The position numbers were made by a program, and so were the translations under genes. A stretch of DNA of 64,000 nucleotides, from positions 25,054,401-25,118,400 of the forward strand of contig CM120641.1 of NCBI GenBank assembly GCA_051362555.1. Reading direction: 5' to 3'. The stretch's first letter is position 1. Every line of letters begins with the position of its first letter. Positions 1 to 64,000 of this stretch are shown here, in pieces. Source of the DNA: Lingula anatina (taxonomy: Eukaryota > Animalia > Brachiopoda). The notes under the pieces are model-generated. The model searched no databases, had not been told where the DNA came from, and saw only the letters and a program-made list of their open reading frames with translations.

Positions 1-669
1 TATGCTATTTATTGTCAATAATCAAAGATTGGTGATAATTATTCTATAATTTATTATGTAATGTTACATCAAAATTGACAACAATATTTTTGCATTGCTA
101 CTGCAAACATTATGAAAAGAAAACTGTGTTACTTATTATTATTTTTAACTTACAAGTATGATTTTTAGGATTGGCATGCAGTTCAAATTAGAAAGCCAGG
201 TCAATTGGGTTATCATTTATTATTGAATTTATGCAATTTTGTGTGAAATTTTCATTTTTCTCATTCTGGCACTTTCTAAGTATAAACTTGAACTCTGATG
301 GGCCTGAAACCTTATGCTTTTACTTTTGTCGTTGTTACCTATTGTGCAAAATAAAATTTGATGTTGACTGTGCAGTAAAACATAATGTATTATTGCATCA
401 GAATTGGTAGTCTCCTATTTTGTGCATTATTGTTTTGTGCTTTTCTTAAGATGTGACTTATGGGCCTGAAAGACCTTTGAGAGGGTCAGTCTGTTAATAT
501 CCCTTGGGTATCACTTAGTCTAATTTCTGAGTTATAAAGTCATTTGCCTAATTGATAAGCCATTAAAGGAGATTACATAAAGCACACTTGTTGATATTTC
601 CTTGTAAACTCCCAAAAGTTAAGCTCTCTGCTAGATTAATAATAAATAAGCAGTGATAATTATGCAGGT

Positions 670-737
<68 letters not shown>

Positions 738-1569
738 AAGATTAAAAGTTTGAATAGCAGCTTCATTGAAATCATATTTACCTCAGGCTCTGCCTAGGAG
801 GTTATATTTTCACCCCTGTTTGTCTGTCATCAACATAACTCAAAAAGTTATGGACCGATTTTGCTGAAATTTTTAGGAACTGTCAGAATTGGGCCAAAGA
901 GGACAATGATTAGTTTTTAGTGGTGGACTGGCTCACTAATCAATCAATAATTAACAATAATCAACAATTGCTGCCTTGGCAGAGGTCTGCACTCTCGGTG
1001 GTTTTCTAGTTTTGTTATGTTTTCCTTTAAAATTTTTCTCAAACACTTGCATTTGTGACTTTTAACTCTCACCCCCTTGAGGCTCTGCACATTTTCTGTA
1101 TTTCCACATAAGCAATTGTATTTTTTTTTTATGTCTTTAAACATTATTTAAAATTATTTTATGCACTGTCATCATTTTTCAAATATTGAGACTTTCATCA
1201 TGTGACTATAGTCTCTCATGGTCCTGAAACTGTAATCTTATTGAAGGGGTGGATTGAGACCATCTTCTGGGTCTTCTTGAAGACAGGTTATTAAGTTTAT
1301 AGTGACTGGTATCTATTTTTTTCTGTTGGAAGACCATTAAAATGGAGGATGGATCAACATAGATACTTTGGAATACTGTCAGAAAATATCTCAGGGTCCG
1401 CTCCTGTTATTGACCATGTTACCTGTTGTGCATGATTAAAATTCAGTGTTGACTGACAGTGCTATTATAAGCATTATTTATTATTGCATCAAAATTGACA
1501 AAATGACCTTTTTTTGCATCTTTATTTTCTGTTTTTTGTCTGCACATTTGACAGCTTTGCTGCCTTGTT
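1..1569 (+). mobile_element. HINE/DINE-1-like non-autonomous Helentron, family 1 (3' part, copy A)
   Basis: Ends ttgtctgcacatttgacagctttgctgccttgtt (3' subTIR plus short hairpin), shared with copies ending at 10769, 37256, 50268, 62165 and on the - strand at 24192. Body is collinear with ~43830-50268. Contains (TA)n at ~672-735. Confidence 0.8.
777..1010 (+). mobile_element. Small HINE, family 3, nested in family 1
   Basis: ttacctc..tgcctaggaggttat...gccttggcagaggtctgcactctc...ttttctagt: subTIR pair, 3' hairpin, CTAGT end. The same element is at 24765-24949 (-) and 49482-49709 (+). Confidence 0.75.
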
Positions 1570-1832
1570 TGTAAATGTTGTTGAATTTTGTTTTTGTTGT
1601 TTGGTGTCAGTATATCTGTCAGCTTGGTTGTCTATTAAAGTCTCTTTTCCTTCAATCACCTAGGTGCCATATACAGAGGATACTGAAATAAATAGTTCAT
1701 ACCTTTGTTCACCTTTAGCTGGCCTATTAGATTTTACCTTCATGTGGACACATTGGATCAATTGTGTCATCTTGTTAAATGAGAACAAATTAAGAGTGTT
1801 TCTTCTAAAAGATCCTTTCTGTTTATTTTTAG

Positions 1833-4800
1833 AGGTGTATAATCCTATACTCACTGGTGGATTTGCAAATGAAACACATGACTATGAATTCACCTTACTA
1901 ATGGATGGCAATGGAACTTTTAATCTCACAGAAAACCATGCCATTACATTAATCAGACCTCTTGATTATGAAGTCCAGAGAACACACATGATATTGATTC
2001 AAGCTCATATGATCAACAGCAGTGTAAATGACAGCTTTAATGAGGTTTATTACAGTGATTGTCCCTCTTATTATGCGACAATGGAGATAACAGTGATTGT
2101 AGAAGATGTTGATGAGTACCCTGTGATGTTTCAGTATTACAGCAAATCCACAACGTATGGTGAAAACCTTACCACAGGGTTGTCTGATGTGAACATTCCA
2201 ATACACTGGGTTGTAGTATCCTCTGATACAGAGGTTGGAACTTCCATATTTAGATTCACTGTAATGGATGCAGATGGTAGCCCCCCTGCTGTGACAGGAT
2301 TTCACTTGTCTGGAAACAACTCTGCACAGAGTTTCCTAGGAGTGACATCAGAAGGGGAATTGTACACAACTGATACTATTCCTGTTAGTACTTCTGTCTG
2401 TCCCTTTGGATGTGCCGTGCAGGTATATGAGCTCTTAGTGACAGCCTCGCAAGGCTCCCAGGAATTTGAATGCAAGGTCTTGTTGGTCATTAGGAATACA
2501 AGAATCAGAATTGAGGTTCAGGAAGATACCAGTTTTGTTGGATTTCAAATCATTGATTTTGAGGCCGCAGAAGGTTCCTCTATAACTGATGGTTCACTTT
2601 CTGCATATGTCAATGTCAGTTTTCCAATACATGTCATTGGATATGACCTTTTCTTGCAGTCATTCAATTATGAGGCAGAACAAGAGTATCACCTTCTGTT
2701 TAATTGCACATATAAAAATACCTCTTTCATAACAGTCCCTATTGTTATACAGGTGGTTGATGTTAATGATCATAGCCCTGTGTTTGATCAGGACATGTAT
2801 ATTGGAGTGGTTAGGAACACAACTCCAGCAAATACTACTATTACTACAGTAAGTGCATCTGACAGGGATTTAGGTGACAATGCCAATCTTGTTTATACCA
2901 TCATAGAAGGAGACCAGTATTTCTGGGTGACCGACTGTGGACAACTTCAGACAAAAATTGAGATGAATTTTATCCAACATCCACTCCAAGTTATCGAAGG
3001 CAAAGTGAATGTTTCTGATGGTCTCCATTCCAATGAAACCATGGTCCATGTCCTTGTGTATGCTTTGGATCTAGAATACTACATACCAGAGAACCAAACA
3101 GTGGAGTACCTGGTACCAGAGAACCAAACAGTGGGCAATATTGTGGTTCCCAACTTGTGTGGAAATATGTCAGCTTATGGTTATGCCAGTTGCAGTGTCC
3201 TTGACCCAACAGGGACATTTACAATGAGTAGTGATCACCTTCAACTTGTTTCACATTTGGATTATGAATCTAATACCACTTACACATTATTACTGAACGT
3301 TGTCTTTGATACCATTGAAATGAACATAACTGTCACCGTCCATGTACTTGATGTGAATGACAATTGGCCATTTTTCACACAACAAGAGATTTACACAGCA
3401 GTGCAAAATTTCACTCAGGAAAATACAACAGTTGCTATGGTGATGGCTCATGATAATGACAGCAATGCTAATCTTGTTTATACCATCACAGAAAGAGACC
3501 ATTATTTCTGGGTGACCGACTGTGGACAACTTCAGACAAGAATGGATATGAGTTTAATGCCATATCCACTTCAGGTTATTGAAGGCAAGGTGAGAGTTTC
3601 TGATGGTGTCCATTCCAATGAAACCATGGTCCATGTCCTGGTGTATGCATTGGATCTAGAGTACTACATACCAGAGAACCAATCAGTGGGCAATATTGTG
3701 GTTCCTTACTTGTGTGGAAATATGTCAGCTCATGTATATGCCAACTGCAGTGTCCTTGACCCAACAGGGACATTTACAATGAGTAGTGATCACCTTCAAC
3801 TTGTTTCACATTTGGATTATGAATCTAATACCACTTACACATTATTACTGAACGTTGTCTTTGATACCATTGAAATGAACATAACTGTCACCGTCCATGT
3901 ACTTGATGTGAATGACAATTGGCCATTTTTTACACAACAAGAGATTTACACAGCAGTGCAAAATTTCACTCAGGAAAATAAAACAGTTGCTATGGTGATG
4001 GCTCATGATAATGACAGCAATGCTAATCTTGTTTATACCATCACAGAAGGAGACCATTATTTCTGGGTGACCGACTGTGGACAACTTCAGACAAGAATGG
4101 ATATGAGTTTAATGCCAAATCCACTTCAGGTTATTGAAGGCAAGGTGAGAGTTTCTGATGGTGTCCATTCCAATGAAACCATGGTCCATGTCCTGGTGTA
4201 TGCATTGGATCTAGAGTACTACATACCAGAGAACCAATCAGTGGGCAATATTGTGGTTCCTTACTTGTGTGGAAATATGTCAGCTCATGTATATGCCAAC
4301 TGCTGTGTCCTTGACCCAACAGGGACATTTACAATGAGTAGTGATCACCTTCAACTTGATTCACATTTGGATTATGAATCTAATACCACTTACACATTAT
4401 TACTGAACGTTGTCTTTGATACCATTGAAATGAACATAACTGTCACCGTCCATGTGCTTGATGTGAATGACAATTGGCCATTTTTCATACAACAAGAGAT
4501 TTACACAGCAATGCAAAATTTCACTCAGGAAAATACAACAGTTGCTATGGTGATAGCTCATGATAATGACAGCAATGCTAATCTTGTTTATACCATCACA
4601 GAAGGAGACCAATTTTTCTGGGTGACCGACTGTGGACAACTTCAGACAAGGATGGATATGAAATTAATGCCAAATCCACTTCAGGTTATTGAAGGCAAGG
4701 TGAGAGTTTCTGATGGTGTCCATTCCAATGAAACCATGGTCCATGTCCTGGTGTATGCATTGGATCTAGAGTACTACATACCAGAGAACCAATCAGTGGG

Positions 4801-7252
4801 CAATATTGTGGTTCCTTACTTGTGTGGAAATATGTCAGCTCATGTATATGCCAACTGCAGTGTCCTTGACCCAACAGGGACATTTACAATGAGTAGTGAT
4901 CACCTTCAACTTGTTTCACATTTGGATTATGAATCTAATACCACTTACACATTATTACTGAACGTTGTCTTTGATACCATTGAAATGAACATCACTGTCA
5001 CAGTCCATGTACTTGATGTCAATAATAACCCTCCAGTTTTTCTTCAGCAGCAGTACAGTGTTACTGTTATGAGGGAGATAAACCCACATACACTTCTAAC
5101 CACCATCACAGCAGAGGATCCAGACCAGAATCAGAATATCACTTACAAATTGCTTGGCAGTGACAATGAGAACTTCCTGATAAATAACTATGGTCAAGTG
5201 TTTAGTTTATCATCTCTGAACTTCTCAGATAGTGTTGTTCACACAGTCAATTTAACAGTCCGGGTAACAGATGGGATATGGACATCCCATGCATCACTTA
5301 AACTCCACATTGTTGCAAACGAATTGAAAATCGAAGTTTCTGAAAGTACTCCAAATGAGAGTATTGTTCATTCCAATTTATGCAGCCAGGAATTCTTACT
5401 TAATGGAACATGCAGCATTGCTGGAATGAACTCTACTTTTGGACTGGATGTTGATAAGAACTTGATGTTGCAAAGACCATTAGACTTTGAATCAAAGGAA
5501 GACTATGACCTAATGTTAACTGCAGTGACAGGGGACCTAACCTGGACATTACCAATACGTGTTCATGTGTCAGACACCAATGATGAAATCCCTCTGTTTC
5601 ATAATGAAGCAAATTTCTTTGGAATTGTCAGCAATTCATCACTTCCAAATATGACAATTTTCAATATCAACGCCAGTGACCCAGACACTGTTGGTTCAAC
5701 ACTGGAGTTCAGCCTTGATGACCTTGGTGCAGAGTATTTCCAAATCTCTCACTGTGGACAATTGCAAACCATGAGCTCTTTTCCACTGCAGCTTCAAGCT
5801 CCGTTTCATTTTGTTAACTTCTCCATATCCGTCACAGATGGGATCCATGTCACCACAACTAGGGCTAGGGTTCTCATTTCTGCTGACTCATGGCAGTTGG
5901 CAGTTGCTGAAAATGACACAGAAAATAACTGGGTACTGCAAAACTTATGTGGAAACCTGAACACATATGGCGGATCTTGCTCAGTGACCTCAGATCCAGA
6001 AATACCAGAATTGTTGTACAATGCCTCTGAAAACAGCTTGCATCTCAACACAAGATTGGATGCCAGGATTCAAGATGTCTATGAGATAAAGGTTCAGGCC
6101 TCTTTGGTACCATTTGAAACCATCACAGTTTCAATATCAATCAACGTAATTGATGTAAATGACCATGTACCCCAGTTCACCGAGGACTCTTATTCTGCTG
6201 TCCTTCATAATGGTGCTTATGAAAACACTGTCATTTTAACTTTAGAAGTTGAAGATGGTGATCTTGGGAATAACTCAAATATAGAGTACACAATTACTTC
6301 GAACCCCTTTACAATCTTTGGCATTAATAGTGCTGGGTGGCTTTACACCACTAGAAGGCTTGATATAGCAAGTATCCTGCCTGATTTGAATGATCTCATA
6401 GCATACACAGCACAGGTAACAGTGGAAGCTAGAGACTTGGGAATACCCCCCAAACATAATAGCACTTCAGTGGATGTCCTATTTCTTGATGATGAATTTG
6501 TGATCAACATAATGGAAAATGAGTATGATATACCATTTGGGAATATTAGTGTTCCTGCATTGAGAAATATAGGACTTGTTAGGGCACCTGCTGGTATTAG
6601 TGCAAATTTGACACACCTTTGGCTGGCAGAAGGGTTGGATTACGAGCAGAGCTCAAGCCTTCACTTCAGCCTCAATCTGTCACTGGATCACAGCCACTAC
6701 ATTGTACCTGCTACAGTGCATGTCATTAATGTGAACGATGAACCTCCAGAGTTTGGTGAAAGCATATACAACTTTACTGTTCCAGATGGCGCCAGGTACT
6801 ATACATTGATAAATATGACCACAGCCACTGACAGGGATAGTACAGACATAACATATTCCCTAAGAGATGTTGAGGATGAGGTATCTAGCGGGAAGTCAGT
6901 GACTGAACTGTTTTTGATTAATGAAAAAACTGGAGCACTGTACACGAATGGTCAAATAAGCTACAAAAAACTTCTTAAAGAGAAGCGTTTTAAGTCCGAA
7001 AATGATTCCTACCTTGAGTTTATGATTGAAGCTGCAGATGGGGTATTCACAGCAAATGCTACAATAAGAGTGATTGTTTTGACATATGATCCTAGTGTAG
7101 TTAACACTACCACAGCTTTCTTACCAGAAGGAAATTACAGCAGCTCTTTATTCTTAGTCACTGATGAGGCAGCTCGAGCAAATTATTCTGACTTCAAGTT
7201 TCAAGTGACTGCAAAGCAAGATGAGCTGATGTTCTTTATTAATGAGACAACA
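1833..7252 (+). CDS. Giant non-classical cadherin, first visible exon (~1806 aa, ~18-19 EC repeats)
   Basis: ORF 1664-7312 with repeated LDYE/DVNDN-P-F/A-D-D cadherin motifs. Acceptor tttattttttag-type at 1832 (alternative cctag at 1663; 5' boundary uncertain). Donor ACA|GTAAGT at 7252, phase 0. Confidence 0.92.
2878..5025 (+). repeat. Intra-exonic tandem repeat, 555-bp (185-aa, two-EC) unit, ~4 copies
   Basis: Near-identical units with period 555 (shadow ORFs at 3290/3845/4400 and 3576/4131/4686). The first unit carries an extra 30-bp duplication (EYLVPENQTV). Confidence 0.95.
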
Positions 7253-7691
7253 GTAAGTATTTCATTTTATTTTCTTCTATCATACGACCACTTAAACTAT
7301 TTTGATATTTAAAAACTGCAAAACTTATTGGCAAAATTTTTATTTTTTCTTAGTATATGTATGTGGTGTTTTATATTATTTTCAAAAGCCCCAAAATTTT
7401 TTTTTTCAAAATAGCTATATAAAGAATCTAGGTTAAATCATGGTGAATTTTTGCAATAACAAAACTGAATTTGAATAAATTTTTATTCACAAATTTAACT
7501 CGATTTTTTTTAATTAAAAAAGTTTTTTTCATAAGTTTAAATGTAAATGAATATATACAGGTTCAATAATTTTTGTGCTGCACTTTATGGGGGTTAACAC
7601 TTATTTATCTTGACTTAATGATGATATTTTCAGTATGAAGATAAGATATAATTTTTTTTATTAAAGAAGAATTAACCCACTTCTTTTTCAG

Positions 7692-7793
7692 GGTTTCATT
7701 TATACAAATCAAACATTTGACAGGGAACAAGATGACAACTATGTAGTCTATGTAATGGCTTTAGAACAAGGTCTAGACAGTTGCCAAGCAGCG
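7692..7793 (+). CDS. Cadherin exon (GFIYTNQTFDREQ...CQAA)
   Basis: tttttcag acceptor, gcg|gtgagt donor, phase 0/0, FDRE motif. Confidence 0.9.
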
Positions 7794-8261
7794 GTGAGTG
7801 TACATGGTGACTAATTTTTTTATCACTGGGAGATCATAGTGACCTCTAGTGGTCTTATATCTCTCTCTTTAAATATTGATATGAAGCCAGAGGAGGTTTA
7901 ATTTTATATAGTGCTGTAGGTGTCAGAATAACAAGTATAACTGGTATAAAATGCAAGAAAAAGATTGATGTAAGAGATTGTGTACATGAAGTGTCCATGT
8001 ACTGGTATGCAATGAGCATATCATGCACTGAAGGGTCGACAATTCTTTTTGTTTACTGTGTACATGTAGGTGTTGGCTTTGTTTTATGAGTACATAGTGT
8101 ACATTTTGTATTTTTTTGAAATAATTTTAACCTGTGGCATAGCCAAACAGATCTGCAGGCATATATAGATTCAATCCTCTACTTTTCAATTTTCTTACAT
8201 TCTGTAATCACAGATTCTTTTAGTTTAATTAAGCTTTTTCAATTTAAAATGTATATCTCAA

Positions 8262-10769
8262 TTTTTTATGTACAGACACAGATGTGTCTGTACATATTGC
8301 CATCACCTGCGTCTGTCGTCGCCGTCGTCGCCGATGCTGTCGCCGATGCCGGCGCCGTGCACTTTCCTTGTTAACACGATAAGTGGAGGGCAGTTTTACT
8401 TTTTGGCTTTATATTTACAGAGCTGATGAATAATCATAAAACGCAGGTCAAGTTCGAAAATCAGCATGATTGGGCCATTATTGTAGAAGTTATGCTGTTT
8501 TTTCACTTTTCAGCATATATGCAACCCTGTTAACACATTTTAAGGAAAACCGATAGGCCTGTTGTCATGAAACTCACAGGAGTAATCAATCTTACTAAAA
8601 CGCAGGTCAAGTTCGAAAATCGGCATGATCGGGCCACTATTTTAGTAGTTATGCTGTTTTTTCACTTTTTAGCATATATGCAACACTGTAAACACAATAT
8701 AAGAAAAACAGATAGACCAATTGTCATTAAACTCACAGGAGTGGTCAATCTTACTAAAATGCAGGTTGAGTTTGAAAATTAGTATAATCGGGCCATTGTT
8801 TTAGAAGTCGTGCTGTTTTTTCACATTTCCTCAAATTCAATTCTTAGGCATGTTAACAGTCTTATTATTTAATTAATAAGACACATAAAAGTGTTTGTTT
8901 GACATTTCCTGCATCTTTACAACATTGTTAGTTGATTATGTAGAAATGATGGTAAACTTGTTATCGTGTATTGTGTAATAAAGTGTCAAAAATGGAAATA
9001 AACTCATATAAGTCAGATTCAATCATTTACTATGTTCAGAATGTCAGAATGGAGGAAATTGGACATTTGACACAGTTCTATTGATTTTTGTCCCATCTCA
9101 TCAATTTTCTTAGTTGATCATATAAAAATGGCAGTAAACTGTTTATGTTTTATATTAAAAAAGTGTTAAAAATGGAAATAAACCCATTTCAGCACAATGC
9201 TGTCTAGTTTTCACTTTTCAGCATATGTGCAACACTGTAAACACAATATACGAAAAACAGATAGGCCAATTGTCATTAAACACACAGGAGTGGTCAATGC
9301 TGCTAAAACACAGGTTGAGTTAAAAAATCAGCATAATCGGGCCATTATTTTAGAAGTTATGTTGTTTTTTCACATTTCCTCAGATTCAATTCTTAGGCAT
9401 GTTAACAGTTTCATTATTTAATTAATAAGATATTAAAAGTGTTTGTTTGACATTTCCTGCATCTTTACAACATTGTTAGTTGATTTTTTAAAAATGATGG
9501 TTAATTTGTTATCATATATTGTGTAATAAAGTTTCAAAAATGGAAATAAACTCATATCATTGCAGTTTGTCAGATTCAATCATTCACTATGTTCAGAATC
9601 TCAGAATGGAAGAAATTGGACATTTAACACTGCTCTATTGATATTTTTCCCATCTCATCAATTTTCTTAGTTGATCATATAAAAATGGCAGTAAGCTGTT
9701 AATTTTGTTTTATGTTAAAAATTGTTAAAAATGGAAAAAAAAACATTTCAGAACAGTGCTGTCTTGTTTACATTTTGTCATTTTCAAGTTGTGACTTTGA
9801 AGTTCCATGGGCCTGAAGACCTTTGCTAGTCACATTTTCTGAAAATCCATGATACTAATATTTTATTATTAAAAATTGATGGTCATTATGCTGTTAAACA
9901 TTATGTAATATTGCATCAAAATTTGAAAAAAACCTACTTTGGGCACTGCTCCCATGATGACCATTTAAGAAAAACCATGTCACTTACTGTTCTCAAACAG
10001 TACAGTTAAATGTACAGATGTGTCTGTACATATTGCCATCACCTGCGTCTGCCGTCGCTGTCAGCGCCGTCACCGGCGCCTTGCACTTTCATTGTAAACA
10101 CGATAAGTGGAAGGCAGTTTTACTTTTGGGCTTTATATTTACAGAGCTGATGAATATTCATAAAACGCAGGTCAAGTTCGAAAATCAGCATGATCGGGCC
10201 ATTATTGTAGAAGTCATGCTTTTTTTCACTTTTCAGCATATTTCACATATTGGCATTTTCAAGGTGTGACTTTGAAGTTCTACATGCTTGAAGACCCATG
10301 CTAGTCACATTTTCTGAAAATCCATGATACGTATATTTTATTATTAAAAATTGACGGTCATTATGCTGTTAACCAATATGTAATATTGCATCAGAATAGA
10401 AGAAAACAATTATGGGTGCTGCTGCCATGATGACCATTATGGGAAAACCATGTTACTTATGATTGCCAAATGTTCAAAAAAGAAATGCAGGACTAAAATG
10501 CAGCCTAAGTTGGAAAAGTAGTCTAATTGGCTTCTTTTTCTGGAAGTTATACATTTTCAAAGTGTGAACTTGAACTCCCATGGGCCTGAAGCCTTATGCT
10601 TGTTACATGTTTTACTTACATTGGTATTACCTGTTGAGCATAATTAAAATTTGATGTTGAATTTGCAGTTTAACATAATGTACTTTGCATCAGAATTGAC
10701 AGTAGCCTATTTTGTACATAGTTATTTCCTGCTTTTTGTCTGTACATTTGACAGCTTTGCTGCCTTGTT
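8262..10769 (+). mobile_element. HINE family 1, copy B (composite, internal restart near 10011)
   Basis: 5' ttttatgtacagacacagatgtgtctgtacat palindrome, (gtc/gcc)n microsatellite, ~120-bp internal repeats, 3' tgtctgtacatttgacagctttgctgccttgtt. Sits in T-runs with no TSD. Confidence 0.85.
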
Positions 10770-11222
10770 TTTCATTCTTGTTTGAATGATATATATTTTA
10801 TTGGACATCTATGTTCCCATGTTAAACATTTTAATTTAGGCTAAATGACTAGAAAAGATATGTAATTTACTGCTATCCTGTAATTTTGAAAGTGAGAGAA
10901 CTTTTGGTCTGTTTTGCAGTAGAGGCTTACGTTAGTACCGAGTACTTGTGAATGCGCACATGTCCATTTGTGATTATATTTTCTATAATGTGTATTATTA
11001 AGTTTGGTGGCCAATTAGTGACTTTCTAACAGACAGTTCAATAATATAAAATAAAGTTTTGTGGACAGAATGTTGCTAACAGACTTTGGGTTATTGCAAT
11101 TGTTTAATTGGTCTCAAACCAATGAGCTAGAGAACACAATGTAGAACAACCACCATTTGCAATGACATGTTTTATGACATGTGCAATGATGTGTTTGAAA
11201 ATTTTAAAATCTCCATTTCCAG

Positions 11223-11342
11223 CTTATAGCCATTGTAAACATCACTATCACTGATATTAATGACAACCCACCTGTTTTCACATCTCAAACTTATGAAGGT
11301 GATGTGCTTGAAAATACGACTAGTGCTGAAGTTCAGTTTCAG
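11223..11342 (+). CDS. Cadherin exon (LIAIVNITITDINDNPPVF...VQFQ)
   Basis: ttccag acceptor, cag|gtagag donor, DINDNPP motif, phase 0/0. Confidence 0.9.
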
Positions 11343-11714
11343 GTAGAGACATTTCATGTACACTTGATTACAATAAGACTGATGTTTAAGAATGCAAATA
11401 ACTGAGTGAAGTTAATTTGAAATAAAAGGGCTAACCTTTTGCATTATGGACTTTTTAAATTATATTTTGAAAATTTTTGTCTTTTATGTGATCAATTATA
11501 CAAATAATTTGCTTGTATAGAATATGCATATTGTTTTTTCTTTATAAAATAATATTTTTTATGTGTTTGGTTTCTTCTTGTATTTATAGGCACAAGATTT
11601 TGAGAAAAGAAAATCATTTGATTATTTAATTACACACACACACACACACATATATGTCCATCTATTACCTGTATATATTTCTGTGTTATCTATGTAAATG
11701 TATTACTTTTGCAG

Positions 11715-13223
11715 ATGCCCATTAATGCACCAGACAAGGATATCGGATCAAATGCTTTGATATACTACGAACTACTAAATGGAACAGATGCCTTTCAAAT
11801 TGACAACACTACAGGGAAATTGTACACAAGTGGGAAATTGGACAGGGAAGAGACTGGTTTTTACATAGTCATGATTTCTGCATCAGATGGGACATACAAT
11901 GACACAGCAACAGTTAACATAACATTGGTTGATGTAAATGACAACGCCCCTGAATTTAATGAGACAAACTATACATTTTATGTATCAGAAGACCATTCTT
12001 TGGACAAATCCATCGGTCAAGTTTCAGCCACAGACAGGGACATCAATATTTTACCACTAACCTACCATATTGAAAATGACAGCAATAAAAAATTTATCAT
12101 GAAACGCCCATTCACTTCTGGTGTAATATGGATTTACAGGACTCTAGATAGAGAAAGTCTTCAAAATGACAGAATTGAGTTTCTAGTTATTGCGGAAGAT
12201 GCAAGTTCAGACTGTTCCACATCACATACATGTCATTTATCCACTGCCACAGTCACAGTCATTGTCAGCGATGTCAATGATAATTCTCCAAAATTTGGCA
12301 AGAACATAGATATGGATGTGTCGGAGAACTATACAGGCCCACTCACTCAAGTACATGCAACAGATCCTGATGCAGGGGAAAATGGCACTGTTACATACTG
12401 GCTAGGTGACGATGACAAATCTAGATTTTCTATCGATAATACTACAGGGAATATTACATTGGAGCAATCATTTGACTTCGAAGATGGGAACCCTAATTTT
12501 ATCCGACTCACTGTGTATGCCAAGGACAATGGCAAATCCTGTCAGAGCAGTGGTAGTTGCAATGACACAATGGAGGTGATGATCACCATCAAGGATATTA
12601 ATGACAATCCACCTGTGTTTTTGATTCAAAACATAACTCTATCATTACCAGATGAAGGCAGACTTGTAATACCCATGATGGCTTTTGATAGAGACTCAAA
12701 AGAAAATGGTGATATTACATACTCTTTTCCCAATTACACAAATAATACCTTGAGGCAATTCTTTGATGTTTCAAACTCTGGGATAATTTCAGCTATTAAG
12801 AATATTGATATACAATTAGACACAAACAATCGTGTGCTCACAGTGATGGCAAAAGATAATGGCTCCAAACCTCTCTCAGGATTTGCAGCAATAACATTTT
12901 TTGGTCAAAGCGAAGAGACACCTTGTAAACTAAACAACCGAAGTTATGTCAGCAGTATAACAGAGGAACAGCATTATCCATGGCCAGTGATAAGTTTAAC
13001 TTACAACAAGTCTAGTGAGGAAGAAAAATGCATTTTTACTCTCTCTTGTCCCCAAGATGCACCATTCTTGGTGATAAATTCCACAACAGGAGAAATTTGT
13101 TTGAGGAATGGGTCACTGGATAGAGAAGAACTGGATAACTTTCTCAAAAGCACTTGGGACGGCAAGACTTTGTCGTGCATTGTATCTTTCTATGTTCCTG
13201 ATAAACCAAGAAGTACAGCAGAG
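11715..13223 (+). CDS. Cadherin exon (503 aa, ~5 EC repeats) ending at a GC donor
   Basis: ttttgcag acceptor; LDRE, DVNDNAP, FDFE, DINDNPP motifs; donor GAG|GCAAGT. Confidence 0.88.
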
Positions 13224-13415
13224 GCAAGTGCAGTATATTATGAAATAAACTGTTCTATTCATTATGATTTTATAACTTTTTCTCATTTTTAAGTTCATTT
13301 TTCCATGTGTTGGATATTTTCAATTATATTAACTTGTCTAGCATAGGATTTGCACTTATCTCCATTGGGACTGTGATTTAATAGTATATATATGATTGTC
13401 AGCATTGCTGTCTAA

Positions 13416-13921
13416 TTTTTTTTTTCATGTGTCACTTGCTTGCCAATTATCTTACATGATCAGTCTGAATATGATAAAATTTAGTGAGTCCTACTGTCAA
13501 TTCCACATATTTAAATTAAAAAATGATGGGTTTGTTTTTCAGTATCAATAAGGGGTTAGTTGTATGTACATTAAAATAATCATTATATTAAATTTTTTTA
13601 AAGTCTTGCTGCCGAATTTCGGTATTTTAATATTGTTCTCCAAATCATATTTCTGGTTTGACTGAATTTTGGTGGCTGTCAAACTAAGACATATGCTTAT
13701 TCAAAATGAAAGCAGATTTTCATAGAAATATCAGCAATCATGATTTAAGTCAAACTTACAAAGTATTTCATTGATCTTCATTTAATGAAATAGTTTAAGT
13801 GAACACTGTTGAAATTTTAAATAATATTTTTCTGCCTTTGAGTTATAAAAAACATCTTTAAATCTACTTCATTCATTCTTTCCTTTCTTTTTTTCTTGCT
13901 TTCCTTTTTTGTAAAGGCAGC
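13416..13921 (-). mobile_element. Putative retroposed fragment with A-tail and 24-bp target-site duplication
   Basis: atgattgtcagcattgctgtctaa at 13392-13415 and 13922-13945; T10 immediately inside the left copy. Confidence 0.5.
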
Positions 13922-14031
13922 ATGATTGTCAGCATTGCTGTCTAAATTTTCACTACTAAGTTCTTGTTAATAAAGGGTAACATTTTCCTAGGCCTACCTT
14001 TACTTATTCACTTTTTTATTACATAAATTAG

Positions 14032-14212
14032 GTACAAGTTAATATAAAGGACATCAATGACAATTCTCCAGTATTCACTAGTCTAAGCATAAATGTGAAT
14101 GTGGATGTGAATGAGACTTACACTGGGCACATAGGCTCTGTCACAGCTGAAGATGCAGACACTGGACTCAATCAAGTTATAAGATACAATATCAGTGTAC
14201 AGTATCCTCCAG
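14032..14212 (+). CDS. Cadherin exon (VQVNIKDINDNSPVF...YPPG)
   Basis: Continues RSTAE|VQVNIKDINDNSP in frame; donor cag|gtatag, phase 1. Confidence 0.9.
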
Positions 14213-14502
14213 GTATAGTAGTTCAGACTATGATTTAATAGTAGGGTTGGTAGAGAAAAGGCAGGATTTCCTACTCCATACTTTTTAGCAGCAACATTCA
14301 GTCTTTGAGAATACTAAAGAAATAATATTCAAGTTTCACTATGAGTTTTATGTGTTGGACTGGGCTGAAATTGATTTTCCTTCAACAAAGTTTAATTGTT
14401 GTTATCATGGCATGTCATGCTATGGTTTCCATTAATTAAATTTCCAGTTATGTTGAAAGAGATAAGTTAGCTCCCACGTACATGTCTATAAATCTTTTAT
14501 AG

Positions 14503-14600
14503 GTCACTTCAGCATCAATTCAACCACTGGAGTGGTGGAAGTCATCAAACCATTTGACAGAGACGGTATGGATAATCCTAAGGTGATGTTCACTGTGTTG
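14503..14600 (+). CDS. Cadherin exon (HFSINSTTGVVEVIKPFDRD...)
   Basis: ttttatag acceptor, ttg|gtaagt donor, phase 1/0. Confidence 0.9.
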
Positions 14601-15012
14601 GTAAGTTTTCAAATTTAACAGTCAGATCTGGATGACAAATTATGCCAGTCAATCACATTAGATTTGAAAATGGGAGTGATACAGCAGAGAAACTGGGTTA
14701 AAAGAATAATATATGTTTTGATAACTGCAATGATAAAAAGTTACTCTGCTTGTGGTCATTCGTATTCATGCAAACTCTGAATCAAATAGGTTGACCCTGT
14801 TTTGTATCATATGTATACATTTATATGATTAGCCATTCCTGGTTTTGACATGAAAATTGCTGATATTTACAGAATTTTTTCTTCTTCCATTTCATTTGTT
14901 TGAATCAGTTCTATCTTAATTTTTTGTTTGATGTTTGTATTCATGTACACTTTGCTTGACTAGTCAGACATATGGATTAGACATTTTTTGTTTTGATATT
15001 TTACCCATTAAG

Positions 15013-15156
15013 GCCATTGATGGTGGGAACAGGAGCAGCAGCAAAAATGTATCTCTGGAAATCCAAGACATCAATGACATAGCTCCGGTGATCTTCTGTG
15101 TTAGTTGTAATGGATCTCACATTGAACTGAAAGAGAATACAACAGATGAAAGCATA
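15013..15156 (+). CDS. Cadherin exon (AIDGGNRSSSKNVSLEIQDINDIAP...)
   Basis: attaag acceptor, ata|gtaagt donor, phase 0/0. Confidence 0.88.
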
Positions 15157-15165
15157 GTAAGTATT

Positions 15166-15855
15166 GGGGGGGGGGGGGGGGGGGGGGGGGCATTTTAAAG
15201 AATAAAAAAAGGTCTGTTCTGGATGAAACCAAACATCAACAGTAGGTTGGATATGTCGTAAAACACAAACACTTAGATCATAAATAGCATTTGCTAGTGG
15301 TAAAAAGTTTGGAAAGAAAAAGTAATTTATTTTCAAATTCGATTGAAATATACGTGCAGATGGGGAAACATTCTTGAAGTCAGTACCGCAAGATCCTACA
15401 TTTACTACCGTCATTCAATCAAAAGATCTGCAGGATCGACTGCCCAGACTTCTTGCCGCCAAATACCATGTTCTGTCAAAATCTGACAAACACATGTGAG
15501 CTATTCACCAACATGGAAAACTGATTTGTCGACAATAAAAGTGATGCCTTCCTTATCTCCTGGAAGCAACTTAAAAGGCGGTGAAAAGTGGAGCTTCACA
15601 GAGAGTCCCACTGGGTATTTAGGTTACCCTTGAGTCACTTTTTATTTCTCCCAGATGCATGAAGCGTCGATATTATTTAGCGTAATCCATGAAGAACTCT
15701 ATTCCTGAACTGGGACTGTCTTCATTAACATGTGGTATGTGCTAGGTATGCTGGAGCAGACCAGATCAGACCAGTTTCTCATTTCTGCATTTGCTTATTT
15801 CTTACATCAAATTATAAATGCATCTGTTTTAATTTTGAAAAGTATGGCAATTACA
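15166..15855. repeat. Interspersed repeat (G-run plus ~650 bp), second copy at ~40589-41955
   Basis: aaaaaaaggtct(g/a)ttctggatgaaaccaaa...ctggagcagaccagat is collinear with 40607-40900 plus 41623-41955. Confidence 0.8.
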
Positions 15856-16215
15856 TATATAGATCTTAACAGTAAGGAGAAGTTGGAATTATTGTACAAA
15901 ATAATATTTGGAAACAACTTTTATATTGAAAAATGTAACTGAAAAAATGTGTAGAGATATTTGAATAATTAAAATTATCCTGTAAAATTGAGTTCTTTCA
16001 AAGAATGATACTTCAGCTGCAGAAAGAGCTCAGCTAGTGTTTCATGTTAAAAATGAATGTCTTAGTATAATATCAATTCATGAAAATAACTTTTTAGAAA
16101 TAAGATAATTGTATTCTTTTTGGTTTTATTATATTTCAATAAAACAATTTGAATTGCATTATTAATATTATTATTATTGTTGTTGCTATTATTGATGTTG
16201 TTATTGTTGTTGTAG

Positions 16216-16312
16216 CTTCTGGTTGTTGACAGTTTTGACAATGACACTACACAAGGGGAAGTGACATATTTCCTGGATACAGTCGCTGTAGGAAGGGGTT
16301 TTGTTATTGATG
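16216..16312 (+). CDS. Cadherin exon (LLVVDSFDNDTTQGEVTY...)
   Basis: ttgtag acceptor, atg|gtaaat donor, phase 0/1. Confidence 0.82.
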
Positions 16313-16714
16313 GTAAATATTGTAACAGTTGTTTCTGATTTGCTATCTGGTATACTGGCACACTTAAAAAGATGATGCAAGACTCTTTTTTTAACCATGA
16401 ACAAAATTGATACCTAGACCTACTTTCCATTGTTTGGGGCTCAAAGTTCCAGCAGTAGGTGGTTGTACAGTACATGTATTTAAGAGAGAGGCTGGGGGTG
16501 TTCCACCCTTGAAAAAAGCACCTGTCTGGTACTGTATGTACATACCCCCCCTCCACACACACACACACACACACACGATATATATGTACATTGTGTTAAT
16601 ATACCGGTAGTTTGGGAAGTGTAACGGATTAAATGAAAAATTGCTAAAACACTTGAATAATTAGAATTTTAATAAACAAGGGAATTGATGTTCCTTTTGT
16701 ATTTACAACTTCAG

Positions 16715-16996
16715 GTGTAACAGGGGAGCTGACTATGACCAACAACACATTAGATTATGAAAATGACTTGGAACACTTTTTTAACGTCACAGTTTATGCA
16801 AGTGATGGTGTAAATGTGGCTCAGATGGAGTTTGCTTTGACACTGGTGGACATCAATGATAATGCTCCCATCTTTAACCAGACACACTATGGGTTTACAA
16901 TGCCAGCAGCAGCAAAAGCAGGATACAGAATTGACAGTGTATATGCTGAAGACATGGACAGCCAGTCTTACGTCACATACAGTATATCAGATACAG
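16715..16996 (+). CDS. Cadherin exon (GVTGELTMTNNTLDYE...DINDNAP...)
   Basis: cttcag acceptor, cag|gtaagt donor, phase 1/1. Confidence 0.9.
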
Positions 16997-17365
16997 GTAA
17001 GTTGAACTTCAGATACAGTATATCGATCAGATACAGCCAAGTTTCAATCCATGTACAGTATATCAGAAACAGGTAAGTTGCAATACAGATACAGTATATC
17101 TAAGTCAGGCAAGTCTCAATTCACAAATATCAGAAGCCAAAAAATTTTGCTAAGGGAAACCAGACAGCGTACTGTATATATGATCATGGCAATTTGGACT
17201 CATTTTACATGGAGTGTTTTAGAAACAGGCAAGTCTCATCTCACATACAAATACCACAGTGTATTACAATCCCTTATTTACTTCCATTGTATCATACAGA
17301 GCATCAGATACATGCAAGTCTTACCTACATACCAGTACTGTCTGTATATTAGATACAGGCAAGTT
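16977..17365 (+). repeat. Degenerate tandem copies of the exon-end/5' splice-site motif (tacagtatatcaga[t/a]acagg[t/c]aagt)
   Basis: Motif recurs about every 40 bp downstream of the donor; a perfect AG|GTAAGT copy at 17072. Confidence 0.7.
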
Positions 17366-17490
17366 CTACCTCACATACTGGGTTTGTTATTAATTCAGTT
17401 AAAGTATAAACTAAAACTCTTTACACAACATACTGGTATTATTTGATACCAAAGTGAATGTTGTAATAAATTGATATATTACATTTCTAG

Positions 17491-17609
17491 TCTCCTTTGC
17501 CATCGATTCTTTGACTGGTCTCATAACCAGGGCAGGGTCAGCTTGCATCTATGGTAATGTGACTTTCACTGTCTCTGCAATGGATGGAAAATATACTTCT
17601 GCAGCTGAA
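17491..17609 (+). CDS. Cadherin exon (SFAIDSLTGLITR...TSAAE)
   Basis: tttctag acceptor, gaa|gtgagt donor, phase 1/0. Confidence 0.88.
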
Positions 17610-17991
17610 GTGAGTGTATTTTTATTATTTTTTTGTTTGAATATTTTTATGTTGTTGGAAACTAATGCCATATATGCATGTATAAGTGTGTGATTACTTT
17701 TTTATTTAAAGTTTAAAAGATATATGTAAGCTTCCTAAAAAAAAAAGCATTCAGGTTAATAGTAGTGTCAGGTTATAGGTCTACTTTTTTATAAAATGTA
17801 TGATAGTTACAGGAGATGGAATTTGGTAAAATATAATTTCATGGAATCAATCCATACATTTAGCATTTCATAAACATGGTTATTGTAATAATAATTTAGC
17901 ATTTTATGAGTGTTTATATATGCATGCAGTTAAGTGTTGCATATTTCATTTTGATCTTGAAATATTTTCCCATCATGTTGGTAATTTCCAG

Positions 17992-18211
17992 GTTGTAATC
18001 AGAGTGACCTCAGAAAATGCATATCCTCCAGTGTTTAACCAGTCAGTTTACAGATTCACACTGGACAGAATACAGTTGTACAACCATCCTGAGCAGGGGC
18101 ACATAAATTCCAATATGACTGTCATGGCAACAGATGATGATGATCAGGGCATGTGCAGCAGTTCTGTGTCCAATGGAAATGGAGAAATTAACTACGCTAT
18201 TTCAGTTCAAG
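17992..18211 (+). CDS. Cadherin exon (VVIRVTSENAYPPVFNQ...ATDDD...ISVQ)
   Basis: tttccag acceptor, aag|gtggtt donor, phase 0/1. Confidence 0.82.
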
Positions 18212-19099
18212 GTGGTTATTAGATTCAAATGTCTTATTCAGTACTGAAATTTATTTGAATTGTTACTAAAACTAATTAATACACTTTAAAACCAGAACCA
18301 CTATCGGGCTTGAAAAATTATTAAAACTACATAAAAGTTTACATAAATTACATAACTACAATAAACGTTAACTACTTCAACAAAGTACATCAACCCGTAT
18401 GTTAATGAATTGCAACACTTAGATACAGGTAGCAATATAACTAATTGCAGCTGTTCAAAATTCCCATTTACTAAGCGCAAATGTTTAGAAACTAAATGAA
18501 GATCATGTACGCAAAATGTGTAATGCAAATGTAAGAAGCCCCTTCTGCCCATATGAGGGACAGGAGGGTGGGAAAATCTTCGACGCTTATGCTTAAGCCG
18601 ATTTTAATTGAAGCAAAATGGGCTCGAGCGCCCTAACACGCTGTCCAGCTTTAACGGCTGCCAGGCTCTAACTGCCAATTATTTTGAATTCACCACGTGA
18701 GCTGGCTGACCAATCGGGGGCCTGCGCCTTAAGCGTCCCTCTAGTGGTGGTTTTAAATACCATTCCCAAAGGGAAAGGGTACTTAAAACCAGAACCACTA
18801 TCGGGCTTGAAAAATTATTAAAACTACATAAAAGTTTACATAAATTACATAACTACAATAAACGTTAACTACTTCAACAAAGTACATCAACCCGTATGTT
18901 AATGAATTGCAACACTTAGATACAGGTAGCAATATAACTAATTGCAGCTGTTCAAAATTCCCAACCCAGAGTATAAGTAGGTGAGTGAAAATGAAATAGA
19001 CGTCATTGCACTTAGAAACTGTCATATTGCTAGACATGTGACAGTGGGGCAGTCACAGGTTGTCCAATAATTTAAAATTTCCATAATTTAACAACAGGT

Positions 19100-20067
19100 T
19101 CAAACTGTCTTCAGCGCTCTCAGCATTACATCGTATTTCATATCCGCCGAAGGTTTGATGTATTGGAATACCGCGTCGCTAGACCAGTCTCCCATGGCCT
19201 TCACCATCGCTAAAGGAGTACCGATGGATAGAAGCCACGTAGCTCCTCCCCTGCGGAGACTGTGAGTATTGTACATCGCGGTGGAAAGTCCGATCCCTCG
19301 AAGTGACCGTGCAAGTTTTTGGCGAAAGCCTGCCGATGTGAGGAGAGTGGTCCCTCCGTTCTTAGAAGTGGCAAGGAGCGGCGCAGATTCCGGGACGTCC
19401 ATTGACATCTTCAGAAAATTCGTCAGCGCTGTTGTGGGGCACAAAGGGCTGCCGTGACGGAAGGGGAGTGTAACGATATGGGCTCTCTGGCCGTACTGGT
19501 TGTTTTTGGATTTGGTTACTCTTAGGGTGCATCCTCGTTTTGTAAATGTCAAGTCGCGACGGCATACAGATAGGCCGCTATCTGTCTGAGACCTGGCCGT
19601 AATATTGCTAACTCTGAGCATCCCAAAGAAAGCGATCAGACAAGCTGCCCACGTCTGCGCTTGTTCTAAATCATTCAGGTTGAGGAATGATCGTAGGCTT
19701 AAAAGCTGTGGTGGTAGGATGGGTGCTTTCTGAGAGCCCGGATCTCCTTTGTGTCTCTTTATACCACCTAGAGTCGTCTTCAGCTCCCAGGAACACAGAG
19801 GGTTAGGAAGTCCGAAATCCGTGTGGATGATCCGGACGATGTTTAGGTACTGCCGAAGAGATGAGAATGCGCACGATCGTGCCCGGTAAGCAGCGTATCT
19901 GCAGATGTTGGCGGGGGATATAGGAATCGGTTTACAGTTGATTTCCTCACAGAACTTGATATAAGCGCGTAGGTGTGATCTATAAGTTGATTTAGTAGAG
20001 GCCGAGAAAAGTTGAGCTCTCCAGAAGTTCACCTCCTCATCTAGTTGTTGTCTCAGTATATCAGAGC
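19100..20067 (-). CDS. Tyrosine recombinase (YR) of the retrotransposon; no ATG start, probably a spliced 3' exon
   Basis: Catalytic motifs FFGMLRVSN, KSKNNQ, HSLRRGGAT, GDWSSDAVFQY. Frame is open from ~20098 with no upstream Met; CAG acceptor at 20068. Confidence 0.92.
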
Positions 20068-21689
20068 CTGGGATAAAGAAAGGAAAAAGAGGAATTAGTC
20101 ATATGGTCCTGCAGAAAATACACTGGCGGCTGTCTGTGTAAGCTTAAATACCAGTGATGGACTAATTCGAGAAAACGAGAGCAATGTTCTGGCTCATGCA
20201 TTCGTGACACGGAATCGGCAATTTTATTTTCTTCCCCGGCTATATGGATCGCATAAATTGAAAAGTCATATTTCAGCGATAGAAGGGATAATTCCTTAAG
20301 GAGGTTGTTGCAGGCGGTGTTGGGCGAAGCCCCTTTGTTTAAAATGTTCATGGCCACTTCACTGTCCGTGTAAACAATGACTCGTTGTGCCTTCCATAGC
20401 GGGGACCACCTGTACGCCGCCAGGACGATGGATGCTAATTCCTTGACATTAATGTGTTCATCCCCTAACTGGTGAGGAGCGTCCTGTATCCAGTTAGTGT
20501 AAAACCAATCTCCGCAGTAGAACGCTCCACCTGCTGTGATGCTGGAGTCGGTATACACCTGTTGAATCGGTCGCTCGTCCCATATTAGTTTTGTATTGTT
20601 TCCCGTGATAAGCCACCTGCTCCACCAAATGAGGTCCTTACGTAATGGATTTAGCTTGCACTTATGACTGGCTCTTTTCAGCAAAGCTATGGAGTTAAAT
20701 ATACTTCGCACGTGTGTTTTACCCCATGGGATGACGTTCGAAGCCCAGACTAACTTCCCGGCCAGGGATTCAAGCTGACGTCTGCTGGCGCGCACGCGGC
20801 TTTGAAATGTTTGGATTAAGCAGAGTAAGTCGCGAACTTTTTGTTCCTCTAGAGAGAGTACACCTTCAACAGTATCTATGACGATGCCTAGAAACGTTAG
20901 GCGAGTCGTTGGGTCACAGACTTTTTTCCAGTTGATGCGAAAACCCAGGAGTCTCAAAAGACTGATTAATGTGCTATAAGCTAACTTGCATCGTTCAAAT
21001 GTCTCGCCTATAACCAAAAAGTCATCTAAATAAACTACGACGTGGAAGCCTCGTCTCTCCATCATCCGCTTTACCGCTTGTGTTAGCCGGTGGAAAATTT
21101 CGGGGCTTTTGCGGGCCCCGAATGGGAGTCTCGTGTCCACTAAAGTCGTTGGCTTAGTTGATCCAGCAAAGTTCCATTTCAGCCCAGTAAGGGTAAACTG
21201 GGAAGGGTGTAACGCGACAGTTCTATAAGCTGAGTGGAGGTCAACTTTGCTTAGGAAATATCCTGGTTTAATCTTATCCAGGGCCGACCGAATTTTCTCG
21301 TATCTAAATGTTTGTTTTGTTGCGTAATCGTTTACTGCTGCCCCTTCAGGTCTGCTGTAATCATGAATAAGACGGACGCCGCCGTCTGTTTTTGGCACTG
21401 CGGAAATTGCACTAATTATCGTAGGCTGGAGTTCTGGTTCAATATAGTGTCCCTCCTCTATTTCTGTCTTCATTTGAATCTCAACTTTATGCTTGAAAGC
21501 TTCGCAAGTGGCGGATCTACTGTTTTCTACTTCAGTTCTATTGATGCAATCCAGATCTAAATCGTCGACTATTCGGAAGCCCTCCCGAATACCGTTAATT
21601 ATGAAATCATAGTCTGTATCTCCTTGTAGTTCCTTTTCCCATTTTTCAATGTTTTGGTGCAGCGGAGATTTTGCCGCGACGTGCGTTTG
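20061..21689 (-). CDS. Reverse transcriptase/RNase H (pol), in frame with gag behind a single TGA
   Basis: RLIHDYS, KVDLHSAY, LPFGARKSP, YLDDF, YTDSS, HINVKEL, YTDS, IADSVSR. The frame stays open for 72 codons upstream of the ATG at 21473, up to the gag stop. Confidence 0.93.
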   Translation of the reverse strand, partial: QTHVAAKSPLHQNIEKWEKELQGDTDYDFIINGIREGFRIVDDLDLDCINRTEVENSRSATCEAFKHKVEIQMKTEIEEGHYIEPELQPTIISAISAVPKTDGGVRLIHDYSRPEGAAVNDYATKQTFRYEKIRSALDKIKPGYFLSKVDLHSAYRTVALHPSQFTLTGLKWNFAGSTKPTTLVDTRLPFGARKSPEIFHRLTQAVKRMMERRGFHVVVYLDDFLVIGETFERCKLAYSTLISLLRLLGFRINWKKVCDPTTRLTFLGIVIDTVEGVLSLEEQKVRDLLCLIQTFQSRVRASRRQLESLAGKLVWASNVIPWGKTHVRSIFNSIALLKRASHKCKLNPLRKDLIWWSRWLITGNNTKLIWDERPIQQVYTDSSITAGGAFYCGDWFYTNWIQDAPHQLGDEHINVKELASIVLAAYRWSPLWKAQRVIVYTDSEVAMNILNKGASPNTACNNLLKELSLLSLKYDFSIYAIHIAGEENKIADSVSRMHEPEHCSRFLELVHHWYLSLHRQPPVYFLQDHMTNSSFSFLYPRL

Positions 21690-22799
21690 TCAATGTGAAG
21701 GATTTCTCGCTGTGGCACTGGTCCCTTGCTGCTTGTGCGTGTATTCTCCATGAGTAGTACTGGAACAGGCTACACACACGTGAGCATAACGGCAGTTCGG
21801 GAAGGAGCAGCCCTGGCGACCGTTAAATTTCATACAAATTGGTCGGCCCGTCGCTGTGTCCAATTTTGTTTGCTTCCCTCTGGTTGTTGGCTGGGTTGGA
21901 TTCGGTTTTAACAACACCTGCATGAGAAAGGGGCTGTCGGTTCCCCATGGAAATCCCATCTCGCTCTGAGATTTCCTATACTCTGCGTCGTAGCGTAAGA
22001 CTGATTGCCAATTAAAAGATTGCCCCATGCAGGCCACTTTTGTCACGTAGCTGGTGTAATCCATGACTGTTTGAATGTCCGCGCCGTCGTCGGCCACCAT
22101 TTCCCTTAGTATTTTCATCGACGCTTCTGTGTATTGAAGTGGAGTGATGCGCTCCAGAGGGAGTTTTCTGTCGGTGAGGGAAAGCTGTAAATCGCCAATG
22201 CGGACTGGTGTATCAGGTTTTGCTTCAAATTTGTCTGAGAACATTACATAGCTGCGTATGTCGCGATGCTTGTTAAGTTTTCTTTGTCTATCTGGAGGTG
22301 AAAAAGGATCGAAAATCCCCTTACCGTCATGATCTCTGTGTTGACCTCTGTTTGGTTGATTCCCATTCCCGTTCCCAATGTCTAGTAGTTGGCATAACCT
22401 GGTATAATCGAGGTCCCCGGTGTTTCCTGCTTCCGTTTGCGCGCTGGGAGCCGCCATATTAGGGGACCCGGATGTCCCTGGCAAGATGGCTGGGGCCTCG
22501 TCTTGGGTTTTCTTGTCACCAGTTTCGGGAGTAAAGGTTGCAGCAGATACACTGTTAGACGTACCTGGACTCTGATTGTTCTGTGGCTGAGCACCATGTT
22601 CTTGCTGTAGGACAAGCACAGCGTCTTGGAGAAGGAGAATCTGAGCCAGCGGTAGCGATTTGCCGAAATGTCTTTGTATGAGTGGCTCTGTGAGTTTCTT
22701 GCAACTCCTGAGTGAGAAGAATCCTGCATCCTTTAAGATTTCTACCGTATCTTCCGAGAGCTCGTTAGCCTCCACCCAAGATTGGAATTCTTCAGCCAT
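21690..22799 (-). CDS. Gag-like ORF1 with N-terminal SAM-like helical domain and C-terminal CCCH-type zinc finger
   Basis: 369-aa ORF starting 22 nt after repeat A1; WQSVLRYDAEYR motif; ICMKFNGRQGCSFPNCRYAHVCVAC..H. Confidence 0.88.
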   Translation of the reverse strand: MAEEFQSWVEANELSEDTVEILKDAGFFSLRSCKKLTEPLIQRHFGKSLPLAQILLLQDAVLVLQQEHGAQPQNNQSPGTSNSVSAATFTPETGDKKTQDEAPAILPGTSGSPNMAAPSAQTEAGNTGDLDYTRLCQLLDIGNGNGNQPNRGQHRDHDGKGIFDPFSPPDRQRKLNKHRDIRSYVMFSDKFEAKPDTPVRIGDLQLSLTDRKLPLERITPLQYTEASMKILREMVADDGADIQTVMDYTSYVTKVACMGQSFNWQSVLRYDAEYRKSQSEMGFPWGTDSPFLMQVLLKPNPTQPTTRGKQTKLDTATGRPICMKFNGRQGCSFPNCRYAHVCVACSSTTHGEYTHKQQGTSATARNPSH

Positions 22800-22919
22800 T
22801 GTCAGGGAGACAAAAAAACAAAAATCTTCGACGCTTATGCTTAAGCCGATTTTAATTGAAGCAAAATGGGCTCGAGCGCCCTAACACGCTGTCCAGCTTT
22901 AACGGCTGCCAGGCTCTAA

Positions 22920-23034
22920 CTGCCAATTATTTTGAATTCACCACGTGAGCTGGCTGACCAATCGGGGGCCTGCGCCTTAAGCGTCCCTCTAGTGGTGGTT
23001 TTAAATACCATTCCCAAAGGGAAAGGGTACTTAA
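22920..23034 (-). promoter_or_regulatory. Candidate cis-elements in repeat A (also in A2)
   Basis: tatttaaa, CTCF-like ccactagagggac, CCAAT box (gaccaatcg), E-box cacgtg; motif matches only. Confidence 0.3.
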
Positions 23035-23190
23035 TATAGTAGTGTTGTGAAAAGAATTGACAACAATTTTTGATTAATGAGTATATACTTATATTTAATG
23101 TAGGAACTATCCATTAATAAATGAATAGATTGCTGTTACAGTATGCATTTTGTTTAAATAACAATAATCATGTATTTTCTTTCATTTCAG

Positions 23191-23405
23191 GTATTTTTTA
23201 TTTGAAGGAAGCTGGGTCTATTTTTATTTTTGATAAGGAAAACTTACTGAAGTATGACAAGCCCACACTATCACTGACAGTTCAGGCCACTGACAAAGCT
23301 GTAAAAAACAAGAAGACAGGGACCACCACTGTAGTCATAAACATAAGCAACCAAAAGCCTGTCTTCAATGACAGTCAGAAAATGGTGAATTTATCAGCAA
23401 ATGCA
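23191..23405 (+). CDS. Cadherin exon (GIFYLKEAG...VQATDKA...SANA)
   Basis: catttcag acceptor, gca|gtaagt donor, phase 1/0. Confidence 0.88.
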
Positions 23406-24191
23406 GTAAGTAACTGACCTCAATTTTGTACACTGTTCTATGTGACATGTACTCATGTAAACTGGTGCAAGCACTCATGCATGTGTAGATAAACATATTT
23501 TGTGCACATGCATGTATAGATAAACAAATTTTATGTACAGATGCATATACACAGGTGCAGTCTTGAGAAAACAAAAGATATGAATATTTTATAACCTGCA
23601 CAATTTTAACATGTATAAATGTATTTGGCAGTATACTGACTATAGCATGGATTTATTTGTGGAATTAAATTTAATTTTACTATTACTTCTTTGTCATAAT
23701 TTCTGATTTAATAACTGTAAAGGATGTAATTGTGTTAACATTTATTAGTACTACCAGCATCTACGCTGGCAGTACTCATGGTTTTAGTCCCGACCCGTCT
23801 CGTTGGTTCCGCCGGCTCCGCCAGCTCCGTAAGCTCAGCTGGCTCCGTTGGCTCCGCAGGGTGTCATGGGCAACAAGTCACCGTTACTGCTTTTCCTCCT
23901 AGACTGCATGGGCCTGTGTGCCCATCTCTTGGATTTAGGTCACATGTAATCTCAACTTGAACCCCTGGATATTTTTGTCTCAGTCAGTGCATTGCCCTTG
24001 GCATGACACTCGTTGAAACGCACCCTTGTCAAAATTTTTGGAAATTCAATGTGAAATATCTCCCAAACCGAAGGAATTATGGGAAAAATTACTGTAGAAG
24101 TCTGACCGTAAGTCATATATGGAGATTCCAAATATGCCCTGAGATTTGACTTTCGACCTTTATTTCAAGGTCGAACGGGCCAAAATTTTCT

Positions 24192-24991
24192 AACAAGGCA
24201 GCAAAGCTGTCAAATGTACAGACAAAAAACAGAAAATAAAGATGCAAAAAAGGTCATTTTGTTAATTTTGATGCAATAATAAATAATGCTTATAATAGCA
24301 CTATCAGTCAACACTGAATTTTATAATCATGCACAACAGGTAAAATGGTCAATAACATGAGCGGACCCAGAGATATTCTCTGACAGTATTCCAAAGTATC
24401 TATTTTGATCCATCCTCCATTTTGATGGTCTTCCAACAGAAGAAAAAATAGATACCAGGCAATATAAACTTAATAACCTGACTGTCTTCCGGAAGTCCCA
24501 GAAGATGGTCTCAATCTACCCTTTCAATAAGATTACAGTTTCAGGACCATGAGAGTTCAAATTCACATGATATAAGTCTCAATATTTGAAAAATGATGAC
24601 AGTGCATAAAATAATATTACATAAGTAACATAATGTTTAAAGACATAAAAAACAATACAACTGCTTATGTGGAAATACAGAAATGTCAGAGTCTCAGGCG
24701 GATGAGAGTTAAAAGTCACAAATGCAAGTGTTTGAGAAAAAATTATAAAGGAAAACATAACAAAACTAGAAAAGCACTCCGAGAGTGCAGACCTCTGCCA
24801 AGGTAGCAATTGTTGATTATTATTGATTTTTGTCCTCTTTGGCCCACTTCTGACAGTTCCTGAAAATTTCAGCAAAATCGGTCCATAACTTTTTGAGTTA
24901 TGTTGATGACAAACAGGGGTGAAAATATAACCTCCTTGGCAGAGGTAAATATAATTCCAATGAAGCTGCTATTCAAACTTTTAATCTTTCA

Positions 24992-25043
<52 letters not shown>

Positions 25044-28000
25044 TTATTTGCAATATTAAACAAAATTTACCTGCATAATTATCACTGCTTCCTTATTATT
25101 AATCTAGCAGAGAGCTTAACCTATGGGAGTTTACAGGGAAATATCAACAAGTGTGCTTTATGTAATCTCAAATCACAAGTGTGCTTTATGTAGCCTATCA
25201 ATTAGACTAATTACTTTATAACTGAAATTAGCGAAGTGATACCCAAGGGAAATTTATAGACTGACCCTTTCAAGGGTCTTTCAGGCCCATAAGTCACAAC
25301 TTAAGAAGAGCACAAAACAATAATGCACAAAATAGGAGACTACCACTTCTGATGCAATAATACATTATGTTTAACTGCACAGTCAACATCAAATTTTAAT
25401 TTTGCACAACAGGTAACACCGATGAAAGTAAAAGCATAAGGCTTCAGGCCCATCAGAGTTCAAGTTTATACTTAGAAAGTGCCAGAATGAGAAAAATGAA
25501 ATTTCACACAAAATTGCATTAAATTCAATAATAAATGATAACCCAATTGACCTGGCTTTCTAATTTGAACTGCATGCCAATCCTAAAAATCATACTCTTA
25601 AGTTAAATATAATAATAAATAACACAGTTTTCTTTTCATAATGTTTGCAGTAGCAGTGCAAAAAGATTATTGTCAATTTTGATGTAACATTACATAATAA
25701 ATTATAGAATAATTATCACCAATTTTTGATTATTGACAATAAATAGCATGAACATGTGGAAAATTTGATTACCATCCGGCTTCATGTCCATGGGAGCTCC
25801 GAGTCCCACAATGAATATGCCAAAAAGATAATGAATATTTCACTGAAATGTATAACTTCCAGAAAAAGAAGCCCATTAGACTGCTTTCCAACTTGGGCTG
25901 CATTTTAGTCCTGTGTTTCTTTTTTGAAAGTTTGACAATCATAAGTAACACGGTTTTCCCATCATGGTCATCATGGCAGATGTGGATGATTGAATCTGAC
26001 AAACTGCAATAATATGAGTTTATTTCCGTTTTGGACACTTGATTACACAATACATGATAACAAGTTTACCATCATTTTTAGGTAATCAACTAACAATGTT
26101 GTAAAGATGCAGGAAATATCAAACAAACACTTTTACGTATCTTATTAGTTCAATAATGAGACTGTTAACATGCCTAAGAATTGAATCTGAGGAAATTTGA
26201 AAAAACAGTACAACTTCTAAAATAATGGCCCGATAACGTTGATTTTCGAACTCAACCTGCATTTTTGTAAGATTGACCACTCCTGGGAGTATAATGACAA
26301 TTGGCTAAGCTGTTTTTCTTATATTGTGTTATTAATGTTGCATATATGTTGAAAAAAGTGAAAAAACAGCATAAAAAAATTAAAAGAAAATGTAAAATAA
26401 AACATAACAAAAAATACCAATAAAGCTGCTATTCAAACTTTTAATCTAGCTGTACAATTACTAACATGATATGAATAACCCTATTGAGTTTGAGAATAAT
26501 AAGGCATTGTTATTCATCTTTAGCATTAATGTAAGCGTTACACAAAATTTTTTTTGTAAACTTATTTTCCATATTAAATAACATTTACCTGCATAATAAT
26601 CATCGATTCCTAATTATGTGACACAGTTAAGAAAGCTAAACCGATGGGACTTTACAATGAAATCTCAATGTGTGTTTATGTAATCTCATTTAATACCCAC
26701 TTGAAAATTAATTAAGCAAATTATTTTATAACCCTGAAATAACTTGAAAATCAATTAAGCAAATTATTTTATAACCCTGAATTAACTGCCTACTATCCAT
26801 ATACATTTATTGCACCAAATAGCACTGTACTGCATTGCTTTCAAAACAGAAAACAATTACGATGGTTTTCCAACACAAACTGCACTTCAGTCTTTTCAGT
26901 AAGGTTGATTATCATAAGTAACATGGTTTTCCCTTAATCGCTATCCTGGCAGCAGTGTCCAAAATAGGGTTTTCTTTAACTTTCATGCAATATAACATAA
27001 TACTTAACAGCATAATGACCATCAAATTTTTTATAAAAAAATAAAAGTATCATGGATATTCAGAAAATGTGATATGGAAAGGTCTCCAAGGACATGGAAG
27101 TTAGGGTCACACTTTCAAAATGCCAAAATGTTAACAAGAGATAACTGTACTGAAATGATTTTCTTTCCATTTTCAACACCTTTTTTACATAAAACCATCA
27201 TCAATTAACTGTCATTTTTAAATGATCAACTAGGAAAATTGTTGACATAGGAAAAATATCAATAGAACAATTTATAATGTCCAATTAGCTCCATTTGGAG
27301 ATTCTGAACATAGTGAATGATTGAATCTGACGAACTGCAATGATGAGTTCCTTTCCATTTTTGATACTTTATTACACAATGCAGGATAATAGGTTTACCG
27401 TCATTTTTATATAATCAACTAACAATATTGTTAAGAAGCAGAAAATGTTAAAACAACACTTTAACATATCCAATTAGTACCGTTATGAGACTGTTAACAT
27501 GCTTAAGAATTAAATCTGAAGAAAAACCACTTATATACAAAAAGGCTAATAACTTCATCAAAACTTAACTGATCAAGCTTATTTTCAAATTTGATCTGTA
27601 TACTGGTCAGATTGATCACTCCTGTGAGTTGCAAGACAAAAGGCTGATTGGTTTTCCTTAAAATGCGTTATCAGTGTTGCATGTATGCTGAATAAAGGGA
27701 AAAAAACAGCATTACTTTTGTAAAAATAGTCCAATCATGCCAATTTTCAAACTTGACCTGCATATTATAAATATTCACCAGTTCTGTAAATTTCAATCCA
27801 AGGAAAGGAAAAACATTTTTACACTTATCATGTTATCGGTGTTATAAAAGTGCTGAAAAAATTGAAAAAAAAAAAAAAAAAAAAAACAGGATAACTTCCA
27901 TAAAAATTGCCCGATCTTGCTGATTTTCAAACTTGACCTGCGTATTATGAATATTTCAAGTTTCAAGCCAAATGAAAAAACAGTTTTCCACTTATTGTGT

Positions 28001-29861
28001 TATCAGTGCTGCATATATGCTGAAAAAAGTGAAAAAAACAGCATAAATTCCCTAACAATAATCGAATCATGCTGATTTTCGAATTGACTTGCGTATTATG
28101 AATATTTATCAGTTCTGCAAGTTTCAAGCCAAAAGGTAAATTTGTTTTCCACTTATGGTGTTATCGGTGCTGCATATATGCTGAAAAAAGTGAAAAAACA
28201 GCATAAATTCCTTAAAAATGACCCAATCATGCTGATTTTCGAACTTGACCTGTGTATTATGAATATTAATCAGTTTTGTAACTTTCAAGCGAAAAGGTAG
28301 AATGGTTTTCCACTTATCATGTTATCGGGGTTGCATATGTGCTGAAAAAAGTGAAAAAACAGCATAAATTCCCTAAAAATGACCCGATCATGCTGATTTT
28401 CGAACTTGACCTGCGTATTATGAATATTCATCAGTTCTGTAACTTTCAAGCCAAAAGGTAAAATGGTTTTTCACTTATCGTGTTATCGGTGCTGCATATA
28501 TGCTGAAAAAAGTGAAAAAAACAGCATAAATTCCCTAAAAGTAACCCGATCATGCTGATTTTCGAACTTGACCTGTGTATTATGAATATTCATCAGTTCT
28601 GTAAGTTTCATACCAAAAGAAAAAACAGTTTTCCATTTATAGTGTTATCGGTAAAAGTGCACGGCGACGGCGACGACGACGACGGCGACGACAGACGCAG
28701 ATGACGGCTATATGTACAGACACATCTGTATCTGTACATAAAAATGCCAAAATGTAAACAAGACAGCACTGTCCTGAAATGGGTTTATTTCCATTTTTAA
28801 CACTTTTTTAACATAAAACAAAATAAACATTTTACTGCCATTTTTATATGACCAACTAAGAAAATTGATGAGATGGGAAAAGTATCAATAGAACAGTGTT
28901 AAATGTCCAATTTCCTCCATTCTGAGATTCTGGACATAGTGGATGATTGAATCTGACAAACTGCAATGATATGAGTTTATTTCCATTTTTGACACTTTAT
29001 TACATGATAACAAGTTTACCATGTTTTTTTTACATAATCAACTAACAATGTTGTAAAGATGCAGGAAATATCAAACAAACACTTTTACGCATCTAATTAG
29101 TTCAATAATGAGACTGTTAACATGCCTAATAATTGAATCTGAGGAAATGTGAAAAAACAGTATAACTTCTAAAATAATGGCCCGATTATGCTGATTTTCG
29201 AACTCAACCTGCGTTTTAGTAAGATTGACCACTCCTGTGAATATAATGCCAATTGGCCAATCCGTTTTTCTTATATTGTGTTATCAGTGTTGCATTTATA
29301 TTGAAAAGTGAAAAAAACAGCATAAATTCCCTAAAAATGGCCCAATCATGCTGATTTTCGAACTTGACCTGCGTATTAAGAATTTTCATCACTTCTGTAA
29401 GTTTCAAGCCAAAAGGTAAAATGGTTTTCCACTTACTGTGTTATCGGTGCTGCATATATGCTGAAAAAGTGAAAAAACAGCATAAATTCCCTAAAAATGG
29501 CCCAATCATGCCGATTTTCGAACTTGACCTGCATATTATGAATATTCATCAGTTCTGTAAGTTTCAAGTCAAAAGGTACAATGGTTTTCCACTTATCGTG
29601 TTATCGGTGCTGCATATATGTTGAAAAAAGTGAAAAAACAGCATAAATTCCCTAAGAGTGACCCGATCATGCTGATTTTCGAACTTGACCTGCGTATTAT
29701 GAATATTCATCAGTTCTGCAAGTTTCAAATCAAAAGGCAAAATGGTTTTCCACTTATCGTGTTATCGGTAAAAGTGCACGGCGACGGCGACGGCGGCGAC
29801 GGCGACGACAGACGCAGATGATGGCTATATGTACAGACACATCTGTGTCTGTACATAAAAA
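24192..29861 (-). mobile_element. HINE family 1, copy C (long copy 24192-28744 plus a second 5' segment 28745-29861)
   Basis: Reverse-complement termini aacaaggcagcaaagctgtcaaatgtacagaca and atgtacagacacatctgtgtctgtacataaaa; ~120-bp repeat arrays; (TA)n at ~24996-25038. Confidence 0.85.
27700..28650 (-). repeat. ~120-bp tandem array (~8 units) inside the HINE
   Basis: Recurring atcatgctgattttcgaacttgacctg(c/t)gtattatgaatatt with ~120-bp period; the same unit occurs at 29300-29770, 42075-42560, 57780-58580. Confidence 0.9.
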
Positions 29862-30690
29862 TGGGAATTTTATGCAAAAAAATATTTGTTTGTATCAATT
29901 TTCAGAAACTACACAGACCTGAACTCTCATATTATGGTGAGGGGTTACAGTCAGGGACTCCCTTCGTCTTTGGGAGTTTGGGGTCAATTGGTGCATTTTC
30001 ATGGGAGAAGCAGCCATTAGATACCAAAACTGAAAACTCCCTTTAATTCTGGAACCGTAAATGCTAGAGACCTTTTGTTTTTTGCATTTTGTAGAACTTG
30101 TCAAGTGCAATACTGGGGGTGGTATCCAAATTTTTATTTTTGATATGGTTTAGGCATTGTCTATTTCAAAAATTATAACATTGCATTATTCAATGGGGAA
30201 AATGTGAAATACTCCAAAACTGGCAGAGATCGCCCATAGTTACTATTGAACTTGAATAGGAAGTCATATACTGGTAATCTAACTGTGACCTTGAAATTGA
30301 CCTTTGACCTACTATATATGATGAACTGCACTTTGCATGTTTCCTGGCCTTCATATCTCCAAAATTGGCAAAGAAATGCCCATAGCTACTATTGAACTTA
30401 TATAGGTAGTCACATACTGTGACCTTGTAATTGACCTTTGACCTACTTTTTCACCATAACTGAACTCTGCATATTTTCTTGCCCCTCATATCTTCAAAAC
30501 TAGCAGAGATCTGCCCAGTGTTGTCCCTAGGTTTTCTCTTTTGTCAGCATATACACAATACTGATAACGCATTTCAAGGAAAACCAGTAGGCCTATTGTC
30601 TAGAAAATCACAGGAGTGATCAGTGTTAGGAAAATACAGGTCAGTTTGAACATCTGCTTGATTGGACCATTTTAACAGTTACGTTTTTTC

Positions 30691-30727
<37 letters not shown>

Positions 30728-30888
30728 ATATTTTGAGAACTCTCGTTTATAGCATTTTATAGAGCTTGTCAAGCACAAGACTTGTGTTGGTGTCCATTTT
30801 TTTTGGGGGGGGTTTCCATACGAATGCGCTTACTCCAGCTGGTGGTACAATATTAAGAGGCGGTATCGCCTCTCTGATCCTCTAGTCA

Positions 30889-33800
30889 TTTTTATGTACA
30901 GACACAGATGTGTCTGTACATATTGCCATCACCTGCGTCTGTCGTCGCCGTCGTCACCGATGGCAATGGCGATGCCGATGCTGATGCCGTGCACTTTCAT
31001 TGTAAACACTATAAGTGGAAGGCAGTTTTACTTTTTGTCTTTATATTTACAGAGCTGATAAATATTCATAAAACGCAGGTCAAGTTCGGAAATCAGCATG
31101 ATCAGGCCATTATTGTAGAAGTTATGCTGTTTTTTCACTTTTCAGCATATATGAAACACTGTAAACACAATATAAGAACAAGGCAGCAAAGCTGTCAAAT
31201 GTACAGACAAAAAGCAGGAAATAACTATGCACAAAATAGGCTACTGTCAATTCTGATGCAAAAGAACATTATGTTAAACTGCAAATTCAACATCAAATTT
31301 TAATTATGCTCAACAGGTAATAGCAATGTAAGTAAAATGTATTTCTTTTTTGAAAGTTTGGCAAGTAAGTAAGTAACACTTTCATTGTAAACACTATAAG
31401 TGGAAGGCAGTTTTACTTTTTGTCTTTATATTTACAGAGCTGATAAATATTCATAAAACGCAGGTCAAGTTCGGAAATCAGCATGATCAGGCCATTATTG
31501 TAGAAGTTATGCTGTTTTTTCACTTTTCAGCATATATGAAACACTGTAAACACAATATAAGAACAAGGCAGCAAAGCTGTCAAATGTACAGACAAAAAGC
31601 AGGAAATAACTATGCACAAAATAGGCTACTGTCAATTCTGATGCAAAAGAACATTATGTTAAACTGCAAATTCAACATCAAATTTTAATTATGCTCAACA
31701 GGTAATAGCAATGTAAGTAAAATGTATTTCTTTTTTGAAAGTTTGGCAAGTAAGTAAGTAACATGGTTTTCCCATAATGGTCATCATGGCAGCAGCACCC
31801 AAAATTGTGTTTTCTTCTATTCTGATGCAATATTACATAATGGTTAACAGCATAATGACCGTCAATTTTTAATAATAAAATATACGTATCATGTATTTTC
31901 AGAAAATGTGACTAGCATGGGTATCCAAGCCCGTGGAACTTCAAAGTCACACCTTGAAAATGCCAATATGTGAAAAATTAAAGTTTCACAAAAAAACTGT
32001 TTAACTGGCAGTAAGAATTACCAAACAGACTGCATTGCCTACTGAAGCTGTATTTTAGTCCCATGTTTCTTTTCTGTTAGTTTGAAAACAGTAAGTGACA
32101 TGGTTTTTCTGAAATGGTCATCATGGGAGCAGTGCCCAAAATAGGGGTTTCTTCAAATTTTGATGCAACATTACATAATGTTCAACAGCATAATGACCAT
32201 CAATTTTAATAATAAAATATTAGTAACATGGACATTCAGAAAACGTGACCAGCAAAGGTCTTCAGGCCAATGGAACTTCAAAGTCACACCTTGAAAATGC
32301 CAAAATGTAAACAAGACAACACTGTTCTGTTATGGGTTTATTTCCATTTTTAACACTTTTTTTAACATAAAACAAAATAAACAGTTTACTGCCATTTTTA
32401 TTTGATCAACTAAGAAAATTGATGAGGTGGGAAAAATATCAATAGAACAGTGTTAAATGTCCAATTTCATCTATTCTGAGATTCTGAACATAGTGAATGA
32501 TTGAATCTGACAAAATGCAATGATATGAGTTTGATTCCATTTTTGACACTTTATTACACAATACACGATAACAAGTTTACCATCATTTTTACATAATCAA
32601 CTAACAATGTTGTAAAGATGCAGGAAATGTCAAACAAACACTTTTACGTTTCTAATTAGTAAAATAATAAGGCTATGAACATGCCTAAGAACTGAATCTG
32701 AGGAAATGTGAAAAAACAGCATAACTTCTAAAATAATGGCCCGATTATGCTGATTTTTGAATCAACCTGCGTTTTAGTAAGATTGGCCACTCCTGTGAGT
32801 TTAATGACAATTGGCCTATCTGTTTTTATGTACAGACACAGATGTGTCTGTACATATTGCCATCACCTGCGTCTGTCGTCGCCGATGCCGATGGCGATGC
32901 CGATGCCGTGCACTTTCCTTGTAAACACGATAAGTGGAGGGCAGTTTTACTTTTTGGCTTTATATTTACAGAGCTGATGAATATTCATAAAACGCAGGTC
33001 AAGTTCGAAAATCAGCATGATCGGGCCATTATTGAAGAAGTTATGCTGTTTTTTCACTTTTCAGCATATTTTTCACATTTCCTCAGATTCAATTCTTGGG
33101 CATGTTAATAGTCTCATTATTGAACTAATAAGATACGTAAAAGTTTTTGTTTGACATTTCCTGCATCTTTATAACATTGTTAGTTGATTTTGTAAAAATG
33201 ATGGTAAACTTGTTATCGTGTATTGTGTAATAAAGTTTCAAAAATGGAAATAAACTCATATCATTGCAGTTTGTCAGATTCAATCATTCACTATGTTCAG
33301 AATCTCAGAATGGAAGAAATTGGACATTTAACACTGCTTTATTGATATTTTTCCCATCTCATCAATTTTCTTAGTTGATCATATAAAAATGGCAGTAAAC
33401 TGTTTATTTTGTTTTATGTTAAAAATTGTTAAAAATGGAAAAAAAAAAACATTTCAGAAAAGTGCTGTCTTGTTTACATTTTGGCATTTTCAAGTTGTGA
33501 CTTTGAAGTTCCATGGGCCTGAAGACCTTTGCTAGTCACATTTTCTGAATATCCATGATACTAATATTTTATTATTAAAAATTGATGGTCATTATGCTGT
33601 TAAACATTATGTAATATTGCATCAAAATTTGAAAAAAAAAAAACTATTTTGGGCACTGCTCCCATGATGACCATTTAAGAAAAACCATGTCACTTACTGT
33701 TCTCAAACAGTACAGTAAATATATATAGATGTGTCTGTACATATTGCCATCACCTGTCTGTCGTCGCCGTCATCACCAGCGCCGTGCACTTTCATTGTAA

Positions 33801-35110
33801 ACACAAAAAGGGAAGGCAATTTTACTTTTTGGCTTTATATTTACAGAGCTGATGAATATTCATAAAATGCAGGTCAAGTTCGAAAATCAGCATGATTGGG
33901 CCATTATTGTAGAAGTTATGCTGTTTTTCACTTTTCAGCATATCTGCAACAATGTAAACACATTTCAAGGAAAACCGATAGGCCTGTTGTCATGAAACTC
34001 ACAGGAGTAATCTATCTTACTAAAACGCAGGTCAAGTTCGAAAATCGGCATGATCAGGCAACTATTTTAGTAGTTATGCTTTTTTTTCAGTTTTCAGCAT
34101 ATATGCAACACTGTAAACACAATATACGAAAAACAGATAGGCCAATTGTCATTAAACTCACAGGAGTGGCCAATCCTGCTAAAACGCAGGTTGAGTTAAA
34201 AAAAAAATCAGCATAATCGGGCCATTATTTTAGAAGTTATGTTGTTTTTTCACATTTCCTCAGATTCAATTCTTAGGCATGTTAACAGATTCATTATTTA
34301 ATTAATAAGATATTAAAAGTGTTTGTTTGACATTTCCTGCATCTTTACAACATTGATAGTTGATTTTGTAAAAATGATGGTTAATTTGTTATCGTGTATT
34401 GTGTAATAAAGTTTCAAAAATGGAAATAAACTCATATCATTGCAGTTTGTCAGATTCAATCATTCACTATGTTCAGAATCTCAGAATGGAAGAAATTGGA
34501 CATTTAACACTGCTCTATTGATATTTTTCCCATCTCATCAATTTGCTTAGTTGATCAAATAAAATGGCAGTAAGCTGTTAATTTTGTTTTATGTTAAAAA
34601 TTGTTAAAAATGGAAAAAAAAAAAAACATTTCAGAACAATGCTGTCTTGTTTACATTTTGGCATTTTCAAGTTGTGACTTTGAAGTTCCATGGGCCTGAA
34701 GACCTTTGCTAGTCACATTTTCTGAATATCCATGATACTAATATTTTATTATTAAAAACTGATGGTCATTATGCTGTTAAACATTATGTAATATTGCATC
34801 AAAATTTGAAAAAAACCTACTTTGGGCACTGCTCCCATGATGATCATTTAAGAAAAACCATGTCACTTAATGTTCCCAAACAGTACAGTAAATATGTACA
34901 GATGTGTCTGTACATATTGCCATCACCTGCGTCTGTCGTCGCCATCAGCGCCGTCACCGGCGCCTTGCACTTTCATTGTAAACACGATAAGTGGAAGGCA
35001 GTTTTACTTTTGGGCTTTATATTTACAGAGCTGATGAATATTCATAAAACGCAGGTCAAGTTCGAAAATCAGCATGATTGGGCCATTATTGTAGAAGTCA
35101 TGCCTTTTTT
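30889..35110. mobile_element. Cluster of nested HINE family 1 copies (+ 30889; - 31177/31562-32826; + 32823-35110 with restarts at ~33728, ~34895)
   Basis: Multiple 5' palindromes and 3' termini in both orientations. Confidence 0.8.
30992..31762. repeat. 385-bp direct tandem duplication spanning a +/- element junction
   Basis: 30992-31376 repeated at 31377-~31762; aacaaggcagc at 31177 and 31562. Confidence 0.88.
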
Positions 35111-36466
35111 CAGTGATCTGAAACGTCCTTGACCTTTTCCATGTTTTCAATTCCGCATATTATTCTACAAATAATCTCAAGTTACGCTTGCGGCCTCGCT
35201 GTTTAAATAATCTTTAAATAATCCCTTCGCAAGGAGTTTGCGAGGAGTTTGCAAGTGAGACTTGCGTGGTCCAAGATGCACGTCGCAAGCAACGAAAGAG
35301 AAAGTGCCCTTTGCGTGTTGAGTATGGCGCACGCCCTCACATCTATGACGAAGTAAGTCGAAAACACGGCGGGGCTGCGAGAATAAAAGGTGTGCTCACG
35401 ACGCATGCTCGTGTCTCTACAATTTCAAAAATTTTGAATTTTGCTCAATTCAGATTCTAATGTGCCTCCAAAAGACAAGGGAAATAAGTTTAAGAGCAGA
35501 AAAGAAGGTTGGAGGAAGATAACAGAAAACGAAGCGCTTTAGCACTGCTTTTTTTATTATTTAATAATTTAACAAAATCATCGTTGCCTGAAGAAAAGAC
35601 ATAGCTGCGTCATCTTAGATTAAAACTAACTTTTCCTTAAGTAAATAAATAAAAGGGCGTATAATATAAATACGGTAACTACAGTAGGAGAACAATATTA
35701 ATTTTGCACAAACATTTCTCAAATTTACAAGGCATAGCTGTAGGCCTACGTACTGTTAAGCTGCACGCAAAGTCTGAGATCGACTTCGAGTAACGCCCTT
35801 TATTTTCCCCAATATATTTCGAATAAAATGTGTCAATTATGTGTCCCAAGAGGGTGGTGCATCTTGAAAAAAATAGCATAATAGAAAGGGTTTTGAATCA
35901 CGATTTGTGTTTACAAAGCCCAGGGAATCTTTGCTTTGGGAGAGTAGTGTTTTTGCGGAGTATTGGTAGGTGGGAGTATCAGTGGGGGGAAGTATCGATG
36001 CAGGGATGCAAAGAAGCGGGGGAGTATCGGTGCTGGGGAGTATTGGTGCAGTGATGTAAAGAAATATGGGGGAGTATCGGTGCGGGGACGTATAGGCATT
36101 CTAGTCGGGGGCGAACTCGGCCAATATAAAAATTTTAACTTCGTCTCACGATTTTGGAGCGCCTGTTCTAATTTTTTAAAAGCAAGACAATGGAACCAAA
36201 CAATACGAATCTCAAAAAAATTGATATTTTTTAATAGAGGATATAGCCGGGCGTACATCAAAAGGCGGCTTGTTTATTATTGTGATATGTAATAATAATT
36301 TATATAAAAGATACGATATAATAGGTTCTTGCCGATAAGCTTTATTGATTTTTTAAGTATTTGGAGACTAAAAACACAATTTAAGCTGAATGGTTTCAAA
36401 TCGAGGCACCACGTATTTTAATACTGTTAAAACCATGGAAAAGGTCAAGGACGTTTCAGATCGCTG
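35111..36466. mobile_element. Non-autonomous TIR DNA transposon (CAG termini, hAT-like?)
   Basis: 33-bp TIR cagtgatctgaaacgtccttgaccttttccatg / catggaaaaggtcaaggacgtttcagatcgctg (1 mismatch); internal ggggagtat(c/t)ggtgc repeats at 35940-36090; no TSD visible. Confidence 0.8.
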
Positions 36467-36751
36467 ACGGTGCGCGCGCGCCATCTGGTGTTAAGTCCGC
36501 GAATGACCGTTTGCAACAACTGATTGTTGAGTTGCTGTAACTGATTGTTGAGTTGCGATAACTGATTGTTGAGTTGCGGTAACTGACTTTTGAATCGTTT
36601 ATTGATTGTTAGATTTTGACGAATGATTAAAATGACCAAAACTAATTTAGTAGAATGAAGTTTAGATAGTTAAAGTAGGTTTTGGTTGTTAAATAGTGCT
36701 GATAGATTGTTGAATTGACGTCTGCATTTTTTGCGTGAATGGCGTTCCATA
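36467..36751. mobile_element. Fragment of a DNA element with 21-bp tandem repeats and a ...ttccata end (IS3EU-like terminus?)
   Basis: aactgattgttgagttgc x3-4 at 36518-36586; ends gaatggcgttccata. Confidence 0.4.
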
Positions 36752-36968
36752 TTTATGCACCTGGTTTTAAAATCATATAGCGATTTCATGACAATCGTTT
36801 ACTATCCAATCAAGGTGACAGCCGAGCGTGGGTTCATCCTGTCGGTATTCTGACTGATACTCCAAAATGCAATCTGACACACACCTTGAAAACGGGTAGT
36901 GTGGTCTGATATATACCGGTTAATTCAGGATCCTTAGGTGCCGAGTCTGGTAGTTGGGTAGGCCTGAC

Positions 36969-37256
36969 CATGTTACTTAGGATTGCTAAACTTTCAAAAA
37001 AGAAATACAGGACTGAAATGCAGCCTGAGTTGGAAAAGCAGTCTAATTGGCTTCTTTTTCTGGAAGTTATACATTTTCAAAGTGTGAACTTGAACTCCCA
37101 ATGGGCCTGGTATTACCTGTTGAGCATCATTAAAATTTGATGTTGAATTTGCAGTTTAACATAATGTACTTTTGCATTAGAATTGACAGTAGCCTATTTT
37201 GTGGATAGTTATTTCCTGCTTTTTGTCTGTACATTTGACAGCTTTGCTGCCTTGTA
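36969..37256 (+). mobile_element. HINE family 1 3' end
   Basis: Collinear with 10449-10769, ends ctgtacatttgacagctttgctgccttgt. Confidence 0.8.
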
Positions 37257-37679
37257 TGGTAATACCTCTGGCAGTCAAAATTTTGTCTCTGCAGCTTTCA
37301 TGCCTCCATGTGAGCCTACATACAAATATCAATGTCAAAAAAGGCAGTGCCATAATTAAGCATTTATTCTATTTTGCCTGTCACCTCTAAGAAAATGTGA
37401 TTAATTAGTTTGTGGAGGATGTTGTATTGACAGACAGCTGATAAAGTGAAAGGCTTTAAGTGCTTGAACATCCTCATTTAATGCTTCTTTTTTTTTCTGC
37501 AGAACCACTTAATGTGATTACAGCAAGTACTTGTGGGGTGGGGTGAATATTTTTGCCTCTGTCTCTGTGTTCCTGCTCTTAAGTTTTAAGCCCAAACCTA
37601 CTTGTAATATTGTTTACATAAACTGAAGAAAATAAGTAAAGTAAAAAATATAAAAAAACTTAATTGATTACATTTTCAG

Positions 37680-37850
37680 GATGTAAACAGTAGTGTGACA
37701 GAAATTGAGGCATTGGATAAAGATGAGAATTCAACCACACTCTACAGCATTGATGGAGGGAATTGCGGTTATTTTAAAATAGACAGCTACACTGGTATTT
37801 TACAGCTGAAGGAGAAGCTGCCTCAAGAGAATAATGACTTTAATTGTAAT
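37680..37850 (+). CDS. Cadherin exon (DVNSSVTEIEALDKDENSTTLYSIDGG...FNCN)
   Basis: cattttcag acceptor, aat|gtaagt donor, A-D-D motif, phase 0/0. Confidence 0.9.
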
Positions 37851-37944
37851 GTAAGTTGACTACAAGTACCATATTCTATTATATGTTGTCCATAATGCAC
37901 CAATAAATCACAGAAAAAATGTCACAAAACCTTAAGCTAAAGAT

Positions 37945-39775
37945 TTAAGGACAACTCCTTAGGATTTTCCCACCACTGATTTGATGGGTGCATTTTTCAA
38001 CAAACTGAGAACCAAACATACACTTGCTTCAAACTCCATGTCAGTTATTTTGTTTGTACGGTAATGTGCCAAGCATTTCGACGGGCCCAGTCAATCAGAC
38101 CACAAAAATTATTTTATAACATTGATTTTTCTGGGCTCAAACAATTAGTCCATACGTCAAAATCATGGGACAGAATTTTTTTCTTGTTCCGATTGTTCGA
38201 CCACATCGTCGACAAGACTCGGTAAATTTTCAAGCCAGTGAAATAGATGCTGCATGCCTCGGCCCTTTGTCAATTGTTGTCCTTTCAATAGCTCTCGTCA
38301 ATGAGGAAGAAACAATTAATTGAAGATCTAATCTGGAAGCATGACGTACCTGTCTTTTCCTTTGTCCCCGATGACAATAATAGTGCTTATCAGTCATTCT
38401 TTGCTAGTGGTGCACTGCAGGGGGGGCATAACAAGAATGTTATTTAAATTTAGATAGCCAACCAAATTCTCATGACATCATTGTGTATGTTTCAATAACA
38501 AATCAAAGAAGCTGCATGAGCAAGGAGGATGTTGTTATAAAAGCAAAAAAAAGAGAAAAAGAAGAAAATATATCGAAATTACCCTCAAAATGGCGTCCTT
38601 TTTTGTGGAATTTCGACCCTACCTCTATTTAGGAACAGTTTGTTTAGGGTTTGAATGAATTATTGAAGCAGGGAATACACCTACTGCAAGAAGATATAAT
38701 AAACAGAATGTGCAAATGGTTGTTTAAATAAAAATTTATTTGAAGTCACTGAATAATGGTCACAAAATTAGCTTAACTTACGATACATGCGGTGTCCCAC
38801 CCCGATGAAAATTTCATCTAATCCTATCTTTCCGTATTAAAACTGTTCAATCGTCCAAAGAAGTATGTCGGTTAGTTTGTGTCACGAAATCCATGATAAT
38901 ATCAGTTTTCTTAAGAATTTCACATTTATTGCTCAGCAAGGTCTATTTTTCTTCACCGCGTCCCAATATAACGTTCGCAACGGTGAAACTTCAGAGATCG
39001 ATTCTTATCAGACGACTTTAAAATGCCGCGTGAAAATTATACATCGATAGCGATCTTCTTCCATACTCACTAACTGATGACGTCTTACACACGAATGGCT
39101 TCTTTTGCACACTAAAAAAAACAGCTCAAACTGGCGGGTGGCCCATTCTGATAACATGTCACGCAATGACGCTGTCGAGATAGGATGCAGGGCACAGGTG
39201 TAATTCCCTCGATTTAACCATCACAGGATTGTTTATTGGGATCTTCTTTGTATGAAGGTGAGAAATTATGAGTTTTGTTTCATTTTTCTTCAATTGTTTC
39301 AACATATTTGTGTACCGATTGATTTTTACCATTCTATAAGTAGGGTGACTTCGTCTGAACTTTCGTTTTGCGTCTGTGTCACATGGGGGACTAAAGGTCA
39401 TATTGAACATGGTGACCCGGTGATACCGTATTCATGTTCTCTTGTTCTCGAAAACTCAATCATCGAAATTGAAAAATCTTTTTTTTTAGTTTTGTCTTAA
39501 ATTAAGCTGCTACACTGTATTCCGTGCGTTTAAAATTTAACCGTCTGTAAAAACAGCAATAATGGATTACTAGCAACACTTACATTACGCAATGAAGCAC
39601 CGAAAATGGGTGAAGAATATGTCTCAGTAATGCGTGTTTGCCACTCATAATGCACTGTACTTTCTTTGAATAAGCAATAAACTATTTGTGATCTTAGGTT
39701 ATCCATTGTTCGTTATCAGAGTTAACAGATTCTTTGTGTGATTTTTTTTCAGAATCCCAAGAGTGGATGCCTTAG
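37945..39775. mobile_element. Possible non-autonomous DNA element (ttaagg...ccttag, Crypton/Kolobok-like)
   Basis: CpG-richer block within an AT-rich intron; only weak terminal inverted similarity (ggacaactccttaggatt / aatcccaagagtggatgcc). Confidence 0.3.
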
Positions 39776-40900
39776 TGAGCACAGAACAGATATCACCATT
39801 GGTCCACATATGTCAGGAAGAATGTTATAATTATGAACTTTGTGTTACACTGAACTTCATTTTGTTAAATTTTGTATTTTACTGAACTTTATTGTGTTAG
39901 AATAATAATAATAAAATAATAATTCAGATAAAAAACTACAATCTGGAACATTCTTTAGATCAACTTTGTTCAGTGTGTGTCCCATGTGACAGTTACAGTA
40001 AATAAAATATGTGCATTATTCCTCTGTGTTTGTCAATTCCATTTAAAAAGCATGTGAAAGTGGTGTGCCCCTCATGATTGAAGTGTGTATGGATAATAGC
40101 AAAAATATTGTTATTATTTACATGATTATAAAAAGTTTTTGTACCCGCGTCAATAACGTTACCGTGACCCACATATTCACCATTTTTATTAATTATGAAA
40201 TGTGGATTAAATTCTTCAAACCCAGTTTTGAAGCATTGAGACAACACCCCCTTATGATTTAAACTAAAACTGAAAACATTCCATTAGATTTTCATTAGTT
40301 TGTGCAAAATATATTACCCAGGGTAACGCGTCTTGGATTTGGTGGGTATAGCTGTTCAACTCTCCTGTGTGCCCTAAAAAGGGCAGCTGCTGTTTCCCTT
40401 TTTATGAAATGATAAACTGTGATGGTGTAGCTATCACATCGCAAAATTACAGCTTCCCAGAGAAAGTTTGAAATTTTCGGTCAAATTCAACATTTTGTAA
40501 CCACTAGCAAAGAATGACAGTTATAGACATACAAATTTTGCTATTAAGCAGACTTGCCCTCGCTGACTGATTCATCACGCCCGTAACTGGGGAGGGGGGG
40601 AGGGTTAAAAAAAGGTCTATTCTGGATGAAACCAAATATCGACAGTGGTAAAATATGCCGTAAACACCTTCATATAGACCATATATCGCGTTTGCTAGCA
40701 ATAAAAAGTTTGGGAAGAATAAGCAATTTATTTTCAAGTTCGATTGAAATATATATGCAGATGGGGAAACGTTCTTGAAGTCAACACCGCAAGATCTTAC
40801 ATTTACTACAATCGTCTGAAAGATCAGCGGGATCGACCGCCCAGACTTCTTGGCGCCAAATACCACGTGCTGTCAAAATCTGACGAACACGTGTCGCTGT

Positions 40901-41622
40901 CCCAGCAGGCAAATTATGTTGTTTTAACGTTGAAACAACGTTGAACCATAACGTTGAAAAGACATTGAATAAACGTTGGATTTGAAAGTTGTGTCAACCT
41001 CAGATAACAACGTTGTATCAACGTCAGAAAACAATGTTATATCAACCCCACTGAGCGGGAAATTTGCCTGGATGTGTTTAGCAGAAGGACATGTTTGGTG
41101 GCTAAATATATGTAGGGTATAAATGTATGGACTTTAAGTTAAAATTTCCAAGGTTTAGACTATATATATATATATATATAAATCACAGTTACCTCAACCT
41201 GTCTATCTATAACAGGTTACCAAGAACTGTTAACTCTATCACATTTACAGCAACTTATTCATCCTAGTGTTAGCTGACCTTGCAAGCAATTCAGTTTATT
41301 GGAATGTTTTTCTGAATAACAAGTTAAGAAAATTCACAAGTTAACTAAAGACACAAAACAACTGTCACTTTTACTTCAAAACCATTTTGTTATTATTTTG
41401 ATAAATTTAGTTACAGTATTGATAAACAAAGTATCACGTTTTCAATAATTAATATTTTAAATTACAATCCATAACTGCAGGGTTGTGTCATTGACCAAAA
41501 TACAACGTTGAGTCAACGTGGCTTGATCAACGTTGATTTAACTTTGAATTGAGGTAGATCAACGGCAATTCAACGTATCAACCTGTTTTCAACGTTGATC
41601 CAACGCAACTATGCCTGCTGGG
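40901..41622. mobile_element. MITE with CCCAGCAGGCA TIRs and caacgttg subterminal repeats (EnSpm/CMC-like)
   Basis: cccagcaggca...tgcctgctggg with 3-bp TGT duplication; empty site in the paralogous repeat at ~15498-15508. Confidence 0.85.
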
Positions 41623-44212
41623 TGTTCACCTACATGGATAACTGATTTGTCAACAATAAAAATGACGTCTTCCTTAACTCCATGGGAGCTTCATAGAGAG
41701 TTCCACTTGGTATTTACGTTACCTGTGAGTCACTTTCTATTTCCCCAGATGCATGAAATGTTGATAATATTTAGCGTAATCCACGACGAACTCCATTCCT
41801 GTGACCCCCTCCCCCAAAATGGGACCGTCTTCATTAACATGTGGTTTGCGCTATGCTGGAGCAGACCAGATAAAACCAGTCTCTCATTTCTGCATGTGCT
41901 CAATTCTCACGTCAAATTATAAATGCACCTGTTTTGTGAAAATTATGGCAAGTAAATGCTTTTTATGTACAGACACAGATGTTTCTGTACATATAGCCGT
42001 CATCTGCGTCTGTTGTCGCCGTCACTGTCGCCGGGGCCGTCGCCGTCGCCGTTGGCGTGCACTTTAACCGTAAACACGATAAGTGAAAAACCATTTTACC
42101 TTTTGGCTTGAAAGTTACAGAACTGATGAATATTCATAATACGCCGGTCAAGTTCGAAAATCAGCATGATCGGGCTATTTATAGGGAAGTTATGCTTTTT
42201 TTTCACTTTTTTCAGCATATATGCAACACCGTAAACACGATAAGTGGAAATCGGTTTTACCTTTTGGCTTGAAAATTACAGAACTGATGAATATTCATAA
42301 TACGCCGGTCAAGTTCGAAAATCAGCATGATCGGGTCATTTTTAGGGAAGTTACGCTTTTTTTTTCACTTTTTTCAGCATATATAACACCGTAAACACGA
42401 TAAGTGGAAATCGGTTTTACCTCTTGGTTTGAAACTTACAGAACTGATGAGTATTTAAAATACACAGGTCAAGTTCGAAAATCAGCATGATAGAGCCACT
42501 TTTATGGAAGTTATGCTGTTTTTTTCATTTTTTTCAGCATATATGCAACACTGATACAGAATATAAGAAAAACAGATAGGCCAATTGTCATTGTACTCAC
42601 AGGAGTGGTCAAATCTTACTAAAACATAGCTTGAGTATGAAAATCAGCATAATCGGGCCATTATTTTAGAAGTTATGCTTTTTTTTCACATTTCCTCAGA
42701 TTCAATTCTTAGGCATGTTAATAGTCTCATTATTGAACTAATAAGATACGTAAAAGTGTTTGTATGACATTTCCTGCATCTTTACAACATTGTCAGTTGA
42801 TTATGTAAAAATGATGGTAAATTTGTTATCGTGTATTGTGTAATGAAGTGTCAAAAATGGAAATAAACACATATCATTGCAGTTTGTCAGATTCAATCAT
42901 CCACTATGTTCAGAATCTCAGAATGGAGGAAATTGTACATTTAACACTGTTCTATTGATATTTTTCCCATCTCATCAATTTTCTTAGTTGGTCATATAAA
43001 AATGGCAGTAAACTGTTAATTTTGTTTTATGTTTAAAAAGTGTTAAAAATGGAAATAAACCCATTTCAGAAAAGTGCTGTCTTGTTTACATTTTGGCATT
43101 TTCATGAATTGACTTTGCAGTTCCATGGTCCTGAAGACCTTTGCTAGTCAAATTTTCTGAATATTGATGATACTACTATTTTATTTTTAATAATTGATGG
43201 TCATTATGCTGTTAAACATTATGTAATATTGCATCAAAATTTGAAGAAACCCCTATTTTGGGCACTGCTCCCATGATGACCATTTAAGGAAAATCATGTC
43301 ACTCACTGTTCTCAAACTTACAGGAAAGAAACATGGGACTAAAATATAGCTTCAGTAGGCAATGCAGTCTGTTTGGTAAATTTTTCTGGCAATTAAACAT
43401 TTTTTTGTGAAAATTTAATTTTTCACTTATTGGCATTTTCAAGGTGTGACTTAGAACCTCCACGGGCTTGAAGACCTTTGCTAGTCACATTTTCTGAATA
43501 TCCATGATACTAATATTTTATTATTAAAAATTGATGGTCATTATGCTGTTAAACATTATGTAATGTTGCATCAAAATAGAAGAAAACACAATTTTTGGTG
43601 TTGCTGCCATGATGACCATTATGGGAAAACCATGTTACTTATGACTGTCAAACTTTCAAAAAAGAAACACAGGACTAAAATGCAGCCTGAATTGGAAAAA
43701 CAGTCTAGTTGGCATCTTTTTCTGGAAGTTATACATTTTAGTGAAATATTCATTATCTTTTTGGCATATTCATTGTGGGACTCCCATGGACATGAAGCCG
43801 AATGGTAATCAAATTTTCTACATGTCCATGCTATTTATAGTCAATAATCAAAAATTGGTGATAATTATTCTATAATTTATTATGTAATGTTACATCAAAA
43901 TTGACAAAAATCTTTTTGCACTGCTACTGCAAACATTATGAAAAGAAAACTGTGTTACTTATTATTATTTTTAACATACAAGTATGATTTTTAGGATTGG
44001 CATGCAGTTCAAATTAGAAAGCCAGGTCAATTGGTCAATTCTTTTATTATTAAATTTATGCAATTTTGTGTGAAATTTTCATTTTTCTTATTGTGGCACT
44101 TTTAAAGTATAATCTTGAACTCTGATGGGCGTGAAGCCTTATGCTTTTACTTTCGTCGGTGTTACCTGTTGTGCATAATTAAAATTTGATATTGACTGTG
44201 CAGTTAAACATA

Positions 44213-47200
44213 CCGTACTAGGATTAAGAATGTGTACATTTACCCCGTGGACCATTTGAAGATTACACTGCGATTAATGCGGTGGAAAATACAATAGAGA
44301 GAGTGTATAATGATAGGGTCGCTAAACGATTGTTGATGGCATATTGTAACTAGCCTAATCCCCTGGTCGCCTGGGTAGCCACGCCCCCTTAGAGTACTTA
44401 TGTAAACAAACGGTCTCCCGTAACGAACTATCCTTTTGTTCAACAGCTTCGCGCGTGCAGCTGATTATGTATGTAGTGACACTATAGCTAACTGCATATA
44501 AATTTGTGCTAGCTGTTATTTGATTCATTCTGCTGTGTCGGATGTTGTGTATCAGCCCACTGGTTCGTTGACTTATGTTTTTCTGAAGATTGGTGGTGCA
44601 GATTTTGAGTGCTTAATTATTTACCCTCCTTCTAACAAGAGAAAGGGAAAGGGAGATAAAAGGAGAGAGTGTCAAATGAAACGGGTAATGAGTAATACAT
44701 TACATTAAATAAAGGGACTCGCGGTGGAAGAAACGATAGACTGTTTTGCATCAAGGTATGCCATTATAATCCGACATGGCCCATAACATGATCCATAACA
44801 TGACTCATTGTTGTATGCCTTATATTTGTGCCGACTTATATTTTACCTTGTTCATTTCGTGAAACTATTTCTTTGAGTAAAGGGGCCCGCACACGGTGAG
44901 CATTCGGCGCGCGCCACTTGCGCTGCGCCAGATGCTTGCGCTCCTCAGCTCCCCGCAAACGATGCGCTCTTTGCTCAGCAGAGATGCCTCCCGGCCTGCC
45001 CCTATCGGATGCAACTGTGGGATCATGTGATTAAGGAAACATTACATATTGTTGTTTTTTCTGATAGTAATGGATAATGGTTATCACGTAAATCAATCAG
45101 ACTAACTATAACTGTGTACTTTTTTGTTGACTTTGCTGGGGGCTGCCATTTTTGTTTGTTTCCGGCTACTGGCACATGCGCATTGTTAGCATGGCGTGAG
45201 CAATCGGCGCTTGCACCCCGCACACGCTGAGACATTTGCCTCAAGAGACCCAAAAAATCAAACATGTGAGAAATTTTGCTCAGCCGCGCGTGAGGCAAAA
45301 ATCTCACCAAAATACCCCCGCACACGATGAGAAAACGGCGCAGCGCAAGTGGCGCGCGCCAAATGCTCACCATGTGCGGGCCTCTTAAATTTTTGCCTGT
45401 ATAAATTAACTTTGTGACATGAAGTAATTAATTAAAACGCGCCTGTTGAAAAGGGGGCTTTTCGTAACTAATAAAGGTTCACTATTCAGAAAAATATCGT
45501 CGCCGTTCGTCGCCGCTACCTTCAGGAAAACGTACCCTCCGCGTGGATCACCGGCATTTTTGATTATCTGACAAATAAGGGCAATTTACGTTTTAGCTAA
45601 TAATTCTGAATTTACTAATATTTTGGACTAAATTCAACGTCAGATTCATAGCAATGATGGAGAGCCGCCAGAGTAACTGTTACTTTTAATTTTCTAAACT
45701 AATCGAACTAGAACGCGTGGCGATAAAATGTGTCGCTAGATCTTGTAAACACTCAGCGAAATGCACCTAGTGACTATATTCAATGTGCCGTCACTTAATT
45801 GCTTTCTCGATTTCATTAATTGACGATAGTAATTGCATATAACAAGGAAGAGGAAATGCTGAAGACAAAACAACGTCGGGTCTTTGTGTGACTTTCTCCC
45901 TAAACACTTTTTATGTTGCTGTCAAAGAAAAAGGAGTCTAGATAGCGATTATTTAAACCACTGCTGCTGCTTTTGCAGGTAGACTTCCTCGTTTATCATT
46001 TAAATGCTCCCCTCCCCCAGCAGACCCAACTTGATGCATGTACGTCTTGGTAGCTATAGTACAGATCTTGGTTCAAGTAATGAAAGGTTTAAGCACAAAA
46101 CGATAATTTGAGGCTATTTTTTCATTCAAGACAAAATTAAGTATCTATGGTGTGTGACAATAGGGACTTTACAAAGCTTAATTTGTCCTTAAATATATAT
46201 TCCAGTAGCATAGGCGAGCGACGTAATTGTAGCCTCAACTTGAGGTATCCTCGATGAAAGCGGAGTACAAAAATTAACTTTTTTAAATATCGATTACAAC
46301 ATGCTGTACAATGATATTGAGACTAAAGGGTTTAATGGATTTCTTTGCCTTAAAAGCAATTCATTTCAAAATTAAAAGAAACAGTTTTTTCGTGGAGCGC
46401 GGGTAGACAGTTTACGTCAGGTGATTCGTTAAAGTCGAGGAGTGTTTCACTATCAAATGTGTAAATCATATATGTCAGAAAACACTATAAGAAAGTTTTT
46501 TGTTACGATCTGCAACATTTGTTCATTTATATAGCAGGGCGAAGTTAAAGCCAGAGGTAAATAGAACCTAATACCGTAATCCTCCTTGTCCATTTATTTA
46601 AATCGTATCAAAATGTTTGATACACAATGTTCATTAAATTCATAATTTTGGCAATTTATCAAAACCATATTGGTACATAAAAGTTTAAGATTAGCATAAG
46701 TTAAGCAACAACCAGTATGAAGAACAACACCATTTTTAAATGAGGCAAGACACCCTCTTCACACTGATTATAACCTTGAGAAAGACATTATGCAACTTAA
46801 GGCAAAGGAGTTATGCAAAGTTCTTTCAACTCAAGTGTGAATACAACACATTCTTTCTCACTTTTACAAGACAATGGAGGCGAGCAAGTAGAGTAATTAC
46901 AATATACAATAAAAAGGACATTAGTATAGAAAGCTTACTTCGGGTCAGCCCTTTGCTTGTTCGAATGAAAGAGATAGATATCGCGCCACGACTCCCTTTA
47001 TTAAACCTTCGTGTGTTTGTGTAAAAGTGTGAAAGACAGGCAACGGTCTTTAGTCGCTGTTGATATTGTTCGCGATTAATGTTGAAGTATAACTCCTTCG
47101 CCTGCATGTAAACGTGTTACTTTTCCTCATGTTCTCTATATTTCTCTTAGGTGGTTGAGACAATGGGATGAGATCGATAAAAGTTAAGGTTAATCTAAAC

Positions 47201-49056
47201 AATTAGATGCAATTTTTGTGAAATGACTTATTAAGTGATGTGCATGTACCTAGCATGTTTAAATTCTTGAATTTCTAATTGGTTAAATCTTTCATACACG
47301 GCCTCATATATGTATTACTCTCAGGCCTTCGATATTATTGTGTTACACGGGACTCCTGGAAACCTGAAGCACAGGTCTACGGAGTCTTGTTATCCTTCAT
47401 GCAGTTTTATGGCTGGGATGAACACTGCGAAGTAGAAACAGGCTTTACTTAGCTTTACTTGATGCACGACAGTTTAAACAAAACCAGTCTGCAAGGCTTG
47501 CTTTGATTTGGCGTTAACCTTACACTGGTTTTAAAAGAACAAATATAAATATGTTCGATGGATTAAATGCCGGCTTCGTTATATTTTAACTAAATGCGTT
47601 CATTTGCACAGTTACACAGATAATATTTTTAAGTTGTCTGTCGTTCAGCACGCATTATAGGGGAGTAGCTAAATAGTGACGGTGATCAATCCAAGCTCAA
47701 TCTTGGCAAGTATCGTTTACAAAATAGATCATGTTGAATAAACTTAATTACGCTTTAATAAATAATCAACACACGGTTCGGTTATTGTCACTTGAAAGCT
47801 TTCGATCAAAGACGTTCAATGAAATCACAAATCATTTGACGATTAAAAAATGGACATGTTCAAGGGGCAGTTTTTGTTTCAGCTAAAGGGACTTCAGGTT
47901 CAGGTAGAGGGTTCAGTTACGTGTTTCATCGGATGATAGCATCACGCCCTAGGTCTAAGCGAGTTGAATAGAAGCTTTTTATCCAAACATCCTATTCCTA
48001 ACTATTGATTTAGGACAAAGGTCTAGTAACATGCACTGTGCAATTACTATTAATGGATCAGATGCATACTTGATTGTTTTTCCTCTGGTGTCGCACGTAT
48101 GCATCCTTACTTGAGTGATCTAAAACAAGTCGCTAGTGTACCATGTTTCTCACTGTAGCAAAATATGTTCGACATGGTGTTTCTGAACGGCAGCCGTAGA
48201 CACAGTAATTGTATAGGCATGCTTTAAGCTTGTTCGAGAGATAATAACAGTCGGGTTTAACAATAGATAGCGAGCAATAGTAAGACCCCCTCCTCTTTAA
48301 CTGATGATTTACACTTTTAATTGACCGTACTTTCGTATATTGTATGATCATACAGCCAGATTTCCCCCTGTTGCACGTTGTAGTTGGATTGTCATTGCGC
48401 CTATGTCAATGCACCTCATTTAATTTCAATATTATAATATAAATACTTGAACGCTTGAATGCAGATATTTCAAATTAAAACGTAAGTACATAAATAAATT
48501 ATACATTTATAAATTAATCCAATAGGAATTTTTTGAGACAGATTGATGCTGACGCTCATGCATTTCAACCAAACAAACAATAATTAGTTCAATTTTTGAC
48601 TGCGGAAATTTTATATAGGATGAAATAACTGATAAATTTAACTAGCAGTTTGTTAGCAACACTAAAAACCAGCTGCGCGTGCCAAACTAGTGAACAAAAG
48701 GACAGTTCGCTTCGCGTGGCACGCCTTAGCATGGGTTTAGCCTCTTCAAGCTATAATCCTATCGCCGCAACAAACAATAGGGACCTTCTGGCTGATGTAT
48801 CCTGCTGTTAATTACACCTAGTTACAGCGGATTGTCACGCTCGCGCTGGGCCACAGAAACCGGTGTCATGGGGTTCACTCGTATTAAGTATTGTGTTATT
48901 CCACCTAAGCTATTGTGTTTGTGCGTTCGAATTTTGAAGGGATTTATACGGCCCTCCATTGTTTGTCCGCCCCCTTCTATTCACAAGATAGGGATTAAAA
49001 TATTTCGAACGTTGTTACACCGGTGTACAACGGAAACAAAATTATTCCGACCACTG
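44213..49056. mobile_element. 4.8-kb non-coding insertion with TA duplication and degenerate TIRs (Tc1/mariner-type target)
   Basis: Host reads aaaca-TA-atgtattattg in copy A; here aaaca TA ccgtactagg...ccgaccactg TA atgtattattg. Ends match 10/15 as inverted repeats. Confidence 0.75.
44881..45385. mobile_element. PIF/Harbinger-type MITE
   Basis: 49-bp TIR aggggcccgcacacggtgagcattcggcgcgcgccacttgcgctgcgcc (3 mismatches), TAA duplication at 44878-44880 and 45386-45388. Confidence 0.9.
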
Positions 49057-49368
49057 TAATGTATTATTGCATCAGAATTGGAAGTCTCCTATTTTGTACA
49101 TAATTGTTTTGTGCTTTTCTTAAGATGTGACTTATGGGCCTGAAAGACCTTTGAGAGGGTCAGTCTGTAAATTTCCCTTTGGTATCACTTAGCTAATTTC
49201 AGAGTTATAAAGTCATTTGCCTAATTAATAGGTCTTTAAATGAGATTACATAAAGCACACTTGTTGATATTTCCCTGTAAATTCCCAAAGGTTAAGCTCT
49301 CTGCTAGATTAATAATAAGGAAGCAGTGATAATTATGCAGGTAAATTTTGTTTAATATTGCAAATAAG

Positions 49369-49439
<71 letters not shown>

Positions 49440-51728
49440 CGGAAGATTAAAGGTTTGAATAGCAGCTTCATTGGAATTATATTTACCTCTGCCAAGGAGG
49501 TTATGTTTTCACCCCTGTCTGTCATCAACATAACTCAAAAAGTTACGGATCGATTTTGATGAAAATTTCAGGAACTGTTGGAAGTGGGCAGGGAAGACAA
49601 TGATTAGTTATTGGTGTTGTTGGTCCAGATCAATAATCAATCAATAAGCAATAATAATCAACAATTGCTGTCTAGGCAGAGGTCTGCGCTCTCAGAGTGC
49701 TTTTCTTGTTTTGTTATGTTTTCCTTTTTAATTTTCAAACACTGGCATTTGTGACTTTTAACTCTCATCCGCCTGAGGCTCTGCACATTTTCTGTATTTC
49801 CACATAAGCAGTTGTATTGTTTTTTATGTCTTTAAACATTATGTAATATTATTTTATGCACTGTCATCATTTTTCAAAAATTGAGATTTTCATCATGTTA
49901 ATTTGATCTCTCATGGTCCTGAAACTGTAATCTTATTGAAGGGGTGGATTGAGACCATCTTCTGGGTCTTCTGGAAGACGGTCAGATTATTAAGTTTATA
50001 TTGACTGGCATCTGTTTTTTTTCTGTTGGAAGACCATAAAAATGGGGGATGGATCAACATAGATACTTTGGAATACTGTCAGAAAATATCTCTGGGTTCG
50101 CTCCTGTTATTGACCATGGTACCTGTTGTGCATGATTAGAATTCAGTGTTGACTGACAGTGCTATTATAAGCATTATTTATTATTGCATCAAAATTGACA
50201 AAATGACCTATTTTGCATCTTTATTTTCTGTTTTTTGTCTGTACATTTGACAGCTTTGCTGCCTTGTTTTACGTTCGGGTTGTATCAGTGGGGTTTTCAA
50301 TATGCACTGTGGTTTGTGCACAGCGAGAGTATATAAGTAAGAAAATCGGAAGAATGCCAGCAAAATACTGTGTCTATCGGCACAGGTACGCTCCGTATTT
50401 TGCCTTTTCTCAACATGTTTTTATATGACATGCTTTTTAAATAAAATACTTAATAGTAATTTGAAGTTACACTGATTTCCGTTTGAGTACCAGTTGGTAT
50501 TCTTTGATACGGGTGATTGAATTTTCTTCGGAAGTACGTACATCTATGCCTCGACGCTGAGCAAGCCTTGCGGGTTGAAAACAACTGATCTCAGACTGGT
50601 AAAAAATTTCAATTCGGTTGATTTCAGTTGTCATATTAAAATTCATATAGGGCGTATGTAGATCACATAACTAGTTTAAGTCCACTAAAGCTACCGGTTT
50701 CAACTATAAGTGACCGGCCTTTGTTTACAACACCTGTCTCCAGGGAAATACTCGTCCCACTTGTGAAGCGCATCATGAAAGTGATCGTAGGTGAGGGAAA
50801 TATATAATTAAAAATTATAATTGTCGTCTTTTTTAATGTTAGCACATATTGTACACAGCAAAATAAGATTTCAGGAGGATAAAACATGCCTGAAACACAT
50901 GTTAGGCAAAAATTGTGGCTTATCTTGCATAACACTTCCGGTAAAATGCAATACTTCCGGAAAGATGGACGTTTTGGCAGATGCCCCTAACAATCCAACG
51001 ATATCAAAGGTTTCCATTTGCTATATTTTAATCAATTCGACCAAACTGCCATTTCCATGAAATTAATTAATTAATCTTGGTCGAATTGTTTGGCATATTA
51101 CCGTATGTTTTTTGTCTTGTCTGCATGAGATCACACAAGATCGCAATGTCAAAGGCAGCTCAAGGCAGGACAGAGCTGTGATGGTTGAGACATGTGACTT
51201 CCAAATATGGAAGCGCCTCAGGCAAAATTTTGCCAAACATGCTCCCGATATGCTAGTGGTGGCTATAAAGTGGGTATTGCTGATATGGGCTATATATAAA
51301 ATCAAGAACGAGCTGGCAATACAGAAATCTAGAACCTAGGGTAATGACACTCATGACATTTGTATAAATCCTAGTCAAGGAATGAAAAGTAATTTTTGTG
51401 ATGTCTATGGTTTTATAAGACATCCTTCTCCAGCACTGTGGTCAAACCAAAAACTTGCATTTATTTTTTTGGCTTGTATATAGATACATTGAAAGCACCT
51501 TAAAATTATTTATTTTATAACACATGATGTTGAATGTTCAGACAGAACTAGTGAAGTAGTGATGCAGAAAATGTGGAGGAATTCAGTCTGTACAATGTGT
51601 CTGTCCATATATGTAAAGGCTGGAACAGCTTCAAATGGGCACAACCCTGAAGTTGTTTAACAATTCACTGAAAATTAAGAACCAGTTTCAATGCTCCATC
51701 AATCATAGGCTGCATCACTAATTTTCAG

Positions 51729-51858
51729 GTGACAATAAAAGCCAGGGACCCTGTTTTGGAAGCAGTCAATTCAAGTCTTGGATTCTGTGGCAGCGATCTT
51801 GTTGTAATCATAACAATTGTACAACCAAATAAAAACTTATATCCTCCACAGTTTCAAA
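51729..51858 (+). CDS. Cadherin exon (VTIKARDP...NLYPPQFQ)
   Basis: ttttcag acceptor, aaa|gtaagt donor, phase 0/1. Confidence 0.87.
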
Positions 51859-52195
51859 GTAAGTATAGGAGTATGCAAGTACTGTATTTAGGTGTGCTCC
51901 ACGAACCTATAAAAGTTGAGAACTAAAACAGTATTTGGATCTTGATAAAGATACCAAAAGAAAACTTTACTTTAAGCTCTGGTATGAATTGGACAATTTT
52001 AAGATAGGCTTCCTTTAAATGTTAAAAGATTTGGAACACAGCTTGCTGTAAAGAGTTATAATTTTTATTCAAAACCACTCAAAAACATGCACACATGCAT
52101 TTCAAATCTTGGTCAGGTGAACCACCAATCTCTATGGAATGTGACATAGCTATTTTATTTATGTCAGTTGAAAGTTGGTCCTTTTTATGTTTCAG

Positions 52196-52386
52196 CTTTT
52201 GATGGAAAGAACATTTCCAACACCATAAATTCAGTACAGAATGCTGTGTACTACAATGGGATAATGGGATCCATAAATGTGACTGCCACAGATGGCGATA
52301 ACCCTAGCAAGCCACAAGGGCAGCTTGTGTATTCCTTGGAATACAACTGCCATAAATTAAAATATCTTGACCAGTCCTTTGTGTGG
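52196..52386 (+). CDS. Cadherin exon (FDGKNIS...ATDGD...SFVW)
   Basis: gtttcag acceptor, tgg|gtgagt donor, phase 1/0. Confidence 0.85.
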
Positions 52387-52740
52387 GTGAGTTTATTGGT
52401 CTTATGAGAACCTTTTTGATGGTTTGAGAGAAAGTATAACTTTATTCCTCCCTGTCCCTCCAGCTGCATGCTTGAAGAAATAATAGTAAACACAGTTGTC
52501 TGTCCATTTTTTAGTAATTACATTGATTATGGTCCATTCTCTGTCTTTTACACATGCCTTTTCAACCTCTCCTATAAGTTTGCTCATGCCTTGATCTTTA
52601 AGGATAATTCCCTTTTATATGAACTAATGAGTTTATTTGATAATGGCATCTTAATTATAACATTGAAGAAGTGCTGATACAGTAATATGTATTGATAGTT
52701 GTATAAGAAAACTACTTGAAACTGTTAACTGCATAAAACA

Positions 52741-53247
52741 CCTCAACCACACCATCCTGACCCATTTCACATACCCCATGTCACCTCACACAGCCTCACC
52801 CTGCCCAACTTAACCCTCCCAAAACAGCATGTCCTCACAGTCCACCTTGTCCAAGCTCATCTCAGCACATCCAACTCACCATAATACACCTCATCTCACC
52901 CATCCCACCTTACCCCACCTTACAACTGCATCTTATCTCAACCCACTCTGATCACCCTCCTCCTTCTTGTCCCACCCATCCTATATCACTCATCCCACCC
53001 TACTCTACCATACCTCAGCCCATCCTAACCCACCAGACTCCATCTTATATATATTACTCATCCCACCCTAATCTACTGTACCTCAACCCACCTTGATCCA
53101 TCATACCCCATCCTGTCCTATCCATCCTTTGTCATGTATCCCACTCCACTGTACTAAGCTCAACCCACCCTGATCCACCATACCCCATCCTGTCCCACCC
53201 ATCCTATGTCACTCATCCCACCCTACTCTACTGCTTTCAACCCACTC
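52741..53247. repeat. C-rich degenerate minisatellite (cccaccc/catccc units)
   Basis: Recurring catcccaccctactcta, ccatacccatcctgtcc-like units; almost G-free on the + strand. Confidence 0.75.
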
Positions 53248-53316
53248 AAAAAAAAAGATGGAATCACTTTTGATCATGAGTAACACATGGATGATAGATG
53301 GAATATTTTATTTTAG

Positions 53317-53438
53317 AACATCACTCAGAATGCCAGTAATGGTACCATCCAACACCATGGCAATATAACTGACCTTCCTGTGATGTGTTATTTAAATCTG
53401 AATGTGAGGGACAATGGAGTGGTGGTTAAATATACAAG
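53317..53438 (+). CDS. Cadherin exon (NITQNASNGTI...VRDNGVVVKYTR)
   Basis: attttag acceptor, aag|gtaaca donor, phase 0/2. Confidence 0.85.
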
Positions 53439-54644
53439 GTAACACATCATCTTAAGAGATCATATATTATTTCCACTTGGCTGATAATGTATTAGATAAG
53501 CTCTTCTGGTGGAAAGGAAGATAACTCTTTTCCTTTCAGTAATATTGTATGTCTTCATTTGTATAGGGTTTAAGGGGGGATGTACCCAGATAGGGCTTAA
53601 AATCACATTTTTATAGATCAGATCAATAGTAAGTCTTTTAAGAAAAATCCCCAAACCCCTTTTGTAGTACTTTGTTCAAGTGTTATAATATCACTAAAAG
53701 CATGTTTATAGCTGTCCAGGTGCCTGAGAAAATCAGGAAACCGAAAATGTCTTTGTGCCAAAAATCCCAATATTACATCACACAATGAACTTGTGTTTCA
53801 AGCTTAATTACATTACATGTTTTGATGATGCACGGAATGAATGCAACAGGAATAAAAAAGCTAAGACCTTTAATTTAAGAAAAAATTTCTAACCTACAGT
53901 CCTACCTTAATTGGCTGCCTGTGTAATTCTAGTACAAATTTCAAGCTACAGGGAATGATGAGTATCTTGCTGTTTTTTTTTTAATTAGTAAAATTTTTAT
54001 GTCAAACACCATTGTTTTTTCAATACACTTTATGTTGAACTGCATATTCACATATGCAGTTCATTAAAGAAACTCCCCAGTGCTGGCAACAGTAAATATG
54101 CCGTTGCTGTGTTTACATACATGTACTGTCCAGTGCCATTTGTAACAATTCATGCCTCCATCACAAGAATTACCTGCTGTTATAGTTCTTTGTTTACTGC
54201 TGGCTTTTGAAATAAGTGTGATGGGAATTAGAGGCATTAAGAGGTCAAGGTGGCAGCAAGAAGTCAACATAGAAGCCTTGGAGTGAGAAATGTCTAGAAA
54301 ATTCAGACTTGGGGGAAGAGTCCTTAATAGATTTTGATAAGTGATGTAGCAGTGACTCTGAGACAGCAAAGATGATGTACCTCTGGCTATGAGTCGTCAG
54401 AGAGCATCCATCCTCTGACTTGGAGCTTGATTAATAGAAAATGCTAATGTTATCTAGTCTAACAAAAGTAAACCACTAAAACACATATTTCCATAGCTAC
54501 CATTATGTATGCCTGAATAAACTTAATTAATCTCCTGTGTGGTACAATACTTGGCGATGGTATCACTGGATTGATCCTCTAGTTTCATATGGTCAGTGAA
54601 TCTTTATCTGGTATATCCAATATGTATTTCCTTTTTCAAATTAG

Positions 54645-54808
54645 GAAGACCATTCCACTGCTTATCTATGAAGAACCAGGACCATCTACGACAACTGAAG
54701 CACCCACAACCACAGAGGGTGACACAGTACGCAATTCGACCTGCCCATCCAGTAACAGTTCTGATACCGGTACAAATAATCTCCCGCAGGGTGTGAATAT
54801 GGCTGCAG
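54645..54808 (+). CDS. Cadherin exon, Thr/Ser-rich juxtamembrane stalk
   Basis: KTIPLLIYEEPGPSTTTEAPTTTEG...MAA; aattag acceptor, cag|gtacag donor, phase 2/1. Confidence 0.85.
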
Positions 54809-55531
54809 GTACAGTGTATGAACAACCATCTGATTGTGGATTTTATCCTCTTTTTTGCTATCTAATGAATTAAGGGCTTAAAAGAATATCTAAGATGGGA
54901 CAGTAAGCACATACAGTGTACATGTACTAGTATAAACAACTGCAGCAATTCTGCTATATTGGGCACAGTTGCTGACAGTAGCTGGAAATATTTATGGTGA
55001 AAGATTTTATTCTTTTTATACATAATGAATATTTAAACAGGCATTAGGAATGTGTAAAACTTATGTACAAGGAAAGTTGAAAGCCATTAAAATGTGTACA
55101 GAAGTTATATCAAGTGAAGTCAATAAAGAATAACATAATTTGCATTGAACTGGATTGGTTTTATATCAACTTTATTGGTAATTAAAACCATCAATGGAAT
55201 ACTATTATGTTGTGTGAATACTGTATCTTGCAAATGGGCCATGTCTAAACTTTTTTCTTTTTCTTTCTTAACAAATTTAACATGGAATGGCATTTCACAA
55301 ATGTAAAAATTACCAATTTTCTCTAAAACTAAAAAATTAAACATGAAAAAATAGCTTAAAATGTCAGTGTGAAACTTTTTCAAGCTGCAAATGAGTTCAA
55401 GCTCTCTCTATATAATTAATGTTTCATACTAATATAAAAACCAATGCTTGTTCAGTGCCTTGCTTGTTATGTTGCATGACTAAGGTGTAGCTTATATTCA
55501 AAATCTAAAATTTTCAATGATTTTTTTTCAG

Positions 55532-55589
55532 TTGGTACTTTGGCAGCTGTAAATGGTATACTCATTATTTTGCTGATCCTAAGTTATTG
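55532..55589 (+). CDS. Cadherin transmembrane exon (VGTLAAVNGILIILLILSYW)
   Basis: ttttttcag acceptor, tg|gtgagt donor, hydrophobic helix followed by basic residues in the next exon. Confidence 0.88.
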
Positions 55590-55853
55590 GTGAGTTTATA
55601 CTCTGCTGTTGTGTAGATTTATCTTATACAATAATTGACTATGGCTTGTAAAGCACTCCAGGTTGATAAAATATCTTATTTTAGGTCAGCAAAACAAATT
55701 TGACCAGTATTGTCCAAAAGTCAGAGTTGATATATTTAATAATATTAATTCTTTTATGGTCATTTAACAGTGTACATTTAGGTATTCTATGCATATATGT
55801 GATGCAAATAAAGAAATAAATAAAACCAATTTTATATTCTCTTGGCATCACAA

Positions 55854-56118
55854 CAATGGGATGACCTAACATTGCCTCAAAATTTAGTATTAAGTATGCA
55901 CTACTGACTGTGACATCACAGAACTATGGGGTTGGGGCATTGCATGCTGGTTGCGATATTATGCAACAATGGGGTAGTGTCATCATATCAATGGGATGAG
56001 CTAACATTGCGTTGACATTTACTGTAGTTATCAAGTATGCAAAACTGATTGTGACACTACAGAACTATGGGGTTGGGGCATTGCATGCTGGTTGCGATAT
56101 TATGCAAAAATGGGGTAG
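55854..56118. repeat. ~140-bp tandem duplication
   Basis: acagaactatggggttggggcattgcatgctggttgcgatattatgcaa occurs twice. Confidence 0.85.
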
Positions 56119-56735
56119 GGGTGTCAAAGGTGGTTAGTATGTTTTTTGATGATGTCTGAGAGGTAAATTTGCAGTTTAACCACATGGCAAATTCCTGGGT
56201 ATAAGATCATATTCCATCCCAAATATATGATAATTATAGATACTGTATTCATTGCTATCAAGAAAAAGAACAGAAGTTCCATATTATTTTAATTAAAGGC
56301 TGTTCACCTCTGGTGATAATTTATGTGCAAAGAAGAAAAGGCTGATTGCTGAAAAATAAATGTCATTAAATTAGTGTTTAACTGCTTTGACATAGTTCTC
56401 CACTCTGTTGTACACACTCTGAAATATAGGGATATACTTGCTTTGAAATGCAGGATGATAAATAAGACCCAAGAGTTCACCTTATTTAGGCAATATATTT
56501 GCCTTTCTTATTTTTGGCAGAGAATATGCAGACCAAATAAAATCCATGTACATTATATAATATGAAAAAATTTACAACAACTGGTATTATATAAAGGCAT
56601 TTTAGCAAATTTTGGCTAAGGAGGTATATACCCTTGACAGGTTTTGTATCTAATCAAATGTTTTCATTTAAAATTATTTCCTAATTAAGAGTTCACATCA
56701 AAGGGTGAAGGTTAAGTATAATTTCATTATTTTAG

Positions 56736-56829
56736 GAAAACATTGAAGAAATGCAAGAAACCCAGCTTCAAACTAAAGCGTGAAACCACATTCACTCCAT
56801 CTGAAGGGGACACTGGATATGATGTTAAT
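56736..56829 (+). CDS. Cadherin cytoplasmic exon (KTLKKCKKPSFKLKRE...GYDVN)
   Basis: attttag acceptor phase 2; stop-transfer lysines; donor position uncertain (56823 or 56829). Confidence 0.78.
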
Positions 56830-57114
56830 GTAAAAAGATCACAAATATACTTATTTATTCATCTATTTATCTTTCTTTGTTTTTTATTTGTTTTTTCATT
56901 TATGTTTATATTTATTTATCTTTAAATGCAACAAATTTAATATTAATTGAAGGGCACTTAAAATTTAGTTATCCATAATTATCATTTTGATTAATCCAAA
57001 TGTGCTCAAGCTGTATAATTGTATATATGGCAGACTTAAATTTCTCTTATTTTAATGAGAGCATGCACACATTTTTAGTTTTTATTCAAAATCAATTTTT
57101 GGTATTTATTACAG

Positions 57115-57152
57115 AGCATGTTCCCAAGTGGTGATTATAGCTATATCAAAGA
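57115..57152 (+). CDS. Cadherin 38-nt micro-exon (SMFPSGDYSYIK)
   Basis: tttattacag acceptor, ga|gtaagt donor, phase 0/2 links the flanking exons in frame. Confidence 0.78.
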
Positions 57153-59788
57153 GTAAGTATTTTGCATTTTTCTTTATCTCCATCTTCATGTAGAATGATC
57201 AAGCTCTGTGTGGACTTCAGTTAAGCTGATTGCACTCAGCATGAGTCCCCACAGAGTTGGATTGTTCTACATAGACTTATAGTATTAATTTTATATATGG
57301 GCCTTATTCGCCGCCTTCCTTCTTTTGTTAATGAGTTGTGGTCTACTCCCCTTTTTGACATACATGTATATACTGACACACTCACAGGCACATATCTTAC
57401 TATCACTTTATAGCATGTTACCACCAGGTATATACTGTACTAATTATATACACACACACATGCACTCTCTAGAATATACAAATGCAGCACATGCGCAATT
57501 GCATTTAAACGTATATACATACACAGAGAAAAAGATAAATCTACATTCTTGCTGTGTGTAAAAGGTACTGGAGGCCCCCTTGTCTGGTTACATCATTAAC
57601 ATGATAAAGATATGTCTCAGTCTATCAGATATAATGATGTGGCAATCAAAGTGTTGCTGTGGGAACTTTTTATGTACAGACACAGATGTGTCTGTACATA
57701 TTGCCATCACCTGCGTCTGTCGTCGCCGCCGCCGATCATGTCACCGTCGCCGTGCACTTTCAGAGTTAACACCATAAGTGGAAGGCAATTTTACTTTTTG
57801 GCTGTATATTTACAGAGCTGACTAATATTCATAAAACGCAGGTCAAGTTCGAAAATCAGCATGATCGAGCCATTATTGTAGAATTTATGCTGTTTTTTCA
57901 CTTTTTAGCATATATGCAACACTGTTAACACATTTCAAGGAAAACCGATAGGCCTGTTGTCATGAAACTCACAGGAGTAATCAATCTCACTAAAACGCAG
58001 ATCAAGTTCAAAATTCGGCATGATTGGGCCACTATTTTAGTAGTTATGCTGTTTTTTCACTTTTCAGCATATATGCAACACTGTTAACACATTTCAAGGA
58101 AAACCGATAGACCTGTTGTCATGAAACTCACAGGAGTAATCAATCTTACTAAAACGCAGGTCAAGTTCGAAAATCAGCATAATCGGGCCATTATTTTATA
58201 AGTTATGCTGTTTTTTCACATTTCCTCAGATTCAATTCTTAGGCATGTTAACATTCTCATTATTTTTAGCATATATGCAACACTGTTAACACATTTCAAG
58301 GAAAACCGATAGACCTGTTGTCATGAAACTCACAGGAGTAATCAATCTTACTAAAACGCAGATCAAGTTCGAAAATCGGCATGATCGAGCCACTATTTTA
58401 GTAGTTATGCTGTTTTTTTCACTTTTCAGCATATGTGCAACACTGTTAACACATTTCAAGGAAAACAAATAGACCTGTTGTCATGAAACTCACAGGAGTA
58501 ATTAATCTTACTAAAATGCAGGTCAAGTTCGAAAATCAGCATAATCAGGCCATTATTTTATACGTTATGCTGTTTTTTCACATTTCCTCAGATTCAAATC
58601 TTAGGCATGTTAACAGTCTCATTATTTAACTAATTAGATTCGTAAAAGTGTTTGTTTGACATTTCCTGCATCTTTACAACATTGTTAGTTGATTATGTAA
58701 AAATGAGGGTAAACTTGTTATCATGTATTGTATAATAGTTTCAAAAATGGAAATAAACTCATATCATTGCAGTTTGTCAGATTCATTCATTCACTATGTT
58801 CAGAAACTCAGAATGGAGGAAATTGGACATTAAACACTGTTCTATTGATATTTTTCCCATCTCATCAATTTTCTTAGTTGATCATATATAAATGGCAGTA
58901 AATTGTTTATTTTGTTATATGTTAAAAAATTGTTAAAAATGGAAAAAAACACATTTCAGGACAGTGCTGTCTTGTCTACATTTTGGCATTTTCAAGGTGT
59001 GACTTTGAAGTTCCTTGGGCCTGAAGACCTTTGCTAGGAACATTTCCTGAATATCCATGATACTAATATTTTATTATTAAAAATTGATGGTAATTATCCT
59101 GTTAAACATTATGTAATATTGCATCAAAATTTGAAGACACCCCTATTTTGGACACTGCTCCCATGATGACCATTTAAGGAAAACCATGTCACTTACTGTT
59201 CTCAAACTTACAGGAAGAAACATGGGACTTAAATAAAGCTTCAGTGGGCAATGCAGTCTATTTGGTAAATTTTTTTGGCAGTTAATCAGTTTTTTGTGAA
59301 AATTTAATTTTTCACATATTGGCATTTTCAAGGTGTGACTTAAGAACCTCCACGAGCTTGAAGACCCATGCTAATCACATTTTCTGAAAATCCATGATAT
59401 GGATCTTTTATTATTAAAAACTGATGGTCATTATGCTGTTAAGCATTATGTAATATTGCATTAAAATAGAAGAAAACACAATTTTGGGTGCTGCTGCCAT
59501 GATGACCATTATGGGAAAACCATGTTACTTATGATTGTCAAACTTTCAAAAAAGAAACAAAGGACTAAAATGCAGCCTGAGTTGGAAAAGCAGTCTAATT
59601 GGCTTCTTTTTCTGGAAGTTATACATTTTAGTGAAATATTCATTTTTATCATGTTGGCATATTCATTGTGGGACTCGAAGCTCCCATGGACATGAAGCCA
59701 AATGGTAATCAAATTTTTTACATGTCCATGCTATTTATAGTCAATAATCAAAAATTGGTGATAATTATTCTGTAATTTATTATGTAAT

Positions 59789-61726
59789 CTCTCTCTCAAG
59801 TGCCTTGTCCCATTAAGACGTTGGCGATCATGGACTTCCACCTCTTCCTGTCCTTTGCGGTCTTCAACAGGTCTAGCTCCGCTATTCCTGTCCACCTACT
59901 TATGCTTGCTGTGTATGTTAATCTTTGCCTGCCCCTGCTTCGCTTTCCATTGATCTTGCCTGTCACACTAAGATGTTCTAGCTCTTCTTTCCGCATTACG
60001 TGTCCTAAAAATTCCAACTGTCTCTTTCGTATGCTTTTTAGAAGGAAACGCTTTGTTCCTGCTCTCTCCAACACTTTCTGATTTGTCATTCTCTCTGTCC
60101 AAGATATTCTCATCATTTTCCTGAGAAACCACATCTCTGCCGCTTCTATTCGTTGTTCTATACCTTGGGATGTAGTCCAGCATTCGCTTCCATAAGTGAG
60201 AATGGAAAACACATAACAATTCAACATTCTGATCTTTGTCGTCATAGAAATTTTGTTGTTCTTCATTATGCTGCCCAGTTTTTCAAATGCAGCTTTTGCC
60301 ATTCCAATACGTCTTCTAATTTCTTGGTCACATTTGCCATCTTCAGTTATCATGCTGCCAAGATAGTTGAATTTCTGTACATGTTTTATTAGGATGTTGT
60401 CAATCAATATCTTACAATGTTTAGCTGTTCTTTGTTTGCTGATTACCATACATTCTGTCTTCTTACAGTTGATGGTGAGCCCTTTCTTTTTGCTGGATTC
60501 AACCACTTTGTCTAGTATCTCTTGTAACTTTTGTTCTGACTCAGCAATTAGGACGGTATCATCAGCATATCTCAAGTTGTTAATGTTTTTTCCTCCGACA
60601 TGTATTCCCTTTAATGGTGTTATTTCTCGAAGAATAATCTCACTATAAAGGTTGAACAGGTCTGGGCTAAGCACACATCCCTGTCTAACGCCTCTTCTAA
60701 TTTTGGTGTATGAGCTTGTGTCATTGCCTACTCGCATACATGCAGTTTGTTCCCAGTATAGGTTGCGCAGAACTCTTAAATCCTTTCCATCTAGATCTAA
60801 ACTTTCTAACATGTTGAAAAGTTCTTTATGTTGCACCTTATCGAATGCCTTTGTATAGTCGATAAAGCACACATATAAATCCTTCTGCATCTCAATAGCT
60901 CTTTCCGATAGCATTCTCAATACAAATATCGCATTCCTTGTGCCAGCATCCTGGATGAACCCAAACTGTTCTTTTCCTATCTCAGGTCTTATCCTACTTC
61001 TTGCTCTCATCATCAAAATTCGGAGTAGAATTTTTATTATGTGGCTCATTAAGCTAATTGTTCTATGTAATTCACATTCAATTGCACCAGGTTTTTTTGG
61101 GAGGGCTATGAAAATCGATCTGCTGAGGTCCTCTGGAATTTCTCCGCTGTCGTATACCTCATTCAGGATTTCATTAAGCTTCTCTACACCAAAGTCTTCC
61201 AGTGCAACAATCATCTCGGTGATGACTTCATCGGGTCCTGCTGCCTTATTCTTCTTCATTTTTTGTAATGCATCTTTAACTTCTGATTGTAAGATTTTTG
61301 GTCCTTCGATGGCTTTTCTTATTTCTGGTTTGTTGCCCCTGTCGTCTGCAAAAAGTTCACTGATGTATTCTGTCCAGCGTTCTAGGATTTTGTCCTTTTC
61401 CATAATGACTTCCCCATCCTTTGATCTTATACATCCTGAAGAAGAACAACATTTGGAGCCTGTAATTTCCTTAATCTTCCTGTGCATTGCACCTGGGTCG
61501 TTGGTTTTGCACTTCTCAATTTCTGCACACTGTTCATTGAGCCAGATCTCTTTGGCTTCCTTACATTTCTTTCTTATTTCTTTGCTTACCAGTTTGTATT
61601 CCTCACTTTCGTGGTTGAGGATCTGCTGCCTAGAGCTTATTTTTCCAAGATCTCATTTGTCATCCACTTGTTTTTTGACCTTTTCTCACGTTTAGGTACA
61701 ACTTCTTTTGCTACCAATACTGTTGC
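59789..61726 (-). mobile_element. 5'-truncated RTE-clade LINE
   Basis: 10-bp TSD attatgtaat (59779-59788, 61727-61736); (GA)n tail directly after the stop codon; no endonuclease domain present. Confidence 0.92.
59796..61487 (-). CDS. RTE reverse transcriptase domain and C-terminus (truncated ORF)
   Basis: RTISLMSH, FIDYTKAFD, GVRQGCVLSP, LRYADD, AAEMWFLR, FLGHVMRK, GKRSRGRQR. Upstream coding continues to the TSD with a 1-nt frameshift near 61645. Confidence 0.9.
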   Translation of the reverse strand: MHRKIKEITGSKCCSSSGCIRSKDGEVIMEKDKILERWTEYISELFADDRGNKPEIRKAIEGPKILQSEVKDALQKMKKNKAAGPDEVITEMIVALEDFGVEKLNEILNEVYDSGEIPEDLSRSIFIALPKKPGAIECELHRTISLMSHIIKILLRILMMRARSRIRPEIGKEQFGFIQDAGTRNAIFVLRMLSERAIEMQKDLYVCFIDYTKAFDKVQHKELFNMLESLDLDGKDLRVLRNLYWEQTACMRVGNDTSSYTKIRRGVRQGCVLSPDLFNLYSEIILREITPLKGIHVGGKNINNLRYADDTVLIAESEQKLQEILDKVVESSKKKGLTINCKKTECMVISKQRTAKHCKILIDNILIKHVQKFNYLGSMITEDGKCDQEIRRRIGMAKAAFEKLGSIMKNNKISMTTKIRMLNCYVFSILTYGSECWTTSQGIEQRIEAAEMWFLRKMMRISWTERMTNQKVLERAGTKRFLLKSIRKRQLEFLGHVMRKEELEHLSVTGKINGKRSRGRQRLTYTASISRWTGIAELDLLKTAKDRKRWKSMIANVLMGQGT

Positions 61727-62337
61727 ATTATGTAATGTTACATCAAAATTGACAAAAATCTTTTTGCACTGCTACTACAAACATTATGAAAAGAAAACTG
61801 TGTTACTTATTATTATTATTTTCAACTTACAAGTATGATTTGTAGGATTGGCATGCAGTTCAAATAAGAAAGCCAGCTCAAATGGGTTATCATTTATTAT
61901 TGAATTTAAGCAGTTTTATGTGAAATTTTCATTTTTCTCATTCTGGCATTTTCAAAGTGTGAACTTAAACTCCCATGGGCCTGAAGCCTTACGCTTGTTA
62001 CACATTTCACTTACATTGGTATTACCTGTTGAGCATAATTAAAATTTGATGTTGAATTTGCAGTTAAGCATAATGTACTTTTGCATCAGAATTGACAGTA
62101 GCCCGTTTTGTGCATTGTTATTGTCTGCTTTTTGTCTGTACATTTGACAGCTTTGCTGCCTTGTTATTATCACTGCTTTTCCATTTTTCCTCAGCAAAAT
62201 AAAGCAGTACATGGGTGTTACACTGTGATCTCAGGTCTTGTGTACGGTATGATGATGCATGCAAGAGAAAATGTACTGATGATAGTTAAACAAGATGTCA
62301 TCAAAATTCATGATAAAATTATTTTTCATATTTTCAG

Positions 62338-64000
62338 TGTGGCACCAAATCCACCTCCAAGACCCCAATTCACATTACCAAAGCTGAAAAATCCTCCAGG
62401 TGGTAAAGGCATCCCTCTGCAGACTGATGACGGTGATGTCAACAAAAGCTACCTAAGTCTAAGAGCTCCAGACAGTAGTGCCGAGGGTTACAAACACCTT
62501 GTTTCTAAACCAAAACACTCTGTTTATGCTGATAGATATGGAGCTGATGAAGCTGGCAGTCCTTCTCGGGTGGGATCACAAATTTCCCTTCAAAAAGAAA
62601 AACATTTTGTGGAAGATGAGTCTTGGCAGAGAGCCACCTACAGGCAAGAAAGCCAAAGTCCTGGGAGACAGAAAACACAGACAGACCCAGTTACAATGTC
62701 TAGACCAAGCAAAAGTGGATCTTCAATAGGCCAAACAGTAGTTTTCAGTGGACCTATTAACATAACCAACATTTCTCAGCCTAATCGTACTGCCATTCTA
62801 CCTCCTCTTCGTCAAATGCCTAAGATGCTCGACAAACACAAACAAGGGGGAAATGATGAGAAATCTGCAGATACCTCCTTGGAGGATGATGCACCACGGG
62901 GAGAAGCAAAATCAAGCATAGAAGCAGCCAGTGAAAAACTGGCTGAAGCTCTTTCAAATAAAATCGAAAACAGCCAGGGGGAGATGTGGTCAATAGACCA
63001 AGGACATCTCCATGAATTATCCCATGGCAGTAAAACAATATTGCAAAACATCTATGAAAAAGAAATTCTTGGTACAAAGACAAAGACTGTCACAGATGAA
63101 ATAGAGCATAAACCAGCACTTGACAGCTCTGCCATCCCTCTCAGCAGCCAGCCTGTGAAAACAGGCCAAGGTGACCATTCCCTTAGTCATGTGGAACCTC
63201 AAGAAAATGACTGCAAGTCTGATGAAACCATTGAGGATATTGATATAGAAGAGACAGAAGCAAGCCAAAATGGTGACAGTGACCCACTGCCAAGCTATCC
63301 ATCTGCCACGCGTCGAAATAGTTCAGATGTAGTTACAAGAAGAGAAAATCAATATGATTTACCACCAAAATCAGGCAGGCTCTCTATTGCCACCCATAAA
63401 CCATCCCAATATGAGCCAAACCTTGTAGCTCCAGAGAATAATCCTCCAAACTGTCAAGAAAAACCACATCCACCAAGATGTTTCCTAGAAAACGAGAAAC
63501 CACAATCACCAACAAGTTTCAAAGAGAACATAGGTAGTTCACTGGAATCTGTGAATGTTCCAGAGTTGGAAAATCTTCGCCCAGGTAGCGCATCAAGCAC
63601 TACATTTACTGTTATCTCAGATGATGGTGCTGTTCAGTATGGTAAGAGGCGAACTTCTCTAGCTTCAAGTGAAATAGATGCAGACATACCCATATTGGAA
63701 GACTCTAAAACCCATACAGAGAATTCTTGGAAACTGAAGCCCAAAAGAAAAGTGGCACCAAGTCCTTCAGACCCGGTGCATTTTGAGCCCGGAGAGGCAT
63801 GGAATATGAGCAATTTAGACATAGGAAAAAAAGGAGCAGGTGAGGAAATTTTTGTGCATGATGAGCAGGATTTTGAGGGAGCAAGTAGGCCAAGTTACAA
63901 TGATTTGGAACCAGATTACGAAGACAATAATCATCAGCCATTTGGTGGTGAGACTTCATATCATTCACCAGATGATGGTAGCATCAGAGCCTATGTACCC
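62338..64000 (+). CDS. Cadherin cytoplasmic exon, >=554 aa, open to the window end
   Basis: ttttcag acceptor phase 2; uninterrupted frame VAPNPPPRPQFTLPKLKNPP...SIRAYVP. Absent from the ORF track because there is no stop in the window. Confidence 0.88.

What the first reader, a model, noticed from the sequence alone, without database searches (positions are those of the whole stretch)
20060..22330. Retrotransposon recombinase appears to be made by an in-frame splice that fuses the Gag N-terminus to the YR
Seen: the YR frame has no ATG at its start (the track's 'M' is a GTG). Just upstream on the - strand is a textbook 3' splice site: tgactaat (branch A ~20095), tcctctttttcctttctttatcc, CAG|G (AG at 20069-20068). 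Inside gag is a strong donor, GACG|GTAAGG (exon ends 22325, after Asp158, phase 1). Joining them gives G+GC=Gly and reads straight into SDILRQQLDEEVNFWRAQ..., removing a 2257-nt intron (Gag core plus all of RT/RNaseH) and giving a ~480-aa Gag(1-158)-YR protein. Established: DIRS/Ngaro elements integrate via a YR, and I do not know of a settled account of how their YR ORF is expressed. Inference: a subgenomic spliced mRNA, analogous to retroviral env or foamy-virus pol, gives the recombinase the same N-terminal module as Gag, possibly for co-packaging.
Basis: partly seen in the sequence, partly recalled or inferred. Interest (0 to 1): 0.85.

Follow-up and report, generated by a model that had tools for sequence, protein, structure and literature searches.

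The report
Ngaro retrotransposon splices Gag onto recombinase
This intact jumping gene carries matching RNA-splicing signals, kept in most of its distant relatives, that likely cut out its reverse transcriptase and join its start-less DNA-inserting enzyme to the front of its Gag protein; this would replace the ribosome slip proposed in print, but the spliced RNA itself was not seen.

Summary
The element is an intact Ngaro-type YR retrotransposon (23034-18286, minus strand). Its acceptor (AG 20069-20068) scores best of 310 AGs in the element; the donor after 22325 is second of 214 GTs; both are phase 1, giving 480 aa. The first in-frame ATG of YR is Met149. In relatives, the best acceptor just before YR helix 1 is phase 1 in 52 of 56 dereplicated loci, and the best gag donor is phase 1 in 23 of 26, against 11 of 26 in pol. 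The -1 frameshift proposed in print fails: YR is +1 to pol here, frames vary (+1 27, -1 22, 0 5), and 0 of 20 -1 overlaps hold a slippery heptamer, against 11 of 13 at gag/pol. The shared exon carries a SAM-like fold; one RefSeq model has SAM-linker-YR. No junction read was listed in 7 shallow RNA runs (inconclusive). A second phase-1 donor (22565) competes. Co-packaging is untested. This scan noted the same idea before on other DNA (e1-8585023, e1-9946051).

The parts
22821..23034 (-). Split direct repeat A1 (214 nt), starts with TTAA at the left junction
   Evidence: 100% identical to 18573-18786; junction read
21690..22799 (-). gag-like ORF1, 369 aa, TGA stop; SAM-like N-terminal domain, linker, conserved core with C-terminal Cys/His motif
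   Evidence: 51% identity over the N-terminal region to P0121
22596..22799 (-). SAM-like five-helix domain (Gag residues about 1-68), inside predicted exon 1
   Evidence: pLDDT 92; Foldseek top hits SAM domains, prob 0.99 but E 0.19; VIA Z 8.9, rmsd 2.4, 68 aligned to CASKIN2 SAM; Pfam SAM_1 weak in 4 of 20 aligned relatives
22319..22327 (-). Predicted 5' splice site, GT at 22324-22323, phase 1 after Asp158; the conserved position just before the Gag core
   Evidence: 21 codons before the core Asp, as in L008, L009, L018, L082
22559..22567 (-). Rival phase-1 5' splice site, GT at 22564-22563, after Gag residue 78 (would give 400 aa)
   Evidence: top-scoring GT of the element; position not shared by most relatives
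20068..22324 (-). Predicted 2257-nt GT-AG intron holding Gag core and RT/RNase H
   Evidence: 2203-2476 nt in 29 relatives; not seen in RNA
20061..21689 (-). pol ORF2, 542 aa stop-to-stop, RT + RNase H; opens in frame directly after the gag TGA (likely stop readthrough)
   Evidence: RVT_1 E 2.6e-17, RNase_H E 0.02; frame 0 adjacency
20068..20101 (-). Branch-point-like motif, pyrimidine tract and CAG acceptor, phase 1 to YR
19100..20067 (-). Tyrosine recombinase exon, 321 aa from Ser at 20065; R151, K187, H268, R271, W294, Y302 invariant; no ATG before 19621
18783..18963 (-). Repeat B1 (181 nt), overlaps A2 by TTAA
18573..18786 (-). Repeat A2
18286..18466 (-). Repeat B2, ends with TTAA at the right junction

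Best explanation
This is an intact Ngaro-type retrotransposon whose recombinase frame has no usable start codon and is likely translated from a spliced subgenomic mRNA that would join Gag residues 1-158 (SAM-like domain plus linker) to the whole recombinase as a 480-aa protein. Shown: the signals, their phases, the missing ATG and their conservation in relatives at 30-47% YR identity. Inferred: (1) one transcript from repeat A1 stays partly unspliced, serving as genome and as mRNA for Gag and, by likely readthrough of the gag TGA, Gag-Pol; (2) a fraction is spliced 22325 to 20067, dropping the Gag core and RT/RNase H; (3) the shared N-terminal module likely ties YR to Gag assemblies or sets its oligomeric state (weakest step, about 0.4). 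Odds: acceptor used by splicing about 0.88; this donor the main partner about 0.75.
For: Acceptor rank 1 of 310, both top donors of 214 in gag and phase 1, first YR ATG at Met149. Best AG in -75..+15 nt of YR helix 1 is phase 1 in 74 of 78 loci, 52 of 56 dereplicated; median score 6.4 vs 0.8 in 1109 control tiles; rank 1 of all sense AGs in 34 of 56; control tiles phase 1 in 173 of 446 (YR) and 209 of 663 (pol). Best GT in the whole gag is phase 1 in 23 of 26 vs 11 of 26 in pol and 14 of 26 in YR; it clusters 4-54 codons before the Gag core; combined p 6e-6 against synonymous recoding. The signal survives an amino-acid change (Ser rather than Gly at the donor in L025/L026). pol/YR frame changes at least 18 times on a 54-row quick tree while acceptor phase stays. 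RefSeq model XP_066298120.1 (Branchiostoma lanceolatum, 449 aa) is SAM 2-64, Gag-like to 119, YR 130-448.
Against: No joint was listed in 7 of 9 RNA runs laid; depth under about 8 and a 3-read threshold make this inconclusive. Reads cover the intron side of the acceptor (4 reads, 2 starts, at 20099 in X9), so unspliced RNA exists, as the genome RNA must. Donor scores are modest: against synonymous recoding only 10 of 26 reach p<0.1, lowest 0.02; the 80-codon donor region was chosen after seeing the data. 16 of 57 elements have an in-frame ATG at or before helix 1. Only 1 of 22 long YR proteins is a SAM-YR fusion by my profiles and 0 of 150 SAM hits carry a full YR; RefSeq models are predictions and I could not see their RNA support. 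Splice matrices are recalled approximations. Loci are related, so p-values overstate independence.
Confidence: 0.8

Rival explanations
1. YR is made by a programmed ribosomal frameshift from pol in the short pol/YR overlap, as a Gag-Pol-YR polyprotein (the proposal of Poulter and Butler 2015, -1 frame).
For: Quoted in PMC13003380. The window has a 35-nt, U-rich overlap; 42 of 54 elements overlap. A +1 slip needs no XXXYYYZ heptamer and was not scanned for.
Against: YR is +1 to pol here; across 54 elements +1 27, -1 22, 0 5; 12 have no overlap (10 of these also lack an ATG); 0 of 20 -1 overlaps hold a slippery heptamer while 11 of 13 -1 gag/pol junctions do. Both frames occur in elements with an intact Pol HMS motif. 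Some frame labels may come from decayed copies.
Confidence: 0.05
2. Splicing uses the same acceptor but mainly the upstream donor at 22565, giving SAM(1-78)-YR of 400 aa, or both donors alternately.
For: Top donor score in the element, phase 1.
Against: In relatives the best or second donor sits just before the Gag core, where 22325 lies; a donor straight after SAM is seen only in a few (L001, L009).
Confidence: 0.1
3. YR is translated on its own from a near-cognate start (GTG 20032) or an internal transcript, and the splice-like signals are by-products.
For: GTG at 20032 is in frame; 16 of 57 elements have an in-frame ATG near helix 1.
Against: The GTG column holds GTG in 9, ATG in 1, TTG in 1 and other codons in 46 of 57; starting there removes conserved helix-1 residues; it does not explain phase-locked donor and acceptor.
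Confidence: 0.05

Closest known systems
Ngaro-like superfamily, order DIRS (YR retrotransposons)
   Same: A1-ORFs-B1-A2-B2 repeats, gag / RT-RNase H / YR order, little overlap, no methyltransferase hit (definitions from passages of PMC3783388, PMC3266345, PMC9210276).
   Different: Published proposal for YR expression is a programmed -1 frameshift (quoted in PMC13003380); the evidence here points to a conserved gag-donor / YR-acceptor splice. A SAM-like Gag N-terminus was not mentioned in the passages I read.
MLV SD' RNA / P50 protein
   Same: Donor inside gag spliced over pol, giving Gag N-terminus fused in frame to an integration-enzyme part; P50 is packaged (passages of PMC10496198).
   Different: P50 has only the last 116 aa of integrase and is accessory; here the splice would be the only route to the complete, essential recombinase.
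Foamy virus spliced pol mRNA
   Same: [quoted passage not shown]
   Different: Foamy Pol is a separate protein with no Gag part and needs RNA-guided packaging; here the Gag N-terminus would be retained.

Membership tests
Ngaro-like YR retrotransposon | Split direct repeats in A1 ... B1 A2 B2 order | tested here: met
   A 214 nt and B 181 nt, each 100% identical, B1/A2 overlapping by TTAA
Ngaro-like YR retrotransposon | Three ORFs gag, RT/RNase H, YR in that order with little overlap | tested here: met
   35-nt pol/YR overlap
Ngaro-like YR retrotransposon | YR with R-(K)-H-R-(H/W)-Y catalytic residues | tested here: met
   R151, K187, H268, R271, W294, Y302 invariant in 31 sequences; the catalytic role of these positions is recalled knowledge
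Ngaro-like YR retrotransposon | No methyltransferase domain after RNase H | tested here: met
   No MT family at E<=0.1 in the 542-aa pol; about 45 aa left after the RNase H hits
Ngaro-like YR retrotransposon | RT/RH phylogeny groups with named Ngaro elements rather than PAT-like | not tested
   No named reference elements were fetched
DIRS-like superfamily | Inverted terminal repeats plus internal complementary region | tested here: not met
   Only a 39-nt, 74% inverted match arising from a palindrome inside repeat A
Major-class (GT-AG) spliceosomal intron | GT donor, branch point, pyrimidine tract, YAG acceptor | tested here: met
Major-class (GT-AG) spliceosomal intron | Removed from RNA | tested here: inconclusive
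   No joints listed in 7 runs at depth under about 8
SAM domain | Five-helix SAM fold | tested here: met
   Five helices, pLDDT 92; the first 29 VIA rows are SAM-type or SAM-containing entries, best Z 8.9, rmsd 2.4, 68 aligned; Z is modest for a small helical domain
SAM domain | Self-association or polymer formation | not testable with these tools
   Needs a biochemical test

The most novel reading that the evidence does not exclude
Across animal Ngaro retrotransposons the recombinase is universally made as a spliced Gag(N)-YR fusion, while Pol is made by interchangeable readthrough or -1 frameshifting, so that Gag, Gag-Pol and Gag-YR share one oligomerising N-terminal module (SAM or coiled coil) that co-assembles them in a particle.
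Probability: 0.4. Interest if true: 0.8.

Novelty: new variant of a known kind. Interest (0 to 1): 0.62.

Why it matters
How YR retrotransposons express their integrating enzyme is untested; the one proposal I found in print is a -1 frameshift. A conserved splice redefines the real recombinase (about 400-650 aa with a Gag-derived head, not the 320-aa ORF), explains why the YR ORF lacks an ATG, makes splicing a control point between genome RNA and integrase mRNA, and gives a one-PCR test in any species with expressed Ngaro copies.

Tried and rejected
Own genome not held, so no within-species copies. No RNA holder listed by index. X2 depth falls from 7.1 (19922-20057) to 0.08 (20058-20193) in one orientation, but only 1 of its reads was partial, so I do not count it. 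Viral contigs: 18 pattern matches, none related. No fetched locus was a spliced form. The CAYATG motif 30-40 nt before the acceptor looked like an RNA signal but follows the Pol frame (His-Met-Ser), so rejected as cis element. SAM homodimer prediction: no verdict, score 0.00, no evidence either way. Careful tree did not finish; quick tree used. Rows dropped: 8 of 86 loci lacked a scorable YR start (L021, L046, L060, L061, L070, L071, L076, L085); 49 of 78 had no complete gag of 200 aa or more; 3 of 57 had no pol C-terminal hit. Goodwin and Poulter 2004 and Poulter and Butler 2015 are not held. Literature searches listed no paper reporting a Gag-YR splice; Repbase reports, subscription papers and supplements were not seen and could hold it.

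Full report
What is there. The minus strand 23034-18286 holds an intact YR retrotransposon: repeat A (214 nt) and repeat B (181 nt) in A1-ORFs-B1-A2-B2 order, each pair 100% identical, with TTAA at both ends and at the B1/A2 overlap. ORFs are gag (22799-21690, 369 aa), pol (21689-20061, RVT_1 E 2.6e-17, weak RNase H) and YR (frame 20098-19100; Phage_integrase E 2.7e-4). This meets the structural definition of Ngaro-like elements given in passages of PMC3783388, PMC3266345 and PMC9210276; RT phylogeny against named elements was not tested. Identical repeats and open frames point to a recent insertion (inference).

Observation. All coordinates hold. With recalled splice matrices the acceptor ranks 1 of 310 sense AGs in the element; the two best of 214 GTs are both in gag and both phase 1 (22564, score 5.7; 22324, score 4.9). 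The first ATG in the YR frame is at 19621, Met149, two residues before invariant Arg151, so an ATG-started YR would lack its N-terminal half.

Relatives. YR homologues from the protein search often begin with Phe/Leu/Ser-rich stretches ending in a small residue plus Gly, Asp or Ala, as a translated pyrimidine tract and phase-1 acceptor would (by eye). I fetched 86 loci (80 metagenome, 6 genome contigs), 30-47% identical in YR; 78 could be anchored on YR helix 1. The best AG within -75..+15 nt is phase 1 in 74 of 78 loci and 52 of 56 dereplicated at 70% identity; median score 6.4 against 0.8 for 1109 equal tiles in pol and YR; it is the best AG of the available element in 34 of 56; control tiles are phase 1 in 173 of 446 and 209 of 663. 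At 50% clustering it is 31 of 33. Twenty-nine relatives (26 dereplicated) had a gag of 200 aa or more. The best GT in the whole gag is phase 1 in 23 of 26, against 11 of 26 for pol and 14 of 26 for YR. In an 80-codon region before the Gag core, chosen after seeing the data, it is phase 1 in 25 of 26 against 105 of 225 tiles. Against synonymous recoding the combined p is 6e-6, but only 10 of 26 reach p<0.1 singly. The window's 22325 donor lies 21 codons before the core Asp, as in L008, L009, L018 and L082, which favours it over 22565. Donor and acceptor are frame-compatible in 27 of 29, with introns of 2203-2476 nt.

The published alternative. PMC13003380 (passages) quotes Poulter and Butler 2015: YR overlaps RT/RH in the -1 frame and is probably translated by programmed frameshift. 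Here YR is +1 to pol. Across 54 elements the frames are +1 in 27, -1 in 22, 0 in 5; 12 have no overlap; 0 of 20 -1 overlaps carry an XXXYYYZ heptamer. The same scan finds a heptamer (mostly A AAA AAC) at 11 of 13 -1 gag/pol junctions, and in all 12 frame-0 elements, the window included, pol opens right after the gag stop. So recoding signals are detectable where they exist and absent at pol/YR. The pol/YR frame needs 18 changes on a quick 54-row tree, some from decayed copies. PMC3783388 already notes that YR may be in frame or frameshifted in fungal Ngaro. A GTG start is not conserved: 9 of 57. Against my reading, 16 of 57 elements do have an in-frame ATG at or before helix 1.

The shared exon. 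Gag 1-68 folds as five helices (pLDDT 92) that match SAM domains (Foldseek prob 0.99 but E 0.19; VIA Z 8.9, rmsd 2.4). My SAM profile hits 18 of the 26 dereplicated gags upstream of the donor; one more is cut by its contig end and 7 have another head, several charged and heptad-like by eye. That SAM domains and coiled coils often oligomerise is recalled knowledge; co-packaging is inference only.

Protein databases. Among 22 YR proteins of 413 aa or more, P0122 = XP_066298120.1 of Branchiostoma lanceolatum is SAM (2-64), Gag-like to 119, YR (130-448). P0125 = XP_019616155.1 has by eye a Gag-like coiled head before YR but was not scored by my profiles. The other 20 are Pol-YR, chimeric or unrelated models. 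Of 150 SAM hits, 45 carry the Gag core and 1 a YR fragment in a chimeric model. These are gene models, not RNA proof.

RNA. Seven of nine same-species runs were laid, each read to 6-30%. Reads are few, mostly 90-99% alike (other copies), and over YR mainly in the orientation expected for element-sense RNA in X1-X4. No joint passed the 3-read threshold. Four X9 reads cover 20099 on the intron side. The test is inconclusive.

Comparison. Works like MLV SD'/P50 (donor in gag, fusion to part of integrase; PMC10496198 passages) more than like foamy pol (separate protein; PMC7828637 passages). Also read as passages without finding the splice: PMC9341512, PMC7192593, PMC6681497 (plus its Background section), PMC8547959, PMC9940879, PMC4157794. 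Seven searches listed no report of a Gag-YR splice; the two key Poulter papers, Repbase reports and supplements were not seen. This scan's earlier notes e1-8585023 and e1-9946051 state the same idea on other genomes; they are not independent support, and they led me to look for the frameshift proposal.

Verdict. Known family, likely unreported expression mechanism, strong comparative support, no direct RNA proof. Confidence 0.8; interest 0.62.

Noticed in passing
window 21680-21700 (-) and 26 related loci: gag-to-pol recoding comes in two interchangeable forms: -1 frame with a slippery heptamer (11 of 13, mostly A AAA AAC) or in-frame pol directly after the gag stop (12 of 12; TGA followed by C in 7, TAG followed by G in 4, TGA followed by A in 1), as expected for readthrough.
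   Followed up: partly
window 17830-18213 and about 23190 onward (+): The element sits antisense in an intron of a host gene whose exons show cadherin-like motifs by eye (label recalled; Pfam gave no hit at E<=0.1 on two frames); the antisense orientation hides its strong splice sites from the host transcript.
   Followed up: partly
window 23034-23031, 18786-18783, 18289-18286 (-): TTAA at both element ends and at the B1/A2 junction, consistent with recombination of a circle junction into a TTAA target.
   Followed up: no
L081-L086: Ngaro elements with spliceosomal signals lie in contigs labelled as bacterial MAGs; likely eukaryotic host DNA in those bins. L081 clusters with metagenome locus L014.
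   Followed up: no
L014, L074, L007, L019, L029, L084, L086: Contigs are circularly permuted or show the next gag or YR after or before the element: tandem copies, collapsed repeats or circular intermediates.
   Followed up: no
window 20106-20098 (-) and relatives: A His-Met-Ser/Thr motif near the Pol C-terminus is widely conserved and overlaps the branch-point region.
   Followed up: partly
window 22291 and 21917 (-): Two further strong acceptor-like sites inside gag (scores 7.2 and 7.5); role unknown.
   Followed up: no
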